This document shows positions 1 through 64,000 of a stretch of DNA of 64,000 nt, piece by piece. The notes under the pieces were generated by a model. It was not told the DNA's origin, made no database searches, and worked only from the letters and a program-made list of their open reading frames with translations. Numbering within the stretch: position 1 is the first letter of the stretch; every line of letters starts with the position of its first letter. The translations under genes were made by a program, and so were the position numbers. The stretch comes from Polyangiaceae bacterium (lineage in GTDB: Bacteria > Myxococcota_A > Polyangia > Polyangiales > Polyangiaceae), in contig JBNKBE010000009.1 of assembly GCA_050287085.1 (NCBI GenBank), forward strand, positions 131,734-195,733, in the 5' to 3' direction.

Positions 1-1374
1 TGTGAGTTCAGCCGCCGCCTCCGAACTTATGAGTCCCTTTCTGACAGCGACACGCGCCAACTCGTCGGGGTCGATGCCCCGGCCATCGTCGGCCACACTC
101 AACAACCAGGCGCCATCTTCCTCAGAACAACGGACTACGACTCTCCCGCGAACCGGCTTGTTTCCTCGTTCGGCAGGTGCCTCGATGCCATGATCGACTG
201 CATTGCGGACAAGGTGGCCGATGTTGCGAAAGACGTCACCCGCTTGTTCTGGCTCAACAAGAATGGCATCTGCCTGGAGCTCGAACTCGACGTCCTTCCC
301 CATGCGCTGCGCAGTCCTCTCTGCCATTCCCTGAAGCGGAGCAAGAAGTGTTCGCGCCGATACCCACTTGAGGCGCTCAGCGAAAGCGGATACTTCGGCC
401 TTGCGTTGCGCGCCGGACTCCATCTCCGATAGTCGTTCCAGCAGCGGCAAGATTCGTCCCACAGGGACTAAGCTGACGCCCCGAGCTTCCTGCGGATAGT
501 CGATGCCCAACAGCGGCTTATGCACCGCGAGAAACTTCAGCAGCGCTTCTTCAACAGCATCGAGGTCTCGCGCACCGAGTGTGGGCGCGTCTTCCAACGC
601 GTGCACCAAGGAGGCGATGTCGTGAAGACCGAAACACCCCAGGTTTCCCTTGGTGGTGTGAAGCAGGCTCCGAAGGCCCCGTTCCGACGGTTTGGTGCGT
701 GCAGTCTTGAACGCGCCTTGCGTCTCGAACAGGAAGTTCTTGAAACTGTCGCGCTGGCGAAGAATCTCCAAGAGAGCGAGTCGCGTGGCGTTCTCGGCTT
801 CCGCCTTGCGCAGTTCCGTGGTCTCGTCGATGCTGAAGAATAGCCGCGTTACTAGACCACTTGCATCTGTGATCGGCGAGCCCGTAATGCGAAAGCTACG
901 CTTGCCAAGTGAGAACTCGGTCGGCAGCTGCGCCAGTGTCACTTCGACGGGCAGCAGGTCCTCGAAGATCTGCTCGTAGCAAGACGAAAAATGTCCCGCG
1001 GCGCGCTCGTCGAGTTTCATCAGTTCGCAAAGCTTCACCCCTTCTAGGTCATCTCGACCGAAGATGGCGGCACAAGAACGCGAGTGGTTTCCCAACACAG
1101 ACTGGTCGTCGAGCGCCAGAAGGAACCCACTACGTACGTTATCCAAGATCTCGTGCACTTCGTTGGTTCGGATATCAACGACCCGTTCCAACATTTCCTG
1201 CTTTGCTGACAGCTGAAACTCCTTCAGCCACAGCTGGTCCAGAAAGGCGTTCAGCGCATCAGCGACGCGCTTCCACGTGCCGCTGGCTTCGGCGAATACC
1301 AGACGCGGCTCGAGTCCGCCGTCCTCCACCAATTGCTCCAAAAAGGTCGCCAGTTCTTCTTCTTTCGTCGTCAT
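1..1374 (-). CDS. CheA-like histidine kinase (PAS-like region, Hpt, HATPase); 3' end lies outside the window
   Basis: Hand translation gives an open minus frame from ATG 1374 to the window edge (458 codons, MTTKEEELATFLEQ...). It contains Hpt motif LHTTKGNLGCFG, CheA N-box HLVRNAVDHGIE and G1 box VADDGRGID. SD GAGGT lies upstream. Absent from the ORF track because there is no stop in the window. Confidence 0.9.
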   Translation of the reverse strand, partial: MTTKEEELATFLEQLVEDGGLEPRLVFAEASGTWKRVADALNAFLDQLWLKEFQLSAKQEMLERVVDIRTNEVHEILDNVRSGFLLALDDQSVLGNHSRSCAAIFGRDDLEGVKLCELMKLDERAAGHFSSCYEQIFEDLLPVEVTLAQLPTEFSLGKRSFRITGSPITDASGLVTRLFFSIDETTELRKAEAENATRLALLEILRQRDSFKNFLFETQGAFKTARTKPSERGLRSLLHTTKGNLGCFGLHDIASLVHALEDAPTLGARDLDAVEEALLKFLAVHKPLLGIDYPQEARGVSLVPVGRILPLLERLSEMESGAQRKAEVSAFAERLKWVSARTLLAPLQGMAERTAQRMGKDVEFELQADAILVEPEQAGDVFRNIGHLVRNAVDHGIEAPAERGNKPVRGRVVVRCSEEDGAWLLSVADDGRGIDPDELARVAVRKGLISSEAAAELT

Positions 1375-1383
1375 CACTACACC

Positions 1384-1791
1384 TCAGGGGACGCGCTTCT
1401 CGATGAAGAGGGGGGCATACTTCTTGTCGGAGCCCAGAATGTGATTGATCAACCAATCCTTCAAGAAGCGCATCAAGGCCATGTTGATCATTGCCTCGCC
1501 CGCATCGAACTTCTTCTGAAATGCGACCACCTGCTCTTTGAGCTTTTCGTGCTCACGAATGTGAGCTGCAGCCAACGGAAACTCGAGCTGTGCGAATAGC
1601 TCTTCTTCATGGGCAAAGTGCTCTGCGGTGTAACTGACGAGCCCTCTCAAGATCTCTGACAGGTGCGCGTTGCCCTTTCCCTCTGCCATGGCGTCGTGCA
1701 AGTCGTTGAGCATCTCGACTAGCCTCTGGTGTTGAGCGTCGATAGATGGGACCTTGATCATGTAGTCTTCATTCCACACGAAAAGAGACAT
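1384..1791 (-). CDS. Bacteriohemerythrin (single-domain di-iron O2-binding protein)
   Basis: IDAQH, HFAHEE, HIREH and WLINHILGSD ligand motifs; SD AGGAG. Confidence 0.95.
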   Translation of the reverse strand: MSLFVWNEDYMIKVPSIDAQHQRLVEMLNDLHDAMAEGKGNAHLSEILRGLVSYTAEHFAHEEELFAQLEFPLAAAHIREHEKLKEQVVAFQKKFDAGEAMINMALMRFLKDWLINHILGSDKKYAPLFIEKRVP

Positions 1792-2452
1792 GCTTCTCCT
1801 GTATGCGTCGTTGAGTCACGCCTTGCTCCGGTCCTCTAGATGTGAGGCCCCCGTGGTGCCCCTGTGCACCATGCGGGTGGGTCGGATCGCTCGCCGCGGC
1901 GATTTGAATGATGACCCTGTAAACGACCTCGCGACTTCCGACTTTAGGTCCAGCCGTGGTCCGCCCGCTCACCCACTGCCCGACGTGGCGCCGATTGGGT
2001 AGCCGCGAAGCAACGGAGCGAGCACATTGCCGCACACAGCCCGCACCCCCACACATGCGGACCCATGACTCAAATGGCTCAGACGGCGGTCGCCGACTGC
2101 TCCGTCAAAGCAGCGAGCCCGCCGCTGAGCCAGAACCGCGCCAAGTCGACCGTCCTGCCAACCGAGGCCCCCGAAACCGCCGGCCCGGATGGCGGAGCGA
2201 CCACGTCTGCCTCCTACTTCGCAAGAAACCACCTAGAAACAAGTGTCGAAGGCACTTCACGCGGAAGCCAGACGGCTTAGGTCCATGGGTGGAAAGCTAT
2301 CATCCGCGGCAGGACCTGGCCTGAGACGCATTGCAAGCGGCGCGCAGATGCGACAGGATTGCCCCGTGCCAAGCGATCGCTCCAGTCCATCGCCGGAAGC
2401 CCGGCGCAACCTAGAGCTCAAGGCATCGCCAAAGCATTCCGTGGCCAGCGAC

Positions 2453-2830
2453 ATGCGCTACTTCACCGTGGAAACATGGGGGGAAGAGATTGTCGCGTTC
2501 ATTCGCTCGCCCGAGGTGTTTCAATCAGTCGAAGATGTCGAGGCGGAAATCGCTGCCGCCGCGAGCCTGAACCGCAGACGAGACCTGCGCAGCAGACGAC
2601 TGCTGATTGATTCACGACAGGCACCGCTAAGTACTACGTTTGAATTTGCCGAGGGCTTCGCGCGACTGCGCACGGAGATAAGGCGCGGTCACAAGCGAAT
2701 GGCGCTGCTACTGGGCACCAAGATCGGCGCACTTCAGGCAAGCCGCGTTATTGCGGAAGACGGAACAAACGAAAACACTCTCGTTGTCGATGACGAGCAC
2801 GCTGCTCTCGCATTCTTACTGGACGCCTAG
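2453..2830 (+). CDS. STAS/SEC14 (SpoIIAA-like) small protein
   Basis: LLIDSRQAP...RMALL...DEHAALAFL pattern typical of myxobacterial SpoIIAA-like proteins; start moved to ATG 2453. Confidence 0.6.
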   Translation: MRYFTVETWGEEIVAFIRSPEVFQSVEDVEAEIAAAASLNRRRDLRSRRLLIDSRQAPLSTTFEFAEGFARLRTEIRRGHKRMALLLGTKIGALQASRVIAEDGTNENTLVVDDEHAALAFLLDA

Positions 2831-2974
2831 AGTCATCTTTTGATGTCCAGTAGGACGCCACGCTCTCAGCACCGCGGTCGGGCTCGAGGATCCGCTCCTC
2901 GGGCGAGCTGAGTCTGAGTGAGCTTGTGCGCCCCAGCACCGGGCCGTTGGGCTTCATGCTGGCCTCGGCCGGCT

Positions 2975-3907
2975 CTAGAGCGCCTCGGGGGCTCCGTCCA
3001 ACGTCCCGTCCGGCCCGGACTCCCCAGGAGAAGGCTGGGCCGAAGCGGGTTCTTCCGAAGGGGGGCCTACCGACGTGAGCTCGCTTGCGTCAGCGGCAAA
3101 GCCGTGCCTTCCGGCCACGGAAATCCGCGCCAAGAATTCGTGGAATTCAGGAAGGCCCGCGTTAAACTCGTCCGGTTGGTTGGCATAGCCCACGTACATT
3201 ACTACCGGGAATTGGACTGGAGTAGGAGAGTGGCGTCCCACCTCGTAGCGGAAGTCGGTGTGCAGCAATACAACCTGGACCCGTTCGCTCCTCGCCTCGG
3301 GATCAACCTTGAGGCGATCTAGATTGGCGATGTCCGCCGTTACGACGTAGGCCTCGTTTCCCGCCAAGGTTGCCGGTCGCTTATCGACTACCGCAGCCGC
3401 ATAGCGCTTCTCCACGACCACCTTGGTATGCGCTCCGAGAGTCACCACTTCGTAGCCAGCCCCTGCGATTTGGTCGACGTAGCGGTCGATGAGCACCGAT
3501 AGCTTCTTGTCCTTCAAGTCGTTTGAGATCGGGACAGTGCGCACGAAGATAACCCCATCATGCTCACGGTGTTTGAACCGGAGGTCGTAAGCCAGTTCCT
3601 GACGGCTAGTCTCGTATTCCCCGTCTCCCTCAAGGTCCAGGTCGTACACCGCAACGTACGCCTCGCCGTTCTTCGGTTTGAGCGGCTGGTTGGCTTCGCG
3701 ATAGAAGTTGTCCAATAACCAGCCCTCCGGCATGAGCTCGCCGTTCGACAGCGCCGCGACGCGATATTCGTATTTCTTGTGCTCGTAGCCGTCCGGCGTG
3801 ATCGCGCCGGCCGCAGTAGGCCCACATGCAAGCGCCGGGCATAACAGAGACAATAACACGAACCACAAGGGTCGCAGCCCAGCACCCCAGCCATGAATTT
3901 GTGACAT
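2975..3907 (-). CDS. Hypothetical lipoprotein
   Basis: Signal peptide with lipobox ALAC, long acidic globular ORF, DLEGDGEYE loop; start uncertain (3907 or 3946). Confidence 0.7.
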   Translation of the reverse strand: MSQIHGWGAGLRPLWFVLLSLLCPALACGPTAAGAITPDGYEHKKYEYRVAALSNGELMPEGWLLDNFYREANQPLKPKNGEAYVAVYDLDLEGDGEYETSRQELAYDLRFKHREHDGVIFVRTVPISNDLKDKKLSVLIDRYVDQIAGAGYEVVTLGAHTKVVVEKRYAAAVVDKRPATLAGNEAYVVTADIANLDRLKVDPEARSERVQVVLLHTDFRYEVGRHSPTPVQFPVVMYVGYANQPDEFNAGLPEFHEFLARISVAGRHGFAADASELTSVGPPSEEPASAQPSPGESGPDGTLDGAPEAL

Positions 3908-4139
3908 CCTGGCACGTCCCCTACCACCCGGAGCTCGGACCGCCAAGGGCTACCGGACTCTTCCCAAGACAGAACGTGATGTAGTCTCCAGGAGCTCCCG
4001 CGGAGCTCAGCCGAACCAATCAACAGGGACCATCCAATAGCCATAGGACACTAGCTCCAGCGACAGGTTCTGACGCCGAGGCGGGAGCTGCTTCTGCCGC
4101 AAACACGACCTCAGTTCCGGGTCTGAAAGCCTAGCGCCG

Positions 4140-7100
4140 TCACGTGCGTCGCAATCGTAGGTGCAGGGTGGGTAGTACGAACAGCGTCGCCAGCGTGCTG
4201 GTGAGCAGACCACCGATGACAACCGTCGCCAGGGGTTGCTGTACTTCCGCACCCGTGCCCGTCGCAAGCGCCATGGGGAGGAACCCAAGTGCGGCCACCA
4301 ATGCCGTAGTCAATACGGGCCGCAGACGTTCACCTGCAGAGCTGTATACGCTCGCGAACGCGTCCTCGCCCTGCCGCTCACGCAGCAGCATTGCGCTCAA
4401 CAGGACAACGCCGTTGAGTGTGGCGACACCGAATAGGGCCAAGAATCCAACCGCGGCGCTCATGGAGAACTCGAGCTGCCGTAGCGCTAGAGCAAAGACG
4501 CCACCAATAGCAGCAGCGGGGACGTTGACAAAGACGAGCAGTGCCGGCCGCAAACTACCCAACGCCAGATATAAGAGCAGCAGCACCGCCGCGAGCGTCA
4601 GCGGCACTACCAGCTTCAAGCGCTCGACCGCACGCGCCAGGTTTTCGTATTGACCTCCGTACTCCAGATAGCTTCCGACGGGCAATCGAATGGCGGCCAG
4701 CTTGCGCTGCACCTCTTGTACAAACCCTGCCAGATCTCGCCCGCGTACGTTCGCTTCTACCAGGATCCTGCGTCGCCCCTGCTCCCGCGAGACCTGAGCC
4801 GGCCCTTCTTGTCGCTCGACGTGTGCGACGTCGGACATCGGTACAACGCTCATCCCGCGCGTTAGCACCGGCGCCCGCTGCAGTTCCGAGATCGACTGTA
4901 CGCGAGAGTTGCCCTGCCTCAGGACTACCGGAAAGCGACGAAGCCCCTCCTTCAGTTCGCCCACCCGAACCCCCTGACTCAGTGCTTGGGCATAGAGGAC
5001 AAACGACCTCGACTCGACGCCCACCTTGGCCAGTTGCTCGGGTCGCGGCTTCAACGTCCATGTCTCCAGTCCCGCGGTTGGCTCAACGCGGACATCCGCG
5101 GCTCCGTCGATCTGGGACAACTGACTCGCAATCTGCTCCGCCACCTTCCTAAGTGCCGGCAGGTCGTCACCGAAAACCTTGACGCCCAACGCAGATTGAA
5201 CTCCGCCGATCAATTCGCTCACACGCATTTCGATCGGCTGTGTGAATGCAAAGCCCGCTCCGGGGAGTGCCTCCTGCAAAGCTGGGAGCAGCACGTCCGC
5301 GAAGCCGGCGGCATCCGAGGCCGTCTTCCACTCTTCCCGCCGCTTCATCTTCACCAGGACGTCCGCCTGCTCAACGCCCATCACGTCGGTAGCGACGTCC
5401 GGACTTCCGATTCTCGACACGACCCGTTCCACTTCGGCGAAACCTCCAAGCGCCTGCTCGACGCGAGTCGTTCCGGCGATCGCCTCACTGAGCGAAACGC
5501 TTGCCGGGCGAGTCACCTGAATCGCAAAGCCTCCCTCCTCGAGTCGCGGAACAAACTCGCCCCCAAGGGTCGACGCAACCCAAAGCCCGGCACCCAACAC
5601 CAATAGCACGGCGCTTCCCACCCAATACGGCCTATTGAGAAGCGGTCGAAGCCAACGCAGGTACTGCTCTCGCGCGAGACGAGCAAGCGTGGGCTCGGCC
5701 TTCGCCTCGCTCGGCAAGAGCCAAGCTGCCAGCGTCGGCACCCAAGTGAAGGACAATACGAAGGCCGTAGCGAGAGCGAACAGCACCGTCAACGCCATCG
5801 GACGAAACAATCGGCCCTCGACACCCTCCAGGAGCAGGATCGGCACGTAGACAACAGCGATGATGAGGACCGCAAGGGTTACCGGACGCCCCACTTCAGC
5901 GCCAACCCGCGCCACGGCGCTTCGTGCATTGGTCCGATGAAGCGCCATCGTTGCCAACGCTCCTTCGACCACAACGACCGCGCCGTCCACTACCAAGCCA
6001 AAGTCGATGGCTCCTAGACTGAGAAGATTCCCACTGATCCCAAACAACTGCATGAAGGAAAAAGCACCCAGCATCGAAAGAGGGATCACCGACGCCACCA
6101 GAAGTCCAGCCCGCAGGCTTCCAAGCATCAAGAGCAGGACGAGGGTGACAATAATCCCACCCTCCAAGAGGTTCCGCCGAACAGTACTCAAGACGTCCTC
6201 CACGAACGCAGAGCGATCATAGAATGGCTCTATTCGCACGTCGCTCGGAAGCGACGTCTTCAACTCCGCGATCCTTCGCTTGACGTCCGCAACCACTTTG
6301 TGCGCGTTCTCGCCGGAGAGCATTTGAACCATGGTGTAGATCGTTTCGCCTGTGCCTTCGGCCGTTGCTGCGGAAAGACGCGGCCCTTTGCCTTCGGAAA
6401 CGGTGGCCACCTCACCCAGCGTGATCACGCGACGGTACTCGCGATCTCCGACGTGCCGAACGACCTGGTGCCGAATGTCTTCCAGCGTGCGATAGCTGCT
6501 ATCTACGCGGATGAACGCTCCCTCGGCGCCTCCCTCGATCATCCCCGCACTCTCGCTACGGCCGGCTTTGGTCAATGCATCTGCTATGTCAGCCATGCCG
6601 AGCCCATTCTCGGCAAGCAACCCCATGTCCGGCCTAACCACGATTTGCCGACGGTCACCACCCCATGAGTTGACTTCTACCACGCCTGGAACGCGGCCCA
6701 AACGCGGCGCGATCTCCCAGTCGATCAGCGTGCGAAGCTCGGCCAGGCTGTGTCCTGGCCACTCGGTAGTGAAATGAAAGACCTCGCCGAGCCCGGTGGT
6801 CAGTGGTCCTAGACCCAGTGACTCAACGCGATCCCCGATCTGCTCGCGAGCGCCAGGAAGCTTCTGGCTTATCGTCTCTCGAGCCGACATGATGTCAGTG
6901 CCGGGCTCGAATACCAAAGTAACCACGCCAATACCCGCCCTGGATACCGAGCGCAAGCGTTGGATGTGCGGTAGCCCTGACAAGGAACGCTCTAGACTCT
7001 GCATCACCTGGCTCTCCACTTCGAGTGGAGACAGCCCTGGAGCCGCGGCGATAACCTGCGCCTGCACATTGGACACATCCGGCACCGCATCGATCGGTAG

Positions 7101-7199
7101 CTCCTGATAGGAGCGAACGCCGAATACCACAATCGCCGCCGCCAACGCCAAGCTAAGCAGCGGATTGAGCGAGACCACCCGAACAAATGCACCTATCAT
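4140..7199 (-). CDS. czcA: Heavy-metal efflux RND permease, CzcA (HME) type
   Basis: 1019 aa; LPIDAVPDVSNVQ, TM4 motif AIDFGLVVDGAVVVVE, RPVLTTALVAALGFLPMA...GAEVQQPLATVVIGG. Confidence 0.93.
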   Translation of the reverse strand: MIGAFVRVVSLNPLLSLALAAAIVVFGVRSYQELPIDAVPDVSNVQAQVIAAAPGLSPLEVESQVMQSLERSLSGLPHIQRLRSVSRAGIGVVTLVFEPGTDIMSARETISQKLPGAREQIGDRVESLGLGPLTTGLGEVFHFTTEWPGHSLAELRTLIDWEIAPRLGRVPGVVEVNSWGGDRRQIVVRPDMGLLAENGLGMADIADALTKAGRSESAGMIEGGAEGAFIRVDSSYRTLEDIRHQVVRHVGDREYRRVITLGEVATVSEGKGPRLSAATAEGTGETIYTMVQMLSGENAHKVVADVKRRIAELKTSLPSDVRIEPFYDRSAFVEDVLSTVRRNLLEGGIIVTLVLLLMLGSLRAGLLVASVIPLSMLGAFSFMQLFGISGNLLSLGAIDFGLVVDGAVVVVEGALATMALHRTNARSAVARVGAEVGRPVTLAVLIIAVVYVPILLLEGVEGRLFRPMALTVLFALATAFVLSFTWVPTLAAWLLPSEAKAEPTLARLAREQYLRWLRPLLNRPYWVGSAVLLVLGAGLWVASTLGGEFVPRLEEGGFAIQVTRPASVSLSEAIAGTTRVEQALGGFAEVERVVSRIGSPDVATDVMGVEQADVLVKMKRREEWKTASDAAGFADVLLPALQEALPGAGFAFTQPIEMRVSELIGGVQSALGVKVFGDDLPALRKVAEQIASQLSQIDGAADVRVEPTAGLETWTLKPRPEQLAKVGVESRSFVLYAQALSQGVRVGELKEGLRRFPVVLRQGNSRVQSISELQRAPVLTRGMSVVPMSDVAHVERQEGPAQVSREQGRRRILVEANVRGRDLAGFVQEVQRKLAAIRLPVGSYLEYGGQYENLARAVERLKLVVPLTLAAVLLLLYLALGSLRPALLVFVNVPAAAIGGVFALALRQLEFSMSAAVGFLALFGVATLNGVVLLSAMLLRERQGEDAFASVYSSAGERLRPVLTTALVAALGFLPMALATGTGAEVQQPLATVVIGGLLTSTLATLFVLPTLHLRLRRT

Positions 7200-7204
7200 G
7201 ATTT

Positions 7205-8398
7205 CTACTCCAGCTGCGCCCGCAAGAGTTCACCTTTAAGAAGCACCACTCCCCCCACTGCCACCTGTGGCAAGGCCTCTTCCACGGTCCCCCCATCCCC
7301 CTTGGGCCCCGCAGTTTCGCCTTCGCTCGGCAGCCCATGGTGCGCTAGCGCTGGCACCCTGAAGTACGCTTGGTCGCCCCAGATCTCTACGCTCTCCACG
7401 GGCACAACTCGATACTCACCCGTTTCTTTCCCGACCGAGAACACGACTTCTCCCCCTTGATAGGTCGTAACAGCCGACCGTGGAGCTCGAAATAGCGGCT
7501 CATTCGTCTGCGCTGCGTTCAGCGGCATCTCCGCCCGAACATGGGCGCCCTCCAGCACATATTCCAGACAAGATGATTCCGCTTTTGCCAAAAATGGGAC
7601 AGCCCGGGTGTTCGGGTCTACGTAGTGGAGATGTCCCGAGACGCGCGCATGACATACGCGTTCACCGGGGAAGTAGACCGTGGCGGTCTCGAGTGCTACG
7701 TCCAAGGCCACCGATTGTGGGACTTGGAGAACCAGCGTAAAGAGCTCGGGATCGACTATCCTCATGAGCACACTATCAGCGGCTACCACACTATCGGTCG
7801 CCATCCTGACTTGCGTCACGATCCCCGCAACGGGACTGCGCAAGACTACGTTCGGTCCTCCCTCGGAGTTGGCTCCCCACGCCTGCAATTCGCCCGACGC
7901 CGCCAACACTTCAGCGTCAGCAAGAGCCAACGCTTCTCGCGCCTGAGTCAGATCGGCCACGCTCGTTGCGTTAAGCCCTTGTAGTCGCTCCTCCTGCTGC
8001 ACCAACTGCTGGGCGCGCTCTTTCATCGCCTGACCGCGCAGCATCGCAGCCCTTGCCCGCGCCACCGCAGAGGCGCTCAAGAGTGCAAGCTTCTGTCCCT
8101 TGTCAACACGCTGCCCCGTTTGCACGTAGACGCCAGCCACACGCGCATGGGTGGCGGCTCGCACATCGACCGCACCACCTGGCAACATCTCCACTACGCC
8201 GTTTACCACTATCTGCCTAGGTATGGCGCGAGTCCGCTCCAATCGACTCACCTCGACATGCGGCCGCTGTCCGGGTGATAACGTCACACTCATGGGAGCT
8301 TCTGGCATCTCGGACGTATGCTGAGGCGTTGGTGCAGTCTCAGAGCATGACGCCATGGCGACACCAAGGCCCAGCAGTAAACGACAGCGGCGATTCAT
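7205..8398 (-). CDS. czcB: RND periplasmic adaptor (MFP), CzcB/CusB family lipoprotein
   Basis: Lipobox MASC; lipoyl/hairpin motifs VQTGQRVDKGQ and LRSPVAGIV; VDPNTR; located between TolC and RND genes. Confidence 0.85.
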   Translation of the reverse strand: MNRRCRLLLGLGVAMASCSETAPTPQHTSEMPEAPMSVTLSPGQRPHVEVSRLERTRAIPRQIVVNGVVEMLPGGAVDVRAATHARVAGVYVQTGQRVDKGQKLALLSASAVARARAAMLRGQAMKERAQQLVQQEERLQGLNATSVADLTQAREALALADAEVLAASGELQAWGANSEGGPNVVLRSPVAGIVTQVRMATDSVVAADSVLMRIVDPELFTLVLQVPQSVALDVALETATVYFPGERVCHARVSGHLHYVDPNTRAVPFLAKAESSCLEYVLEGAHVRAEMPLNAAQTNEPLFRAPRSAVTTYQGGEVVFSVGKETGEYRVVPVESVEIWGDQAYFRVPALAHHGLPSEGETAGPKGDGGTVEEALPQVAVGGVVLLKGELLRAQLE

Positions 8399-9651
8399 CG
8401 GATTGATTCCTTCCAGCGGGATAGCTCGTTGCTTTCGAACGCGAGTTCGATCTGACTCAGGCGTCTCGCCAGTCGAACTTGTTGCAGTTGTTGCTGCACT
8501 TCCGTGAGTGCCGAGCTCGCCACCAGCAGCGTCATGGCGGGGATCTTTCCGGCTTCATATTGCTCGGCGACGACTTCAAGCGCCGCGCGCGTCGCCTTGA
8601 GTTCGACCTGAGTGATTTGCTCCTCTACACGCCGCAGTTGAGCCACGCGCTGGGCAAAGAAGCGAGTCCGCAAGAGGCTGCGCTCCTGCATATGGCGCGC
8701 CTTCTTTCTCAAGCCCAAGGCCGGAGCACGCTGCTGCGCCGCCTGATAGCTGTTGGTATTGATCAATGGCCAGGGCAAACTGAGCGACCCCAGCGCTACC
8801 CAATCTCCGCTACCTTCGCGCAGAATCTGTGCCCCAACAGACATCTGGGGCTCCCCCTGTGCTTGCTGCAAGTCGGCTTGCGCTTCGATATAGCGAGCCC
8901 CTGCTTGCGCAGACGCCACTAATGGGTGTACATCTGGGGTCTGCGACGCGCGCACATCCAGCGCATCGAATGAGGGCATGGGGCCCCTAGTTCGCGCTTG
9001 GCGACCCTCGGCGAGTCCTAGTACCAAAGACAGTTCGTGCTGACTCATCTGCAACTCAATTTCGGCCTGCTGGGTGCGACTGGCTGCACGCTCCGCGTGA
9101 GCCCGCGCCAGCTGCTCGTCACCCGCGGTCAGTGCCCCCACAGAGCGCCTCGCACTGACCGCCGCCAGCAGCCCTCGCTCCCGCTCCTCGCGCTGGCGCT
9201 CGATCAGCAGCTGCTCCTCCGCGCTCTTGAGCCGGACCCACGAACGGGCGGCCTCCGCCAAGACCTCTAGCCGCCGTGCTGCAAGCCGCGAAAGAGCGAG
9301 CTCAGCTCCGGCATCCCCGAGCGCTCCGCGATGCTCAGCTACGGAGCTTAGTGAAAACGCCTGACTGAAGCCGAGCCCCAACTCGGCAGCCTGCCGGCTC
9401 CCCGTATCCCTCATGCCTGCAACCAGACTGAGGCGCGGCGCTGAGTTGAGCACTGGGTTTGACTCGGCGCGGGCGGCCGCGAACTGCCGCACGTTCTCAT
9501 CAACCGCCTCGAGTTCGGGTGAGCGTGACGCCGCCAATCGCAGCGCGTCACCCAGAGAGAGAGGTTGCGTTGGGGGCTCGGCCCTGGCAGCGGCCGGTCG
9601 TAGCTGCAGGGCGAACAGTGTCGAAAGGAGGAGGAGGCTGATAGAACGCAT
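8395..9651 (-). CDS. czcC: TolC/CzcC family outer-membrane efflux protein
   Basis: Signal peptide, LSLGDALRLAASRSPEL, YEAGKI; 4-nt overlap with the MFP gene. Confidence 0.85.
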   Translation of the reverse strand: MRSISLLLLSTLFALQLRPAAARAEPPTQPLSLGDALRLAASRSPELEAVDENVRQFAAARAESNPVLNSAPRLSLVAGMRDTGSRQAAELGLGFSQAFSLSSVAEHRGALGDAGAELALSRLAARRLEVLAEAARSWVRLKSAEEQLLIERQREERERGLLAAVSARRSVGALTAGDEQLARAHAERAASRTQQAEIELQMSQHELSLVLGLAEGRQARTRGPMPSFDALDVRASQTPDVHPLVASAQAGARYIEAQADLQQAQGEPQMSVGAQILREGSGDWVALGSLSLPWPLINTNSYQAAQQRAPALGLRKKARHMQERSLLRTRFFAQRVAQLRRVEEQITQVELKATRAALEVVAEQYEAGKIPAMTLLVASSALTEVQQQLQQVRLARRLSQIELAFESNELSRWKESIR

Positions 9652-9860
9652 GCGAGCTCCGCTGAAGGTCAGCGGCGGGACACTGCGAGCAAGCCGGAGC
9701 AGTAGCTATCCGTCTGATGACGTGTATGCCACAACTATCTGATATCAATAGCTAATCAGGCACCTACCCAAGCTAGAAAAACCGACCACCAGCTCCAATC
9801 AACGCCTGAACACAGCCGGTGAACTTGCGGCCCCGCGACAACTGCCACTACACCGCGGCC

Positions 9861-10379
9861 ATGTTTGATCGCGATGAGGCGCAAAGCAGCCGGGTGACCT
9901 TCTTGCTGTTTCTGGGGATCACGCTTCTCATCGGCATGGACGTCGCCTCCGATCTGCTCGCCGGCTCGAGCTATGCCCACGTGTCGATCGAGGGCTCCAT
10001 CCTTGCTCTAGCGTGTACCGGCTTGCTCCGGATGCTGGCAGAGAATCTCAGGCTCCATCGCCAAACGCGACACCTCCGGACCGATCTCGACCGCAGCCTG
10101 GCTGAAGCAGCCCAGTGGAAACGAGATGCAGCAGAAGCGCTCGCTGGCCTCGGTAGTGCAATTGCAAAGCAATTTCAGCGTTGGTCTCTGACCCCCGCCG
10201 AAGAAGAGGTGGCGCTCCTCTTGCTCAAGGGCTTTAGTCTGAAGGAGATCGCGACGCTGCGGGACGTGAGCGAGCGCACTGTTCGCGACCAGGCGCGCGC
10301 CGTCTATCGCAAAGGCAAACTCGATGGCCGAGCGCAACTATCGGCATTTTTTCTGGAGGATCTGCTCGCCCCACGTTGA
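9861..10379 (+). CDS. Membrane-anchored LuxR-type HTH regulator
   Basis: Two N-terminal hydrophobic helices, coiled coil, then LTPAEEEVALLLLKGFSLKEIATLRDVSERTVRDQARAVYRK. Confidence 0.88.
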   Translation: MFDRDEAQSSRVTFLLFLGITLLIGMDVASDLLAGSSYAHVSIEGSILALACTGLLRMLAENLRLHRQTRHLRTDLDRSLAEAAQWKRDAAEALAGLGSAIAKQFQRWSLTPAEEEVALLLLKGFSLKEIATLRDVSERTVRDQARAVYRKGKLDGRAQLSAFFLEDLLAPR

Positions 10380-10586
10380 GGCTCGGCGCGCCCATCCCCC
10401 GCAGCTCACCAACGAGCCGAGGGCCTCGGTGCATAGAAGCGCGCGTGAAGGACCGAGCTCCGGAGGTGGGCGAGCTTATGGCCTTGACCCGCCCGGGCCT
10501 CTTTGAGCGAACTGTACACAAGGAACTCGGTCGGGTTGCCTTGCGCGATTTCTGAGTGTGATGGTCCGCGATACGCGGTCCACGCT

Positions 10587-10802
10587 TCACAAGGTCGCGA
10601 CCAGGAGCCAAAGGCCACCCAAGATCGCCGCAGCTCCGAGCAGCATCCACAATACGCTGGGTGCGAAATACGGGAAGATCATCAGGAGCAGCCCCGCGAC
10701 CAGTTGCGGAAGCCGCTGCATCTTGCGCCCGTAGGTAAACAATACGAAGCCGGCAGACGAGACCAGAAAGCCCGCGATGAGCGTCGATGCGTCGAGGTCC
10801 AT
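10587..10802 (-). CDS. Small conserved-looking membrane protein (71 aa)
   Basis: Three hydrophobic segments with YGRK and FPYF motifs. Confidence 0.7.
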   Translation of the reverse strand: MDLDASTLIAGFLVSSAGFVLFTYGRKMQRLPQLVAGLLLMIFPYFAPSVLWMLLGAAAILGGLWLLVATL

Positions 10803-10909
10803 AGGTTAGCACTCTAGCTCACCCCCACAATGAGCGCCCCTGTCCGTCCAGGCACAGCAACGAAGTCGCGCGAACACGCGCGGTCCTGGACGCTAGCGGG
10901 GGTCCTGGG

Positions 10910-12340
10910 TCATTGGATGCCGCTACTGTACTCCTGCCACTGGCGGAGGGTCATATGACGCTTGTCGCGCGTACCGCTTGAGCGCCGGGAACATGCTGGC
11001 ACAGCGACTTGAGGCCAGACCGGCGCTTCCAGCGCTCGCGTTGTGTACAAGCCTTCGTCCGTTAGAACCCAGACATCGCCATCGGGACCGGCCCAAATGT
11101 CGACAGGAGGCACGAGGAGCTCCGGGGACACCCAACGGCTCAAACTACCGTCTGCAGCACGGTGAAGAAAGTCAGAGCGGTCGTGGCTGGCAAGCCACAG
11201 CGCCCCGGACTCGCCCCGCGCCAAGAGCGACACGCGGCTCGGCAAAGCGGTAGCGGTCCAACGCCCTTGCGCATAGCGCAGCAAGCGGGACTCACCACCG
11301 ACCATGGTGCCAGAAACCCAGATGTCGTCCGGGGTGAACGCGTCCACAATCGCGCCCTCCGCCTGCACCGCGCCCTCCGCCTGCACCGCGCCCTCCGCCT
11401 GCACCGCGCCCTCCGCCTGCACCGCGCCCTCCGCTACGACGGCTCCGGAAAGAACCGTCACGATACCGCGCGTTGTGCCGCGCAAGAAGCGCTCCTCAAC
11501 CAGCCACGGTGCCCCCGCACCTCCACTGCAATCGGCCGCACCGATCACAACAACCCCCGCCGCATCACTCGCCGCGAGGGCTAGTGGGCGACTGAGCCGG
11601 GTAAAACACTGGGCACCATCAGCCGCCTCGACGGAGCCGGGCGTCGGCCGCGGTAGCCGAAAGGCGCCCGCACGCCCCCCCCAGCTCAGGGAATAGCCGA
11701 GGGCCATCTGCTCCCGAGGCAACTCGAGAACCAAGACGGCACCACCCCAGCGGGTGGCAAAAGCGTCGAGCCCTCTCAATGCGCGAAGCAGGTGCCAGCG
11801 ATCGCCGTAGCGAGTGTAGAGCGCGCCCAGCGGCGAAGAAACACTCATCGGTCGATAGTGAGCAAAAGCCCAAGTGGACGAGATAGGATAGCGAGCAAAC
11901 CAGTGTGGTGGCTCACACTTCGGCAGCCCTGCGAGCGGCGCCGCTACCCGCTTCGGGGCGCCAGCTCCAGCGCTACTGACATCCGCCAGCGCAGAGGGAT
12001 CCTCCAAATTCTGCAAGTAAGCGTGCCCGTCTATGACAACCGGCCTCAGCTGCGCATCACCAACGCGATGGAGTCTCAGCTCATACACGGGCAGTGACGC
12101 AAGCGGATCCGGCGGCAGCTCGCGAGCAGCCGTTGGTGCGCTGGGGAGGTCAGCGGCTGTCGAAGACGCGGCGGGGACTTCCTTGGGTGGACTCCCTGAC
12201 AACAACGGCTTCGGAACCCGCGCCACGTCTTTGCTCCCGGCACTGCCCACAGAACACGCGAGCACCAACACGCCGAGGAGGCCCGCACCGCCGAGCTGCC
12301 GCGGCATGCGCACCGGAAACCACTGCATAGCGCCCCCCAT
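10910..12340 (-). CDS. Hypothetical secreted lipoprotein, beta-propeller-like C-terminus, internal AEGAVQ repeat
   Basis: Lipobox VLAC; PDDIWV, GALWL, GDVWV blade-like motifs. Confidence 0.65.
   Translation of the reverse strand: MGGAMQWFPVRMPRQLGGAGLLGVLVLACSVGSAGSKDVARVPKPLLSGSPPKEVPAASSTAADLPSAPTAARELPPDPLASLPVYELRLHRVGDAQLRPVVIDGHAYLQNLEDPSALADVSSAGAGAPKRVAAPLAGLPKCEPPHWFARYPISSTWAFAHYRPMSVSSPLGALYTRYGDRWHLLRALRGLDAFATRWGGAVLVLELPREQMALGYSLSWGGRAGAFRLPRPTPGSVEAADGAQCFTRLSRPLALAASDAAGVVVIGAADCSGGAGAPWLVEERFLRGTTRGIVTVLSGAVVAEGAVQAEGAVQAEGAVQAEGAVQAEGAIVDAFTPDDIWVSGTMVGGESRLLRYAQGRWTATALPSRVSLLARGESGALWLASHDRSDFLHRAADGSLSRWVSPELLVPPVDIWAGPDGDVWVLTDEGLYTTRALEAPVWPQVAVPACSRRSSGTRDKRHMTLRQWQEYSSGIQ
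11351..11434. repeat. 18-bp tandem repeat CGCGCCCTCCGCCTGCAC x4.7 (in frame, AEGAVQ)
   Basis: Read directly from the sequence. Confidence 0.97.
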
Positions 12341-12696
12341 CAGTAACCCAAAGCCGTCAACTTCTCGTCACATTCACGCTCGCATTGGGTGGCACTGTGG
12401 ACGTCTCCAGCAAGTTCGGCTAGCAGGATTCGACCTAGCGTTGCTAGGCCAATCCCATCGCTGCCGCGACGGCTCAACAACTCAACCAACGTCCCAAGCT
12501 CACGGCGCAGCGCCAGCCGCTCTGACGAAGGCAACTCCGGCCCCCGCCTCTCTGCCCAATGCTGCGCAATCTCCAGCAAACGACGACCGTGCGCCTGGGC
12601 GCTGGGCCCTAGCGCTAGCGCGACGCTTTCTGCGCGCTCCATCAACCACGGGCTCGGCATAGTCGATAGCCTAGCCAGTTCGCTTGCGCGATGCAA
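12340..12696 (-). CDS. Hypothetical helical protein
   Basis: 118-aa ORF whose stop overlaps the next start (TGATG); start uncertain. Confidence 0.5.
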   Translation of the reverse strand: MHRASELARLSTMPSPWLMERAESVALALGPSAQAHGRRLLEIAQHWAERRGPELPSSERLALRRELGTLVELLSRRGSDGIGLATLGRILLAELAGDVHSATQCERECDEKLTALGY

Positions 12697-12787
12697 AGGC
12701 GTCGGACGAGCGTCCGCCGTTCCACGCAGACTTTTCGGGATTCGGGTGTCTCACGCCCGCGATTCTTGGGCTCGGTTCATGACCCGC

Positions 12788-13573
12788 TCAGCGCTCGCCA
12801 GCGCGAAGCTGCAGCAGTCGGTCTACGAGCTCGCAAAACCCAAAGCCACATGCGCCCGTGGTTTGATAACGCGGTGGTATCGAGAACGTCCCCTTGAGAT
12901 TCTTCACGCCGACGCTGAGTTCGAAACAAGCGAAACACGCGGCGTCATTGCCCGAGTCACCGACGTATGCAAACTGCCGACGCGCGAGGGCAGGATCGCA
13001 GCCAAAATGCTCGCGCAATAAGCCTAGCGTTCCGGTCGCCTTGTCCTCTGGATCGAGAGTGACGTGCATGTGCACACTGGAAAGCGTTACAAATAGGCCC
13101 AAGGCTCGTGCCTTCTCAACCACCTCAACCACCAACTGCGGGTCCAGTCGCCGGTACTCACCGACGTCAAAAGTCAGATCGGAGTAGCGCCCCCCGAGGT
13201 CGTCGCTGAACTCCAGCTCGGGAAAGCGCGTCATCAATTCGCTCGCGAGCTCGAGCAAGCGCTCGCGAGAAGCACCACGCCGCTCCGCCTGACGCTCCCA
13301 CCGCCGAAGGCGTCCATCACCGACCACCCAGGCGCAAGCGCCGTTTTCCGTGACCATCGCATCGACGGGCCACGTCCGCGCTAGCACCTCACCCCAGCTG
13401 GCTGGACGCCCCGTTACGCCCACCGCAAGAAGCCCAGCATCGCGCAGCGCATAGAGCCGCTCCAGCACCGCCGGCCGCAATAAGCCGTGTTCCAACACCG
13501 TATCATCTAGATCAAAGAGCAAACCGCGGAGGGGCTTCACCTCCCGAGCGGTCATGTTTCGAAGCGAGCGCAC
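12788..13573 (-). CDS. HAD-superfamily hydrolase, subfamily IIB
   Basis: Motif I FDLDDT, motif II VTGR, DKATG, motif IV VGDSGND. Confidence 0.92.
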   Translation of the reverse strand: MRSLRNMTAREVKPLRGLLFDLDDTVLEHGLLRPAVLERLYALRDAGLLAVGVTGRPASWGEVLARTWPVDAMVTENGACAWVVGDGRLRRWERQAERRGASRERLLELASELMTRFPELEFSDDLGGRYSDLTFDVGEYRRLDPQLVVEVVEKARALGLFVTLSSVHMHVTLDPEDKATGTLGLLREHFGCDPALARRQFAYVGDSGNDAACFACFELSVGVKNLKGTFSIPPRYQTTGACGFGFCELVDRLLQLRAGER

Positions 13574-13740
13574 CGCACAACAATAGACCAGAGTTCACGA
13601 TTCGCGAACTCTCCTTGAACACAATGGCCGCCGCACAGCGGGAGCTTCCGGCCTGGGTCGTCGCCCAGTAGCCGCGTTCTCGCAGTCGTCACTGGGTGCT
13701 AGCAGTGGCCGACGAGGGAGAATCGTCGCATTGTAGCGCT

Positions 13741-14931
13741 ATGGTCTCGTTAGGAATTGCCCCTCGAAGCGCGCGGAGAGGCCGTTCGCGGGGTCGCTGG
13801 CTCGCCTACCGACTTCTTCCGACGCTCGCGCTCTGCGCAGCAGCATGTGTGGAACAAGTTGGCGGCCACGCGTCGCCCCCGCGGCAGGCCCCTGCCGCCC
13901 TCACGCTCGCGCCGCACAACACGAAGCGCAAACCCGCCCAAGCAACCCGCCCGGAGCTGGCCCCCGACCGTCCGACGCCCAGCCTCGCCGCCTCTCCCCG
14001 CCCCCCAGAAGCCAAACGCCTCGAGCCAGCAGCCCCGGCGGACACGCTTCCACAAGCCCCGGCGAGACCTGAGCCCCCCGACGCGTTCGAGCCGCCCTTT
14101 GCCGCCACCACGAGCCCCGGCGATGGTCAGTGGTTCCCTTGGCCCAGCTCCGACGGCCCCTTCTTTCGGGCGCGCGTGCACCCCGGCAAATTCAGCCGCT
14201 TCAAGGAGGTGCTGGTGGTCGCAATCGATGTGCGCCACTTCAGCATCAAATGGCAGATCGGAAGCGCCGATCTTGGAGCGGAGGGCTTCCTCTCTGCCGG
14301 GAGGGTTCCCCCCGAGGAGCTACAAGCCGTGCAGCTGCTTTTCAACGGAGGCTTTCTGGCGCGACACGGACGCTGGGGAATAAGCACCGGCGGGGTGGAG
14401 ATTCAGCCCCAGCGCCCGCATGGATGCACTATTGCACTCTTTGAATCGGTACCGCCGGTCATAGGCACCTATCAACGGCTCGTGGCGGAAGGCGACCTTT
14501 CGCACGCAACAACACTGCGCCAAACACCTCCCTGTTTGCTTGAAAACGGAACGCTGGCGCCGCAACTGCTGCGCGGCGACGATCGCCCCTGGGCAGGCAA
14601 GAACGAGGAGCGTCGCACGCGGCGCCGTTCGGCCCTAGGCATTTCAGCAGGCTCACGTCACCTCATCTACGGACTCGGTATCGAGGCGGATGCCGTGGAT
14701 CTGGCGCGGGGCATGGCCGCGGCAGGGGCTGTCACCGCTGCACAACTCGATATCAACTGGTATTGGACACGCGTCGCATCCGTAAGCCATGACCCGCAGT
14801 CTCCCAAACTCATCCCACTCCGAGAAGAGATGGAACTCCGTCCAACGGAGTATCTGAAGACGGCGTCGCGCCGCGATTTCTTCTACGTGGTGCCATCCTC
14901 GCACAGGCCTTCCACCCAGGCCGCACCTTGA
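13741..14931 (+). CDS. Phosphodiester glycosidase (NAGPA-like) family lipoprotein
   Basis: Lipobox AAAC, Pro-rich linker, FNGGF, RRRSALGI, AAQLDIN. Confidence 0.65.
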   Translation: MVSLGIAPRSARRGRSRGRWLAYRLLPTLALCAAACVEQVGGHASPPRQAPAALTLAPHNTKRKPAQATRPELAPDRPTPSLAASPRPPEAKRLEPAAPADTLPQAPARPEPPDAFEPPFAATTSPGDGQWFPWPSSDGPFFRARVHPGKFSRFKEVLVVAIDVRHFSIKWQIGSADLGAEGFLSAGRVPPEELQAVQLLFNGGFLARHGRWGISTGGVEIQPQRPHGCTIALFESVPPVIGTYQRLVAEGDLSHATTLRQTPPCLLENGTLAPQLLRGDDRPWAGKNEERRTRRRSALGISAGSRHLIYGLGIEADAVDLARGMAAAGAVTAAQLDINWYWTRVASVSHDPQSPKLIPLREEMELRPTEYLKTASRRDFFYVVPSSHRPSTQAAP

Positions 14932-14967
14932 CCCCGCCCGCTTCTTGCCTCTAACATCGGCCCTTTC

Positions 14968-16065
14968 TTGCGCATTCTCGCCTACGTCTACAACGGCTAC
15001 CATCCCATTGAAGAACGCGACCGCGCCTTCTACCCAGGCTTCACCGAGTGGGACCTGATTGAAAGCAGCGCCCCTCGCTTTCCTGGGCACAGACAACCGC
15101 TGCTACCAGCCCATGGACGCTACGATGACCGACTACCCGCGGTGACAGCGCAACGGATCGCGTGGTGCCACAAAGCAGGCATTGACGGATTAGTGCACGG
15201 CTTCTTCTGGTGTCGAGGCAAGCGCGTCTTCCAGCAAGCTCTCGACGAGGGCTTCCTCGGCTCAGAGGAGGGCAGGCGATTTCCGTTTGCCTTGATGTGG
15301 GCCAATCGCATGCCACGACGCGTGCTGCCCGTACGGCGAGACGAGCCGCTGATAGACCCAGCGCGAAGAGTCCCGGCCGATGTCGCTGACTTCGTGCAGT
15401 TGATCACCTACCTCGGAAGTCGCTACTTCCTTCGCCCCAACTACTTGCGCGTTGACAATGCTGCGTACCTGTCCATCTATGACTCGAGCTTCTTCGTTCG
15501 TGAACTGGGAGTAGAACTCGCGGCTCGTGCCATCGCCCTGGCCCGTGCTGAACTCAGACGGCGAGGCCTACCTGACCTCCACCTAGCCGCCGTCGAGCCC
15601 GAACTCCAGCTCCAAGACAGACTCCGCGCGGTAGGCTTTGACAGCGTAACACACTACGTGCTGCTGCCCGCTTGGCGCGGGCCCTCAATTCAGGACTACA
15701 GCACCCGCGCCCGCATCGTGGCGCGAAGCTGGTCTGAGGTGCAAGGCCGTTGCCGCCTTCCGCACCACCCTGCCGTGAGTCCCGGCTGGGACGCCTCGGC
15801 GCGGGGCGCCGATTTCGGTCATGCACGCCCTGACCGCTATCCTTGGTCCCCGGTAGTAGTGAACGCGGACCCTCACAGGTTCGAGCAGGCTCTTCGACGC
15901 GCGATTCGTTACGCTAGAGCCAGCGGGCTGCCGACTGCAGAGCAGCTCGTGTTTGTCGCATCGCTCAACGAGTGGAGTGAGGGTCACTACCTGGAACCAG
16001 ACGTCCAGTTTGGCGACGGTTGGCTTCAAGCCGTAGCGCGCGCCCGCGTTGCTGAAAAGGTCTAG
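14968..16065 (+). CDS. GH99-like / WbsX-family glycoside hydrolase-like protein
   Basis: GFTEW, GIDG..H.FFW, FALMWAN, PGWDASAR, SLNEWSEGHYLEPD. Confidence 0.85.
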   Translation: MRILAYVYNGYHPIEERDRAFYPGFTEWDLIESSAPRFPGHRQPLLPAHGRYDDRLPAVTAQRIAWCHKAGIDGLVHGFFWCRGKRVFQQALDEGFLGSEEGRRFPFALMWANRMPRRVLPVRRDEPLIDPARRVPADVADFVQLITYLGSRYFLRPNYLRVDNAAYLSIYDSSFFVRELGVELAARAIALARAELRRRGLPDLHLAAVEPELQLQDRLRAVGFDSVTHYVLLPAWRGPSIQDYSTRARIVARSWSEVQGRCRLPHHPAVSPGWDASARGADFGHARPDRYPWSPVVVNADPHRFEQALRRAIRYARASGLPTAEQLVFVASLNEWSEGHYLEPDVQFGDGWLQAVARARVAEKV

Positions 16066-16349
16066 AACATCGTCTCGCTGCTGCCCCTGGATGAGCTTGA
16101 CGAATCCGAAGAGCATTGGGCTGCCGCCGCTACTGACTTCCCCAATCCTGGTCCCGAAACTGCTGCCGCCGTTGTTGGGCGCAGGGGCTCAGCAAGGCAG
16201 CGCTGCAACCGGCCCCCGCAACCGAACCCCCCACCGGCCGAAACCGAAACCCCTGCGAGCGCTCAATCGCTTCCTGCTTCGCCGCTCAGGACTGCGCTAT
16301 CACGCCAGCCCGTTGTCGCGGAACAAGCCACGATGGTAACACACCTTTC

Positions 16350-18572
16350 GTGTTCTCGTTTACCCCGTCGGTGCCGCCCCCCAGTTTCGATCCGCCGCAG
16401 GAGCCACGCTCAAACAAGGGGCGATTCGGTGCCTTCTCGGGTGTGTTCACACCAAGCATTCTCACCATCCTGGGCGTGGTCATGTACCTGCGCTTCGGAT
16501 GGGTGGTAGGTAACGCAGGTCTATTGGGCGCCCTTGTGATCGTCGTGCTGAGTCACGTCATCACGCTAGCCACGGGTCTCAGCATTTCTACCATCGCCAC
16601 CCACCGGACGGTCGGAGCGGGAGGTGCTTTCAACATCATAAGCCGTTCACTTGGTGCTCCCATTGGGGCCGCCGTAGGAATACCGCTATTTGTCGCTCAG
16701 GCGCTGAGCGTCAGTTTCTACTGCGTGGGGTTTACCGAATCCATCGCGGAGTTCGTGCCGTGGATCTCACCGCGAGTGCTGACCACTTTCGTAGCCGCGC
16801 TGCTGCTTCTGCTGTCCCTACGAAGCGCCTCACTTGTGCTCAAGGCCCAGTATGTCATCATGGCGGCCATCGGGGTTTCACTCGTCTCCTTCTTCGCCGG
16901 CACGCGAGAACCTGCCCCCACACTCAGCGAAGCACCTCCTCAGCTCGCCAGCTTCTCAGCGGTATTCGCCGTCTTCTTTCCGGCCGTCACCGGGATCATG
17001 GCCGGCGTGGGCATGAGCGGTGATCTCAAAGACCCGAGACGCGCGCTACCACGCGGTACGCTATGGGCCATCTTCGTCGGCTTCGTCATCTACCTTGCAT
17101 TCCCCTTGTGGCTTGCGAACAACGCATCGCCGGCAGAACTGCTTGGCAACCCCCGCATCGTTTGGGACATCGCGTTCTCCCCCGCTGCCATCTACGTAGG
17201 GATCTGGGGAGCAACACTGTCGAGTGCCGTCGGCTCACTACTGACCGCACCTCGCACTTTGCAGGCTATCGCACGGGACCGCCTGGTGCCCCGCTGGCTA
17301 GGGAAGGGCCATGGTCCGCATGACGAACCGCGCATCGCCACGGCTCTCTCATTTGTCATCGCGTTGGGGGGCATATGGCTCGGCAATCTGGATAGCATCG
17401 CCAATACGCTGACAATGTTCTTTCTGGCTACCTACGGCATAACCAACCTGGCGTGTGGCGTGGAGCTTTGGGCAGCCAGTCCAAGCTTTCGTCCAGAATT
17501 TCGCATCCCGTGGTGGATCAGCGCTGGGGGGGCAGCGGCCTGCTTCTACGTGATGAGCCTGATCGATATCATCGCGATGCTCACCGCCCTACTGGTCTGC
17601 GGCGGCATCTATTTCCACACCCAGCGCCGTGAGCTACACACCACCTACGGCGACGCTCGGCACGGCTTCTGGGCAGCGTTGGTGCGCAGCGCGCTGCATC
17701 GCGTCCGGCGCGCGGGCTTTCACCCGACGAATTGGCGGCCGAACCTGCTGATCATGGGGGGCGATCTCGAACAGCGCCACTACCTGCTCGAGCTTGGAGA
17801 CGACATCGTCCAGCACCGCGGCCTCGTCACCTACTTCCAACTCCTGCGCGGAGACTTGGGCCAGCTTGCCGTCTCACGCCAACGCCTGCTCCACGAGGTA
17901 GAACCTGTCGTACGAGAACACTATCCCAACGTGTTCTACCGTGTTGACGTCGTCGACAGCGTGCACCGCGGAGTTGTACAGGCCGCGCAGTCCTACGGCC
18001 TAGGAGACTTCGAAGCCAACACGCTCTTGCTGGGATGGCCCCAGAAAGAGGAGCGCTTCCCCGCCTACGCGCAGATGATGCGCGACCTAGCTACTCTGGA
18101 CAAGAGCCTGCTTCTGGTGCGCTACGACCCTCAGCGTGCCTTCGGTAGCCTGAAGAACATCCACATCTGGTGGGGTGGCTTGAAAGGCAACGGTGGCCTG
18201 ATGTTGCTCACCGCATTTCTACTCACGGCCCAACGCCGCTGGCGAGACGCGCGAATCAGCCTGATCACGGTAGTGACGAACGAAGAAGAACAGCAACAAG
18301 TGCGCAATCGCATCGATCAAGTCCTCCAACACGCACGCGTGACCGCAGAGCCGAAGGTAGTTGTGCGTTCAGGACGTGCGATCGCCGCCATCATGGAAGC
18401 CGAAAGTCAGTGGGCGGACTTGGCTATCATCGGGCTAGCATTGCCCCAAAGCGACGAAGCACCAGAGCGGTATTTCAGCCGTATGGAACAACTGCTCGCT
18501 AGCCTTCCCACCACGTTGATGGTTTACAGCGCGCGCAGCTTTCCCGGTGAACCAGTGCTGATTCAAGATTAG
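16350..18572 (+). CDS. SLC12/CCC-type cation-chloride cotransporter (APC superfamily) with cytosolic C-terminal domain
   Basis: GVFTPSILTILGVVMYLRFGWVVGNAG, FFPAVTGIMAG, SGDLKDP, NWRPNLL, IHIWWGG. Confidence 0.9.
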   Translation: MFSFTPSVPPPSFDPPQEPRSNKGRFGAFSGVFTPSILTILGVVMYLRFGWVVGNAGLLGALVIVVLSHVITLATGLSISTIATHRTVGAGGAFNIISRSLGAPIGAAVGIPLFVAQALSVSFYCVGFTESIAEFVPWISPRVLTTFVAALLLLLSLRSASLVLKAQYVIMAAIGVSLVSFFAGTREPAPTLSEAPPQLASFSAVFAVFFPAVTGIMAGVGMSGDLKDPRRALPRGTLWAIFVGFVIYLAFPLWLANNASPAELLGNPRIVWDIAFSPAAIYVGIWGATLSSAVGSLLTAPRTLQAIARDRLVPRWLGKGHGPHDEPRIATALSFVIALGGIWLGNLDSIANTLTMFFLATYGITNLACGVELWAASPSFRPEFRIPWWISAGGAAACFYVMSLIDIIAMLTALLVCGGIYFHTQRRELHTTYGDARHGFWAALVRSALHRVRRAGFHPTNWRPNLLIMGGDLEQRHYLLELGDDIVQHRGLVTYFQLLRGDLGQLAVSRQRLLHEVEPVVREHYPNVFYRVDVVDSVHRGVVQAAQSYGLGDFEANTLLLGWPQKEERFPAYAQMMRDLATLDKSLLLVRYDPQRAFGSLKNIHIWWGGLKGNGGLMLLTAFLLTAQRRWRDARISLITVVTNEEEQQQVRNRIDQVLQHARVTAEPKVVVRSGRAIAAIMEAESQWADLAIIGLALPQSDEAPERYFSRMEQLLASLPTTLMVYSARSFPGEPVLIQD

Positions 18573-18610
18573 CCTTGCCAGCAGCCCCTCCCTCTAGATA
18601 CGGAAGTGTC

Positions 18611-20449
18611 ATGGCGATGGGTGTAGGACGGCGACACACAGCTGGTCACAACAGACTTCGAAACTGCCTGGTTTGGGGCCTCGGGGCCTTTGCGCTCGCA
18701 GGGCCCCTGAGTTGCGGAGGGAACACCGCAGCAACAGGCAAAACGCACTTCGCGGGGGCCCGGTGCGAGCCGACGCTCGTGTTCGAATGTGAAAACCTGT
18801 GCACCGAAGGAGACATGGCTGCCTGCGAGATAGCCGGCTCGAGCTATATCGAAGGTAGGCAGGTAACCCGCGACCTCGAACGAGCTAAGAGTTTGCTGGC
18901 GCCGCCCTGCAACGCGGAGCGCCCGATCGGCTGCGGTGGGATGGCCAAGCTCGCGCAAGAAGGTGTCCTTGACTGGCCGATGGAGCGCATCGTCAAGCGC
19001 TTGGACGCCGCCTGTGAAGCCAAGGACGCGGATGCTTGCCAGCGACGGGGTCAGCTGCTGCTGGCCGAAGGCTCGAGCGCGGCGGACAACAAGGCTCGAA
19101 CGCTATTCGAGCGCGCCTGTAGCGGAGGCTCCCAGGCGGGATGTTTTCAGAAGGGCAAGTTCCTGTTGGAAACCCGTCCCGCTGAAGCCATCAAGCTATT
19201 CACCGCGGCCTGCAAAGCTAAAGTCGGTTCAGCCTGCTACGAACTGGGGGGGTTGCAGGAATCGGGAACCGGCGGCGATGCGGCACCGCAGCGAGCCCTC
19301 AACTCCTACGAGCGCGCCTGCGAGCTAGATGTAGCTGCCGCTTGCTCCAAACTGGGACAGACCTACGAACAGGGCTCTCACGGCGCACTGCGCGACCTGC
19401 AAAAGACCAAGACCCATCTGGAGAAAGCCTGCGACCTGGGAGAGGGCGATGCTTGCGCGCACCTCGGCGAACTATTGGCTTCCGGTGATGGGATTGAGCC
19501 AGACGAGCAGGCGGCGGGCAGACTGTTTGAGCAAGGCTGTGAACTGAAGTCACCCCGTGCTTGTCTGTTCCGCGGCAGGGTTCTCGAACAGGAATCAGCG
19601 GTGTCCGAAGACGTCACGGACACCTCGGCGGCGGCTGCTTTGGCGGCAACACAAGCCTATGAGGCCGCGTGTGACGGAGGAGAAAGCGAAGCCTGTGGGT
19701 ACCTCGCTCGCATGCTCATTGGGCATCGCAGCATTCCACTAGACGAGGACCGAGCCGTCGGGTTGTTTGAGAAAGCGTGCAGCGGAGAAGGGCCCGAGGG
19801 CGTCTGCGTCGACCTGGCCGCCCTGCAACTAAAACGCCACGCACCCAAGGATGCGGTCAGCGCGCTCAAGCGAGGCTGCGAACGAGAAGGCGCCGCTTGT
19901 CTCGCTCTGGCACGGCACTACGAACACGGCTATGGGGTGACTCAAAACCGCACCGAGGCGGCCAAGCTCTACCTAAGCGCTTGCCAACAGTCGGTCGCGC
20001 CGGGTTGCGTAGGTTTGGCACATCTCGCGTATCTCGGAAGCGGGACAGACGCCGACCCCGAGGGTGCCGTCGCGATCTTCGAAGAATACTGCGAACAGGA
20101 CAACGCTGAGGCGTGTCGCTACCTGGCCCTGGCGTTGGCCAGCGGCGAGGGTCTAGAAGAGCCCGACGGCGACGCCGCTCGTTCGCTGGCCGATGAACGC
20201 TGCGCTCAAGGCGATCTGGATGCCTGCGCCCTGGGCTCACTATTTCGCGTGCGCGGCGTCGGTGGACGACGCACCCCTCGCGAAGGACTCAAACGCCTGT
20301 CCAGCTTGTGCGGTGAGCAACAGGGGCTCGCGTGTTCCCTGCGCGCTCACCTGCCGGGCGTCAAGAGCCCGGAGAAGGCCTCGCTTCGCGCTCGGGCCTG
20401 CGCCTTGGGCGAGTACTCAGAGTGTCGCTGGCTTGAGGAGCGGCGCTGA
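18611..20449 (+). CDS. Sel1-like repeat lipoprotein
   Basis: Lipobox PLSC and many F/Y-x-x-AC...AC..LG units; start uncertain (18575 or 18611). Confidence 0.88.
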   Translation: MAMGVGRRHTAGHNRLRNCLVWGLGAFALAGPLSCGGNTAATGKTHFAGARCEPTLVFECENLCTEGDMAACEIAGSSYIEGRQVTRDLERAKSLLAPPCNAERPIGCGGMAKLAQEGVLDWPMERIVKRLDAACEAKDADACQRRGQLLLAEGSSAADNKARTLFERACSGGSQAGCFQKGKFLLETRPAEAIKLFTAACKAKVGSACYELGGLQESGTGGDAAPQRALNSYERACELDVAAACSKLGQTYEQGSHGALRDLQKTKTHLEKACDLGEGDACAHLGELLASGDGIEPDEQAAGRLFEQGCELKSPRACLFRGRVLEQESAVSEDVTDTSAAAALAATQAYEAACDGGESEACGYLARMLIGHRSIPLDEDRAVGLFEKACSGEGPEGVCVDLAALQLKRHAPKDAVSALKRGCEREGAACLALARHYEHGYGVTQNRTEAAKLYLSACQQSVAPGCVGLAHLAYLGSGTDADPEGAVAIFEEYCEQDNAEACRYLALALASGEGLEEPDGDAARSLADERCAQGDLDACALGSLFRVRGVGGRRTPREGLKRLSSLCGEQQGLACSLRAHLPGVKSPEKASLRARACALGEYSECRWLEERR

Positions 20450-21175
20450 CGTCGCGCTCGGCGCTGACGTCGCGCTCGGCGCTGACGTCGCGCTCGGCGC
20501 TGACGTCGCGCTCGGCGCTGCCCCCGAGGGTACAGCCGCTGTCGACCCTGCGGCGAGACCCGCGACACGCCAAACCTGTCCCTCGCGCTCGACGCGATAG
20601 CTCTGCTGCGTCGCTTCTCCCCCAGCGAACGACTCGACCCGAACCTCAGCGCTATCGCGTTGCTGACGCAGGACAATCGCGCGCGTCTTCACCAGGTTCT
20701 TGCGTTCCTCAGCCGAGTCGCGACACGCGGCTTCACAAGCCCGTTCGGCGGCCCCAACAAGCCCTTGGCCGGAAGCGGACGCCAGGCTGCGAGCGCGGTC
20801 GAATTGGTACGTATTCAGACTGTGGAGAAACTCGTGAGCCGCGTCCTTTGGCGTGCGCATCATCTGCTCGACAGAGGCCACCTTGAACGGCTGGTACATG
20901 GGCGGGTGAGCATTGCAGGCCACCTTGGCGCTGCCCCAGGCGAGCGTGGTGACGCCACACAAAACGGCCACGAAGGCGAGCATCAGGCGTGTGTTGCTGT
21001 CTTGCCCTACGCCGCCGAGCGGCTCTGCCACGACAAGGACCGGCCCGCGCCGACCCTTGGCCCCCTTCTGGGAGGCGCCAGCCTCGTCAATCTTCTCGTG
21101 CGAAACCGCGGGGCTAGCCTCCTCCGAGAGCGCTTGGGGCTCGGGGCTTTGTTCCTGATCCTGGGAGCCGGTCAT
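20417..21175 (-). CDS. Hypothetical single-TM protein with C-terminal PSATSA repeat
   Basis: One TM segment and an NTF2-like-looking body; its 3' end overlaps the convergent Sel1 gene by 33 bp. Confidence 0.65.
   Translation of the reverse strand: MTGSQDQEQSPEPQALSEEASPAVSHEKIDEAGASQKGAKGRRGPVLVVAEPLGGVGQDSNTRLMLAFVAVLCGVTTLAWGSAKVACNAHPPMYQPFKVASVEQMMRTPKDAAHEFLHSLNTYQFDRARSLASASGQGLVGAAERACEAACRDSAEERKNLVKTRAIVLRQQRDSAEVRVESFAGGEATQQSYRVEREGQVWRVAGLAAGSTAAVPSGAAPSATSAPSATSAPSATSAPSATSAPLLKPATL
20441..20520. repeat. 18-bp tandem repeat CGGCGCTGACGTCGCGCT x4.4
   Basis: Read directly; the first unit contains the TGA stop of the Sel1 gene. Confidence 0.97.
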
Positions 21176-21283
21176 GGCCGCGGAGCATGGGGGATCCCCC
21201 CCCACAAGGCAAGCTCTCCCAATCGCTCACTGCGGCGATGAAAAAATGGGGCAACCAGGTCAGATAGGCGTCGACTCGGGAGC

Positions 21284-22264
21284 ATGAATCGCATGCCCGC
21301 AGCCGTTCCGCTCAGACCTCGCAGTGCGAGCCGAACGCCACGTCTATGCAAACTGCTGGTTGCGCTGAGCGCGCTGGTGGGCTGCACGCCTCGGATTGTC
21401 ATCCCGCCGGCCGCCGCGCGCTTGAACGACCAGGGAGCCGGGGCCCTCACACGAGGCGAGCTCGATAGCGCCGCTCGACAGCTTGAACTCGCGCTGGAAT
21501 ACCATCCCGCGTTCGTGCAGGCACTGTCGAACCTCGGTCTCGTCGAGCTCCGACGGGGCAATCTTTCGCGCGCCGAGCAACTGCTCGAGCGAGCCGTGCG
21601 GCAGGACCAGGACGTAGCTCAGCCACACAACGGGCTCGGGCTGGTCGATGAAGCCCTAGGCGCCACCCACGACGCCGCGGAGCACTATCTGGACGCCCTG
21701 CAGATCGATCCGGGCTTCGTTGAGGCACGAGCAAACCTGGGCCGCCTTTATTATGAACGAGGCGATTATCTGCTGGCTCAGGAGCAGTTCGAGAAACTCC
21801 AACACACGGCACCCGAACGACTCGAGGGCTTCCTCGGCCATGCGGAATGCCTGCTCGCCACAGGGCGCCTCGACGAAGCCGCCCAGACGCTGAACACGGC
21901 CCGCGCACGCTTCGGTGACACGCCAGCGCTGATCTTGGCGGAGGGCCGGCGACAGATTCTCGTCGAAGACTTCGCCGACGCGGCACGCACCCTTGCCCCC
22001 CTGGCCAAGGGCGATGGTGACGAGGCGATAGAAGCTCAAGCTTGGCTGAGCGTGCTGGCGCTGGCTCGCGGTGACCTGAAGCGGGCTGTAGCGGCGGCGC
22101 GGTTGTGCCTCAGTCGGGCTCCAGACCACGCGCTCGCCACCTACGCCCTGGCCAGCGCGCTAGCGGGCCTGCACGCGCCGGGAGCCGACGCGTGGCTCCA
22201 TCGTGCGGCACAACTCAATCCGGAGCACCCACAGCTGGCCATAGCGGATGCGAGCAAGCGATAG
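21284..22264 (+). CDS. TPR lipoprotein
   Basis: Lipobox LVGC; TPR units ALSNLG, HNGLG, ARANLG. Confidence 0.88.
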   Translation: MNRMPAAVPLRPRSASRTPRLCKLLVALSALVGCTPRIVIPPAAARLNDQGAGALTRGELDSAARQLELALEYHPAFVQALSNLGLVELRRGNLSRAEQLLERAVRQDQDVAQPHNGLGLVDEALGATHDAAEHYLDALQIDPGFVEARANLGRLYYERGDYLLAQEQFEKLQHTAPERLEGFLGHAECLLATGRLDEAAQTLNTARARFGDTPALILAEGRRQILVEDFADAARTLAPLAKGDGDEAIEAQAWLSVLALARGDLKRAVAAARLCLSRAPDHALATYALASALAGLHAPGADAWLHRAAQLNPEHPQLAIADASKR

Positions 22265-22357
22265 ACGAAGCCCGTGCGGGCAGACAAGCCGGAAGCCCCG
22301 ATTGCCTCGGCGGACCGAGTGGCTGGCGTGCGAACAAGGAGCTCGCGCCCCCGCGAA

Positions 22358-24103
22358 TCACTCGCCGGCCGCTCGACGGTGTGACAGCACCGCTTCCGCC
22401 CGTGCTTGGGTAGCCATCCCAGTGATCATCTGAAAGGTCTTGTAGCCGCCACTCAAGTTGCGAACGCGAAAGCCGCGCTGCATCAATAGACGCGTTGCGT
22501 AATAGGAGCGCTGTCCTGCCGCGCAATACACCCACAGCTCTTTGTCGCGCGGGAGCTCCGCGGTGCGCTCTCGAAGCTCGTCCAGAGGGACGTGCAGCGC
22601 CCCCGGAACAGCGCCGCCTGCATGCTCGGCTGGCGTCCGCACGTCTAGCAGCACATGATCCTCATAGCTCATATCAACGCCGAGCCCCTCGCCTCTACTA
22701 GCCAGCACCTGCTGCCAACTGGCGGCCGGCATGTCTCCCCGCAGGAGATTCGAAGCGATGAAGCCAGCCAGATTCACCGGATCTTTTGCCGAACCATATT
22801 GAGGCGCGTAGCAGAGCTCCAAGTCTTCCAAGTCGAAGACCGACAGCTCCTGAGAAATCGCGAGGGCAAAGACGTCGATGCGACGGTCGATCCCCTCTTC
22901 ACCAATCGCTTGCGCCCCGTAGATCAAACCACTGCCGCGAGCAAAGAGCACCTTCAGGTTCATGACCTTGGCACCTGGGTAGTAGGTCACGTGATTAAAG
23001 GGGTGCAGATAGATAGCCTCGTAGTCGGTGATACCCGCCGCCTGAAGTGCAGCTTCGCTGGCACCCGTTGCAGCGGCTGCAAGCCCCATGCATCCACAAA
23101 TCGAGGTGGCCTGAACGCCCTTGAAGACTCGCTCCCGTCCAAATATGCAGTCGGCCGCGATACGGCCCTGACGATTGGCTGGGCCCGCTAGTGAAAGCAG
23201 ACGTGTCTGCTCCGTCACCCTATCCAATACTTCAACCACATCCCCAACCGCCCAGATATGGGGGTCACTGGTGCGCAGCGTTGCGTCGACGACGATGCCT
23301 CCGTGCTCACCAATCGCCAGCCCCGCCTGTTCGGCGAGTTCGCTCGCAGGACGCACGCCGGCGCACAACACAACCATTTGCGTGTCGACTACGGCCCCCG
23401 AGTCGAGGGTCACTTCCAGCGCGCCAGCCACCCCCGCAACACCCGTCACCCGCGCTTGTTTGACTACCCTGACGCCATTTTCCCGCAACCGTTGCTCGAG
23501 CGGGGCCGTCATCTCGACGTCCAGGGTCTTGAGCAGGCGGTCACCGGCCTCGACCAAGGTGACCGAAAGGCCCCGCCGGTGCAGGTTTTCGACCATTTCA
23601 AGTCCGATAAAGCCTCCACCAATGACCACCGCCTCGGTCACCCGATGCGCCTGCAAGTAGGCCCGCATGTTCCTGGCGTCCGGCACCGTTCCCAGGGTGA
23701 ATACGCCGGGCGTCTCGCTGGACACGCCCGGTATTGGAAGCGGCTTGGCCCCCGGCGACAACACCAGGGCATCGTAGTCTTCCTCGTACACCTCTCCACT
23801 GATGCGGTCCCTAACCGCAACGCAGCGTCGCTCGCGATCAATCGCAACAACCTCCTGCTGAATACGTACGTCGATCCGGAAACGCGAGTGGAAGCGTTCG
23901 GGGGTCATCAGCAGAAGATCCTGCTCTTCGACGATGACGTTTCCCACGTGATAGGGCAGGCCGCAATTGGCGAACGAAACGAACGCTCCGCGTTCAAACA
24001 CGACGATCTCACAGTGTTCGTCCAGACGCCGGGCCCGGGCCGCAGCCGACGCCCCTCCAGCCACTCCGCCGACGATCACCAACTTTTTCGGTATTGTACT
24101 CAT
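22358..24103 (-). CDS. CoA-disulfide/persulfide reductase with rhodanese domain (CoADR-RHD)
   Basis: GGVAGG, SFANCGLPY redox Cys, GGGFIG, YAPQY, rhodanese LLDVR...YCAAGQRSY; SD GAGGA before ATG 24103. Confidence 0.93.
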   Translation of the reverse strand: MSTIPKKLVIVGGVAGGASAAARARRLDEHCEIVVFERGAFVSFANCGLPYHVGNVIVEEQDLLLMTPERFHSRFRIDVRIQQEVVAIDRERRCVAVRDRISGEVYEEDYDALVLSPGAKPLPIPGVSSETPGVFTLGTVPDARNMRAYLQAHRVTEAVVIGGGFIGLEMVENLHRRGLSVTLVEAGDRLLKTLDVEMTAPLEQRLRENGVRVVKQARVTGVAGVAGALEVTLDSGAVVDTQMVVLCAGVRPASELAEQAGLAIGEHGGIVVDATLRTSDPHIWAVGDVVEVLDRVTEQTRLLSLAGPANRQGRIAADCIFGRERVFKGVQATSICGCMGLAAAATGASEAALQAAGITDYEAIYLHPFNHVTYYPGAKVMNLKVLFARGSGLIYGAQAIGEEGIDRRIDVFALAISQELSVFDLEDLELCYAPQYGSAKDPVNLAGFIASNLLRGDMPAASWQQVLASRGEGLGVDMSYEDHVLLDVRTPAEHAGGAVPGALHVPLDELRERTAELPRDKELWVYCAAGQRSYYATRLLMQRGFRVRNLSGGYKTFQMITGMATQARAEAVLSHRRAAGE

Positions 24104-24359
24104 TCGTTCCTCAGGACCCAAAGTGCGCCGAGACAACGTCTCGTAGCGCCATGCGCGAGAACGGCTGGTGCCCCCCAGCCGCTACGCCACCAACTTCCGT
24201 GACGCGTGCCTCCGGAGGCCATTGTTAGGTCTGCGGCGCAGCGACACAGTGGGCCAAACGGCGCGCCTTCAAGACGGATAAGACGCCGCAGATCTCGCGT
24301 TACCAACAACGCTAGAGAACGGGTGCAGCGAACGGCACAAGCAGCGGCGTCGCACCTAC

Positions 24360-25046
24360 TTGGAACATGAGGTGGCACCGCGAACGGAATTCGAAAGCTC
24401 GACGCAGAGGCGCTTTGCGGCTATCGTCGTCCTTGTGACAGCGCGCGACGTCGCCCATTGCTTCGCTCTCATGCGCGCTTTCGAGTTCCAATTCCAGCAG
24501 CGACGCCTTGTGCGCTGGGTCAAGCGGGCCTTCTGGGTCTATGCCGCATGGAGCTCGGCGCTGTGGCTGCTCCTCCCCCCGCAGCCGGGCACTCTCTATC
24601 AACGATTGACCATGCTCGGGTGGTTTATCGTGGCGTTGACGCTCGCTTGCATCTCGCGCGAGGCCGGGCTACCTGAGCCACTGATACGAACGACGGGCGC
24701 CAGCTCCTGGCACAGCCTGGTCGGGCGAGCGCTGGCGCTATTTCGACACAACGCGCCGGTCGCGTGTGGCTCGCTCGCGCTCATTGGCGCAAGCGCTTGG
24801 ACACAAGCCGCCCCTCACATGCAAGCCACCCTGATGCTCCGGGCGCTCCCTAGCGGGCTGGTTGCACTCCTGGTAACGACCGGACTACTGAGCTTCGCCG
24901 GAGCCGGTGCCTGGGCGCTGAGCCGCAGCAATCCCCGCACGCTTGTCTTGGCCCTAGTCCTGATACCCTGGTGGCTGCATGCAACTCTTCCTGAAGTGCC
25001 GTCCATACTCGATCTACATCATTGGATGATCGCAAAGGCCCTGTGA
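24360..25046 (+). CDS. Multi-TM protein resembling a divergent ABC-2 permease
   Basis: About 5 hydrophobic helices; first gene of a tight three-gene unit; start uncertain. Confidence 0.55.
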   Translation: MEHEVAPRTEFESSTQRRFAAIVVLVTARDVAHCFALMRAFEFQFQQRRLVRWVKRAFWVYAAWSSALWLLLPPQPGTLYQRLTMLGWFIVALTLACISREAGLPEPLIRTTGASSWHSLVGRALALFRHNAPVACGSLALIGASAWTQAAPHMQATLMLRALPSGLVALLVTTGLLSFAGAGAWALSRSNPRTLVLALVLIPWWLHATLPEVPSILDLHHWMIAKAL

Positions 25047-25068
25047 CTGCAACGCTTTCGATTCGCTG

Positions 25069-26070
25069 ATGCTCTCCCCGGACATGCCGCCCACGACCGA
25101 GTTGTCGCTTCAATTCGATGACGTCGAGCAGCCATCCTTCGCGCTCAACTCCAGATTCGGCGTGGGGCTCCATTGGCTTTGGAGCGATGACTTGGAACTC
25201 CTTCAGGACATTGCCAAGACTGCGGTGGGCATCAAGGCCCCCCGGCGGGGCCACGTGGCGCTGTCGCAGCGCAATCCCTATCGCGAGCCCGAAGTACGGA
25301 GAAGAATCGGCAGCTTTCTCGGTGACGTCACGTTCGACCCCAAGCAGCTGCCTTTGGGCAAGGCACGCGGCGCACGCATAAGCGGGGTACTCAATCAATT
25401 GGATGTGCTGCGAGGCGGACGTGTTGGCGCAAGCGTTGCGACCTACAGCCGTCTGGGGTTGAGCTACGACGACCGCTTGCTTTCGGAGCTCGATCACTCA
25501 GCGCGCCGACAACTGGAATTGGCGCTTGCCCTCAGTGACTCAGCACGGGAGCTGATCGTATTGTTCCAACCGTGGTGCGCTGGCGTCGACAGCTCATCGC
25601 TGCTGGCCGCTCTCGAGCGAAGGGCGGAGGATACCGTGGTCTTGCTAGGGACAAACGCAGCTCCACCTGCGCAGTTGGCAGCTCATAAGTGGCTTTTTCA
25701 CGAACGACGTCTATACGATCGAACACCACCGGAGCGCCCTGCGCGCCCGGGCGCACGGGCAAGACTCACACTCAGCACCACTCCCAGCCAGAACCTAGCC
25801 GCTCGCTTGCGAGCGTGCGAAGACGTCTTGGGCGTAGAACTGGAAAGCGAGTCGCCGGACCGCTCCGTATGGCTCTTGGAGGGACTCTCCCGCGACGCCC
25901 TGTCGCGAGTCGCGCTTCTGGCCTGTCGCGAGCTCAATCTCCAAGTATTCGCCTTGAGCACCTCGGCCGCTACTGTGGGTCACGCCCTAAGCCTGGTTCC
26001 ATCGTTGACCTCCAGCTTAACGCCGCCTCAACAGTCCCGCGATGTCCACGAAGCGAAGGCGAGCCTATGA
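25069..26070 (+). CDS. Degenerate ABC-2-type ATP-binding protein (pseudo-ATPase)
   Basis: NBD scaffold visible (GIKAPRRGHVAL, NPYREPEVRRRIG, RRQLELALAL, LIVLFQP..AGVD, TVVLLGT), but Walker A, LSGGQ, Walker B DE and switch His are absent. Confidence 0.7.
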   Translation: MLSPDMPPTTELSLQFDDVEQPSFALNSRFGVGLHWLWSDDLELLQDIAKTAVGIKAPRRGHVALSQRNPYREPEVRRRIGSFLGDVTFDPKQLPLGKARGARISGVLNQLDVLRGGRVGASVATYSRLGLSYDDRLLSELDHSARRQLELALALSDSARELIVLFQPWCAGVDSSSLLAALERRAEDTVVLLGTNAAPPAQLAAHKWLFHERRLYDRTPPERPARPGARARLTLSTTPSQNLAARLRACEDVLGVELESESPDRSVWLLEGLSRDALSRVALLACRELNLQVFALSTSAATVGHALSLVPSLTSSLTPPQQSRDVHEAKASL

Positions 26071-26714
26071 GCCGTCGGCCGTCGCTTAGCCCGCTCGGCA
26101 CTCGTCGTGGGCTGTTGCTGGTCGGCGGTGCAATCTGCTTTGCCATGCTCGTCAGCACGGAGGTGCGTAGCCATCACGCGTATCTCGCGCATCGCATCGC
26201 CCGGGCCCACGTCGGTCTGCTCATCCCCATTCTGGCCTTGCTGCTCTCGCGCGGTACCGAGGAAACCAGAAGGTGCCTGGAACAGCGAGCCCGCTTTGGG
26301 GACAACCGGCGTATCTTGACTCTTCACGCCCTGCTCCGGCAGGCCTTGGTCACGGGAACAGCCAGCGCATTGCTCCTGGGTGTGGCCGCTCTCAGCTTGG
26401 GTATCACCCGCATATCCTCGAGCGTGCTGCTAACACTGACGGCGTTTCTGGCAGGAACGGGCTACGTCTTGTGGTGCGCGGCCGGTCAACGCCTGCTGCC
26501 GTTCCGGGGGGGTGCCATTCTCGCCCTCGTTCTAGACTGGCTGCTGGGGCGGGGTCATGGTCCAGCCGCGCAGGGGACCTTGCGGGGTCAACTCCGGGCG
26601 CTCAGCGTCGACGAGCAGTTGCTGAGCGCGGCTAGTATTGGAGCCAGCTGCGCTAGTATTCTTGCTCTGCTGGCGCTGCTGGTCGCGATTATACTGGTGC
26701 GCGAGCGTCCCTAG
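26067..26714 (+). CDS. Multi-TM protein resembling a divergent ABC-2 permease
   Basis: ATGA overlap with the previous stop; about 6 TM segments, LLIPILALLL, ends VRERP. Confidence 0.65.
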   Translation: MSRRPSLSPLGTRRGLLLVGGAICFAMLVSTEVRSHHAYLAHRIARAHVGLLIPILALLLSRGTEETRRCLEQRARFGDNRRILTLHALLRQALVTGTASALLLGVAALSLGITRISSSVLLTLTAFLAGTGYVLWCAAGQRLLPFRGGAILALVLDWLLGRGHGPAAQGTLRGQLRALSVDEQLLSAASIGASCASILALLALLVAIILVRERP

Positions 26715-26894
26715 CGGGCGTCACAGCCGCCGACAATACAGCTCGCTCAGGGCTGAAATGCCAGCCGCGGACGACAATTGCGATTTCGTGCCAAGACCCC
26801 CCGGCACGCCCCTGTAGGCCTGCCGCAATTGGGGCTCTCCTGCGTCCGGCAAAACTCAGTAGCGCAACTCGTGATCCGGGGTTAGGTTGGGTGC

Positions 26895-27602
26895 GTGAAA
26901 GGGATCAACTACCTTTTCAGCAGTTATGCGGCCCTGACAACCGAGCTGGAACGCAATGACGACGAGCAGGTACTCGACCTTCCGAAGGGCGCCGACGGCA
27001 TAGCCGAAGGTGAGTGGGTGCTTTCTTGTACCACTGTTGGAGAGGAGTCCTTCTCGGTGGCGGCCTGCTGCGTTGATCGCGGCGTCGGACTTCAGCTTTC
27101 TTTTAATCCCCAAGATTGGAACAAGTTGTGGCGGTTCGCGCGGCAAAACGCACCACTGAGCATGCCGCCGGTCATGCCGCCCGCGCCTTGCGCCGATACG
27201 CCTGAACCCACTGGCTCTCTTATCTTGCACATCGATCCAGACCCTGACACGCAGGAGGTCGTTCGCTGCCTGCTTCAGGCGGGGGGCTATCGCGTGCTCA
27301 CCGCGGGCAGTGCTGAGGAGGCGTTTGACCTAATGTGGAGCAGCACCGTGGATCTGGTGGTGCTGGAAGCCAGGCTGCCCGGCATGAGCGGTTGCGAATT
27401 TTGCGGTCGAATTCGTCGCGACAGGCACTTCGCAAACCTGCCGGTGATCGTTCTCACGACACAATCGAGCGCCAACGAGGTCGTGCGCGCCATCGAAGTC
27501 GGAGCAGATGACTACATGAGCAAGCCCTTCAAGATGCCGGAACTCCGAGCGCGCGTGTGCGGCTTGCTGCGTCGCGCACGCATGCCCGCCCGCAGCGCCT
27601 GA
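26895..27602 (+). CDS. Response-regulator-like protein: unknown N-terminal domain plus atypical receiver
   Basis: REC fold ILHIDPD...DLVVLEARLPGMSG...LPVIVLT...GADDYMSKPF; Glu at the phosphoacceptor position. Confidence 0.88.
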   Translation: MKGINYLFSSYAALTTELERNDDEQVLDLPKGADGIAEGEWVLSCTTVGEESFSVAACCVDRGVGLQLSFNPQDWNKLWRFARQNAPLSMPPVMPPAPCADTPEPTGSLILHIDPDPDTQEVVRCLLQAGGYRVLTAGSAEEAFDLMWSSTVDLVVLEARLPGMSGCEFCGRIRRDRHFANLPVIVLTTQSSANEVVRAIEVGADDYMSKPFKMPELRARVCGLLRRARMPARSA

Positions 27603-27607
27603 TACCG

Positions 27608-27682
27608 CAGCGCTGTAGCTGCCCCCCAGCGCGCAACACCCCAGCGCTGTAGCTGCCCCCAGCGCGCAACACCCCAGCGCTG
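27608..27682. repeat. 33-34-bp tandem repeat x2.2 containing palindrome CAGCGCTG, between convergent genes
   Basis: Units begin at 27608, 27642 and 27675. Confidence 0.9.
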
Positions 27683-27781
27683 CATCTGTCCGCAGCGCCG
27701 TGCTTGCCCGGCGACGGGGCGAGTCCTACTCCAAGCCGGCTCCGAAGCGACAATGCGAAGGCGTCGCCACTTCGTGAGGCG

Positions 27782-29320
27782 TCATTGTTCGCGAAATGCA
27801 TCCGCGGGACGCAGCCGCGCCGCGTGCATGGCGGGCCAGAGACAGGCTCCCAGGCACACCAACACCGCAAAAAGTCCGGTCAGTGCAAAGTCAGCAGGAC
27901 GAATGATCACCGGCAGACGGGAGATGAAATACACCTTGGGATCAAGTGGTAAGCCGTAGGCAAGCACCCACTTGCACAATAGAAACCCGATCAACAGCCC
28001 CAGCCCGGCTCCGACGACACCAATCACCAGCCCCTGATAGAGAAACGTCCGCAGGAGGGCCGAGTCCTTGGCGCCCATGGACTTGAGCACCGCAATCTCG
28101 CGCGTCTTGTCGAAAACGATCATGATCAAGGTCGCGATCACCGTGAAGGCGGCTACCAATATGATCAGTGCCAGGACCAGGCTCATGAGTATCTGCTGAA
28201 TGCGGAGAGCAGTAAACAAGCCGTGGTTCAGCTCTTCCCAGTCCATGGTGTGATAGATGCCGTTGCTCAGCAGCTTGTCAATTCGCTCGGTCACCTCCTG
28301 AGAGCGTTCAATGTCGCGGACGCGCATCTCGATTCCAGTTACCGTGTCACCAGCGCCGTAGAATGCCTGAGCCTCGTAGAGGTCGGTATACATCAGGCGA
28401 GAGTCGTATTGGTCGAAGCCAGCCTCGAAAGTACCCTGGACACGAAACTGTTTTGCCACAGGCGGCCGCAGCTGCCCCCCTGAATAGGCGTAGCCAATGG
28501 TTGGCGAGGTTACTTGAACGCAATCCCCAAGCTTGACGCCGAGTGTCCGCTGCAAGCTAGTTCCGATCACGATTCCAGGCAGTCCCTCGCCGCCGGCGGC
28601 GCATGGATCGGTCACGATGCCCTCGAGAACGTCATCCTCGGGTAGGTCACCCTCGAAGCCCCCCGCTGGCTCAATCGAGCCGTTGACTCGATGGGGCTCC
28701 GCCTGGGAACCGGGCCCATCAGCTTGTTCAGCAGCTTGGGCGCCCACCGACTTCTGGGCGCTCTTCGAGTCATGCGCCTCGAGCTCATTGCGTACGACCC
28801 CGAGGAGATCTACCTCCGGCTGGTCGCGAGCCCCGGGCTCGCTCGATTGGACATAGCTCTCTATGCTCTTCTTGCGTTCCGGTGGCTTGGCCCCAGGGCG
28901 CCGCAGCCCCTCGAGCGTGCCGGTCACTATATGCCGAGGCAAATCAAGCACTCGTTGCATGCGTTCCGGGTCAACGCCCTTGAGCAAAACCCCCGTCGCC
29001 GTCTTGTCCGCGTGGGTCACCATCATGGGATTGATCACAAAGGGCGCGGCCCCCACCACGTCGGGGTCCTTTTCGACCTTTTCCATGACCTCGCGATACT
29101 CACGAAATTCGCTGGAGTACTTCAGGACCAAGACGTGGGCGTTGACCCCAAGGACCTTCTCACGAAACTCCGCTCTGAACCCTCCGGTCACGCCCAGAAC
29201 GGTGACGAGCGCCATCGTCCCCAGGGCGACCCCGCAAATAGCCAGCAGGGTGCCGACCGAAATGCTCTCGCGTTTTCGCGAACGCATGTACCGGGCGGCC
29301 AACGTGATCGAGAGTCCCAT
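27782..29320 (-). CDS. lolC: Lipoprotein-releasing ABC permease LolC/E family
   Basis: LAARYMRSR, GVALGTMALVTVLGVTGGF, KTREIAVLKSMGA, VYFISRLP, PAMHAARLRPADA; start reset to ATG 29320. Confidence 0.85.
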   Translation of the reverse strand: MGLSITLAARYMRSRKRESISVGTLLAICGVALGTMALVTVLGVTGGFRAEFREKVLGVNAHVLVLKYSSEFREYREVMEKVEKDPDVVGAAPFVINPMMVTHADKTATGVLLKGVDPERMQRVLDLPRHIVTGTLEGLRRPGAKPPERKKSIESYVQSSEPGARDQPEVDLLGVVRNELEAHDSKSAQKSVGAQAAEQADGPGSQAEPHRVNGSIEPAGGFEGDLPEDDVLEGIVTDPCAAGGEGLPGIVIGTSLQRTLGVKLGDCVQVTSPTIGYAYSGGQLRPPVAKQFRVQGTFEAGFDQYDSRLMYTDLYEAQAFYGAGDTVTGIEMRVRDIERSQEVTERIDKLLSNGIYHTMDWEELNHGLFTALRIQQILMSLVLALIILVAAFTVIATLIMIVFDKTREIAVLKSMGAKDSALLRTFLYQGLVIGVVGAGLGLLIGFLLCKWVLAYGLPLDPKVYFISRLPVIIRPADFALTGLFAVLVCLGACLWPAMHAARLRPADAFREQ

Positions 29321-29775
29321 TGCGCTCGCCCTTAGCAGAATAGGGCGCGAACATAAACGGACACCACGGCCGCCCCCGCCCGGACCGACCGACGAGGTCC
29401 GGGCCAGGCGCCCCCGTCCCGATGACAACTGCGCTCCCGCACAGCGCGAACAACCACACGCACACCCGCAAAGTCCGCTCCAGCTCAAAAACTTGGACTG
29501 GCCAGGGGTCGCCAGGCCACCATTGTGTCAGACCACGTGGTGAAAATGCGTGGCTCGGCCCCGGCGAGGAGCTATATCTAAGGCGTTTCTGGCGCGCGCC
29601 AATCGAGAGTCAACGGGCGTCCAATTCGCGCCACCCAGTTTCGCGCAACTCAGTGCCCAATAGGCGATTCCGAGTCGTCCGTCGAACCGAACTGGAGCAA
29701 ACTGGGACGATTTCGCGGGTTTTTGAACGGTACACTAGTGACCCCAGCGATTTCACCCTATCTTCTGCTGCCGCG

Positions 29776-31506
29776 ATGAGCCACGACAACGCCGATCCGA
29801 AGCCGCCACCAAAGCTGAGGTTGGGTGATGCAAAACCCACCTCGAGTGGGCTAAAGATCGTGACTATTGCGCCGCGAAGCGGCACCCAACACCAAGTGCC
29901 GCCTTCTGAGCCCAGTGGCGGACGGCTACGTCCCCCCCCGCCCCCCGTGCGCCGACCCACGCCACCCGAGGCAGCGGCCCCCCCGAAGCCGCCATTGGCA
30001 GGCGAAGAACGGGAACTGCCAACCCCGGTGGGGGACCCCTACCTCGGATGCACGATCGATAAGCGCTACAAGGTAGAAGCGCTCTTGGGGGAAGGCGGCA
30101 TGGGCGTGGTGTATCGCTGCCGCCACAAGATTATCGACAAGCAGGTCGCGCTGAAGATCCTCCGCGCTGACCTGGCTCGCGACAAAGAGGTGACCGAGCG
30201 TTTCTTGATCGAAGCCAAAGCCGCCTCTTCCATCGGCAACGATCACATCATCGATATCAGCGACTTCGGTCAACTCCCGGACGGCTCCGCGTACTTCGTG
30301 ATGGAGTTCTTGGAGGGAGTGCCGCTGGCCGCCGCCATTTCTCCGGGAATGCGGATGCCAGCGGAGCGCATCGTGCACATCGCGATGCAGCTATGCGACG
30401 GCCTGGCCGCCGCACACGCCGCCGGGATCGTCCATCGTGACCTGAAGCCGGACAACATCTACTTGGTGCCGCGTGGCCTTGAAAAAGACTACATCAAGAT
30501 ACTCGACTTCGGCATCGCCAAGGTCACCAATCAGGCGACGGGTAAGCTCACGCAGGCTGGTTCCATCTTTGGTACGCCGCACTACATGTCGCCTGAACAG
30601 GCTGCAGGTGCTCCGGTAGACCATACGGGCGACATCTATTCGCTAGGCGTTATTCTTTACGAACTCTCCAGCGGTAGGGTTCCCTTCGACGCCGACAACT
30701 TCATGGGTATCCTGACCCAGCACATGTACAAGGCCCCCGAGCGCATCACGAACCCAAGCGAGGGGCAGGGTGTACCGCCGGGCTTGGAGGCGATCATCCT
30801 CAAGTGCATGTCCAAACGTCCCGAGCAGCGCTACCAGAGCATGCTCGAACTCCGCGAGGACCTGCAGCGTTTGCGGGAAAACGCTGTCCCCAATGCCGTA
30901 GAAGAATTGGTGGCCCGGGCGGACGGCTTCAATGTTCCGGCCGATTTCTTCGCCCCGAGCCAACCGGTCGTGGCGACTGATCTCGACCTGACTTTCGCCA
31001 AGAAGCCCTCGCGCAAGTGGTTGTGGCTATTCGCTCTGGTGCCGGCCGCCGCGGCCGCGGGCGGGCTGTTGTTCAATCGCACGCCGGCTTCGCCGCCACG
31101 CGCTGCGGGTGCTGCCGTCGCTAAAGCGACGAACACGACAACACGTCAGGTGGCCCCAAGCGCTGCCCTGAGAGCGACGCCGACGCGACAGGTGGTCATC
31201 GGCATTGAGCCGGCCGAAGCTCACGCGTTCAGTGGAAACCACGACCTGGGTGCCAATCCCATCGTCGTCAACGTTCCGGAGGGCGAAACGATGACGCTTG
31301 AAGTCCGTCACAGCGGCTACCATAGCGAGACGTTGGTGCTCACCGGCGACGAGGAAAAGCTGGCCGTGAGCCTAGAGCGGAAGCGCGCCAAGTGGCGCCC
31401 CGCGAAAGCGCACAAGCCGGGACAGAAGCGAACCGTCAAAGCCGCTGGCGCGGGCTCCAAAGGCAGCGCGATCGACAACGGCGAAATCGTCAATCCCTGG
31501 GATTGA
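29776..31506 (+). CDS. Hanks-type Ser/Thr protein kinase with TM and PEGA-like domain
   Basis: GEGGMGVVY, VALK, HRDLKPDN, DFG, GTPHYMSPE, TM helix; start reset to ATG 29776. Confidence 0.93.
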   Translation: MSHDNADPKPPPKLRLGDAKPTSSGLKIVTIAPRSGTQHQVPPSEPSGGRLRPPPPPVRRPTPPEAAAPPKPPLAGEERELPTPVGDPYLGCTIDKRYKVEALLGEGGMGVVYRCRHKIIDKQVALKILRADLARDKEVTERFLIEAKAASSIGNDHIIDISDFGQLPDGSAYFVMEFLEGVPLAAAISPGMRMPAERIVHIAMQLCDGLAAAHAAGIVHRDLKPDNIYLVPRGLEKDYIKILDFGIAKVTNQATGKLTQAGSIFGTPHYMSPEQAAGAPVDHTGDIYSLGVILYELSSGRVPFDADNFMGILTQHMYKAPERITNPSEGQGVPPGLEAIILKCMSKRPEQRYQSMLELREDLQRLRENAVPNAVEELVARADGFNVPADFFAPSQPVVATDLDLTFAKKPSRKWLWLFALVPAAAAAGGLLFNRTPASPPRAAGAAVAKATNTTTRQVAPSAALRATPTRQVVIGIEPAEAHAFSGNHDLGANPIVVNVPEGETMTLEVRHSGYHSETLVLTGDEEKLAVSLERKRAKWRPAKAHKPGQKRTVKAAGAGSKGSAIDNGEIVNPWD

Positions 31507-31576
31507 TGACTCTTGCGGTGCTCCGAGGCGCAAGGGAAACCCCAATCCCTGGGTGCGATGAGTTAGGTTACGCCGC

Positions 31577-32980
31577 GTGATGGGTCGAAAGTTGGAACAG
31601 TGGCTTCCGGACGCGGTTCGGCAAATCGCCAATCGCCTTCACGACAACGGGTTCAAGGCGTGGGTGGTGGGCGGTTGCGTTCGCGACTCGTTGCTCGCCG
31701 AAGCGGGCGGCGACTTCGGTTCACCCGAAGACTGGGACCTCGCGACCGATGCACGTCCTGAAGAGGTCATTCGCTTATTTCGTCGAGTCATCCCCACTGG
31801 ACTCGAACACGGCACCGTGACAGTTCTCATCGACAAGCAGGGGTACGAGGTCACGACGCTGCGCGGCAACGAGATCTACACGGATGGCCGGCGTCCCGAC
31901 TCCGTTGATTTCGTGACCGATATCGATGCCGACCTATTGCGACGCGACTTCACCGTCAACGCGATCGCCTACGATCCCCTGACCGGAAGCTGGCGTGATC
32001 CATTCGGGGGAATGGCGGACCTCAAGTCTCGAGTCCTGCGCGCGGTGGGGGATCCAGCGGCCCGCTTTGCCGAGGACGGTTTGCGAGTGCTGCGAGGAGC
32101 GCGCTTTTCCGCCACGCTCGAGTTCGACTTCGAAGACCGCACGCGAGCAGCCATAGCCCCCTCCCTCGCGAGCTACCAACGGGTCAGCGCAGAGCGGATT
32201 CGGGACGAATGGCTCAAGACCATGAAAGCGCGGAAGCCGAGCCGCGCCTTCGAGGTGATGAAAGACGAAGGGCTGCTGGCCATCACCGCGCCCGAGCTCA
32301 TGGCCTCGGTAGGCTGCGAGCAGAATCGCTATCACGCCTTTGATGTCTGGGGTCATACAATGGCGTGCCTCGACGCCTGTCCGGCGTCACCCGTGCTGAG
32401 GATGGCGGGACTACTCCACGACGTGGGCAAGCCAAAGAGCCGTGAGTTCAACACCGACAAGCAGGACTACACCTTCCACAATCACGAACTCATTGGGGCG
32501 GACATGGCGGCTCCAATGCTTTCTCGTCTGAAGTTCTCCAATGCCGAGCGCTCGAGGATCGTAGCCCTCGTTCGCCACCATCTCATTTGCTATACAGAGG
32601 ATTGGTCGGATTCGGCCGTACGACGCTGGCTGCGTCGCGTTACGCCGGACGTGGCAGAGGATCTATACTTGCTGGGACGCGCGGACGCGCTGGGCAAGGG
32701 TAAGCCCGACGCCTTGTCACTGCAACGTATAGACCAACTACAACAACATGTAGAACGACTGCTGGCGGAAGGGGCGGCTCTATCCACGGCCGACCTCGCC
32801 ATTCGGGGTGGGGACCTGCTCAACGAGCTTGGACTTCGACCCGGGCCGGTCATCGGTGCCGTATTGCGCCAGCTGCTCGAGGAAGTCACGGACGACCCCT
32901 CTCGAAACGAACGGTCACGACTGCTCATCCGAGCGCGTGAGCTAGCCGAGCAGACTCAGTCGAGCCGGAAGCTTCCGTAG
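31577..32980 (+). CDS. cca: CCA tRNA nucleotidyltransferase with HD domain
   Basis: VGGCVRD, DWD, intact flexible loop YTDGRRP, RRDFTVNA, EDGLR, ERIRDE, LLHDVGK. Confidence 0.9.
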   Translation: MMGRKLEQWLPDAVRQIANRLHDNGFKAWVVGGCVRDSLLAEAGGDFGSPEDWDLATDARPEEVIRLFRRVIPTGLEHGTVTVLIDKQGYEVTTLRGNEIYTDGRRPDSVDFVTDIDADLLRRDFTVNAIAYDPLTGSWRDPFGGMADLKSRVLRAVGDPAARFAEDGLRVLRGARFSATLEFDFEDRTRAAIAPSLASYQRVSAERIRDEWLKTMKARKPSRAFEVMKDEGLLAITAPELMASVGCEQNRYHAFDVWGHTMACLDACPASPVLRMAGLLHDVGKPKSREFNTDKQDYTFHNHELIGADMAAPMLSRLKFSNAERSRIVALVRHHLICYTEDWSDSAVRRWLRRVTPDVAEDLYLLGRADALGKGKPDALSLQRIDQLQQHVERLLAEGAALSTADLAIRGGDLLNELGLRPGPVIGAVLRQLLEEVTDDPSRNERSRLLIRARELAEQTQSSRKLP

Positions 32981-33017
32981 CAGAAAACGACCTGGTCGGC
33001 GTCTGGCCGACCAGGTC
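32981..33017 (-). terminator. Intrinsic terminator of ftsH (possibly bidirectional)
   Basis: Perfect 12-bp stem GACCTGGTCGGC/GCCGACCAGGTC (32989-33017), 5-nt loop, followed by GTTTTCTG on the minus strand. Confidence 0.8.
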
Positions 33018-33029
33018 ATGACTTGCGAC

Positions 33030-34964
33030 CTATCCCGCCGCAGGTTTCGGCGCGCCGAAGATGCTGGCAGAGCGCTTCTTCTCCTTCGGATCATCACGCT
33101 TCTCTGCGTAGGTAGGAATGATCACCTTCTCGCGCACGGGCAGCTCTGCCCCCGCCATCGCGGCGTCAATTTCCTCGCCGTCGATGGTCTCACGCTCGAG
33201 CAAGGCCTCCGCCACCCCGTCCAGCTTTCGGCGCTGTTCGGTGAGAAGACGCCGCACCAGCGCCAGCTGCGTATCGATGATGGACCGCACCTCGCGGTCG
33301 ATCTCCTGCGCAGTCTCCTCCGAAACGTGTTCACTTCGCGACGTCATTTCTCGCCCCAGGAATACGTTCTGCTCGCCATCGTTGTAGGCAATCGGGCCGA
33401 GCTTGTCGCTCATTCCAAGCTCACACACCATGGCCCGCGCCATTCGAGTAGCGCGCTTGATGTCGTCCGAAGCGCCGCTTGTGATTTCGTCGAACACCAC
33501 CTCTTCCGCAACGCGTCCGCCGAGCAGGGTCGCGATCTTGGCCATGAGCTCCTTCTTGCTCATGGTGTGGCGGTCTTCGATCGGCAGAAACTGCGTTACT
33601 CCGAGCGCGGCACCGCGAGGAATGATCGATACCTTGTGAACCGAGTCAGCCCCCTCCACCAGCTTGCCGATCACGGTGTGTCCCGCCTCATGCCACGCAC
33701 TGATGCGACGCTCTTTCTCGCTCATCACCATGGAACGTCGCTCCGGCCCCATCAGCACTTTGTCTTTGGCCAACTCGAAGTCGACCATGCTGACAACGTC
33801 CTTGTCCTGCCGTGCCGCAAGTAGCGCGGCCTCATTGACGAGGTTCTCTAGGTCCGCACCGACGAAACCGGGGGTTCCCGACGCGATAATGGTTAGGTTG
33901 ACGTCTTTGCCCAGCGGCACCTTGCGAGTGTGTACAGCCAGGATCCCTTCGCGGCCGCGAATGTCGGGCCGCGCGACCGTGATGCGGCGATCGAAACGAC
34001 CCGGGCGCAAGATCGCAGGGTCCAGCACATCGGGACGGTTGGTCGCAGCGATGATGATGACGCCCTCGTTATGCTCGAAGCCATCCATCTCCACGAGCAA
34101 TTGATTGAGCGTCTGCTCACGCTCGTCATGTCCTCCCCCGAGACCTGCACCACGATGCCGTCCGACGGCGTCGATTTCATCGATGAAGATGATGCAAGGC
34201 GCGTGCTTCTTGCCCTGCTCGAATAAGTCGCGCACCCGGCTAGCACCGACACCCACGAACATCTCAACGAAGTCCGAACCGGAGATGCTGAAGAACGGCA
34301 CGCCAGCCTCACCCGCAATCGCGCGAGCAAGCAGCGTCTTGCCCGTACCAGGCGGACCCACCATCAACACGCCCTTGGGAATGCGACCCCCGAGACGCTG
34401 AAACTTCTTGGGATCCTGCAGGAACGCGATGATCTCTTCGACCTCGTCCTTGGCTTCATCGGCCCCGGCCACGTCGGCAAACGTGATCTTGTTTTGCGCC
34501 TCGTTGAGCATGCGCGCCTTGCTCTTGCCAAAGCTCATGGCTTTGCCGCCCCCAGCCTGTAGCTGCCTCATGAAGAGGTAGAACATGACAAGCAGGAAGA
34601 GCATCGGAAGCAAGACCGTCAGCGTCGTTGCAAGATACGGATTGCCCTCTTCTTCCAAGTACTCGGTCTTGATCTTGTTCTTGATCAAAGACTGCACCAA
34701 CTCGTCGCTGGTAACGGGACCTACCGAGATTCCCCGTTCGAGCGCTTTGGTATTCGGATCGCGAATCTCAAAGCGATACTCGCGATCTTGTATCTTCACC
34801 GACTCGACGTGCAGTTGATCCTTGGGGGCTTCAACCAACGCCACGAACTCGCTGAACGCCATCGGCTTGCGATGGGGCTCGCTCGGATTGACCAATTGCC
34901 AAATGGCCAGGAACGCGACGATAAGGACCACCCACAGGAGCAGTGTTTTTTGTGGTTGCTTCAC
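33030..34964 (-). CDS. ftsH: ATP-dependent zinc metalloprotease FtsH
   Basis: Two [45 protein letters not shown]. Confidence 0.99.
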
Positions 34965-35087
34965 CAGAGAACCTCAGCAGAAACGGAGAGCCGCCGCCGG
35001 GAAGCCGGCGGTGAATTGAGAACTATACAGCGTAACGGACTGCTTGTGGGGCTTTTACAGGCCGTTCGTAAGTGCATTTGGCCCGGA

Positions 35088-35981
35088 TCATGGGCTATCG
35101 CCTGCTTTTTGTTTCTGCTCCAACTCTTCCACCCTCGGCTGGCCAGTCCGCGGACACAGACGTACAACTTTGCCGGCTTTGAGCCGTATCTCCAGGCGTC
35201 GATTGTCGGTGTCGAGCGCCCGCCGCAGAGCTTCGCGTTGCCCCCGCCCGAGACGAATCTCTTCCCCGCATGCGTCGTAGAGCGTGGGCAGCTCAGCAGC
35301 GCCGAACTCCTCGGCGAGGGCGGCGAGATGCGACGCGACCGAGGGCGACAGCTCACGCAGCAACGGCATCAGCTCTTGGCGAATGCGAACTCGCAGGTAG
35401 CGCGCATCCCGATTGGAGGGGTCGCTCGCAAAGGGGATCGAGAAACGGGCCAAATGCGCCTCGACTTCGCCTTTCGACACAAAAATCATCGGACGTAGCA
35501 GCAGGCCCGAACGTGGTGGCAACACGCCCAACCCCCGCGGCGCCGCGCCGCGCAGGATGCGGATGAGGACCGTCTCCGCCCGATCCTCGAGCTGGTGCGC
35601 CGTCGCCAAGTAGCGAATTCCCAACCTATTTCGCACTTCGTGCAGCGCGGCATAACGCGCCTCGCGAGCCCGTGCCTGCAAGTTGCCGCCCGGCTCTACG
35701 CTCAGCGCGTGCCGGTAGAAGGGCACACCCCACCGCTGGGCATGCTCTGCTGCGAGGTCGAGCTCCGCCCCGGCCTCGGCGCGAAGCCCGTGATCGATGC
35801 CACACGCCGCGACGCTCAGCTCGAGTTCAGGACCAAGCCTAGAAAATGCATGCAGCAGCGCCATGCTGTCGCCGCCGCCGGAGACGGCCACCAGCACGCT
35901 ATCTCCCCCCTGCAGACCGCAGCGCTCGCGGAGAGTGCGGCGAACGCGGGTCAGGAGGCCCGGTGGATGCGAGCGCGTCAC
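35088..35981 (-). CDS. tilS: tRNA(Ile)-lysidine synthetase (short form)
   Basis: PP-loop AVSGGGDS, AREARY, TAHQLEDRAET, DPSN; canonical position upstream of ftsH. Confidence 0.95.
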   Translation of the reverse strand: MTRSHPPGLLTRVRRTLRERCGLQGGDSVLVAVSGGGDSMALLHAFSRLGPELELSVAACGIDHGLRAEAGAELDLAAEHAQRWGVPFYRHALSVEPGGNLQARAREARYAALHEVRNRLGIRYLATAHQLEDRAETVLIRILRGAAPRGLGVLPPRSGLLLRPMIFVSKGEVEAHLARFSIPFASDPSNRDARYLRVRIRQELMPLLRELSPSVASHLAALAEEFGAAELPTLYDACGEEIRLGRGQREALRRALDTDNRRLEIRLKAGKVVRLCPRTGQPRVEELEQKQKAGDSP

Positions 35982-36172
35982 AGCAGCTCAAACCGCTTGC
36001 AAAACACCACGCTACCCGCCTCTGGCACCTCGCGAGCGAGATGCTCGGCGTTGGGGAAGCATTCCGAACAGCGCATTTGTTCCGGGTCGTGGTACACGCA
36101 ATCGGCACAGCCAAAGCGCAGTCGGAATCGGGTCGCTTCTTGGACCAAGGTTGGGTCGACGGGCGTGCGCAT
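35978..36172 (-). CDS. Small Cys-rich protein (CxxCxxH...CxxC...FC)
   Basis: 64 aa with 5 Cys; stop overlaps the tilS start (GTGA). Confidence 0.75.
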   Translation of the reverse strand: MRTPVDPTLVQEATRFRLRFGCADCVYHDPEQMRCSECFPNAEHLAREVPEAGSVVFCKRFELL

Positions 36173-36217
36173 GGCGCCATGCGATACCGCCGCCGGCGTG
36201 GAGACGCAAGCGGACCG

Positions 36218-37303
36218 CTAACAGCCGCTTTGTATCAGGCCGCCCCCAAGCACGCGCTCCCCCTCATAGAAGACGGCCACTTGCCCGCTGACCACGGCCC
36301 GCACGGGCTCGTCAAAACGCACATGAACGGCCGAATTCTCGCCGATTTCAACCACCGCTGGGTGAGGCTGCCCGCGGTAGCGCACGGCCACTTGACAGCG
36401 CAGCGGCAAGCGCTGATCGGGCGCCAGCACACACTCGTCGAGGCGCGCTTCGCGGCACAGCAATGCTTCCTCGCGCCCCAAATGCACAGCTCCGCTTTCG
36501 GCATCCACGCGCGTTACGTAAACGCGCTCCCCCAGCGCCACGCCCAAGTTCTTGCGCTGCCCCACCGTGAAGCGATGGACACCACCATGCCGTCCAACCT
36601 CTGCGCCATCGGGGCCTAGGATCGGACCGGGGCGGCGGCGGCCATCCGCGCGTGCGTCCACGAACGCGTCATAACGTCCCGAAGGAACGAAACAGAGCTC
36701 CTGGCTTTCACCTTTCGTGGCGCCGGGCAAATCGAGTTCCAGCGCTTCGGCGCGAACCTCCCCTTTGGTGGCCTCCCCCAGGGGAAATAGCAAGCGCTCA
36801 AGCTCGTCCGGACGCAGCATGTGCAAGAAATAGCTCTGATCTTTCTGCACGTCACAGCCCCGCAACAACTCGGGCCCCGCTGCGCCTTGGCGCACGCGCG
36901 CGTAGTGTCCCGTGGCGACCCAGCGCGCGCCCAAACGGTCTGCAACCGCCAACAACTCGCGCATCTTGACGCCGCGATTGCAGCGAACGCAGGGACTCGG
37001 GGTTTGACCCGCGAGATAGGACTCAACAAAAGGCCGCACCACCTCCTGCTCAAAGAGCTCGCGCCGATCGAAAGCGAAGTGGGGGATCCCCAAGGTGTGC
37101 GCGACCCGACTGGCGTCGTGGATGTCCTCGGGAGCACAACACCGCCCTCGCACCGAGCCGTCATCCGGATAGTCCCAAAGGTGTAGCGTAACACCGACCA
37201 CGTCGTAGCCGGCGCGCTGCAAGCGCGCCGCCGCCACGGATGAGTCGACTCCGCCGCTCATCGCAACGATGACCCGGTCTTTCGCGGCTAGACTACCTGC
37301 CAT
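36218..37303 (-). CDS. mnmA: tRNA 2-thiouridine(34) synthase, CxxC (C-type)
   Basis: AMSGGVDSS, PSPCVRCN, ATGHYA, KDQSYFL, ESQELCF, FTVGQRK, GQVAVFY. Confidence 0.98.
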   Translation of the reverse strand: MAGSLAAKDRVIVAMSGGVDSSVAAARLQRAGYDVVGVTLHLWDYPDDGSVRGRCCAPEDIHDASRVAHTLGIPHFAFDRRELFEQEVVRPFVESYLAGQTPSPCVRCNRGVKMRELLAVADRLGARWVATGHYARVRQGAAGPELLRGCDVQKDQSYFLHMLRPDELERLLFPLGEATKGEVRAEALELDLPGATKGESQELCFVPSGRYDAFVDARADGRRRPGPILGPDGAEVGRHGGVHRFTVGQRKNLGVALGERVYVTRVDAESGAVHLGREEALLCREARLDECVLAPDQRLPLRCQVAVRYRGQPHPAVVEIGENSAVHVRFDEPVRAVVSGQVAVFYEGERVLGGGLIQSGC

Positions 37304-37373
37304 GAGACCCCTGCCTTAGGGGCAAGGCGCAAGACAAGTCAATGCGCACGAGCCGCAAACCCTGGGCTGCCCT

Positions 37374-37416
37374 GCCGCAGTCGCCCCCGCCGCAGTCGCC
37401 CCCGCCGCAGTCGCCC
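37374..37416. repeat. 15-bp tandem repeat GCCGCAGTCGCCCCC x2.9, intergenic
   Basis: Read directly; lies just upstream of a candidate mnmA promoter (TTGACT-N18-TAAGGC, minus strand). Confidence 0.9.
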
Positions 37417-37436
37417 GGTCCTGCTGGGGTTCTGCC

Positions 37437-37754
37437 TCATTGCGCCTGCAGCACGCTCTTCACGCCGGAACTGGTGCGCTCCACCAACTTCGCCGCTAGC
37501 TCCACGCTTTCCGAATAGCGATAGATGCCAGCCTGCAGCGCGATCAGGTGGTGGGCGTCGCTGCGAGAGGCGCGCGCCATCGCGTGCTCCACCAGACGCT
37601 CCCCCTCTTGCATCCGCTCCCCGAGCGCCTGCAACACGTCCGCAAAACCAGTACCAGAAACCCGACGCGCCTCGCCCGCCTGGGGCGCGGCGGCGCTCAC
37701 GGCGTGCTGATGGTAGAAAGAGGGCGGGCGAAAGGGAGTTGGATCCATAGTCAC
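37437..37754 (-). CDS. T3SS inner-rod (SctI/YscI/HrpB2)-like small protein
   Basis: C-terminal amphipathic pattern LIALQAGIYRYSESVELAAKLVERTSSGVKSVLQAQ; N-terminal GFADVL. Confidence 0.65.
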   Translation of the reverse strand: MTMDPTPFRPPSFYHQHAVSAAAPQAGEARRVSGTGFADVLQALGERMQEGERLVEHAMARASRSDAHHLIALQAGIYRYSESVELAAKLVERTSSGVKSVLQAQ

Positions 37755-37833
37755 AGCTCGTCACCCCCGCGCCCGAGTTGCGGGAACGCTAGCCCCCAGC
37801 GCTTGCCACACCGTCCGGGCCCTGCCGCACGGC

Positions 37834-38592
37834 CTAGCGTGTCCGCGAAAGCCGCGAGCGCAACCTGTCGATCGCCCGAGAATGCAGGCGGCTCGCCCAG
37901 CTCTTGCTGAGCCCCAGCTCCTCGGCCACGTGGTCGAAACGTTCACCCTCGAAGTAGTGCCGGCGAACCAAGGTCGCTTCCGCGTCCGGAAGCTCCGCGA
38001 TGGCCGCTTTGACTTCGGCCAGCAGCTGCGCGTTTGCAAGTTGCTGCTCGGGGGTAACCCCCGAAGCCACCGCGGTGACCTCCCCCTCCTCACCATAACC
38101 GCGCTCCGCAACCAATCCGAGCGCCATGGCGGTCGCCATGCCGGCCAAGTGCTCGTCGAGACGCCGCTCCGCGTCCTCGGCGCTCGGCGCCGGGGGGCAC
38201 TCTTGACCTTCGCTGTAGAGCATCCCCGACTCCATCGCCCGAAGCGAACGATGCACGCGCCGGGGCAGCTGCCCGTCCCGCCTCAACGCGTCGATCATCG
38301 CGCCGCGGATACGGAAACTAGCATAGCCGCGAAAGGGGACGCCGCGCTCGGGCTCGAATCGTTGGGCGGCGCGAACCAAACCTTCCCGGCCGCTCGCAAC
38401 CAGATCCTCGCGCCGCGCCAAGTTGCCGAGCGAACGAAGCAACTGACTTGCGATCTGCTCGACCAGCTGCAGCCCCTCGCCTACGCGCTGCTCTAGGTCA
38501 CTTGCGCCATAGCTGCCGACGTCTCGACTGCCGGCGTCTCGACTGCCGGCGCCGCTGTCGCTCGCTCCTCCGCTGCTCGCCCCGCTGTGCAC
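37834..38592 (-). CDS. FliA/WhiG (sigma-28)-like sigma-70 factor
   Basis: Region 2 EDLVASGREGL...RFEPERGVPFRGYASFRIRGAMIDALR; region 4 VAEELGLSKSWASRLHSRA; start uncertain. Confidence 0.9.
   Translation of the reverse strand: MHSGASSGGASDSGAGSRDAGSRDVGSYGASDLEQRVGEGLQLVEQIASQLLRSLGNLARREDLVASGREGLVRAAQRFEPERGVPFRGYASFRIRGAMIDALRRDGQLPRRVHRSLRAMESGMLYSEGQECPPAPSAEDAERRLDEHLAGMATAMALGLVAERGYGEEGEVTAVASGVTPEQQLANAQLLAEVKAAIAELPDAEATLVRRHYFEGERFDHVAEELGLSKSWASRLHSRAIDRLRSRLSRTR
38513..38551. repeat. 15-bp imperfect in-frame repeat (GSRDA/GSRDV) at the sigma factor N-terminus
   Basis: CTGCCGACGTCTCGA CTGCCGGCGTCTCGA CTGCCGGCG. Confidence 0.8.
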
Positions 38593-38763
38593 AACAAGCC
38601 GACGCTACCACGGGAGCCGCGACGCTGAAGGTCTGTTTTTTGCGCTTTTTCGTCGCGGCCATCTCCCAGCGGGAGCGCAGCAGCCCCGCGTCGCCAACCA
38701 GCCGGCCCTTCCAAATCCGACAATCGGTGTGCGCCCTGCAGCAGCCCATGCCATAGTCCGGCG

Positions 38764-39357
38764 ATGCTCGCCTGGGGAGTCTTGGCCTACGTTGCGGTGG
38801 GAACGGCCGCCGCCCTGGCCGCATCCCTGTGGCTCGAACGCCCCCTGCTCACCCTGGCTGAGCCCTGGCTGAACCTGGGGGATTGGCTGAGCATTCTCTA
38901 CAGCGCATTGCTCGGAATGACGCTTGCGGTGGTCATCATCTTGGCCTCGCGCGTGGCCGTGCGTCGATATGCTTGGGGCCGGCGGCTGCACGACGATCTG
39001 CGAGCGGTCGCGAGGCAACTCGGCCCTGGTGAGATCGCCGTATTGGCTCTCTGCAGCGGAATCACCGAGGAGCTCGTATTCCGCGGCTTGCTGCAGCCCG
39101 AGGTAGGCCTGCTACCCCAGGCCATTCTATTTGGCTTGGTCCATCAAATGCGCGGTCCCAGTCGCTGGGTTTGGGTCGGCTGGGCCGGAGTTGTCGGCTT
39201 GCTCTTGGGGTTGATATTCCAACTAACCGGCGCACTGCTGGGTCCGCTGCTGGCCCACGTCCTCATCAACTACCAGAACCTGAACTACCTCAAGCACCAT
39301 ACCTCTCAGCCCGCAGCGGTCCCCCTGCGCGGCCTGCTGCGTCGCGGCGATTCCTGA
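38764..39357 (+). CDS. CPBP (type II CAAX/Abi) intramembrane metalloprotease
   Basis: EELVFRG, FGLVH, AHVLIN motifs. Confidence 0.92.
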   Translation: MLAWGVLAYVAVGTAAALAASLWLERPLLTLAEPWLNLGDWLSILYSALLGMTLAVVIILASRVAVRRYAWGRRLHDDLRAVARQLGPGEIAVLALCSGITEELVFRGLLQPEVGLLPQAILFGLVHQMRGPSRWVWVGWAGVVGLLLGLIFQLTGALLGPLLAHVLINYQNLNYLKHHTSQPAAVPLRGLLRRGDS

Positions 39358-39367
39358 AAGCGAAGTC

Positions 39368-39853
39368 ATGAGTGCGACCCTATGGTTCTGGTTTGGTCTA
39401 GCGCTCTGCGTTTCTGAGCTACTAATCCCTGGGCTTGTCGTCATCTTTCTAGGGCTGGCCGCTCTGTGCGTCGCGTTGTGCACCTACTTGGGCTGGCTGC
39501 TGGACGTCAATCCGCAGCTCACCGCCTGGTTCGGCATCTCTCTGGCCATGGTCCTTGGCCTTCGGCGTTTTGTGGAAGAGCTGCTCCCAGGTGAAAGGGA
39601 GCGGGTCGACACCGACGAAGATCGCAAGCGACTCGGACTCCGCGTGGTCGTCACCGAAGCGTGTGACGCAGAGACCGGCCTAGGACGAGTGTTGGTCGAC
39701 GGAGTTGAATGGGCCGCACAGATCCGCAGCGGAACACTCACCAAAGGTCAACACGCCGTCGTACGCGGACGCGACAACCTAACCCTATTAGTCGAAGCGG
39801 CGCCTGACGAGGCCCCAGCGTCGCCCCCTTTTCACCCAACCCATCCTTCATGA
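39368..39853 (+). CDS. Short NfeD/YbbJ-family membrane protein (OB fold)
   Basis: W...GL.L...ELLIPG TM region; GRVLVDGVEWAA OB fold; upstream of SPFH genes. Confidence 0.9.
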   Translation: MSATLWFWFGLALCVSELLIPGLVVIFLGLAALCVALCTYLGWLLDVNPQLTAWFGISLAMVLGLRRFVEELLPGERERVDTDEDRKRLGLRVVVTEACDAETGLGRVLVDGVEWAAQIRSGTLTKGQHAVVRGRDNLTLLVEAAPDEAPASPPFHPTHPS

Positions 39854-39869
39854 ATAAGCCAGCAACACC

Positions 39870-40805
39870 ATGACGCTCTTCACTCTTCTGCTCATCATTG
39901 CCGCCTTCCTGCTCTGGAAGACCGCGATCGTGATCCCCATGCGCCAAGCCGCCGTAAAGGAACGGCTGGGCAAGTTCGCCGGGGTGCTCGACCCTGGGCT
40001 ACACATTCTGATCCCTTTCGTCGATCGCGTCGCCTACCTGCACGAGGTACGTGAGCAGGTGGTCGACGTCCCGGCGCAAATGTGCATCACGAAGGACAAT
40101 ATCCAGGTGGAGGTTGACGGGCTGGTGTACCTCAAGGTCATCGACCCCAAACGAGCTTCCTACGGCATCGGCGACTACCGCACCGCAAGCATCAACCTCG
40201 CGCAGACCACCATGCGCGCTGAGCTCGGGAAGCTGACGCTACACAAATCCTTTTCCGAGCGGGATGCCTTGAACGAGACCATCGTCAAGGAAATCGACAA
40301 GGCTTCGACCCCGTGGGGCATCAAGGTGCTGCGCTACGAACTGAAGAACATCACCCCCTCTCTGCATGTGATCCATACGCTGGAGAAAGCGATGGAAGCC
40401 GAACGCGAGCGCAGGGCAGAGGTAACGCAAGCGACCGCCCACAAGGAAGCCACGATCGCCATCTCAGAGGGACAGCGGCAAGAGGCCATCAACCATTCGG
40501 AAGGTGAACGCCAAGCGCGTCTGAACTCGGCAAGAGGCCGAGCCGCAGAAATACGTCTCGTCGCTGATGCCCAGGCCCAAGGTTTGATGCACATCGCGCA
40601 GGCGATCCGCCAAGAGGGTGGCGACCAAGCCGTGCAGATGCGTATCGTCGAACAATACACCAAAGAACTGCAGCGCGTCTTGCGTCACGCGTCTGTCAGT
40701 GTGGTACCGACCGAGCTGGCGAACATCAAATCCTTCTTCGAAGGGATCGTCGAAACAGGCAACGTCATGTCGGGCGCGGGCAACACGCACCGAGGGGTAC
40801 GCTGA
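39870..40805 (+). CDS. SPFH/paraslipin (QmcA-like) protein 1
   Basis: ERLGKF, CITKDN, LAQTTMR, WGIKVLRYE, AERERRA. Confidence 0.93.
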   Translation: MTLFTLLLIIAAFLLWKTAIVIPMRQAAVKERLGKFAGVLDPGLHILIPFVDRVAYLHEVREQVVDVPAQMCITKDNIQVEVDGLVYLKVIDPKRASYGIGDYRTASINLAQTTMRAELGKLTLHKSFSERDALNETIVKEIDKASTPWGIKVLRYELKNITPSLHVIHTLEKAMEAERERRAEVTQATAHKEATIAISEGQRQEAINHSEGERQARLNSARGRAAEIRLVADAQAQGLMHIAQAIRQEGGDQAVQMRIVEQYTKELQRVLRHASVSVVPTELANIKSFFEGIVETGNVMSGAGNTHRGVR

Positions 40806-41761
40806 TGGACACTTTTGATAACGCCGGCTGGGGCTTATTCAACACCGCCGTCTGGGGCATTCTCTTCGTTGTCGTCATCGTCGGGTTCGTGCAGGCGATC
40901 CGCATCGTTCCCAACCAAAAGGCCTATATCGTCGAACGGCTGGGACGTTATCGTCTTACGCTCAAGGCCGGCTTTCATCCTCTGATTCCCTTCATCGACC
41001 GCGTCACGTACATCCTCGATCTGAAGGAAGAAGCCATTGAAGTCCCCCCCCAGGATTGCTTCACGATGGACGAGGTGAAGGTCATCGTGGATGGCGTAAT
41101 GTACGTCTCGGTGATCGATCCCGTTCAAGCGGCCTATGGCATCACCGACTACCGAATGGGGGCCATGCAGCTCGCCCAGACCACCATTCGTTCCGTGATC
41201 GGCACGCTCGACCTCGACAGAACGTTCGAAGAGCGCGACTTGATCAGCGCGCGCGTAGTTCAGGTGCTCGCGGACGCGGGGACCAGTTGGGGGATCCAAG
41301 TTCACCGCTATGAGATCAAGAACATCGCCCCGCCCGAGTCGGTGCGTGTTTCCATGGAGAGGCAAGTAACAGCCGAACGCGAGCGTCGCGCCGTAGTCGC
41401 CAAGGCCGAAGGGGATCGGCAGGCGCGGATCAATCGCTCCGAAGGCGCCAAGATGGAGCTCATCAATCGCTCCGAAGGCGAGATGCAAGCCCGCATCAAC
41501 CAAGCGGAGGGACAAGCGGGAGCCATCTTGGAGCTCGCCCAGGCCACGGCCGCATCGGTTCAAGTCGTGGCCACGGCTGCATCACAGCCCGGAGGTCGCG
41601 ATGCGATTCGGCTCGAATTGGTGGAGCGCTATCTGGAGTCGCTCGCGCAGCTGGCCCGCGGTGACGCCAAAGTGCTGATGCCGAGTGACCTTTCTCATTT
41701 GGAACGGCTGCTCGAAGGCGCCGGGCTGGAACGAAGCGCGGGGCGGCGCGGCAGCAGCTAG
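40805..41761 (+). CDS. SPFH/paraslipin (QmcA-like) protein 2
   Basis: ERLGRY, LAQTTIRSVIG, WGIQVHRYEI, AERERRA; TGATG coupling to protein 1. Confidence 0.93.
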   Translation: MDTFDNAGWGLFNTAVWGILFVVVIVGFVQAIRIVPNQKAYIVERLGRYRLTLKAGFHPLIPFIDRVTYILDLKEEAIEVPPQDCFTMDEVKVIVDGVMYVSVIDPVQAAYGITDYRMGAMQLAQTTIRSVIGTLDLDRTFEERDLISARVVQVLADAGTSWGIQVHRYEIKNIAPPESVRVSMERQVTAERERRAVVAKAEGDRQARINRSEGAKMELINRSEGEMQARINQAEGQAGAILELAQATAASVQVVATAASQPGGRDAIRLELVERYLESLAQLARGDAKVLMPSDLSHLERLLEGAGLERSAGRRGSS

Positions 41762-41823
41762 ATCTCTTGCTGAGCGTTCGAATTTCTGCGCGCCCCGGGT
41801 CGCGGTCTGCTACCCACAGAACC

Positions 41824-42621
41824 ATGATGTCCCTCGACGCTGTCTGGCTTGGCACGCAGCCCTATGCGTCGACCTACCAGGTGCAGCTGGACCTGCTGGA
41901 GGCGCGCAAAGAGGGCCGCATCGGGGACACGGTGCTGCTTCTTGAACACGAACCTACGATCACCCTCGGACGGGGCGCGCGCAGTTCCAACCTACTGGCC
42001 TCCACGGAAGCCCTCGCCAACCGCTGCGTCAGCGTCCATCGCGTGGATCGTGGCGGCGACGTCACACTGCACGCCCCGGGCCAGCTCGTCGCTTACCCCA
42101 TCGTGAGCCTGGCCCCAGATCGCAAGGACGTCAGGCGCTACGTGAATGCACTGACGTACGCGATGGCGCGGGTTGTGAAGCCCTTTGGCCTCGATGGCGG
42201 AAGTCTCGAGGGGCTCGTCGGCCTGTGGCTCGATCTGCAATCCCCTTCCGCTTTCCCCTTGTCGGCTCCGCCTCGCGTTCCGGTGAAAGTGGGCGCCATC
42301 GGAGTCCGAATCTCGCGCTGGGTCACGATGCACGGCTTCGCCTTGAACGTGAGCAACGATCTGTCCCTATTTAGCCTCATCGTGCCGTGCGGCATCCGTG
42401 ACTACGGCGTCAGCAGCGTCCAGCAGCTGGCGGGGCGGGAACTGCCCTGCCGCGAGCTGGCCCCCGCGGCACACGCCGCCCTCGGGCATGAGCTCGGCCT
42501 CAAACGAGGCAAACTCTGGAGCGCAGGCGACGCGGCTCTTGCCACCGAACGCCCGGAACTGGCGGAAATACTGAACAGAAGACTGTCCAAACCGGCTTCC
42601 TGCGGCAAAATCGGCCCGTAG
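41824..42621 (+). CDS. lipB: Lipoyl(octanoyl) transferase
   Basis: LLEHEPTITLG, DRGGDVTLHAPGQLVAYPI, KVGAIG, TMHGFALN, IVPCG. Confidence 0.97.
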   Translation: MMSLDAVWLGTQPYASTYQVQLDLLEARKEGRIGDTVLLLEHEPTITLGRGARSSNLLASTEALANRCVSVHRVDRGGDVTLHAPGQLVAYPIVSLAPDRKDVRRYVNALTYAMARVVKPFGLDGGSLEGLVGLWLDLQSPSAFPLSAPPRVPVKVGAIGVRISRWVTMHGFALNVSNDLSLFSLIVPCGIRDYGVSSVQQLAGRELPCRELAPAAHAALGHELGLKRGKLWSAGDAALATERPELAEILNRRLSKPASCGKIGP

Positions 42622-42680
42622 GGAAAATGCGCCGGTCGGGACGACTTGCAGCGTGTTCGCGGCCTTGGTAGGCGCGGTAT

Positions 42681-44816
42681 GTGTCCGATTCCGGCGCTAG
42701 ACGCGTGAGACACGTAGGCTCGATTGTGGATCCTACGGTAGCCGAGACGTTTTCCAGGCGCCAGGACGAGGCCGCGCCGTCCAGTGCTATCTCGAACGGA
42801 GTGCCGGAACCGAGCTCCGCAGCGCACGCCGAGTCTCCCATTCCTCCACCGCCCCCGACGGCGATTGTTGGCACCGAGCCCTCGGCGCCCGATGATGCGA
42901 CGACCTCCCTCGATCCAAACGGACATCCGGTGAGAGATCGTCTGCTGGCCCGTGCCGCGGCCGCCCGCTCGGAAGCCCCTGCGAGCGCCGCGCCCCCGCG
43001 AGAGCCACGGGCCCCAACACCACCGCCGCTCCCCCCCCACACAGCGCCAAGCGCAAACCGCAACCCGCTGGACGCAGAGCTGGACGAGATCGTCGGGCCT
43101 GAGACACCAGGGCCCGCGGGCCAGGCGAAGCGTCCGGGTCTCTCGCTTTCGCCCAACGCCACCCTGCTGCTCGCAGGACTCGTGGGTGCAACCGCCCTGG
43201 CCTCGATTTTCGCGCTAGTGATTCAGCTAACCCCAGCCGAAGGCGTCGCTGAGCTGCCGCTTCCTACTTCGGTGCCGAACGCCACGACGAGCGCGAGCAC
43301 CCCTCTGGAGCAGGCCAAAGCCCCGCCCCCGCCCCCACGCAAGAAGATGCCGGGCCCCTGGCGCATCGAAAGTGCCGGAGCGTCAGAAAAGGTCATCCGT
43401 GGAAACATGGGCAGCGATCCTTTCTTGCGAGCCATTCAGAACGCTGGCCTGAGCAAAGCGGAAGCGTATCGCGTCTATGCCGCACTCAAGGAGGCCAAGA
43501 ACTTGGACCGTTGCCGCCCCATGGACGAATTCGTGGCCCTGGTGGACGCGAGCAGCGGACGGGTGAAGGCCTTTGAGTACATCGTCAGCCGAGCTGAGAT
43601 CTATCAGGCTCGGGAGAAAGACGGTAAGCTGCAGGGAGCACAACTGGACCTAAAGCAGACGCGAGGGCGCGTGCAGGGAGCGCTCGTGATGACCTCCTCA
43701 TCGTTTGCCGACGCGGCGCGAGCGGCCCACTTCGATCCTGGTTTGGGCCGCGTCATCAACGAGGCCTTGGAGGGACATACCTCGGTCGAAGCATTTGAGG
43801 TTGGAGACCGCTTGCGCGTCGTAGCGCAAGAGATGACCTTGCTCGGTGACTTCTACCGCTACACCGGGATCGAAGCGATGGAGTACCTCCCCAAAGACGG
43901 TGAGCCCCTCCGCATCTACTACCACCCCGGCCGCAAGCGTTACTACGACGCCAAAGGTCGCTCGCCCGGGGAAGGGGGCTTCAGGCGCCCCTGCAAAGGC
44001 GCCCCCATCACCTCAAAGTTCAATCCGAAGCGGCTGCACCCCATCCTGAAGAAGCGCATGCCTCACAACGGGACGGATTTCGGCGCCCCCACAGGTACAC
44101 CGATCGGGGCCTCTGCGCCTGGAGAGATCGTCAAGCTGGGCAACTACGGCCCGAACGGAAACTTCATCGCCGTCCAGCACTACGGTGGCTACGAAACCGG
44201 CTACTCCCACCTCTCGCGCTTCGAACCCGGGCTGAAGGTCGGAGACAAGGTCAAACGGATGCAAGTCATCGGCTACGTGGGTTCAACTGGGCGTTCCACG
44301 GGCCCCCACCTGCACTTCAGCGCCAAGAAGAATGGACAGTTCATCGACCCCGAGTCGCTGCAACTCGATGCCCTAACCGTACTCGCGAAAGCTGAACGCG
44401 AGCGCTTCGCGCCGCTCCGTGAGAAATATGATCACATGCTCGACGCGGTCGCCCTGCCCCCTCTGCCAGCCCAGGCTGTATCCCCCAGCGCACTGAGCGC
44501 AGCCGTTAGCAGAGGAGCAACAGCCAACGGGACAACCCAAGTCGCATCTCCAGCCGCGCTCTCACCCGCGGCGCTGTCGCCCGCCGATGTGCAAGAGGGA
44601 GTTCCGCACGGCGCCACCACCCCCGTCGCGACGCCACAGCCCCCCCCACCCCCCGCAGGCGTCCGCCCCGCTAGCAACGCAACGCGGGCGACCGGTGTCT
44701 CCGCTCCGCCGCCCCAACCGGCAGCGCCCCCGAGCCCAGGCAGCTTGCTCTACCTGAGTGATGAGGAGTTGATCCACACCCAAGGCGCAACGGACGACGG
44801 AGAAGTAGACGAGTGA
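42681..44816 (+). CDS. M23 family peptidoglycan endopeptidase (MepM-like), TM-anchored, Pro-rich termini
   Basis: RLHPILK..PHNGTDF, YSHLS, STGPHLHF. Confidence 0.92.
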   Translation: MSDSGARRVRHVGSIVDPTVAETFSRRQDEAAPSSAISNGVPEPSSAAHAESPIPPPPPTAIVGTEPSAPDDATTSLDPNGHPVRDRLLARAAAARSEAPASAAPPREPRAPTPPPLPPHTAPSANRNPLDAELDEIVGPETPGPAGQAKRPGLSLSPNATLLLAGLVGATALASIFALVIQLTPAEGVAELPLPTSVPNATTSASTPLEQAKAPPPPPRKKMPGPWRIESAGASEKVIRGNMGSDPFLRAIQNAGLSKAEAYRVYAALKEAKNLDRCRPMDEFVALVDASSGRVKAFEYIVSRAEIYQAREKDGKLQGAQLDLKQTRGRVQGALVMTSSSFADAARAAHFDPGLGRVINEALEGHTSVEAFEVGDRLRVVAQEMTLLGDFYRYTGIEAMEYLPKDGEPLRIYYHPGRKRYYDAKGRSPGEGGFRRPCKGAPITSKFNPKRLHPILKKRMPHNGTDFGAPTGTPIGASAPGEIVKLGNYGPNGNFIAVQHYGGYETGYSHLSRFEPGLKVGDKVKRMQVIGYVGSTGRSTGPHLHFSAKKNGQFIDPESLQLDALTVLAKAERERFAPLREKYDHMLDAVALPPLPAQAVSPSALSAAVSRGATANGTTQVASPAALSPAALSPADVQEGVPHGATTPVATPQPPPPPAGVRPASNATRATGVSAPPPQPAAPPSPGSLLYLSDEELIHTQGATDDGEVDE

Positions 44817-44882
44817 CGAGGCTGGGCCGCGAGGGAGCATTCGCGGGTTAGGGAGGGCCTTCCGGAAACGGCGCAGACCTGG

Positions 44883-46430
44883 CTAGGTGCCAATTCTGAG
44901 CACGAAGCGCGCGCCTTGGGGCTCATTGTCCTCAACCCAGACCGAGCCGCGATGAGCCTGCGCCACGTGCTGCACAAGCGCCAACCCAATCCCGCTCCCG
45001 CGGATCCCGGCGGTGCTCTCCCGCCGGACGAAACGCTCAAAGATTCGCTCGCGATCCTCCGGTGGGATACCCGCCCCGCGATCAGCGACAATTAGGTCGA
45101 TTCCGCCGCGTGGGGCTCGCCTCGCTGAAATGCCCACCCAGGTGCCAAACGACGCATACTTCATCGCGTTGTCGATCAAGTTTATGAGGGCAATCTCGAG
45201 CGCCCGCTCATCAATGCTCAGAGCGGGCAACTCCGGCTCTATCGAAACATCAAACGTGATGGACTGATTTTCGCCGCGCAGGCGACACACCTCTACCGCG
45301 CGAGAGACAACGCCTTCGATAGGCGCTTTGGTGAATACATAAGACTCTTCACCACGCTCGACACGCGCAAAGTCCAGAACGTTCTCGATCAACCCGCCGA
45401 GCCGTTCACTCTCCGTAACAATGATGCTCAGGTACTGCGCCCTCTTTTCATCAGAGCCGACGCGCCCCGACTGTAAGAGCTCGCTGAACATGCGAATGAG
45501 CGACAATGGAGTCTTCAGTTCGTGGGAAACGTTTGCAACGAAGTCACTCTTCAAGTTGGCAAGACGACGCTCGCGCTCGGCCGCGTGCAACACAACCACA
45601 CTGCCAGCGATGACCACGAGCGCGGACAACGCCGCCAGGACAATTTCGATCATGAGGCGACGCTCCGCACTGATTGCCAGCTCCTCCGCTCGGGTCAAGG
45701 CCACATTCAGACGCCACTTGTAGAGTGTAGTCTGAAAGTGTCGACCGACGGTGAAGTCACCTACGCTCAGAGGTGGGCCATAGATGATCCGACCCTGCGA
45801 ATCGACCACGTTGACTCGACTCTGCTGATCTTTCTCGCCGTAGAGCATCGGCAGATAGTGCACGACGATCCGCGCAACATCATGCCAAGCAAGTGTCAAC
45901 AGGTTGCGCCCCCGATACACCGTCTGCCAATAGCTAAACAGGTAGTTCTGCCCGCCAAAGTTGCGGTGCAGATGGCGAAGTTGACCGGGTGGAGTCTTCT
46001 CGAGCTCCAGCTGAGGCACAACCTGATTGAGAATCAGATGCCGAAATTCGTCATCCTTGGGCCCGGGTGCGCGCGATGCAAATAGCAGGACATCGTGCTG
46101 GTCGCTGCTCATGTCGATCGTCAACGCTGCTCGCACGGTGGGCGTTTGGCGCTCCGCCACCTGGAGCCAACTCTCCCCTGCCTCGAAGAGGCGCTCCGGT
46201 GCGAGCTCGCCTTCGACGACGTTGTCCTGCTCGATAATGCGCTGGTCCAGCCGGCCTGCTCGTTCATTCGCCAGTTCGAGCGACGCCTCGACCACGGCCT
46301 GCTCACGCAGCTTGTCGAGCTGGAAGCTCGCCCTGAAGGAGCCGCCGCTGAGAACGAGCACCGACACCACGATGGCTGGCAGCAGCAGGAAGGTGATCAG
46401 CCGATCGCGACGCGAGCGCCCGAGCCTCAT
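44883..46430 (-). CDS. Membrane sensor histidine kinase (HisKA + HATPase)
   Basis: Two TM, FVANVSHELKTPL, NLIDNAMKY, DRGAGI, GSGIGL; start reset to ATG 46430. Confidence 0.93.
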   Translation of the reverse strand: MRLGRSRRDRLITFLLLPAIVVSVLVLSGGSFRASFQLDKLREQAVVEASLELANERAGRLDQRIIEQDNVVEGELAPERLFEAGESWLQVAERQTPTVRAALTIDMSSDQHDVLLFASRAPGPKDDEFRHLILNQVVPQLELEKTPPGQLRHLHRNFGGQNYLFSYWQTVYRGRNLLTLAWHDVARIVVHYLPMLYGEKDQQSRVNVVDSQGRIIYGPPLSVGDFTVGRHFQTTLYKWRLNVALTRAEELAISAERRLMIEIVLAALSALVVIAGSVVVLHAAERERRLANLKSDFVANVSHELKTPLSLIRMFSELLQSGRVGSDEKRAQYLSIIVTESERLGGLIENVLDFARVERGEESYVFTKAPIEGVVSRAVEVCRLRGENQSITFDVSIEPELPALSIDERALEIALINLIDNAMKYASFGTWVGISARRAPRGGIDLIVADRGAGIPPEDRERIFERFVRRESTAGIRGSGIGLALVQHVAQAHRGSVWVEDNEPQGARFVLRIGT

Positions 46431-46564
46431 GCCGCCACCGCTGGACGCCCGCAATCTCGCATGCCCCCACTTTGCATGGGTCACGCGGCTCGGGGCAAGC
46501 CCCGCGGTCAACTTTCCCGCTTCAGCCTTCACAGGCGGCTTGCATCTGATAAACCCCGGAGAAG

Positions 46565-48793
46565 ATGCACGACGCCCCGCCAGCGCCTTCCCACCGACCC
46601 ACGTGGTTCGCTGTGGTCCGCCATCAGAAGCTTGTGGAGCTGGCCTCTCGCCCCAAAGCCTCCCCTCCGCCCTGGCTCGAACGAGCCTATGTGGTGTACG
46701 CGCTCTTGCTTGTGCTCGTCGTGGCGCTGGACTACTACGGCTCTTTGCACTCGCAGCTGCTGCTATCGGCCGCGCGCGCCGGCATGCCGAGCGGCGCCGA
46801 GCGGTGGTCGGCGCCGCTCGACGATGTGTTCATCCACTTCGACTTCGCGCGCTCCACGGCGCGGGGCTATCCATTTCAGTGGTCCGAAGGCAACGGCTAC
46901 TCGAGTGGGGGCACCAGCCTACTGTATCCCTTCGTGCTGGCCCTGGGATACCGCCTAGGGTTCACGGGCAATGCGTTGATGCATTGGGCGGCGATGGTCG
47001 CCTGTGTGTCGGTATGGGCAACGCTCGTTGGGTGCAAGCGGCTGCTGGCGGACTACCCCCCTATCTTGTGGTTTCTGCTTCCGCCCTGCTTGCTATCGGT
47101 CGGTGCGCTCAATTGGTCGCTGTTCAGCGGGATGGAGGTCTCCTTCTTTCTTGCCGTCTGGACATTTGCTTTCGTGCAATGGTGGAAGTTGCGCGCTGCG
47201 GCACAAGAGCTTCGCAGGAATAGGGCCATGGGCCTCGGACTCGCGTGCGCTTTGCTCGTCGCAACGAGACCTGAAGCGGCCATTTTGGTCGCATTGCTGA
47301 CCGTTACGGCCTTGCCGTGGCGCTCGGGCTCCTTGCTTGGCAACCTCACGCTCCTCACCGTCAGCGCCGGCCCGGGTGCGCTGGTTACGGTCGTTCACGC
47401 GCTGGCCAACAAGTACTACACCGGCGACTTCAGTGCCGCCGGGGCCATCGTCAAGCTAGAGCTGAATCATCCATACCTGGAGGCTGCGGAAATCTGGAAC
47501 GCCTGGAAGTTCCACTTCTGGTACCAATTCGCTCGCGTCACGAACTACCACTTTTCCGATCTGCATTGGCGTCTCAACGACGCCGTGGTCGTCAGCTCCG
47601 GTTGGGGCGTCTGGGTATTGGCCGCACTGCCGCTTTGGCCCCGCAAGACGCGCTCGGGAGCCGCCGTCTTGTGGTGCACGCAGTTGGCCTTCATGGCCTT
47701 GGTCGCCCTAAACGGGCAGGTCCGCTGGCAGAACGAGCGCTATACGATGCCGGCTGTAGCGTGGCTGCTACTCAACGCGAGCACCGGGATTGCTCTTGCC
47801 GTGCACTGGAGCGCGAGTGGGCTACTAGCCCTACGGCAGCACCTTGCCTCAACCTCGGCGTCGCGGCTCGTCGCTGGCCTCGTCGGCTTGACCCTGACCG
47901 GGCTGTTCGTCGCAGGTCAGGTCAACCCGGCCCGCGGTCAGCGCTGGTTCTTCGGTCGAGCCAGCAGAAACATTCTTGACCAGCACGTCCAAGTGGGTCG
48001 CGCTCTGCGAAGGTTACGGCCAAACCGAGTGCTGCTGAGCGATGCCGGTGCGATCCCCTACGCCTCCGACTTGCCGGCACTCGATATCATCGGGCTGGGT
48101 GGGTATCACGACCTCCCATTCGCGCGTGCGAGCAACCACGGCGTAGGTGCAGTGGTCGAGCTGCTACAGCGTATGCCGCCCGAGACGCGACCAGACTTGA
48201 TGGCGCTCTACCCGTCCTGGTGGCGTGAGCTACCGCTTTGGTTCGGGAAGCCACTATTCGAAGCCACCGCTCGAGGCAATGTCGTCTGCGGCGCCGCCAG
48301 CAAGGTTGTCTACCGTCCTGACTGGCACCCCCTTGTTCAAAGTGACATGCCCGACGAGGCTGCCAAGCGCCGCGTCGTACTCGAGGTCGACGTCGCCGAC
48401 TTAGTGAGCGAGCACGAGACGCAGCTGCGATGGGGGGGAAGCCCCGGGTTCGTCGCGATGAAGCTCCTGCCCAATCCACGCGCGCCGCTGCTCGACTTAT
48501 TTGACGCGGGCCGAGTCTTTCCGCCCGGAAGTGCCGTAGATTTCGTATCGAACAAACACCGCCCGCTGGCGCCAGCGACACTGGTTCTCCGCTCCACGCA
48601 GACGACCCGAGCACAACTCAACGTTGCCATCGGCGCGGCGCCTCCCATCGAGGTGCAGTTGGAAGCAGATCAGGGTTGGCACCACACCGTTGTCGAGTTT
48701 TCTCCGGCCTTGCTCGACCAGAGCTCACTTCCACTCCGCGTGGAGGTCAGCTCTGGTGAAGTCGTTCTTCACCATCTTTGGCTCGTTCAGTAG
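46565..48793 (+). CDS. GT-C fold multi-TM glycosyltransferase
   Basis: First-loop LDDVFIHFDFAR, GGTSLLYP, SGME, ATRPE, DAGAIPY...DIIGL. Confidence 0.75.
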   Translation: MHDAPPAPSHRPTWFAVVRHQKLVELASRPKASPPPWLERAYVVYALLLVLVVALDYYGSLHSQLLLSAARAGMPSGAERWSAPLDDVFIHFDFARSTARGYPFQWSEGNGYSSGGTSLLYPFVLALGYRLGFTGNALMHWAAMVACVSVWATLVGCKRLLADYPPILWFLLPPCLLSVGALNWSLFSGMEVSFFLAVWTFAFVQWWKLRAAAQELRRNRAMGLGLACALLVATRPEAAILVALLTVTALPWRSGSLLGNLTLLTVSAGPGALVTVVHALANKYYTGDFSAAGAIVKLELNHPYLEAAEIWNAWKFHFWYQFARVTNYHFSDLHWRLNDAVVVSSGWGVWVLAALPLWPRKTRSGAAVLWCTQLAFMALVALNGQVRWQNERYTMPAVAWLLLNASTGIALAVHWSASGLLALRQHLASTSASRLVAGLVGLTLTGLFVAGQVNPARGQRWFFGRASRNILDQHVQVGRALRRLRPNRVLLSDAGAIPYASDLPALDIIGLGGYHDLPFARASNHGVGAVVELLQRMPPETRPDLMALYPSWWRELPLWFGKPLFEATARGNVVCGAASKVVYRPDWHPLVQSDMPDEAAKRRVVLEVDVADLVSEHETQLRWGGSPGFVAMKLLPNPRAPLLDLFDAGRVFPPGSAVDFVSNKHRPLAPATLVLRSTQTTRAQLNVAIGAAPPIEVQLEADQGWHHTVVEFSPALLDQSSLPLRVEVSSGEVVLHHLWLVQ

Positions 48794-48801
48794 GAACACC
48801 C

Positions 48802-50841
48802 ATGCCAGCCCGCATCGTCGATCTCGCGACCGATCCGGCCTGCCTGGTTGCGCTTCTCCTCGGCTTGGTCTGGACCCTTGTGCCAAGGGCTTCGTCTCGG
48901 CTCCGCTTCACCGCGGCACAGGAGGCTCTGGTCTTCGGAGCCGCGTCAGCGCTCCTTTCTTGGGCCTATGTCGAGCATTATCTCGGGGGCTCACCACGGG
49001 TCATTGACGCCACCTCATATTGGCTTCAGGCGCGCACCTACGCAGCCGGAGAACTAGCCTTTGCGCCCCCGGGACCTATACATTCCTTCACCGGACGCTT
49101 TCTGCTCCCCACCGCCGACGGACGTCTCTCGGTGCTATTTCCCCCCGGCTACCCTGCACTGCTGAGCTTGGGGTTTTGGGTGGGCGCACCGATGCTGGTC
49201 GGACCATTGCTCGGTTTCGGGATTAGCGCAGGCACCTACGGCCTCGCCCACCACCTCACGGCCAGCACGAGGGTCGCACGCGTCGCGGCGACATTGGCAA
49301 CCCTCTGCGCCGCGATGCGCTATCAAAGCGCGGACACCATGTCCCACGGACTTGCTGCCCTGCTCGTGCTGGCAGCTGTAACGGGTGCATTAAAGACCTT
49401 CCAATCGCGTTGCTGGGGACTCTTGGGTGGGTTGTCCCTGGGCTGGCTCGTGGCAACTCGTCCCCTATCAGGACTTGCCTGTGGCCTTGCGGTGGGAGCC
49501 TTCCTATTGTGGTCGGCGCTCAAACCCCAGCGACCAGATGAGCCGACGCGAGCTCATGGCTGGGTTGCGCTGATGCCCTGGCTGTCGGCTTTCGTCGGTG
49601 TTGGCGCTCTCGTCCTGGAGCAGGCAGCCGTGGTCGGACGCGTGGGCCTCTCCACCCAATACCTGTACTACGCGCTCGCGGATGGCCCTCCTCAATGTTT
49701 CAACTTGGGTCTAGGAACGGACATCGGCTGCCGATACGAACACGGAGACTTCGTGGCTCGGTACATGCCCCAAGGCTACGGACTGCTCGCGGCGGGAGGC
49801 ACCACAATCCGACGACTGGCGCTGCACTCTTGGGATGTTGCCAACCTATGGGGCGGGCCTTGGCTAGCCGCTTGCGCCTGGTGGCGATGCCGACGGCACG
49901 CACGGTACAATCTCCTGGCCGTGACGATCGCGCTTCAGGTTCTGCTCTACGCCCTGTTCTATTTTGACGGCAACCTACCCGGAGCCGGAGCTCGTATGTT
50001 CGCCGATATTATCCCGCTTGAACACGTCCTACTCGGAACGCTCCTAGCGAATACCCGGTTTGCGCGCTACGTAGGCGCCGCTGCCTGCGTTGGCTTTGCG
50101 CTGGGACCAAGCGCTGACCACAGGCGACTTGCAATACGCGAGGGTGGAGAGCCGATGTTCATCCCAGAACGCCTCGCGCAAGCGACCGGCGATGGGCGTG
50201 GCAAGAGGTTGCTGGTGTATGTGACCACAGATCACGGCTTCAACCTGGCGTTTGATCCGAGTCCTGAGGCCCAAGTCGTCGTCGCGCGCCTGCGACGCGA
50301 CGCATTGGACCGCGTTCTGTACGAACACCTGGGACACCCACCCGCATTCGTCTATCATTTCGATCCCTCTCAGCCTGGGGAGCATGGGCGAGCACGACCC
50401 TACATTCCCCCGGTCGATTCTCACTTCAACGCCCGCAGCCTGTGGCCGCCGCTCGCCGTCACCTCCGGCTGGGTGGAGCGCTCCGATCGGGGACTCAGGC
50501 TGCACGACAACGCGACAATGACGGTTTCCCTGCCCGCCCTAGCACCAGAGTGGACACTTCAGACGAGCGGCTCCGACACTAGCCCCCCCCGGCTGTGGGC
50601 GAATAACACCGAGCTTCCAGTCTCGCCCGTACACGGCACTTCGGGTTCGTTCGGCTGGAGCTTCCGGCTTCCTATGGCGACTCAAACCGGGGAAGGCGCC
50701 CAAGAAGTGGCGTTCACAGTGGCGCTGCCGGACAAGCCAGTAGCCCCCGCTGAGGTACCGGAAGTGCAAGGATTCACCGTCAGCTTGAAAACAGCGGCCC
50801 ACAGCCACGCCCCCCACCGCCCACCTCCCTCCAGCCCCTAG
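48802..50841 (+). CDS. GT-C fold (ArnT/PMT-like) multi-TM glycosyltransferase
   Basis: IDATSYWLQARTYA, FPPGYPALL, MSHG, ATRP; 8 bp after the preceding GT-C gene. Confidence 0.72.
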   Translation: MPARIVDLATDPACLVALLLGLVWTLVPRASSRLRFTAAQEALVFGAASALLSWAYVEHYLGGSPRVIDATSYWLQARTYAAGELAFAPPGPIHSFTGRFLLPTADGRLSVLFPPGYPALLSLGFWVGAPMLVGPLLGFGISAGTYGLAHHLTASTRVARVAATLATLCAAMRYQSADTMSHGLAALLVLAAVTGALKTFQSRCWGLLGGLSLGWLVATRPLSGLACGLAVGAFLLWSALKPQRPDEPTRAHGWVALMPWLSAFVGVGALVLEQAAVVGRVGLSTQYLYYALADGPPQCFNLGLGTDIGCRYEHGDFVARYMPQGYGLLAAGGTTIRRLALHSWDVANLWGGPWLAACAWWRCRRHARYNLLAVTIALQVLLYALFYFDGNLPGAGARMFADIIPLEHVLLGTLLANTRFARYVGAAACVGFALGPSADHRRLAIREGGEPMFIPERLAQATGDGRGKRLLVYVTTDHGFNLAFDPSPEAQVVVARLRRDALDRVLYEHLGHPPAFVYHFDPSQPGEHGRARPYIPPVDSHFNARSLWPPLAVTSGWVERSDRGLRLHDNATMTVSLPALAPEWTLQTSGSDTSPPRLWANNTELPVSPVHGTSGSFGWSFRLPMATQTGEGAQEVAFTVALPDKPVAPAEVPEVQGFTVSLKTAAHSHAPHRPPPSSP

Positions 50842-50898
50842 CTCGGCCCCAGCCGCGCCAAAACGAGAGGTCCTCTATTTCCAAACCCATCGAAAGGT

Positions 50899-50927
50899 TT
50901 GACATTTCGCTCGGCGCCGGTCAGCCT
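50899..50927 (+). promoter_or_regulatory. Candidate sigma70 promoter of the IHF gene
   Basis: TTGACA-N17-CAGCCT. Confidence 0.5.
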
Positions 50928-51047
50928 TCCATACACGAAAAGATGATGAAGATGCGCCGGGCCAAGCCGGCGTCTGGGTCGCCAGCTCAAGCGCGCCTCG
51001 CACGATTTGCGGGGCCTTGGGAAACGTGGCCCTGTGGAGGGTATGGC

Positions 51048-51359
51048 ATGACAAAAAGCGAGCTCATCGACGCAATCGCAGCAAGAGCGGATCTCAACAA
51101 GGGGCGCGCCGAGCTGGTGGTAAACTGTGTGTTCGACACCATGACGCAAGCTCTTGAAGCCGGTCAGGGCATTGAGATTCGTGGTTTTGGCAGCTTCACA
51201 GTCCGGCCGTATAAGCCCTACGCCGGACGCAATCCGCGAACGGGTCAGCCGGTGCCCGTTCCGGCCAAGCGACTGCCGTTCTTCAAGGTGGGCAAGGAAC
51301 TCAAGGAGCTCGTCAATGACAGTCTCCAGAACGGCACGCCCCCCATTAGCGAATCCTGA
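51048..51359 (+). CDS. ihfB: Integration host factor beta / HU-family DNA-binding protein
   Basis: MTKSELI, IEIRGFGSF, GRNPRTG, PFFKVGKELKE; SD GGAGG. Confidence 0.9.
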   Translation: MTKSELIDAIAARADLNKGRAELVVNCVFDTMTQALEAGQGIEIRGFGSFTVRPYKPYAGRNPRTGQPVPVPAKRLPFFKVGKELKELVNDSLQNGTPPISES

Positions 51360-51405
51360 GCCATAGCCCTTCAGCCCTGCTGCAGGCAGCCGTTTTGTGC
51401 TGTCG

Positions 51406-52509
51406 ATGGGCACCACCGGCGAAATACTGGCGTATGGATCGTTCGGGCAGACAGAGCGAGCAGAGTTGAGCGATGTCGCCAACGAGGCCTCGCTCACACT
51501 GAAGGTCGTCGACTCGCCCGAAACGGCCGCGCAGTGGCTGCAATACAACCGCCCAAGGGCACTCCTACTGGACGCGACGACGCGCCATGCAGGCGAGGTT
51601 TGTCTCAACACCCGGGCGCTCGCGGAGCAAGCGCACACGCCCATCATCTCGCTTTCGCGAACCCTCGACGATCTGAGCTTCGAAGACGTCTTCAGTTGGG
51701 GTGGGGACGATGCCGTGGAGTTCTGCGCGGCACGCCAGCTCCTGTCGCGAGTTCGGGCGCTCCCGACCGACGACGACCACACCGCATCTGAGCGCAACGC
51801 ACGCGGCAAGGTGGTGGTCGCCGATCCCGAACGGGGTCGGCGCCTCATACGCGCGCGCGTACTGCGCAACGCTGGTTTTGGGGTTGAGTTTGCGGTGACC
51901 GACGACGATGCGTTCGCTTTGGCTCATGACGCGAAGCTGCTGGTGCTCGACGCTGAGCTCGATGGCGCCGAAGAAGTCCTCGTTCGCAGCGCCGCGCGAC
52001 ACCCAAGCACGCTACACATTCTGCTGGCGCCCCCGCTGCGCATCGCAGACCTGACGGCACGTCTCAAGAATCTGCCCAACGCCGCCGTTGCCGACGGCTA
52101 TTCCCCGCCCGAAAACGTCGTGTTCCTGGCCAACGAGCTCGAACGCGGGGGCGCGGCCGATCAACGTGCGTCGCGCCGTCTGCTCTTTGGAACCAAAGTG
52201 GCCTTCCGTGGCGTCGGACGAGAGAATGACGACTTCGGCTTCACCTATAACGTGAGCGATGGCGGGCTATATGTCCGCACTTTGGCGCCCCCGAGTGATG
52301 ATCGGGTCTGGCTCGAACTCCATCCACCACGCTGCGATCAGCGCGTACGACTGGAAGGGCACGTGGTCTGGCGCCGCAGCTATGGTCCAAGTGCCAATGC
52401 AACCGTGCCTCCGGGGTTTGGCGTCAAGATCGTCGATGGCACGCTCAGCAGTCGCGAGCTCTGGAGTCGCGGCTACTCCAATTATTTGGACGTCGTTCGC
52501 GGCCGCTGA
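51406..52509 (+). CDS. Two degenerate receiver-like domains plus C-terminal PilZ domain
   Basis: PilZ motifs QRASRR and NVSDGG; REC-like segments ALLLDA and KVVVADP...LLVLDA. Confidence 0.8.
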   Translation: MGTTGEILAYGSFGQTERAELSDVANEASLTLKVVDSPETAAQWLQYNRPRALLLDATTRHAGEVCLNTRALAEQAHTPIISLSRTLDDLSFEDVFSWGGDDAVEFCAARQLLSRVRALPTDDDHTASERNARGKVVVADPERGRRLIRARVLRNAGFGVEFAVTDDDAFALAHDAKLLVLDAELDGAEEVLVRSAARHPSTLHILLAPPLRIADLTARLKNLPNAAVADGYSPPENVVFLANELERGGAADQRASRRLLFGTKVAFRGVGRENDDFGFTYNVSDGGLYVRTLAPPSDDRVWLELHPPRCDQRVRLEGHVVWRRSYGPSANATVPPGFGVKIVDGTLSSRELWSRGYSNYLDVVRGR

Positions 52510-52765
52510 AGGCCCCGCACGGGCCACGACGTCGCCCCTCGGGCTGTTTCCGGGAGTGACTTTCCCATTCGCGCGCCCTCTTAGCGCTCAGGGCGCAGTC
52601 AAAAGGACCTCGAATCGCTTGTCTTGAGGCGAAGGCCTGGTGTACGTCGGGATGCGGTACTAAGCGTTGCACGCCTCGCTACGAGGCCAAGCTCAAAGCC
52701 CATTCGTCATCCCGTGACCTACTGCCGCCTATGACCCACTGCCGCCTTCTACGTCGACCCAGCTC

Positions 52766-54403
52766 ATGCTGAATCCGGGGCAACTTGTAGACGGCAAGTA
52801 TCGTATCGTACGGCTGATCGGCGACGGCGGCATGGGCGCTGTATACGAGGCTGAGCACGCCCTCCTCGGACGGCGCGTCGCGCTCAAGTTTCTACATCCC
52901 GAACTCGCGGATAAGGAACACCTCAAGCAGCGTTTCTTACAAGAGGCGCGGGTCAGCGCAACCATCCGCAATCCGCACATCGTCCAGGTCAGTGATGTGG
53001 GCACCGCAGAAGACGGCGTCCCGTACCTGGTGATGGAACTGCTGGAAGGCGAAACGCTGCAGAACGTGCTCGAGCGGACTACCAAGCTAACAGCAAGAGA
53101 CACCCTGAGCCTGACGCTGCAGATATTGGAAGGTCTCGCCGCGGCGCACGTCCGCAACGTCATCCACCGGGACCTCAAACCCGACAACGTGTTCCTGACC
53201 AAAGCGCCGTGGGGCTGGCTGCCCAAGCTGCTCGACTTTGGCATCGCGAAACTCAGGCAGATCGAGGCTTACGAGATCACGCTGACACGTCCCGGAGCCG
53301 TGATGGGCACGCCGGAGTACATGGCGCCCGAACAAGCCTACTCTGCAGATCAAGTAGATGAGCGTAGCGACATCTACTCGCTCGGCGTGATGATGTTCCA
53401 AATGCTCAGCGGCTACTTGCCGGCTGAAGGCGACACCCCCCAGGAAATCGCAGAGCAAATCATCAAAGGCAAGGCCCGAGATCTGGCCACTCTTTGTCCA
53501 CATTTGGACGGAGAGCTGCTGGCGGTCGTGCGACGCGCGACAGCACCAAGACCGGAAGCCCGCTTCCCAGATGTCGATCATCTGCGACAGCAGTTGCAGC
53601 CGATCGCGGACCGTTTCGGAGTGGAGTGGCAACGGCTCTCCGTCTTCGAAGCGCCTCCCACGGGCGAAGCTGTAGCGATTCCCAGCAGCATTCCAATCGC
53701 TTTCGATACGACGCAAGAAGTGAAGGCCCGGGTCACCGAAATCCAAGATGGCCCCTCCCCAAAGACGGTGCCTCCAGAGACCCAAGAGGCGCCCCGGGTG
53801 TCGCGGCTGCCCGCTGGGGCGGAGTCCTTCACCGCTGCGATGCCCCGCACCGGTACGGCGGCATTCACCCCACCGGCTGCCGCCGTCGGCAGCACCGATC
53901 CGGGTCCGGTGGTGCCGGCATCCCCCACCTTGATGCGAGCGCGACGCGCAAGAACGAGCCACAGGGGCTTGATCGCTTCGCTGCTTCTGGCAACCGCTGG
54001 ATTGGGGACTGCCCTGGGCGTCTACTACTACTACGAGCAGTACTTGCCCAGCACCTGGCCGGCGCCGCCGGCGCAGCCAACGCGGCGCGTGGTGGCCCCG
54101 CCCAAGACCGTCACGCTTCCGGATGAGTCCCCGGACGATAACGAGTCGCTGAGCGAACAGCCTTCGGAAGGGCGCTACTCGGCGCCTACCCCAGGTGAAG
54201 GTAAGCGCCCGCCGGCAAACGATCCACCCGAGCTGCGTTTTCCACAGCTACCTGACTCGTTGGCGAGCGCCATTCCTACAGCGCTGCCCACGGCGCTACC
54301 TCCGGGGTTTCCGACGGCAATACCCACGCAATTCCCTTCGATTCCGGGCCTGACCGTGCCCGCCCCGACACCGACGACAACCCCGGCGCCAAGCTCACAA
54401 TAG
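52766..54403 (+). CDS. Hanks-type Ser/Thr protein kinase with TM and Pro-rich tail
   Basis: GDGGMGAVY, VALK, HRDLKPDN, DFG, GTPEYMAPE. Confidence 0.95.
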   Translation: MLNPGQLVDGKYRIVRLIGDGGMGAVYEAEHALLGRRVALKFLHPELADKEHLKQRFLQEARVSATIRNPHIVQVSDVGTAEDGVPYLVMELLEGETLQNVLERTTKLTARDTLSLTLQILEGLAAAHVRNVIHRDLKPDNVFLTKAPWGWLPKLLDFGIAKLRQIEAYEITLTRPGAVMGTPEYMAPEQAYSADQVDERSDIYSLGVMMFQMLSGYLPAEGDTPQEIAEQIIKGKARDLATLCPHLDGELLAVVRRATAPRPEARFPDVDHLRQQLQPIADRFGVEWQRLSVFEAPPTGEAVAIPSSIPIAFDTTQEVKARVTEIQDGPSPKTVPPETQEAPRVSRLPAGAESFTAAMPRTGTAAFTPPAAAVGSTDPGPVVPASPTLMRARRARTSHRGLIASLLLATAGLGTALGVYYYYEQYLPSTWPAPPAQPTRRVVAPPKTVTLPDESPDDNESLSEQPSEGRYSAPTPGEGKRPPANDPPELRFPQLPDSLASAIPTALPTALPPGFPTAIPTQFPSIPGLTVPAPTPTTTPAPSSQ

Positions 54404-54715
54404 GCCATCATATCGTACTTGACGCGACGTAGTGCTGCCCCGTGCCGCGGTGCTTGGATTTGTGATGTATGGTGTGATTTCGGCTAGCCCGCGGTTGTAA
54501 ACGGGGGACGCCCTCGCTAGAACCCATCCGACACGTCGCCCCGCAGGTGGTGGCAGTCGCTCCAAGCCACCGCAGCGAAAGCATCCCCTGGTACGCACGT
54601 GTCAATGCGACTGGTCCGCGCAACATTCCCTCCCGCCCGTCGGCTAACCGCCAGACACGACCCAGCAACAATGTCCGTGTATTGAACGCGTATTCCCCGG
54701 AAGCATTGGGCTCTG

Positions 54716-55435
54716 ATGACTGACACACTCAACGACTTCGTCGCCTCTCTGCCGGTACGGTACCGTGAGCGCTTTTCCGGTGCCGACATGCGCCTGCACC
54801 AGCACGCCGCTGAGGCGCAGGTGGGCAGTGATGTTGTCGTCGAGGTGTTTCAGCGCGAGCCTGAACTCACAGCCATTTGCATCGTCGGCTTGGATCAGCC
54901 GGGCTTTCTGGCTCGTGTCACGGACGCGCTGGTCTTGTGCGAGCTCGACATCGTCAACGCAGAGGCATTCACTCGCTTGCGCGCCGGTGGAGCAGCCCAA
55001 GCTCTGGACGTATTCTGGGTTCGCCACAGCAGCGGGCGTCCTGCCAGCGAGGCCGACGTAGAGCACCTCCGTCAAGAGCTGCGACAGCGCAGCACAGCGG
55101 CTCCCTCCGAGCTGCCGTCCCACCAGCAGGACGGCGCCATGTCGGACACGCGAGTGCGTTTCATTGAAAACGAAAGCGGTGCCCTCGACACTTTGGAGAT
55201 CGAAACCGACGATCGAGCCGGGCTGCTCCTAGCTCTGTCGCGTACGTTGTACGCGCAAAAAGTGCAGATCGTATACTCGGAGATAAGGACTCACGGCGGA
55301 CGCTGCGTAGACCGATTCCAGATCGCGGAATTCGACGGCAGCGAAGTGAGCCCAGCCCGGCGGCTGCAGATTCAGGTAGCCGTGCTGAGCGCCGCTGAGC
55401 CTGCCAAACGGCTGAGTTCACTGCCACCGCGCTGA
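54716..55435 (+). CDS. Stand-alone tandem ACT protein, like the GlnD C-terminus
   Basis: DQPGFLARV...DIVNAEAFT...ALDVFWV and LEIETDDRAGLL...IRTHGGRCVDRFQI. Confidence 0.82.
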   Translation: MTDTLNDFVASLPVRYRERFSGADMRLHQHAAEAQVGSDVVVEVFQREPELTAICIVGLDQPGFLARVTDALVLCELDIVNAEAFTRLRAGGAAQALDVFWVRHSSGRPASEADVEHLRQELRQRSTAAPSELPSHQQDGAMSDTRVRFIENESGALDTLEIETDDRAGLLLALSRTLYAQKVQIVYSEIRTHGGRCVDRFQIAEFDGSEVSPARRLQIQVAVLSAAEPAKRLSSLPPR

Positions 55436-55604
55436 ACTGCGTTGGCGGGAGCCCGCGGCTGCGCGCTTGAAAAATGCAGTCGTGAACGACAGCCCAGGCC
55501 GCTTCTTGAGCGGAAATCTCACCTCACGGGCGAAACTTCTCGCGCCTATGACCGTCTGTGACGTCAAGCGCATCGCAAGGTGCCAGTCGCTCAGGGAGAC
55601 CGTC

Positions 55605-55907
55605 ATGCAGATAGAAACCACACTCAGCCCCGCGCCGTCCGCGCAGGATCTGTTCGTCGACGTTCAGAATCTGATCACCCGCTTGATGGCAGAGAAGCAG
55701 CTCACCGCCAAGGACCTCGCCAATCGACTCGAACTGCCGGAAACGGTGGTGGCTCGGCTGCTGCAAGGAAGCGACATGACACTGCGCCAACTGGCCACCG
55801 TATTCGCGGCACTCGGCGAGTCAGCCTTCATCGGTCGCAAGTATTCCCCCCTTGACCACCGTGCTCTAGCTGCCAGTCCTGCCACGGCTGAGCTCGCAAG
55901 CCCGTAG
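55605..55907 (+). CDS. XRE/Cro-type HTH protein
   Basis: LTAKDLANRLELPETVVARLL...MTLRQLATVFAALG; SD AGGGAG. Confidence 0.8.
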   Translation: MQIETTLSPAPSAQDLFVDVQNLITRLMAEKQLTAKDLANRLELPETVVARLLQGSDMTLRQLATVFAALGESAFIGRKYSPLDHRALAASPATAELASP

Positions 55908-56009
55908 TAGCGTCTCACCCTAGGCCGACGGCCGGGCGCCGACCAGCGGCGCGGGTAATTGTGGGGATTGTCCGGGAGCGAGCTAACGTAGAGCTCTGAG
56001 ACTTCCGGT

Positions 56010-58880
56010 ATGTTTTCGACCCTCTCGACCTCCCCGCCGCACTGGTTTCTATGGCCCGTTGCGCTGATCCTTGGAGCGCTGCTCGCCGGCGACGGGGCTT
56101 ATGCCGCCGGCGCGCTGTCGGGCGCCTGTGTGCTGTGGCTTTGGCGCTTGAACACCCACTTGTCGTCCCTGCGAAGAGCAGGTGAAGACCTGGAAGTCGA
56201 ACTGGCGGACGCGCGCAGCCGCATCACGTTGCTAGAAGCGCGCCTTTCGGCATCCGGCGCGCCCCTGGAGGCGTCGGATGCGCGCCACGCGAAGCAACCC
56301 GCGGCTGAAGCCCAGTCCGAGACTTTCACCGCCCCGACGGACACGGCGCCGCAATTCGCGGAGGAAGCTCCGGCCGGCGCCTTGGAGGCTCAGGCGGCGC
56401 TCAGTCCGAACCCGATCTCCGCCGCTGCTGACACAAGCGCCGCGCCGACGGACGCAGGTGAATGGCATCGACCGCAGACACCGCCAGAGCCACTAGTCCA
56501 ATGGTTCCAGCCCCTGCGTGAGTTCTTGTGGGGTGGCAATACGCTCGTAAGAGTTGGCGTCTTGGTCCTGCTGGTGGGCGTAGTCTTGCTGCTGAAGTGG
56601 GCCGCCGACAACAACCTCTTTCCGATCGAGCTGCGGATGCTCTCAGCCGCAGCAACCGCCGCTCTGCTGATCGGGTTCGGCTATCGCACGCGCACCCGAC
56701 GCAAAGAATACGGAGTAACGCTCCAGGGCGCTGGCGTCGCAGCTCTCTACTTGGTCGTCTTCTTCTCGTTCAAATCCTACGAGCTGTTACCCGGCCTTGC
56801 CGCCTTCACCTTGTTGGCTGGCATCAGCCTATTCAGCTGCCTGCTCGCTACGCTGCAGAATAGCAGGACACTGATTCTGCTTGGTGCACTGGGCGGATTC
56901 GTCGCGCCCATTCTCGCCTCGACTGGAGCGGGAAGTCACGTTGCGCTCTTCAGCTGGTACCTAGTCCTCAATTTAATGGTGCTGGCCATCTCGGTCGTCA
57001 AGAATTGGCGCTCGGTCGCGCTGGTTGGGTTCGCGTTCACTTTCGGCATCGGCACGGCATGGGGTGTGTTGCGCTACGAGCCAAGGCACCTGGCCAGCAC
57101 TGAGCCATTCCTACTGCTATTTGCGGCAATCTACGCCGCGCTTCCTGTGTTGATGCAAACCTGGCAACTACGCCATCCTGGTCAAACAGAAGCGGGCGTC
57201 AAGACCGTCCGAGGCATCGACAGCACGCTCACGTTTGGTACCCCGCTGGCTTTCCTGGGTCTCCAAGCCGGTCTCTTGCGCGAACACCCCATGGCCATGG
57301 CCCTCACGCTCGCGAGCGTAGCGCTCGCCTACGTCGGGGCCGCCATCTGGTTACATCGCCGTTCGCACGAAGCATTCGCGTCCGCCATAGCCAGCTTCCT
57401 GACGGTAGGCGTCGGCCTTGGTACGCTCGCCCTTCCCTACGCATTGCGAAGCCACAACCTGACCAGCGCGGGGTGGGCCTTGGAAGGCGCGGGCATGTTC
57501 TGGGTTGGTGTCCGCCAAGGCCGACGACGGCCGCAGCTCTTTGGTGTTCTACTGCAAGTGGCCGCGAGCGTAGCCCTAAGCGCCGGCCTGCTGGGTATCA
57601 GTCTTCCGCTCTTGGACACGGATTTCTACAACTCCCAGATCAGCGACTTCGTTCTAACCACATCGTTGGTCGGCATCACCAGCTACTTCACTGCCTTCTA
57701 CTCACACCGACACCAGGTCAGCGGCAGTTGGGCCATACAGGTGTTGCTGTTTTGGGGGCTGTTGCTCTGGCTCTTTGTCGGTGTTGTTACCGCTGACGAG
57801 TGGATGCCCTCGGACATCGCCCTGGCCGGAGCCTTCGCGTTCACCGCAGCCACTTGCCTACTGCTCGAAACGGTCAGCAAGGCGCTCAGGTACACACTCG
57901 GCCGCCTGCCTGCGCTACTGGCGTTCGGGCTATCCCTGATTGCAATACTCATTCATCTAGTCGCTGACGATGAACCCCCGGGTGCACCGTTGTGGCTCGT
58001 TGCATGGATCTTGTTGCTGGCAACTCAAGCGCTAAGCCTTCGCGACTTCATCGCACACCGCATCCCGTCCCGACCACGCCTTGGCGTACTGCTGGTCATC
58101 CCTCTGCTATGCACGGGATGGTGGCTCGCCCTCGAAGCCGCCGACCTTTGCCGCGTCTCGCTAGAGTTGGACGACACCTGGGTGTTCGCGGCGACAACCG
58201 CCGCCTTGAGCGCCCATGCGCTACTCGTATTGAAACTGAGGAACGCTCACTGGCTAGGAACTCTTCGCGACGCTTGGCATAGCGTAGGCATGCCAAGCGT
58301 CGCCGCGGCCATGCTCTTCATCGGGCTCATCACCGATCTAGAGTGCACGGGGGATCCGGCGCCTTTGCCTTTTGTTCCGTTGCTCAATCCGTACGACTCG
58401 TTGCGACTCATTTCGCTCGCAGTGGGACTACTCCTCTTCCGCGCAAGCTACCGAGGCGCAACCACCAAGGCCCCAATTCGGATGTGGGCAGCCATCTCCG
58501 TTCTCGCTTTTGTCTGGTTCAACTCGATGCTGGCGCGTAGCGTCCACCATCTGGCGTCCGTGCCGTTTTCGTCTGAAGCTCTGTGGAGTTCTTCCAGTCT
58601 GCAGTGGGTGCTGAGCGGTGCCTGGACAGCTGTCGCCGTCGCGCTGATGACGTGGTCGAGCAAGCGTGCGCTACGCGGCGTGTGGATCGCGGGTGCCATC
58701 CTCATGGGCACCACCGTGCTCAAGCTGTTCCTCGTTGACTTGGACCGCCAGAGCACGGTCGCCCGCATCCTCACGTTTCTTGCCGTGGGCGGCGCCCTCT
58801 TGGTTGTTGGCTACCTATCGCCCCTCCCTCCCAAACGCCCAAGTCCGACCCCCGAAACCGCGAAGGAAGCCGACGCATGA
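56010..58880 (+). CDS. DUF2339 family polytopic membrane protein
   Basis: GGNTLVRVG, LQGAG, GGFVAPILASTG, LKLFLVDL...ARILTF. Confidence 0.88.
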   Translation: MFSTLSTSPPHWFLWPVALILGALLAGDGAYAAGALSGACVLWLWRLNTHLSSLRRAGEDLEVELADARSRITLLEARLSASGAPLEASDARHAKQPAAEAQSETFTAPTDTAPQFAEEAPAGALEAQAALSPNPISAAADTSAAPTDAGEWHRPQTPPEPLVQWFQPLREFLWGGNTLVRVGVLVLLVGVVLLLKWAADNNLFPIELRMLSAAATAALLIGFGYRTRTRRKEYGVTLQGAGVAALYLVVFFSFKSYELLPGLAAFTLLAGISLFSCLLATLQNSRTLILLGALGGFVAPILASTGAGSHVALFSWYLVLNLMVLAISVVKNWRSVALVGFAFTFGIGTAWGVLRYEPRHLASTEPFLLLFAAIYAALPVLMQTWQLRHPGQTEAGVKTVRGIDSTLTFGTPLAFLGLQAGLLREHPMAMALTLASVALAYVGAAIWLHRRSHEAFASAIASFLTVGVGLGTLALPYALRSHNLTSAGWALEGAGMFWVGVRQGRRRPQLFGVLLQVAASVALSAGLLGISLPLLDTDFYNSQISDFVLTTSLVGITSYFTAFYSHRHQVSGSWAIQVLLFWGLLLWLFVGVVTADEWMPSDIALAGAFAFTAATCLLLETVSKALRYTLGRLPALLAFGLSLIAILIHLVADDEPPGAPLWLVAWILLLATQALSLRDFIAHRIPSRPRLGVLLVIPLLCTGWWLALEAADLCRVSLELDDTWVFAATTAALSAHALLVLKLRNAHWLGTLRDAWHSVGMPSVAAAMLFIGLITDLECTGDPAPLPFVPLLNPYDSLRLISLAVGLLLFRASYRGATTKAPIRMWAAISVLAFVWFNSMLARSVHHLASVPFSSEALWSSSSLQWVLSGAWTAVAVALMTWSSKRALRGVWIAGAILMGTTVLKLFLVDLDRQSTVARILTFLAVGGALLVVGYLSPLPPKRPSPTPETAKEADA

Positions 58881-60310
58881 GGTTGTTGCTGAAGTCGCCT
58901 AGCTCCCGCGCGTCCTTCCTCGCGGCGACGCTGGTGCTCCTGGCTCCCGCCCCGCCAGTTCATGCTACGCCTGAGCCGGCTCTCACAGCTCAGGACTTCG
59001 CCTACGGCCGAAGCATTGAGCTGGAACAAGAAGGCGGCCTGCAGCACCTTCGCCTACCGTTAGAAGTGCTGGCAGCGCTGAGCCCCGCGCGTACTGAACT
59101 CCGCGTCTATAACGAAGAGCATAAGCTCGTTCCATATGCCTTGCGTGTGCTCGAAAACCCCGCACCTCGAGAGGTGGCCCACGCGGTGCTGCCTTTCTTT
59201 CCGGTGCGTACCACAAGCCCTGCGCCAAAGCTCGACTCGCGCCTCCTCACTTACCGCGGGCCCGACGGTACCCTGCTGAACGTGGAACTCGCCGGCGACC
59301 GCGCTGGCGACGCGACCAGCACTCCGCCGGAAGTCGCCTTCTACCTTCTAGACACAAGTCGCCTCACTGCGCCCGTGGCCCACCTGAGGTTCGAACTGTC
59401 CGCAGAGGCAACCACTTTCGTCTGGCCGATCACGCTGGAAGAGTCCAACGACCTTTCGACGTTCAGCCCGTTAACACGCGGTACATTGGCCCGCCTCAGG
59501 CACGGCAGAGAACAGATCGACGCGCTTGAACTTCCCCTGCCTCCGACGCGAGCCAAGTACTTGCGAATGAGCTGGAACGGTTCACCTCCAGCCGCCCTTC
59601 GCGAAGCCCATGCCCTCTTGGCGCCGCCGCGAGCTCCAGCTCCGACGCTGACCACCACCATCCCTGGTACGCTCTCGGCCGCTGACGGATACGTAGACTT
59701 CGACGCGCCCGCGAGCCTTACTACCCGCACGCTGCAGCTGCGCTTGCCGGTTGAAAACACGTTCGTCAAAGGCAAGCTGCTGGGCAAAAATGCGCCAGAA
59801 GATGAATATGTAGTGCTGGCGGCGGGGGTCTTCTACCGCTTGAAACAAGAGGGCGCCGACTTCACCTCGTCGCCGATAGCGCTCCGCCCACAGCGCGCTC
59901 TTCGCTACTTTCGTTTCGAGGTAGAATCCGAGGCTGGACGCGCGGCCCTCGATCCCGCTCCGTCCCTAGCCGTCTCCGCGGCAGTGGAGCAACTGCTCTT
60001 CGTGCCGCGAGGCAGCGGTCCCTTCCAACTTGCATACGGGCGCCATTCCGCCCCTCGAGCAAGTCTGAGCGCCAACGAGCTCACGCTCACGACTGGACCT
60101 GAAGGCATCGCCAGCGACGCCCCCGACACGGCAAAGCTCGGGCCGCGTCACGAGCTCGCAGGCGATGCCGCACTGCAGCCCCCTAGGCACTTTCCAACTC
60201 TCAAGATCGCCCTATGGAGCGCCCTCGTCGGCGCGCTCGCTTTGCTTGCCGCAATTACCTGGCACCTATGGAAGACGGTCAATTCTACTGACGTCAATCC
60301 AAAGACGTGA
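58877..60310 (+). CDS. DUF3999 family exported protein with C-terminal TM
   Basis: Signal peptide, QDFAY, LRVYN...VPYAL, LLFVPRGSGPFQLAYG; ATGA overlap with DUF2339. Confidence 0.8.
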   Translation: MRLLLKSPSSRASFLAATLVLLAPAPPVHATPEPALTAQDFAYGRSIELEQEGGLQHLRLPLEVLAALSPARTELRVYNEEHKLVPYALRVLENPAPREVAHAVLPFFPVRTTSPAPKLDSRLLTYRGPDGTLLNVELAGDRAGDATSTPPEVAFYLLDTSRLTAPVAHLRFELSAEATTFVWPITLEESNDLSTFSPLTRGTLARLRHGREQIDALELPLPPTRAKYLRMSWNGSPPAALREAHALLAPPRAPAPTLTTTIPGTLSAADGYVDFDAPASLTTRTLQLRLPVENTFVKGKLLGKNAPEDEYVVLAAGVFYRLKQEGADFTSSPIALRPQRALRYFRFEVESEAGRAALDPAPSLAVSAAVEQLLFVPRGSGPFQLAYGRHSAPRASLSANELTLTTGPEGIASDAPDTAKLGPRHELAGDAALQPPRHFPTLKIALWSALVGALALLAAITWHLWKTVNSTDVNPKT

Positions 60311-60360
60311 GGGCGCGAGCCCGCATGACTGGCCCAAGCGCGGGCCCTGAAGATCGGTTC

Positions 60361-62166
<1,806 letters not shown>

Positions 62167-62345
62167 AATGGCTCCAGATTTGGGTCTGCGCGCTTAGCGC
62201 ATTTTCACGGCAGACGAGAGCAGAGCTGGCCGCGGCGACAGTCGACCGGCTGACCTGGCCAGGGCTTCAGCCAGCGTAGCTGCAACGCAGAGGGCCCCGA
62301 ACCATTGCCTGACCCATTCGAGCCCAACGCCCGCTGGCGCCCAGC

Positions 62346-62374
62346 TTGACGCTCGCCCCCAGCCCCGTCATGCT
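62346..62374 (+). promoter_or_regulatory. Candidate sigma70 promoter of the argD leader; predicted +1 at the uORF ATG
   Basis: TTGACG(62346-51)-N17-CATGCT(62369-74)-N6-ATG(62381). Confidence 0.65.
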
Positions 62375-62380
62375 CTGGCC

Positions 62381-62542
62381 ATGACCCGATCGACCGACAT
62401 GCACGCCGTCGCCGCTCCCGAGCAGGCGCCGAACGCATGGGTTCCGGGGCTCGCTGTGAATGCTCAGATCTCGGCACGAGCCGCACGTCTTGCCGCGCGA
62501 CGCGCGCGGCAAGCGGCCCGAGCTGTGTTTGCTGTGTTCTAA
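62381..62542 (+). CDS. Putative Arg-rich leader peptide (53 aa) of argD
   Basis: MTRSTDMHAVAAPEQAPNAWVPGLAVNAQISARAARLAARRARQAARAVFAVF*; 6 Arg in 15 codons (62477-62521). Confidence 0.55.
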   Translation: MTRSTDMHAVAAPEQAPNAWVPGLAVNAQISARAARLAARRARQAARAVFAVF

Positions 62543-62637
62543 ACCAGTAGACCCACCAACGACAGGCCGCCCCTTTTCGGAGCGGCCTCGCCGGGCTCAT
62601 GTCGACCTGGCTGTCGCTCCCAACACCGGAGAACAGC
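62470..62637 (+). promoter_or_regulatory. Putative translational attenuator (alternative hairpins, SD sequestration)
   Basis: Hand-folded stems 62489-62513, 62564-62588 and 62610-62637, plus cross-pairings; see findings. Confidence 0.55.
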
Positions 62638-62639
62638 AA

Positions 62640-63857
62640 GTGATTGACGAAGAACGATACCTCATGCCCGTGTTGTCACGGCCACCGCTTGTCATGAGTC
62701 ATGGCCACGGCTCATGGCTCGTGGACGAGACCGGCCGCCAGTACCTAGACTTCGTGCAAGGCTGGGCGGTCAACACACTCGGGCACGCCCCGCCCGAGCT
62801 GGCGCAGGTGCTAACACACCAAGCCACGCGCCTGCTCAGTGCTAGCCCCGCCTACCTGACGCGCCCGCTGCTGCAGCTGGTCGAGCGTCTATGTCAGCTC
62901 ACCGGAATGGATCGAGCCTTCATCGCCAACAGTGGCGCCGAGGCTAACGATGCCGCGATAAAACTTGCTCGGAAGTGGGCACAGAAACACCGCCCGGGAG
63001 CCTACAAGGTGATCACCACACGCGGTGGCTTCCACGGCCGAACGCTTGCATGCGTAGCCGCGAGCGGCAAGACCGGTTGGGACGAGGCCTTTCCTCCGAT
63101 GCTGGAGGGCTTCGTAAAGGTGCCATTCGGCGATGCTGGGGCGGTTGAGGCCGCGCTGGACACCGACGTATGTGCCGTGATGGTGGAGCCTATCCAAGGA
63201 GAGGCCGGTGTCATTTTGCCTCCACGAGGGTACCTGCAAGCGCTGCGACAGCTAGCCGACGCCCATGGAGTGCTGCTGATCGTGGACGAAATCCAGACCG
63301 GGATCTGTCGGACGGGACCACTGCTGCGCAGTCAAGAAGAAGGGGTCCGACCCGACATCTTGACCTTGGGCAAAGGACTAGGCGGCGGCGTCCCGGTCGC
63401 GGCGCTGCTCTGCACCGAGAGGGCCAACGCCTTCGATCAAGGTGACCACGGCGGAACCTACGCTGGAAACCCGTTCGTCGCCGTCGCAGCTTCCCGAGTC
63501 TTAGACATCGTGGGGACTACTGAGTTTCAGAGGGGGGTTGTTGGCGCGGGCCAGCGACTCGAAAGCGCGCTTCACGGCTTGTCGGAGGCTCACCCAGGTC
63601 TGATCCGAAACATTCGCGGGGCGGGTCTGCTTTGGGCTTGCGACTTGCGGGAGCCAGTAGCTCCCGAAGTGCGCGATACGGCTCTGGAGGAGGCGGCGCT
63701 GCTCATCAACGCGCCGGGCCCCCACACGCTCCGTTTCATGCCTCAGCTGCGAGTATGCGACGAAGAAGTCGACGAGTTCGCACGGCGCATGAACACCTGT
63801 CTGGCACCTTTTTCGCGCTCCTATCGCACGGGTGCCTTGGAACGAACGCGCAGGTAA
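62640..63857 (+). CDS. argD: Acetylornithine aminotransferase (class III PLP)
   Basis: YLDFVQGWAVNTLGH, NSGAEAND, FHGRT, EPIQGEAG, DEIQTG, LGKGLGGG, HGGTYAGNP; GTG start with SD GGAG. Confidence 0.92.
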   Translation: MIDEERYLMPVLSRPPLVMSHGHGSWLVDETGRQYLDFVQGWAVNTLGHAPPELAQVLTHQATRLLSASPAYLTRPLLQLVERLCQLTGMDRAFIANSGAEANDAAIKLARKWAQKHRPGAYKVITTRGGFHGRTLACVAASGKTGWDEAFPPMLEGFVKVPFGDAGAVEAALDTDVCAVMVEPIQGEAGVILPPRGYLQALRQLADAHGVLLIVDEIQTGICRTGPLLRSQEEGVRPDILTLGKGLGGGVPVAALLCTERANAFDQGDHGGTYAGNPFVAVAASRVLDIVGTTEFQRGVVGAGQRLESALHGLSEAHPGLIRNIRGAGLLWACDLREPVAPEVRDTALEEAALLINAPGPHTLRFMPQLRVCDEEVDEFARRMNTCLAPFSRSYRTGALERTRR

Positions 63858-63871
63858 GAATCTCCGGGTAG

Positions 63872-63907
63872 CGCCGCCGCTCAAGGGTTAACCTCGAGGC
63901 GGCGGCG
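63872..63907. terminator. GC-rich hairpin after argD, possible terminator
   Basis: CGCCGCCGC/GCGGCGGCG 9-bp stem; no U-tract on the plus strand. Confidence 0.45.
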
Positions 63908-64000
63908 ACGGGAAAAAGGCGTAAATCAAGAGAGAGTGAGACAAGCGGCCTCATCGACGTCCGCAACGGAGGGCTTGCGTCCGCTCTTGCGCGGTCATGG

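Follow-up and report, generated by a model that had tools for sequence, protein, structure and literature searches.

ABC transporters are not expected to act independently of ATP, and the nucleotide-binding domains (NBDs) of the NosFY, DrrA/GldA-type, YtrB2CD and LnrL2MN systems are active ATPases. These closest described systems resemble the operon reported here in combining an NBD and a C-terminal regulatory domain with a transmembrane domain (TMD) of the NosY/ABCG fold (for NosFY, PDB 7o0y). One NBD gene together with two TMD genes makes up the complete type V layout in the YtrB2CD and LnrL2MN systems of B. subtilis, as described in PMC11466899. Unlike in all of the above systems, the sole NBD of the present operon lacks the A-loop, Walker A, signature, Walker B Asp, D-loop and H-loop and, unlike in the Nos and Gld systems, no NosD- or GldG-type partner gene is found in the operon. 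Judged from sequence, the operon is homologous to the type V exporters but appears to lack every catalytic feature by which a member would be recognized.

Conserved, catalytically impaired NBDs that remain under selection are likewise seen in TM287/288, TmrAB, ABCC1, ABCG5/G8 and B. subtilis NupO. These transporters keep one consensus site, however, whereas the ATP-binding residues of the operon described here are gone and a dedicated, active second NBD was not found (ATPase1, like intact ATPase2, occurs in 1 of 126 genomes of the family and in none of nine in its sister family, f11). In ABCC1/7/9, ATP binding persists at the degenerate site (PMC7756269). A literature search that covered few subscription papers returned nothing describing this operon or any ABC transporter that lacks all functional sites, and the content of PMC4103005 could not be mapped to the operon genes. 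Intact operons of Myxococcota, in four-gene and three-gene forms, share the same gene order and give one-to-one profile matches for TMD1, ATPase2 and TMD2; they differ in that both of their ATPases carry intact motifs and co-occur across genomes, as counted below.

The degenerate ABC transporters described in the literature cited here keep one working ATP site, and the operon of this family appears to keep none, yet it is conserved family-wide. If true, this would be a natural ABC-derived complex taken fully out of ATP coupling, with evolutionary intermediates still present in sister families. The resulting series (four-gene intact, three-gene intact with a displaced ATPase1, and three-gene dead lacking ATPase1) allows a motorless ABC membrane domain to be tested and bears on what a dead NBD is for. 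The analysis also gives an identity to proteins listed as hypothetical in databases.

The operon in the window and its three proteins

The original prediction for the window (the whole 64,000-nucleotide stretch of DNA analyzed) described three ORFs with a 22-bp gap, an ATGA overlap and zero internal stops, all of which was borne out. The motif strings it quoted from the middle protein were found at residues 38-47 (WSDDLELLQD), 141-148 (LDHSARRQ), 162-168 (LIVLFQP) and 193-196 (LGTN), which the family alignment identifies as Walker A, the signature, Walker B and the H-loop, respectively (Table 1). The family consensus of the P-loop is G-x-x-x-D-G-T-x, and the window copy is without even that. 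No promoter consensus was found for the operon.

Table 1. Features of the operon in the window, and loci carrying the intact homologous operons.
Feature	Position	Strand	Description
TMD1	24360-25046	+	228 aa; membrane subunit of ABC-2/type V derivation; TTG start, uncertain
Pseudo-ATPase	25069-26070	+	333 aa; ABC NBD (~residues 10-218) and NosF/DrrA-type C-terminal regulatory domain
Dead P-loop	25183-25206	+	SDDLELLQ at the GxxGxGKT position
Degenerate signature	25489-25512	+	LDHSARRQ; family L-S/T-x-x-E-x-R, ancestor YSxGMRQ
Degenerate Walker B	25552-25572	+	LIVLFQP (family hhhh-x-E-P); lost D-loop after it
H-loop	25645-25656	+	LGTN; His in 0/58 orthologues
C-terminal regulatory domain	25759-25962	+	strand-helix-strand-strand-helix-strand in the model, pLDDT >85
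TMD2	26067-26714	+	215 aa; six-helix type V exporter membrane domain
Intact four-gene operon, ATPase1-TMD1-ATPase2-TMD2	loci L220-L236
Intact three-gene form	loci L126, L127, L137-L152, L216-L219

Because the window proteins, taken singly, gave zero significant Pfam or NCBIfam matches in single-sequence scans, the NBD assignment needed testing. The window pseudo-ATPase alone matches NosF only at E 0.014. PF00005 is matched by 11 of 19 aligned family members, and the family profile matched 329 PDB sequences at E ≤ 0.001, the best at 6e-27. An AlphaFold model of the protein (pLDDT 84.6) matches MetN, NosF and ABCA7 at E of about 1e-10, the regulatory domain included. Fold and homology (PF00005, the PDB profile matches and the model) clearly identify the middle protein as an ABC NBD, as had been proposed.

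The flanking ORFs, initially described as permease-like, are ABC-2-type permeases on the evidence of profile comparison, the fold of TMD2 and PF12679 reached via the ancestor. The model of TMD2 (pLDDT 89) was aligned by VIA with ABCG8 (Z 17.8, rmsd 3.3, 214 aligned) and NosY (Z 17.4, rmsd 2.9, 209 aligned) and also resembles ABCG2 (Z within 17.4-17.8); Foldseek returned the same top rows, yet at a non-significant E > 0.03. Positions Y133, D157, G161, R173 and L179 of TMD2 are conserved in the family, with Y133, D157 and R173 each kept by 90% or more of the 54 aligned rows. All five lie in TM4-TM5 or the short helices after it, and conservation is now centered on TM4-TM5 and the short outer helices. 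No direct Pfam match was found for TMD1 among 19 members; its homology to ABC2_membrane_2 follows a profile route through the ancestral TMD1, which matches PF12679. TMD1 is poorly conserved (23% mean identity), and hydropathy indicates approximately five hydrophobic segments in the family, the sixth of the ancestor being absent. The coupling motifs of the TMDs have changed as well, the ancestral F.KP and L..RP having given way to Gly-containing ones. Few copies diverge as far as that of the window, with 25/39 family-conserved positions kept in the NBD, 12/25 in TMD2 and 11/14 in TMD1; its TMD2 is the lowest of 54 by this count.

A complex prediction given TMD1, TMD2 and two copies of the NBD scored 0.41, relative to 0.01 for the best control, and dropped to 0.01 with TMD2 swapped out; at least 60% of contacts are shared between runs, with a partner pLDDT of at least 68. 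In calibration, 116 of 157 solved pairs and 2 of 215 mismatched ones attained the score mark; of these, only 18 solved pairs did so at scores of 0.60 or below, as did both of the mismatches. As NosFY-like structures have already been solved, the score may reflect likeness, and the prediction is only weakly consistent with a TMD1-TMD2-NBD assembly.

Distribution, motif loss and selection across the family

A first search found homologues in 26 of 61 related genomes, accompanied by the two flanking genes in unchanged order. Of 151 family genomes, 122 (from 77 of 89 genera) yielded TMD2, almost invariably in single copy; it was not found in the other 29, some of which are nearly complete. The operon is kept in a reduced genome consisting of a single contig of 1.8 Mb (G066). 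A broader TMD2 profile detected the gene in 108 of 126 family genomes, including the unpublished G541, and in eight of nine genomes of the sister family. A narrow profile, used at class level, yielded 12 of 201 genomes, all from the family, and misses divergence at the level of the sister family. A word-based protein search, a method insensitive for this family, returned the query alone and, when given the TMD2 alignment, one relative. The family is most likely Polyangiaceae, since one orthologue (P0004) comes from Pajaroellobacter abortibovis, a member of the Polyangiaceae.

All three genes occur together in 56 of 60 loci (59 fetched, plus the window). The four exceptions comprise one genome with displaced parts (G096), one with a weak NBD match (G063), one with a weak TMD1 match (G173) and one with no TMD1 match (G121). 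In the first of these (G096:C11:4016467-4024957), the NBD and TMD1 genes lie ~6 kb away from TMD2, and all three genes are retained. Separately, at one locus of the sister family (L120:6965-8638, minus strand), the NBD shares a single frame with the N-terminal half of TMD1, suggesting a TMD1 frameshift or an assembly error.

The loss of catalytic motifs described for the operon's sole ATPase extends across the family. In a comparison of 58 family NBDs with 38 intact homologues, the Walker A Lys, GK[S/T], a canonical P-loop and the H-loop His are each found in none of the 58. SGG is likewise missing from the signature (0/58), which retains its Ser in 24 and its second Gly in five, and Walker B retains Asp in eight, Glu in 47 and the two together (DE) in seven, with the window reading FQ. 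The A-loop Tyr stands at 0%, and the D-loop G/D/P residues stand at 12-22%. Relative to the intact homologues, the losses comprise the A-loop Tyr, the P-loop Asn/Gly/Lys, the signature Gly/Met/Gln, the D-loop and the terminal LEALF helix, an ancestral motif of the regulatory domain that is not conserved in the family. Structural glycines are kept at 71-98%, as is the Walker B proline, and other residues are newly fixed, including a P-loop Asp (46/58) and a Glu (45/58) and an Arg (52/58) in the signature helix. The window copy is without the G..DG loop and the signature Glu. The NBD sequences read from the sister family are degenerate too, with Walker A absent. An assembly artefact or an alternative genetic code was rejected as the cause of the motif loss, given that 58 NBDs from different genomes share it.

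The pseudo-ATPase is under purifying selection in relatives. Its dN/dS (NG86) ranges from 0.15 to 0.40 in 26 of 28 close pairs, the remaining two being saturated or undefined; the pairs are not independent, with some genomes entering twice. In the same pairs, the permeases range from 0.05 to 0.54 and the controls lolE and cca, where present, from 0.00 to 0.34. With the Walker A Lys absent from all 58 orthologues and dN/dS nonetheless at these values, the original reading of maintained function rather than decay was upheld. That reading had linked orthologues with intact motifs to simple erosion; intact homologues do exist, but only outside the family, where they mark the ancestral state. The pseudo-NBDs have evolved at much higher rates than the intact ATPases, mean identity being 28% versus 50%.

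The four-gene operon and its two ATPases

Weak TMD2 matches in another family, f22, revealed loci that share the three-gene order but encode a fully intact ATPase; close relatives of this ATPase occur in records from Sandaracinaceae, Polyangiales and Myxococcota. TMD1 of this intact system was matched in 40 of 201 genomes of the wider phylum. Twenty such loci were fetched; 16 have the order ATPase1-TMD1-ATPase2-TMD2 with both ATPases intact (TMD2 was not detected in two of these), and four are without ATPase1 nearby. The four-gene operon has no NCBIfam equivalog (the best matches, drrA and GldA, fall below cut-off), and no function was found for it.

All 58 dead NBDs score higher with the ATPase2 profile than with the ATPase1 profile, and the NBD family profile matches ATPase2 at E 3.5e-42 versus 1.5e-28 for ATPase1. 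In hhalign comparisons, the TMD1 profile matches the ancestral TMD1 at 97.9% (E 4.6e-13; crosswise 83.5%) and the TMD2 profile matches the ancestral TMD2 at 97.1% (crosswise 12.9%), and PF12679 is matched by both ancestral TMDs. By these profile comparisons the dead operon corresponds gene by gene to the four-gene operon, its members representing, as far as sequence can tell, TMD1, ATPase2 and TMD2. A quick IQ-TREE analysis of 87 rows (34 of the 58 family NBDs, five from the sister family, 23 ATPase2, 16 ATPase1 and nine others) groups the NBDs of the two families into a single, long-branched clade (SH-aLRT 100). Because the tree does not fix the point at which this clade attaches, we infer descent from ATPase2 through the profiles and gene order. 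In the proposed history, ATPase1 would first have left the operon for elsewhere in the genome, and its loss, together with the inactivation of ATPase2, would have followed in the common ancestor of the family and its sister family.

An ATPase1 profile run over 301 genomes of the order split cleanly, with orthologues at 317 bits or more and the next paralogue at 263 or less. Of the 82 genomes that carry ATPase1 or ATPase2, 76 carry both (among them the unpublished G433), and 219 have neither. In three-gene genomes with an intact ATPase2, ATPase1 persists as a stand-alone gene (nine such loci were read). In strong contrast to f22, where ATPase2 is found in 25 of 27 genomes, the family yielded ATPase1 in one genome of 126 and intact ATPase2 in one of 126, and the sister family yielded each in none of nine. 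As the genomes are drafts at least 85% complete, the two genes are given here as not found. The sole family genome with both (G177) carries a separate, complete and intact four-gene cluster (L236, G177:C35:216900-220500) beside its own dead operon (L237). In the tree, the ATPases of this cluster fall among those of f17 and class-level members, suggesting that it may have been re-acquired by transfer.

Elsewhere, the displaced, stand-alone ATPase1 adjoins a conserved small CxxC membrane protein in nine of 10 loci (L238-L245, L252 and L253). No Pfam match was found for this small protein, a possible extra subunit of the intact system.

Possible roles of an operon apparently without ATP sites

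We place about even confidence in a reading in which the three genes form a static, ATP-independent inner-membrane complex, with the dead NBD capping TMD2 and the useful surface in the membrane part. NBDs without a P-loop, signature, D-loop and H-loop would be unable to form an ATP sandwich and hence to deliver a power stroke; used once or twice without an active partner, the dead NBD would allow no site to form. It would instead cap TMD2 as a structural or adaptor subunit, and the pseudo-ATPase may serve as a scaffold or sensor. The preserved job would lie in the membrane part, mainly TM4-TM5 and the outer short helices of TMD2, as a docking or sensing platform. More tentatively, the ABC exporter of this lineage may have become a complex with zero ATP sites that acts as a passive or ion-driven carrier or as an envelope sensor.

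The original prediction had also raised an asymmetric partnership with an NBD encoded elsewhere. In its natural form this did not hold up, as the ancestral partner, ATPase1, was not found in the sister family or in any but one of the 126 family genomes, and ATPase1 was rejected as the partner on these counts. A borrowed motor could take another form, in which TMD1 would recruit an active DrrA-, GldA- or PilH-type ATPase encoded in a different operon. Paired with the pseudo-NBD, this ATPase would make an extremely asymmetric transporter that has no more than one working site. A single degenerate site has precedent (PMC7756269), and sister families run the system with ATPase1 encoded elsewhere. 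The family also keeps the Walker B Glu in 47 and the signature Ser in 24 of 58 NBDs, and one genome (G000) has a stand-alone PilH-like ATPase at C4:292754. We nevertheless regard such an arrangement as unlikely, since ATPase1 is so rare in the family, the pseudo-NBD has lost the signature glycines and D-loop needed to complete the site of a partner, and the coupling motifs of the TMDs have changed. Moreover, the stand-alone ATPase has a candidate permease of its own (C8:112176) and was not found in the reduced genome G066, which keeps the operon, so that it is unlikely to be an obligatory partner, and the only DrrA-type ATPase among those inspected in G066 adjoins its own permease.

The ATPases of G000 and G066 were assessed through their gene context. 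The DrrA-type ATPases read in G000 mostly have adjacent permeases. The same genome encodes a stand-alone, active-type ABC ATPase at C4:292754-293731 and, as its candidate partner, a stand-alone ABC2_membrane_2 permease at C8:112176-113069; the two are probably a split pilH/pilI-like pair. Another stand-alone ATPase, at C14:148472, has only a divergent six-helix protein as its neighbor, and G000 and G066 each encode a GldA-like system, from which a paralogous active ATPase could be borrowed. PilH-like, PilI-like and CcmA-like are labels that we presume for these ABC genes, and GldA-like is presumed in part from likeness to the profile matches.

Distinctly doubtful, in our view, is a passive or ion-driven carrier, in which the TMD pair would move a lipid or small molecule as a facilitator, scramblase or proton-coupled carrier, the pseudo-NBD acting as a stabilizer and the conserved TM5 Asp with Arg/His residues close by mediating any proton coupling. 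In favor of such a carrier are the ABCG/NosY fold retained by TMD2, the retention of the operon in a 1.8-Mb genome and the strong conservation (90% or more of 54 rows) of Y133, D157 and R173. The acid at D157 is not new, however, because the ancestor carries Glu there, TMD1 is down by one helix at 23% mean identity, and the neighboring genes give no substrate clue.

It is improbable that the operon is a vestige in slow erosion, held by weak selection (e.g., against a misfolded membrane protein) and without positive function. Open frames and operon order persist across 77 of 89 genera, dN/dS is far below 1, the reduced genome retains the operon, and the loss is concentrated on nucleotide-contact residues and accompanied by new conserved ones, all of which weigh against erosion more than the long branches and low identity, the 29 of 151 genomes in which the operon gene was not found, the highly eroded window copy and the apparent TMD1 frameshift in one sister-family assembly (L120) speak for it. 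Least probable of all is a ligand sensor, in which the pseudo-NBD or regulatory domain would bind a non-ATP ligand or a partner protein and signal through the TMDs, for although the regulatory domain is retained and folds confidently and the acidic P-loop residue and new E/R of the signature helix are fixed in the family, the window copy is without the G..DG loop and signature Glu, and no signaling gene is conserved beside the operon across groups.

No accessory gene conserved across all groups was found beside the operon. The neighbors, comprising a TPR protein, a response regulator, a LolE-like permease and genes that, from their sequences, we take to be a kinase, a CCA-adding enzyme and FtsH, are syntenic within the family and not across groups. 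In 8 of 19 relatives, the TPR gene lies directly 5' of TMD1 on the same strand. In the window, a pyridine nucleotide-disulphide oxidoreductase with a rhodanese domain (22358-24136, minus strand) stands between the TPR gene (21284-22264) and TMD1, and given the arrangement in the relatives it seems to have been inserted into what may be a four-gene unit. A gene for a one-helix membrane protein, at 20417-21205 on the minus strand in the window, precedes the operon in divergent orientation at 15 of 20 loci; the protein has no Pfam match, and the window copy ends in short ATSAPS repeats. Finally, the response regulator of the window (26895-27602, plus strand) has an unannotated N-terminal domain of ~105 aa and, in many same-genus loci, lies directly 3' of TMD2.

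Follow-up and report, generated by a model that had tools for sequence, protein, structure and literature searches.

Arginine synthesis is the textbook case of control by a repressor, ArgR. Among the proteobacteria studied, ArgR is reported absent outside the Gammaproteobacteria in the account of PMC5343134. Classical attenuators, as described in PMC1183508 and PMC2836559, work with clustered codons of the end product of the pathway, biased towards minor codons, and with a stalled ribosome that masks segment 1 of the leader RNA and frees helix 2:3. We describe here a leader upstream of an argD-like gene that resembles the trpL, hisL, leuL, thrL, pheL and ilv leaders (a short ORF, clustered codons of the pathway end product, minor-codon bias) and that shares with classical attenuators the mutually exclusive helices 1:2, 2:3 and 3:4 and codons placed to mask segment 1, helix 2:3 being weak in this copy. 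It departs from them in that arginine would be the amino acid sensed, helix 3:4 is not followed by a U-tract (absent in 28 of 35 myxobacterial leaders including this one, kept in 7) and a fifth segment would relay the outcome to the Shine-Dalgarno (SD) sequence. The leaderless start predicted for it is described for trpL of Sinorhizobium meliloti (as given in PMC10117765).

The mycobacterial polycysteine sORF attenuators, as set out in 10.1101/834739, likewise combine a leaderless uORF (a prediction in our case) with cognate codons, no terminator and a buried downstream SD; in that system it is the Cys tract that base-pairs with the SD region, whereas in the argD leader the Arg codons would act through a chain of helices 1:2, 2:3, 3:4, 4:5 and 5:SD that would stem from a terminator attenuator. 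Arg codons in a uORF also tie expression to arginine supply in Salmonella speF orf34 (SpeFL; PMC6386406) and in S. aureus rbfL (PMC13009471), but in those accounts orf34 controls ornithine decarboxylase via Rho, RBS unfolding and RNase G, and rbfL controls a biofilm regulator, repressing by ribosome occlusion at low Arg. The fungal arginine attenuator peptide (CPA1/arg-2) is again a uORF that controls an arginine-synthesis gene, although in the description of PMC11550727 it is eukaryotic, has a conserved peptide, and free arginine stalls the ribosome and represses, whereas our leader peptides show no conserved sequence and a stall is predicted to activate. Naville and Gautheret (2010; PMC2965389, Tables S0 and S8) gave an argD aminotransferase family with 28 candidate attenuators and the sensing system marked '?', including argD of Ralstonia eutropha H16, Dechloromonas, Hahella, Methylococcus and Nitrosomonas; those tables name no leader peptide, and the family is a broad class III aminotransferase group, some genes of which may belong to the clade of this argD. 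The argD leader would be a translation-level version of the trp-operon switch; for arginine we found no such switch described, nor any Arg-codon attenuator of argD or of another bacterial arginine-synthesis gene, in the open-access literature searched. An E. coli paper reportedly deals with a uORF upstream of argF, named argL.

The window, i.e., the whole stretch of 64,000 nucleotides analysed, comes from a Polyangiaceae bacterium whose genome has a GC content of 63%. The features of the locus are collected in Table 1. The 405-aa protein has acetyl- and succinylornithine transaminases as its best solved relatives, and PRK03715 (NF002985) is the best of 69 NCBIfam models, although at 444.9 bits the curated cut-off of 568 is not reached. 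In a tree the protein clusters with proteobacterial members, and argD falls in one PRK03715-like clade. An in-frame ATG at 62460, which would give a 465-aa ORF, is discounted as the start of argD, since homology begins at residues 1–8 counted from 62640 and the SD lies at 62628. The genome carries a canonical argD-argF pair as well, the leader-bearing argD being the second copy (second copy at G000:C9:220220), and its product is likely an extra ArgD isozyme with putative acetylornithine activity. Genes of this clade are mostly solitary: an ArgC-like domain appeared in one of 30 downstream proteins scanned, many of which are probably no real genes. Inspection by eye of the 600 nt upstream of argC, argB, argJ, argH, both argG and the canonical argD-argF pair in the same genome revealed no comparable leader, and ArgR (PF01316) was found in 0 of 18 genomes of the genus and 0 of 5 other leader-bearing genomes.

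Table 1. Coordinates in the window of the predicted promoter, leader ORF, RNA segments and argD-like gene.
Feature	Position	Strand	Basis or remark
-35 hexamer TTGACG, predicted promoter	62346..62351	+	sequence; TTG-type -35 recurs in relatives
-10 hexamer CATGCT	62369..62374	+	17-nt spacer from -35; uORF ATG 6 nt beyond
Leader ORF (uORF), 53 codons	62381..62542	+	ATG at 62381
Arg control codons 33 CGA, 36 CGT, 40 CGA, 41 CGC, 43 CGG, 47 CGA	62477..62521	+	sequence
Tandem CGA-CGC Arg pair	62498..62503	+	in-frame CGA/CGT-CGN motif of relatives
Segment 1 GCCGC, partner of segment 2	62480..62484	+	fold of 62469-62523; alignment A1
Perfect 11-bp stem (62489-99/62503-13) within 1:2 hairpin	62489..62513	+	sequence, fold
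Segment 2 AAGCGGCC, partner of 1 or 3	62511..62518	+	fold, alignment
Hairpin spanning the uORF stop codon, within helix 2:3	62527..62552	+	fold; putative role
Segment 3 AGGCCGCCC	62564..62572	+	fold, covariation
Segment 4 GGAGCGGCCT	62579..62588	+	fold; 3:4 is a terminator-like hairpin without U-tract
Inner helix GCCGGG/CCTGGC, juxtaposing segments 4 and 5	62590..62611	+	fold of 62577-62622, -26.5 kcal/mol
Segment 5, anti-SD; core GTCGCTCC at 62613-20	62610..62620	+	predicted to pair with 4 (ON) or SD (OFF)
Segment 6, argD Shine-Dalgarno GGAG 62628-31 and spacer	62628..62637	+	sequence, fold
argD-like class III aminotransferase gene	62640..63857	+	405 aa, GTG start

The earlier note on this DNA had placed the start of transcription on the A of the uORF ATG; the two hexamers, their spacing and the ATG are all found there, as are the six Arg in 15 codons of the distal uORF, and the argD mRNA is predicted to be leaderless. 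This promoter scores 8 of 12, below the threshold of our strict scan, which missed it, and the same pair of hexamers is present in L088, L090 and L097. In the relatives a TTG-type -35 is spaced 15–19 nt from the -10 ahead of the uORF, and the start codons lie 6–12 nt past a -10-like hexamer. The uORF matched no Pfam or NCBIfam family and exceeds in length all others in the set of 39 curated leaders, where 22–38 codons are usual.

Aligned argD upstream regions of related bacteria do show the conserved Arg-rich uORF that the note proposed to look for, at or near the predicted +1, and a leader is present in 39 of 46 loci, mostly myxobacterial. A promoter-plus-start scan blind to Arg codons (its promoter weights were set after some leaders were known) picked 43 short upstream ORFs among 100 clade argD loci and none among 16 other loci; 38 of these 43 contain an in-frame CGA/CGT-CGN pair (phases 49/3/7), the first motif lying anywhere from codon 6 to 40. 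Arg makes up 18.7% of the codons of the 39 curated leaders vs. 7.7% in genome ORFs, and CGA 32% of their Arg codons vs. 15%, with CGA in phases 66/21/15 and no in-frame preference for CGC and CGG (70/84/183). The 19 non-myxobacterial leaders have 22% Arg and CGA phases of 23/6/6. An inosine-wobble argument for the CGA preference was dropped, as the genome carries tRNA-Arg(TCG) besides tRNA-Arg(ACG). No peptide sequence is conserved in the leaders of 15–53 aa, which have in common just the Arg pair and structure-linked Ala/Gly codons. When loci of one betaproteobacterial family were added later, leader and terminator appeared in 10 of the 15 that were new to the analysis (8 by scan, 2 by eye); no leader was found in Bordetella, Achromobacter, other Alcaligenaceae, Rokubacteria, Sandaracinaceae, L004, L005, L009 or L098. 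Judging from sequence, the element is not confined to Myxococcota and travels with the argD clade into Alpha-, Beta- and Gammaproteobacteria and Verrucomicrobiota, mostly with a terminator.

Segments 2, 3 and 4, the anti-SD segment and the SD stem are present as the note had drawn them, and a terminator scan agreed with it that no U-tract or terminator follows 3:4. Its hairpin 1:2 stood in part: the 11-bp stem and the outward extensions GCCG/CGGC and CTCGG/CCGAG are real, but this stem did not turn up in the relatives aligned, in which another stretch, GCCGC, is the conserved segment 1. The stretch 62465-62645 is more stable than 200 of 200 shuffles (z -4.3). Segment 2 is two pairs shorter than the consensus GGGCGGC, two A-C mismatches occur in 2:3 and one in 3:4, and the 6-bp helix 2:3 was equalled by 106 of 200 shuffles; helix 4:5 was equalled by 6 of 200, and its A-U compensatory pair is common to L001, L082 and L089. 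Rfam covariance models gave no match in 60000-64000 at E up to 10, and six leader-bearing loci yielded none at gathering score. Of 43 promoter-led short ORFs in the genome of this copy, 2 reach 6 Arg or more within 15 codons, and no comparable leader was found among five background candidates examined. Several features of this copy alone lie within chance (the note had cautioned that high GC inflates both Arg content and chance pairing), and it is conservation in relatives that raises it above chance.

The helices 2:3, 3:4 and 4:5 recur in related myxobacteria with compensatory changes, and the proposed chain from 1:2 to the SD stem is conserved as a six-segment relay. With the partner segments picked as best matches, 18 of 35 leaders have a helix 2:3, and 23 of 35 a helix 4:5, that outdoes 95% or more of the shuffles. 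In helix 4:5, core positions 2, 4, 5 and 6 are paired in 30 of 30 cases; A-U stands in place of G-C in 4 and U-A in place of C-G in 4. In a sequence-only alignment 2:3 and 3:4 exceed shuffles (1/500 for paired cells) and slid controls, p-values being overstated because the leader sequences are kin. The covariance model R1 (0.52 bits per position) matches this copy alone in its own genome and nothing in 140 other genomes of the order, but it also missed the leader-bearing G100, so that the lack of matches does not speak for absence; over 93 loci it gave 8 matches, all upstream of clade argD, of which 4 are proteobacterial-type leaders outside the training set.

Folding with the ribosome footprint masked, another suggestion of the note, placed an ON window on Arg codons. 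In 28 of 35 leaders the RBS costs less to open when the ribosome stands at an Arg codon rather than at another (circular-shift z -5.8), and at equilibrium this cost drops by 3 kcal/mol or more in 20 of the 35, the other 15 switching by less; Ala codons likewise fall in the RBS-opening window (z -3.8). In this copy the equilibrium profile is flat. The SD GGAG is paired at 0.98 or more in the default fold, and at full-length equilibrium the copy ranks last of the 35 (amplitude -1.2 kcal/mol), with the SD paired in every ribosome state. When the transcript ends just past segment 5, a stall at Arg33, Arg40 or Arg41 gives 2:3 plus 4:5 at 0.98–0.99, whereas 3:4 forms at 0.98 or more without a ribosome or with one at Arg43, Arg47 or the stop. 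Stalls at Arg43 and Arg47 do not favour ON because a ribosome there covers segment 2, and a stall at Arg36 reaches an ON value of only 0.05 in the co-transcriptional fold, in which 18 of 35 leaders switch as this copy does. The switch that the note had proposed for a stall on the early Arg codons is supported for the most part, by the relatives more than by this copy taken alone, with the refinement that ON is favoured at Arg33, Arg40 and Arg41, hardly at Arg36 and not at Arg43 or Arg47. In these models ON arises in this copy solely as a co-transcriptional intermediate, the full-length RNA being OFF in every state.

We consider it quite probable that the element is a ribosome-read Arg attenuator acting on translation of the second argD, in which a stalled ribosome would free the SD. 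With plentiful Arg-tRNA the ribosome would run through, leaving segment 2 covered or paired with 1, so that 3:4 could form and segment 5 bury the SD. When Arg is short, it would wait at Arg33, Arg40 or Arg41, masking segment 1; 2:3 would form before segment 4 is made, segment 4 would then take 5, and a 30S subunit could load on the exposed SD while the RNA has yet to relax. Cells without ArgR would in this way induce an additional ArgD isozyme when starved of arginine.

The mismatches in 2:3 and 3:4, an additional 11-bp stem, a uORF that is the longest among the 39 and the flat equilibrium profile would also fit a family of real Arg attenuators in which this copy is decayed or indirect, its weakened segment 2 keeping argD mostly OFF or the output passing through Rho termination or mRNA decay after a translation block. 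Rho and RNase G mediate the effect of Salmonella orf34 in the account of PMC6386406, and this argD may be dispensable because the canonical argD-argF pair exists. We hold this to be unlikely, as promoter, frame, tandem CGA-CGC, the 4:5 A-U compensatory pair and an intact 405-aa argD have all been kept and the co-transcriptional fold still switches cleanly. Improbable too is that the uORF, although a real ribosome sensor, reads something other than simply uncharged Arg-tRNA, such as alanine, slow translation at CGA-CGN, or a metabolite, e.g., ornithine, via nascent-peptide arrest. Myxobacterial leaders are indeed Ala-rich (22.9% vs. 12.4%, 1.85-fold) with a RRAA/RAAR look, L086 and L087 retain just 3 and 2 Arg codons, and an Ala-rich uORF before whiB7 is described as sensing alanine and responding also to argD knock-down (PMC10274678). 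Runs of CGA-CGY-CGY, however, persist in proteobacterial leaders, which contain little Ala. The Ala codons GCC-GCY themselves make up segment 1 and give way to Thr in some copies, the peptides have no further motif in common, and the annotation of the regulated gene points to Arg synthesis.

It seems very improbable that the ORF is incidental, the conserved feature being an RNA structure that binds a protein or ligand or is the relic of a terminator, and whose GC-rich stems bring the Arg codons along. The 63% GC of the genome, the 10 and 11 Arg triplets in the other two frames of the uORF vs. 7 in its own, and the 8 of 43 background short ORFs with at least 5 Arg in 15 codons would agree with it. 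Yet CGA/CGT-CGN stays in frame with a promoter-defined start across distances of 6 to 40 codons (49/3/7), third positions of the tandem Arg codons vary among CGA, CGT and CGC, and the RBS-opening window coincides with the tandem.

Returning to the Arg attenuator, most proteobacterial leaders end in terminators, and the 3:4 hairpin would be the homologue of the intrinsic terminator of proteobacterial and some myxobacterial copies, relaying through segment 5 in most Polyangiaceae, where it has no U-tract. Equilibrium folding of terminator-type leaders gave terminator loss in 5 of 26 (2 more had no terminator by the pattern used); the antiterminators form before the terminator is transcribed. We lean towards the view that a hitherto undescribed family of leader-peptide attenuators, leaderless and Arg-sensing, accompanies one argD clade across Myxococcota, Verrucomicrobiota and three classes of proteobacteria at the least, gives Arg feedback where ArgR is missing, and in Polyangiaceae has been rewired from a terminator to a six-segment SD relay, with living intermediates that keep both U-tract and relay segment. 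If true, this would be a concrete answer to how cells without ArgR sense arginine, would explain the orphan argD terminators of the 2010 survey by offering a candidate sensor for the '?', and would show within one family a transcription attenuator becoming a translation switch by gaining one further copy of the same helix segment. The CGA preference could also be used to examine whether attenuators favour codons that are sensitive to starvation. A Logan contig (run X1, probably the source run) is identical to the window over 62200-62800.

The short upstream ORF (uORF) ahead of the argD-like gene belongs to a regulatory leader that is real and conserved; the likeliest reading is a ribosome attenuator that senses arginine and acts on translation. 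Inspection of the sequence upheld the parts that the earlier note had described: promoter hexamers, a 53-codon uORF with six Arg among codons 33-47, alternative helices and the absence of a U-tract. The helix strands are numbered as segments 1 to 6, segment 5 being the anti-SD and segment 6 the Shine-Dalgarno (SD) of argD; 2:3 plus 4:5 would leave the SD free (ON), and 1:2, 3:4 and 5:SD would make up the OFF state. Positions 62200-62800 are identical to a contig from sequencing run X1, probably the source run, and the leader is more stably folded than any of 200 shuffles; a search of the Rfam families gave no match to it. Taken alone, this copy is not compelling, because its predicted promoter is under the threshold of a strict scan, 2 of 43 promoter-led short ORFs of the source genome (63% GC) are equally Arg-rich over 15 codons, and Arg triplets are commoner in both other frames of the uORF than in its own. 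The open frame of argD extends back to an ATG inside the leader, and automatic annotation could absorb the attenuator into the gene.

Features of the window, the source genome (G000, contigs C4 to C27) and one related locus (L149)
Feature	Location	Strand	Remarks
Predicted promoter hexamer TTGACG	62346-51		
Predicted promoter hexamer CATGCT	62369-74		
uORF	62381-62542		ATG start
argD-like gene	62640-63857	+	class III aminotransferase; best NCBIfam model PRK03715 acetylornithine transaminase
Longer argD frame	62460-63857	+	465 aa
typA/bipA	60361-62166	-	TIGR01394, 882.9 bits
DUF2339 and DUF3999 genes	56010-60310	+	956 and 477 aa; 4-nt overlap
GC inverted repeat	63872-63908		strong; right after argD stop, then A-run
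14-nt unit	63985-64000 and beyond (G000:C9)		at window end
argG	G000:C16:122244-123437		over TIGR00032 cut-off
argG	G000:C4:281321-282556		over TIGR00032 cut-off
tRNA-Arg(TCG)	G000:C27:3718-3792		
tRNA-Arg(ACG)	G000:C11:176051-176125		
Group II intron domains	L149:2706-3255	-	RF00029, RF01998, RF02001

The argD-like product scored 444.9 against PRK03715, under the cut-off of 568; among solved structures, acetyl- and succinylornithine transaminases come nearest to it. A canonical argD-argF pair lacking a leader of this kind is also found in the source genome, with argB, an argC-like gene, argJ, argH and two argG elsewhere; the argG on C16 ends a gene cluster that looks unrelated. A quick tree was built from 99 proteins, with duplicates and 19 Alcaligenaceae-type loci omitted; every leader-bearing protein fell within one PRK03715-like clade of 82 rows (SH-aLRT 99), outside which were 13 canonical Polyangiales argD and four Chloroflexota. 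The clade argD was found in 31 of 250 sampled Polyangiaceae genomes. A search for ArgR (PF01316) that detects it in 9 of 14 control genomes found none in 18 genomes of the genus, including the 96.8% complete source genome, nor in five other leader-bearing genomes. The source genome carries tRNA-Arg(TCG) besides tRNA-Arg(ACG) and a TadA-like gene slightly under cut-off, and CGA may have its own reader there; a tRNA-Arg (GCG) call on C44 looks spurious.

In each of 116 distinct upstream regions we looked for the best promoter-like site with an ATG or GTG 5-13 nt after it, ignoring Arg content, with weights hand-set after some leaders had already been seen. All 43 picks (score of at least 12, 10-60 codons) came from the 100 clade loci, and the 16 other loci gave none; 38 picks had an in-frame CGA/CGT-CGN pair (phases 49/3/7), whose first occurrence lies between codons 6 and 40. 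From 46 mostly myxobacterial loci, two of which carry other labels in their records, 39 leaders were curated; L004, L005, L009, L029, L045 and L098 showed none and L096 is truncated by the contig end. Arg makes up 18.7% of codons in the 39 leaders versus 7.7% in genome ORFs, CGA is 32% of Arg codons versus 15% (phases 66/21/15), and tandem Arg occurs in 34 leaders (codon shuffles averaged 23.5 and reached 34 at most in 2000). Kinship of the sequences inflates all p-values. Both the blind picks and the curated leaders show an Arg-codon uORF conserved ahead of related argD. CGA-CGY-CGY runs are kept in 19 leaders from Alpha-, Beta- and Gammaproteobacteria and Verrucomicrobiota (Arg 22%, Ala 15.5%). 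A later fetch of 18 loci from one betaproteobacterial family included one without upstream DNA and two repeats of earlier loci; of the remaining 15, 10 had an Arg uORF and a terminator-like hairpin (eight by the scan, two by eye). No leader was seen upstream of the Bordetella, Achromobacter and Rokubacteria copies. L004 (= L085), a Polyangiaceae clade argD nested in the tree among terminator-type leader-bearing relatives, has likely lost its leader. L018 and L032, one verrucomicrobial and one gammaproteobacterial, group together in the tree; their leaders alternate Ala and Arg, without the usual CGA-CGN pair. At L149, group II intron domains lie directly upstream of the clade argD, in the expected place of the leader.

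Removal of near-duplicates (L042, L124, L127, L132) left 35 leaders, in which segments 1, 3 and 5 approach GCCGCCC and segments 2 and 4 GGGCGGC. In a partner test anchored on the segment 4 core, with 200 dinucleotide shuffles per leader, the best partner for 2:3 outdid 95% or more of the shuffles in 18 of 35 leaders, and the best partner for 4:5 did so in 23; in this copy 2:3 was equalled by 106 of 200 and 4:5 by 6 of 200. Four positions of 4:5 were paired in all 30 leaders with a typical core, a count biased upwards since partners were taken as best matches. G-C was replaced by A-U in four leaders (this copy, L001, L082, L089; one genus, perhaps a single event) and C-G by U-A in four, and in three leaders an A/U change was carried through segments 2, 3, 4 and 5 together. 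A sequence-only alignment of 31 leaders had 81% of cells paired for 2:3 and 91% for 3:4; for each helix 1 of 500 shuffles did as well and 8 cells were doubly changed, and in slid registers pairing fell to 35-65%. Across relatives, compensatory changes occur in 2:3, 3:4 and 4:5. A U-tract follows segment 4 in seven of the 35 (L016, L034, L088, L090, L097, L122, L123); all seven also have segment 5, and so appear intermediate between a terminator form and a relay form, whose output would run via segment 5 onto the SD.

Walking the A site along each uORF, with RNA masked as far as 12 nt from the first base of the codon, we calculated what it costs to open the argD RBS. In 28 of 35 leaders opening was predicted to cost less with the A site on Arg than on other codons (more in six), the lowest Arg value lying a median of 4.4 kcal/mol below the stop-codon state. 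None of 5000 circular shifts reached the Arg effect (z -5.8, likewise for CGA alone), and L001, L135, L084, L087 and L123 had a sharp 5-8 kcal/mol window on Arg codons. This copy was the exception, last of the 35. In its full-length RNA the SD is predicted to be paired in every state, but in modelled co-transcriptional folding a ribosome stalled on certain early Arg codons favoured the ON form. With the transcript ending at 62624-27, just past segment 5, 2:3 plus 4:5 reached 0.98-0.99 with the A site at Arg33, Arg40 or Arg41, only 0.05 at Arg36, and at most 0.02 without ribosome or at Arg43, Arg47 or the stop codon; with the end at 62634, ON still had 0.54-0.75. At 62592, 3:4 prevailed at equilibrium whatever the state, so that 2:3 would need to persist kinetically until segment 5 is made. 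The same co-transcriptional test was passed by 18 of 35 leaders. In a parallel equilibrium test on terminator-type leaders, 5 of 26 responded, a count of little weight either way, since an antiterminator forms before the terminator has been made.

In the mechanism that we propose, translation would initiate leaderless at 62381; with charged Arg-tRNA the ribosome would read through and the OFF helices would form, a state that Rho or decay may amplify. A stall at Arg33, Arg40 or Arg41 would allow 2:3 and then 4:5, and a 30S would load on the exposed SD during transcription. The ORF, codon bias, helices, covariation and failure to find ArgR are direct observations, and this Arg-stall attenuator with translational output is in our judgement a probable account of the leader. 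An incidental uORF is very improbable beside the blind picks, even with the Arg-rich background of this genome. Ala is enriched too (22.9% versus 12.4% in the 39 leaders) and CGC/CGG have no in-frame preference, both counting against Arg-only selection; the Ala codons are largely segment 1 itself (GCC GCY), and the circular-shift z for Ala was -3.8. We hold it unlikely that the uORF senses another signal, such as Ala, slow translation or ornithine. It is likewise unlikely that this copy has decayed or acts indirectly, its full-length SD pairing standing beside its co-transcriptional response.

As far as the available parts of the sources go, the proposed attenuator resembles the trpL type in working mode (PMC1183508, PMC2836559), but has no terminator; mycobacterial polycysteine sORFs share its predicted leaderless start and SD output by a different route (10.1101/834739), and the fungal AAP differs in being peptide-dependent (PMC11550727). 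In the portions consulted, Arg-codon uORFs are described for speF (PMC6386406) and rbf (PMC13009471), neither an arginine-synthesis gene. The accessible text of an Actinobacteria survey gives no conserved RNA element ahead of arginine operons, with T-boxes cited in other species (PMC1262725), and that of a different paper reports ArgR missing, among the proteobacteria studied, outside Gammaproteobacteria (PMC5343134). Naville and Gautheret (2010) list, in the part available, 28 candidate attenuators for the argD family, with sensing system "?" (PMC2965389). The available parts of PMC13285730, PMC10117765, PMC10274678, PMC4997734 and PMC4833913 describe no such element. Our literature search found no paper on one; subscription papers and other papers' supplements lie outside its scope and could narrow the novelty. 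A uORF reportedly present before argF in E. coli could narrow it as well.

Around the leader, typA/bipA is divergent from it; the upstream genes differ in relatives and this link is not conserved. Judging from its sequence, the inverted repeat after argD could act as a transcription end from either side. Farther down the contig, copies of the 14-nt unit from the window end form a tandem array.
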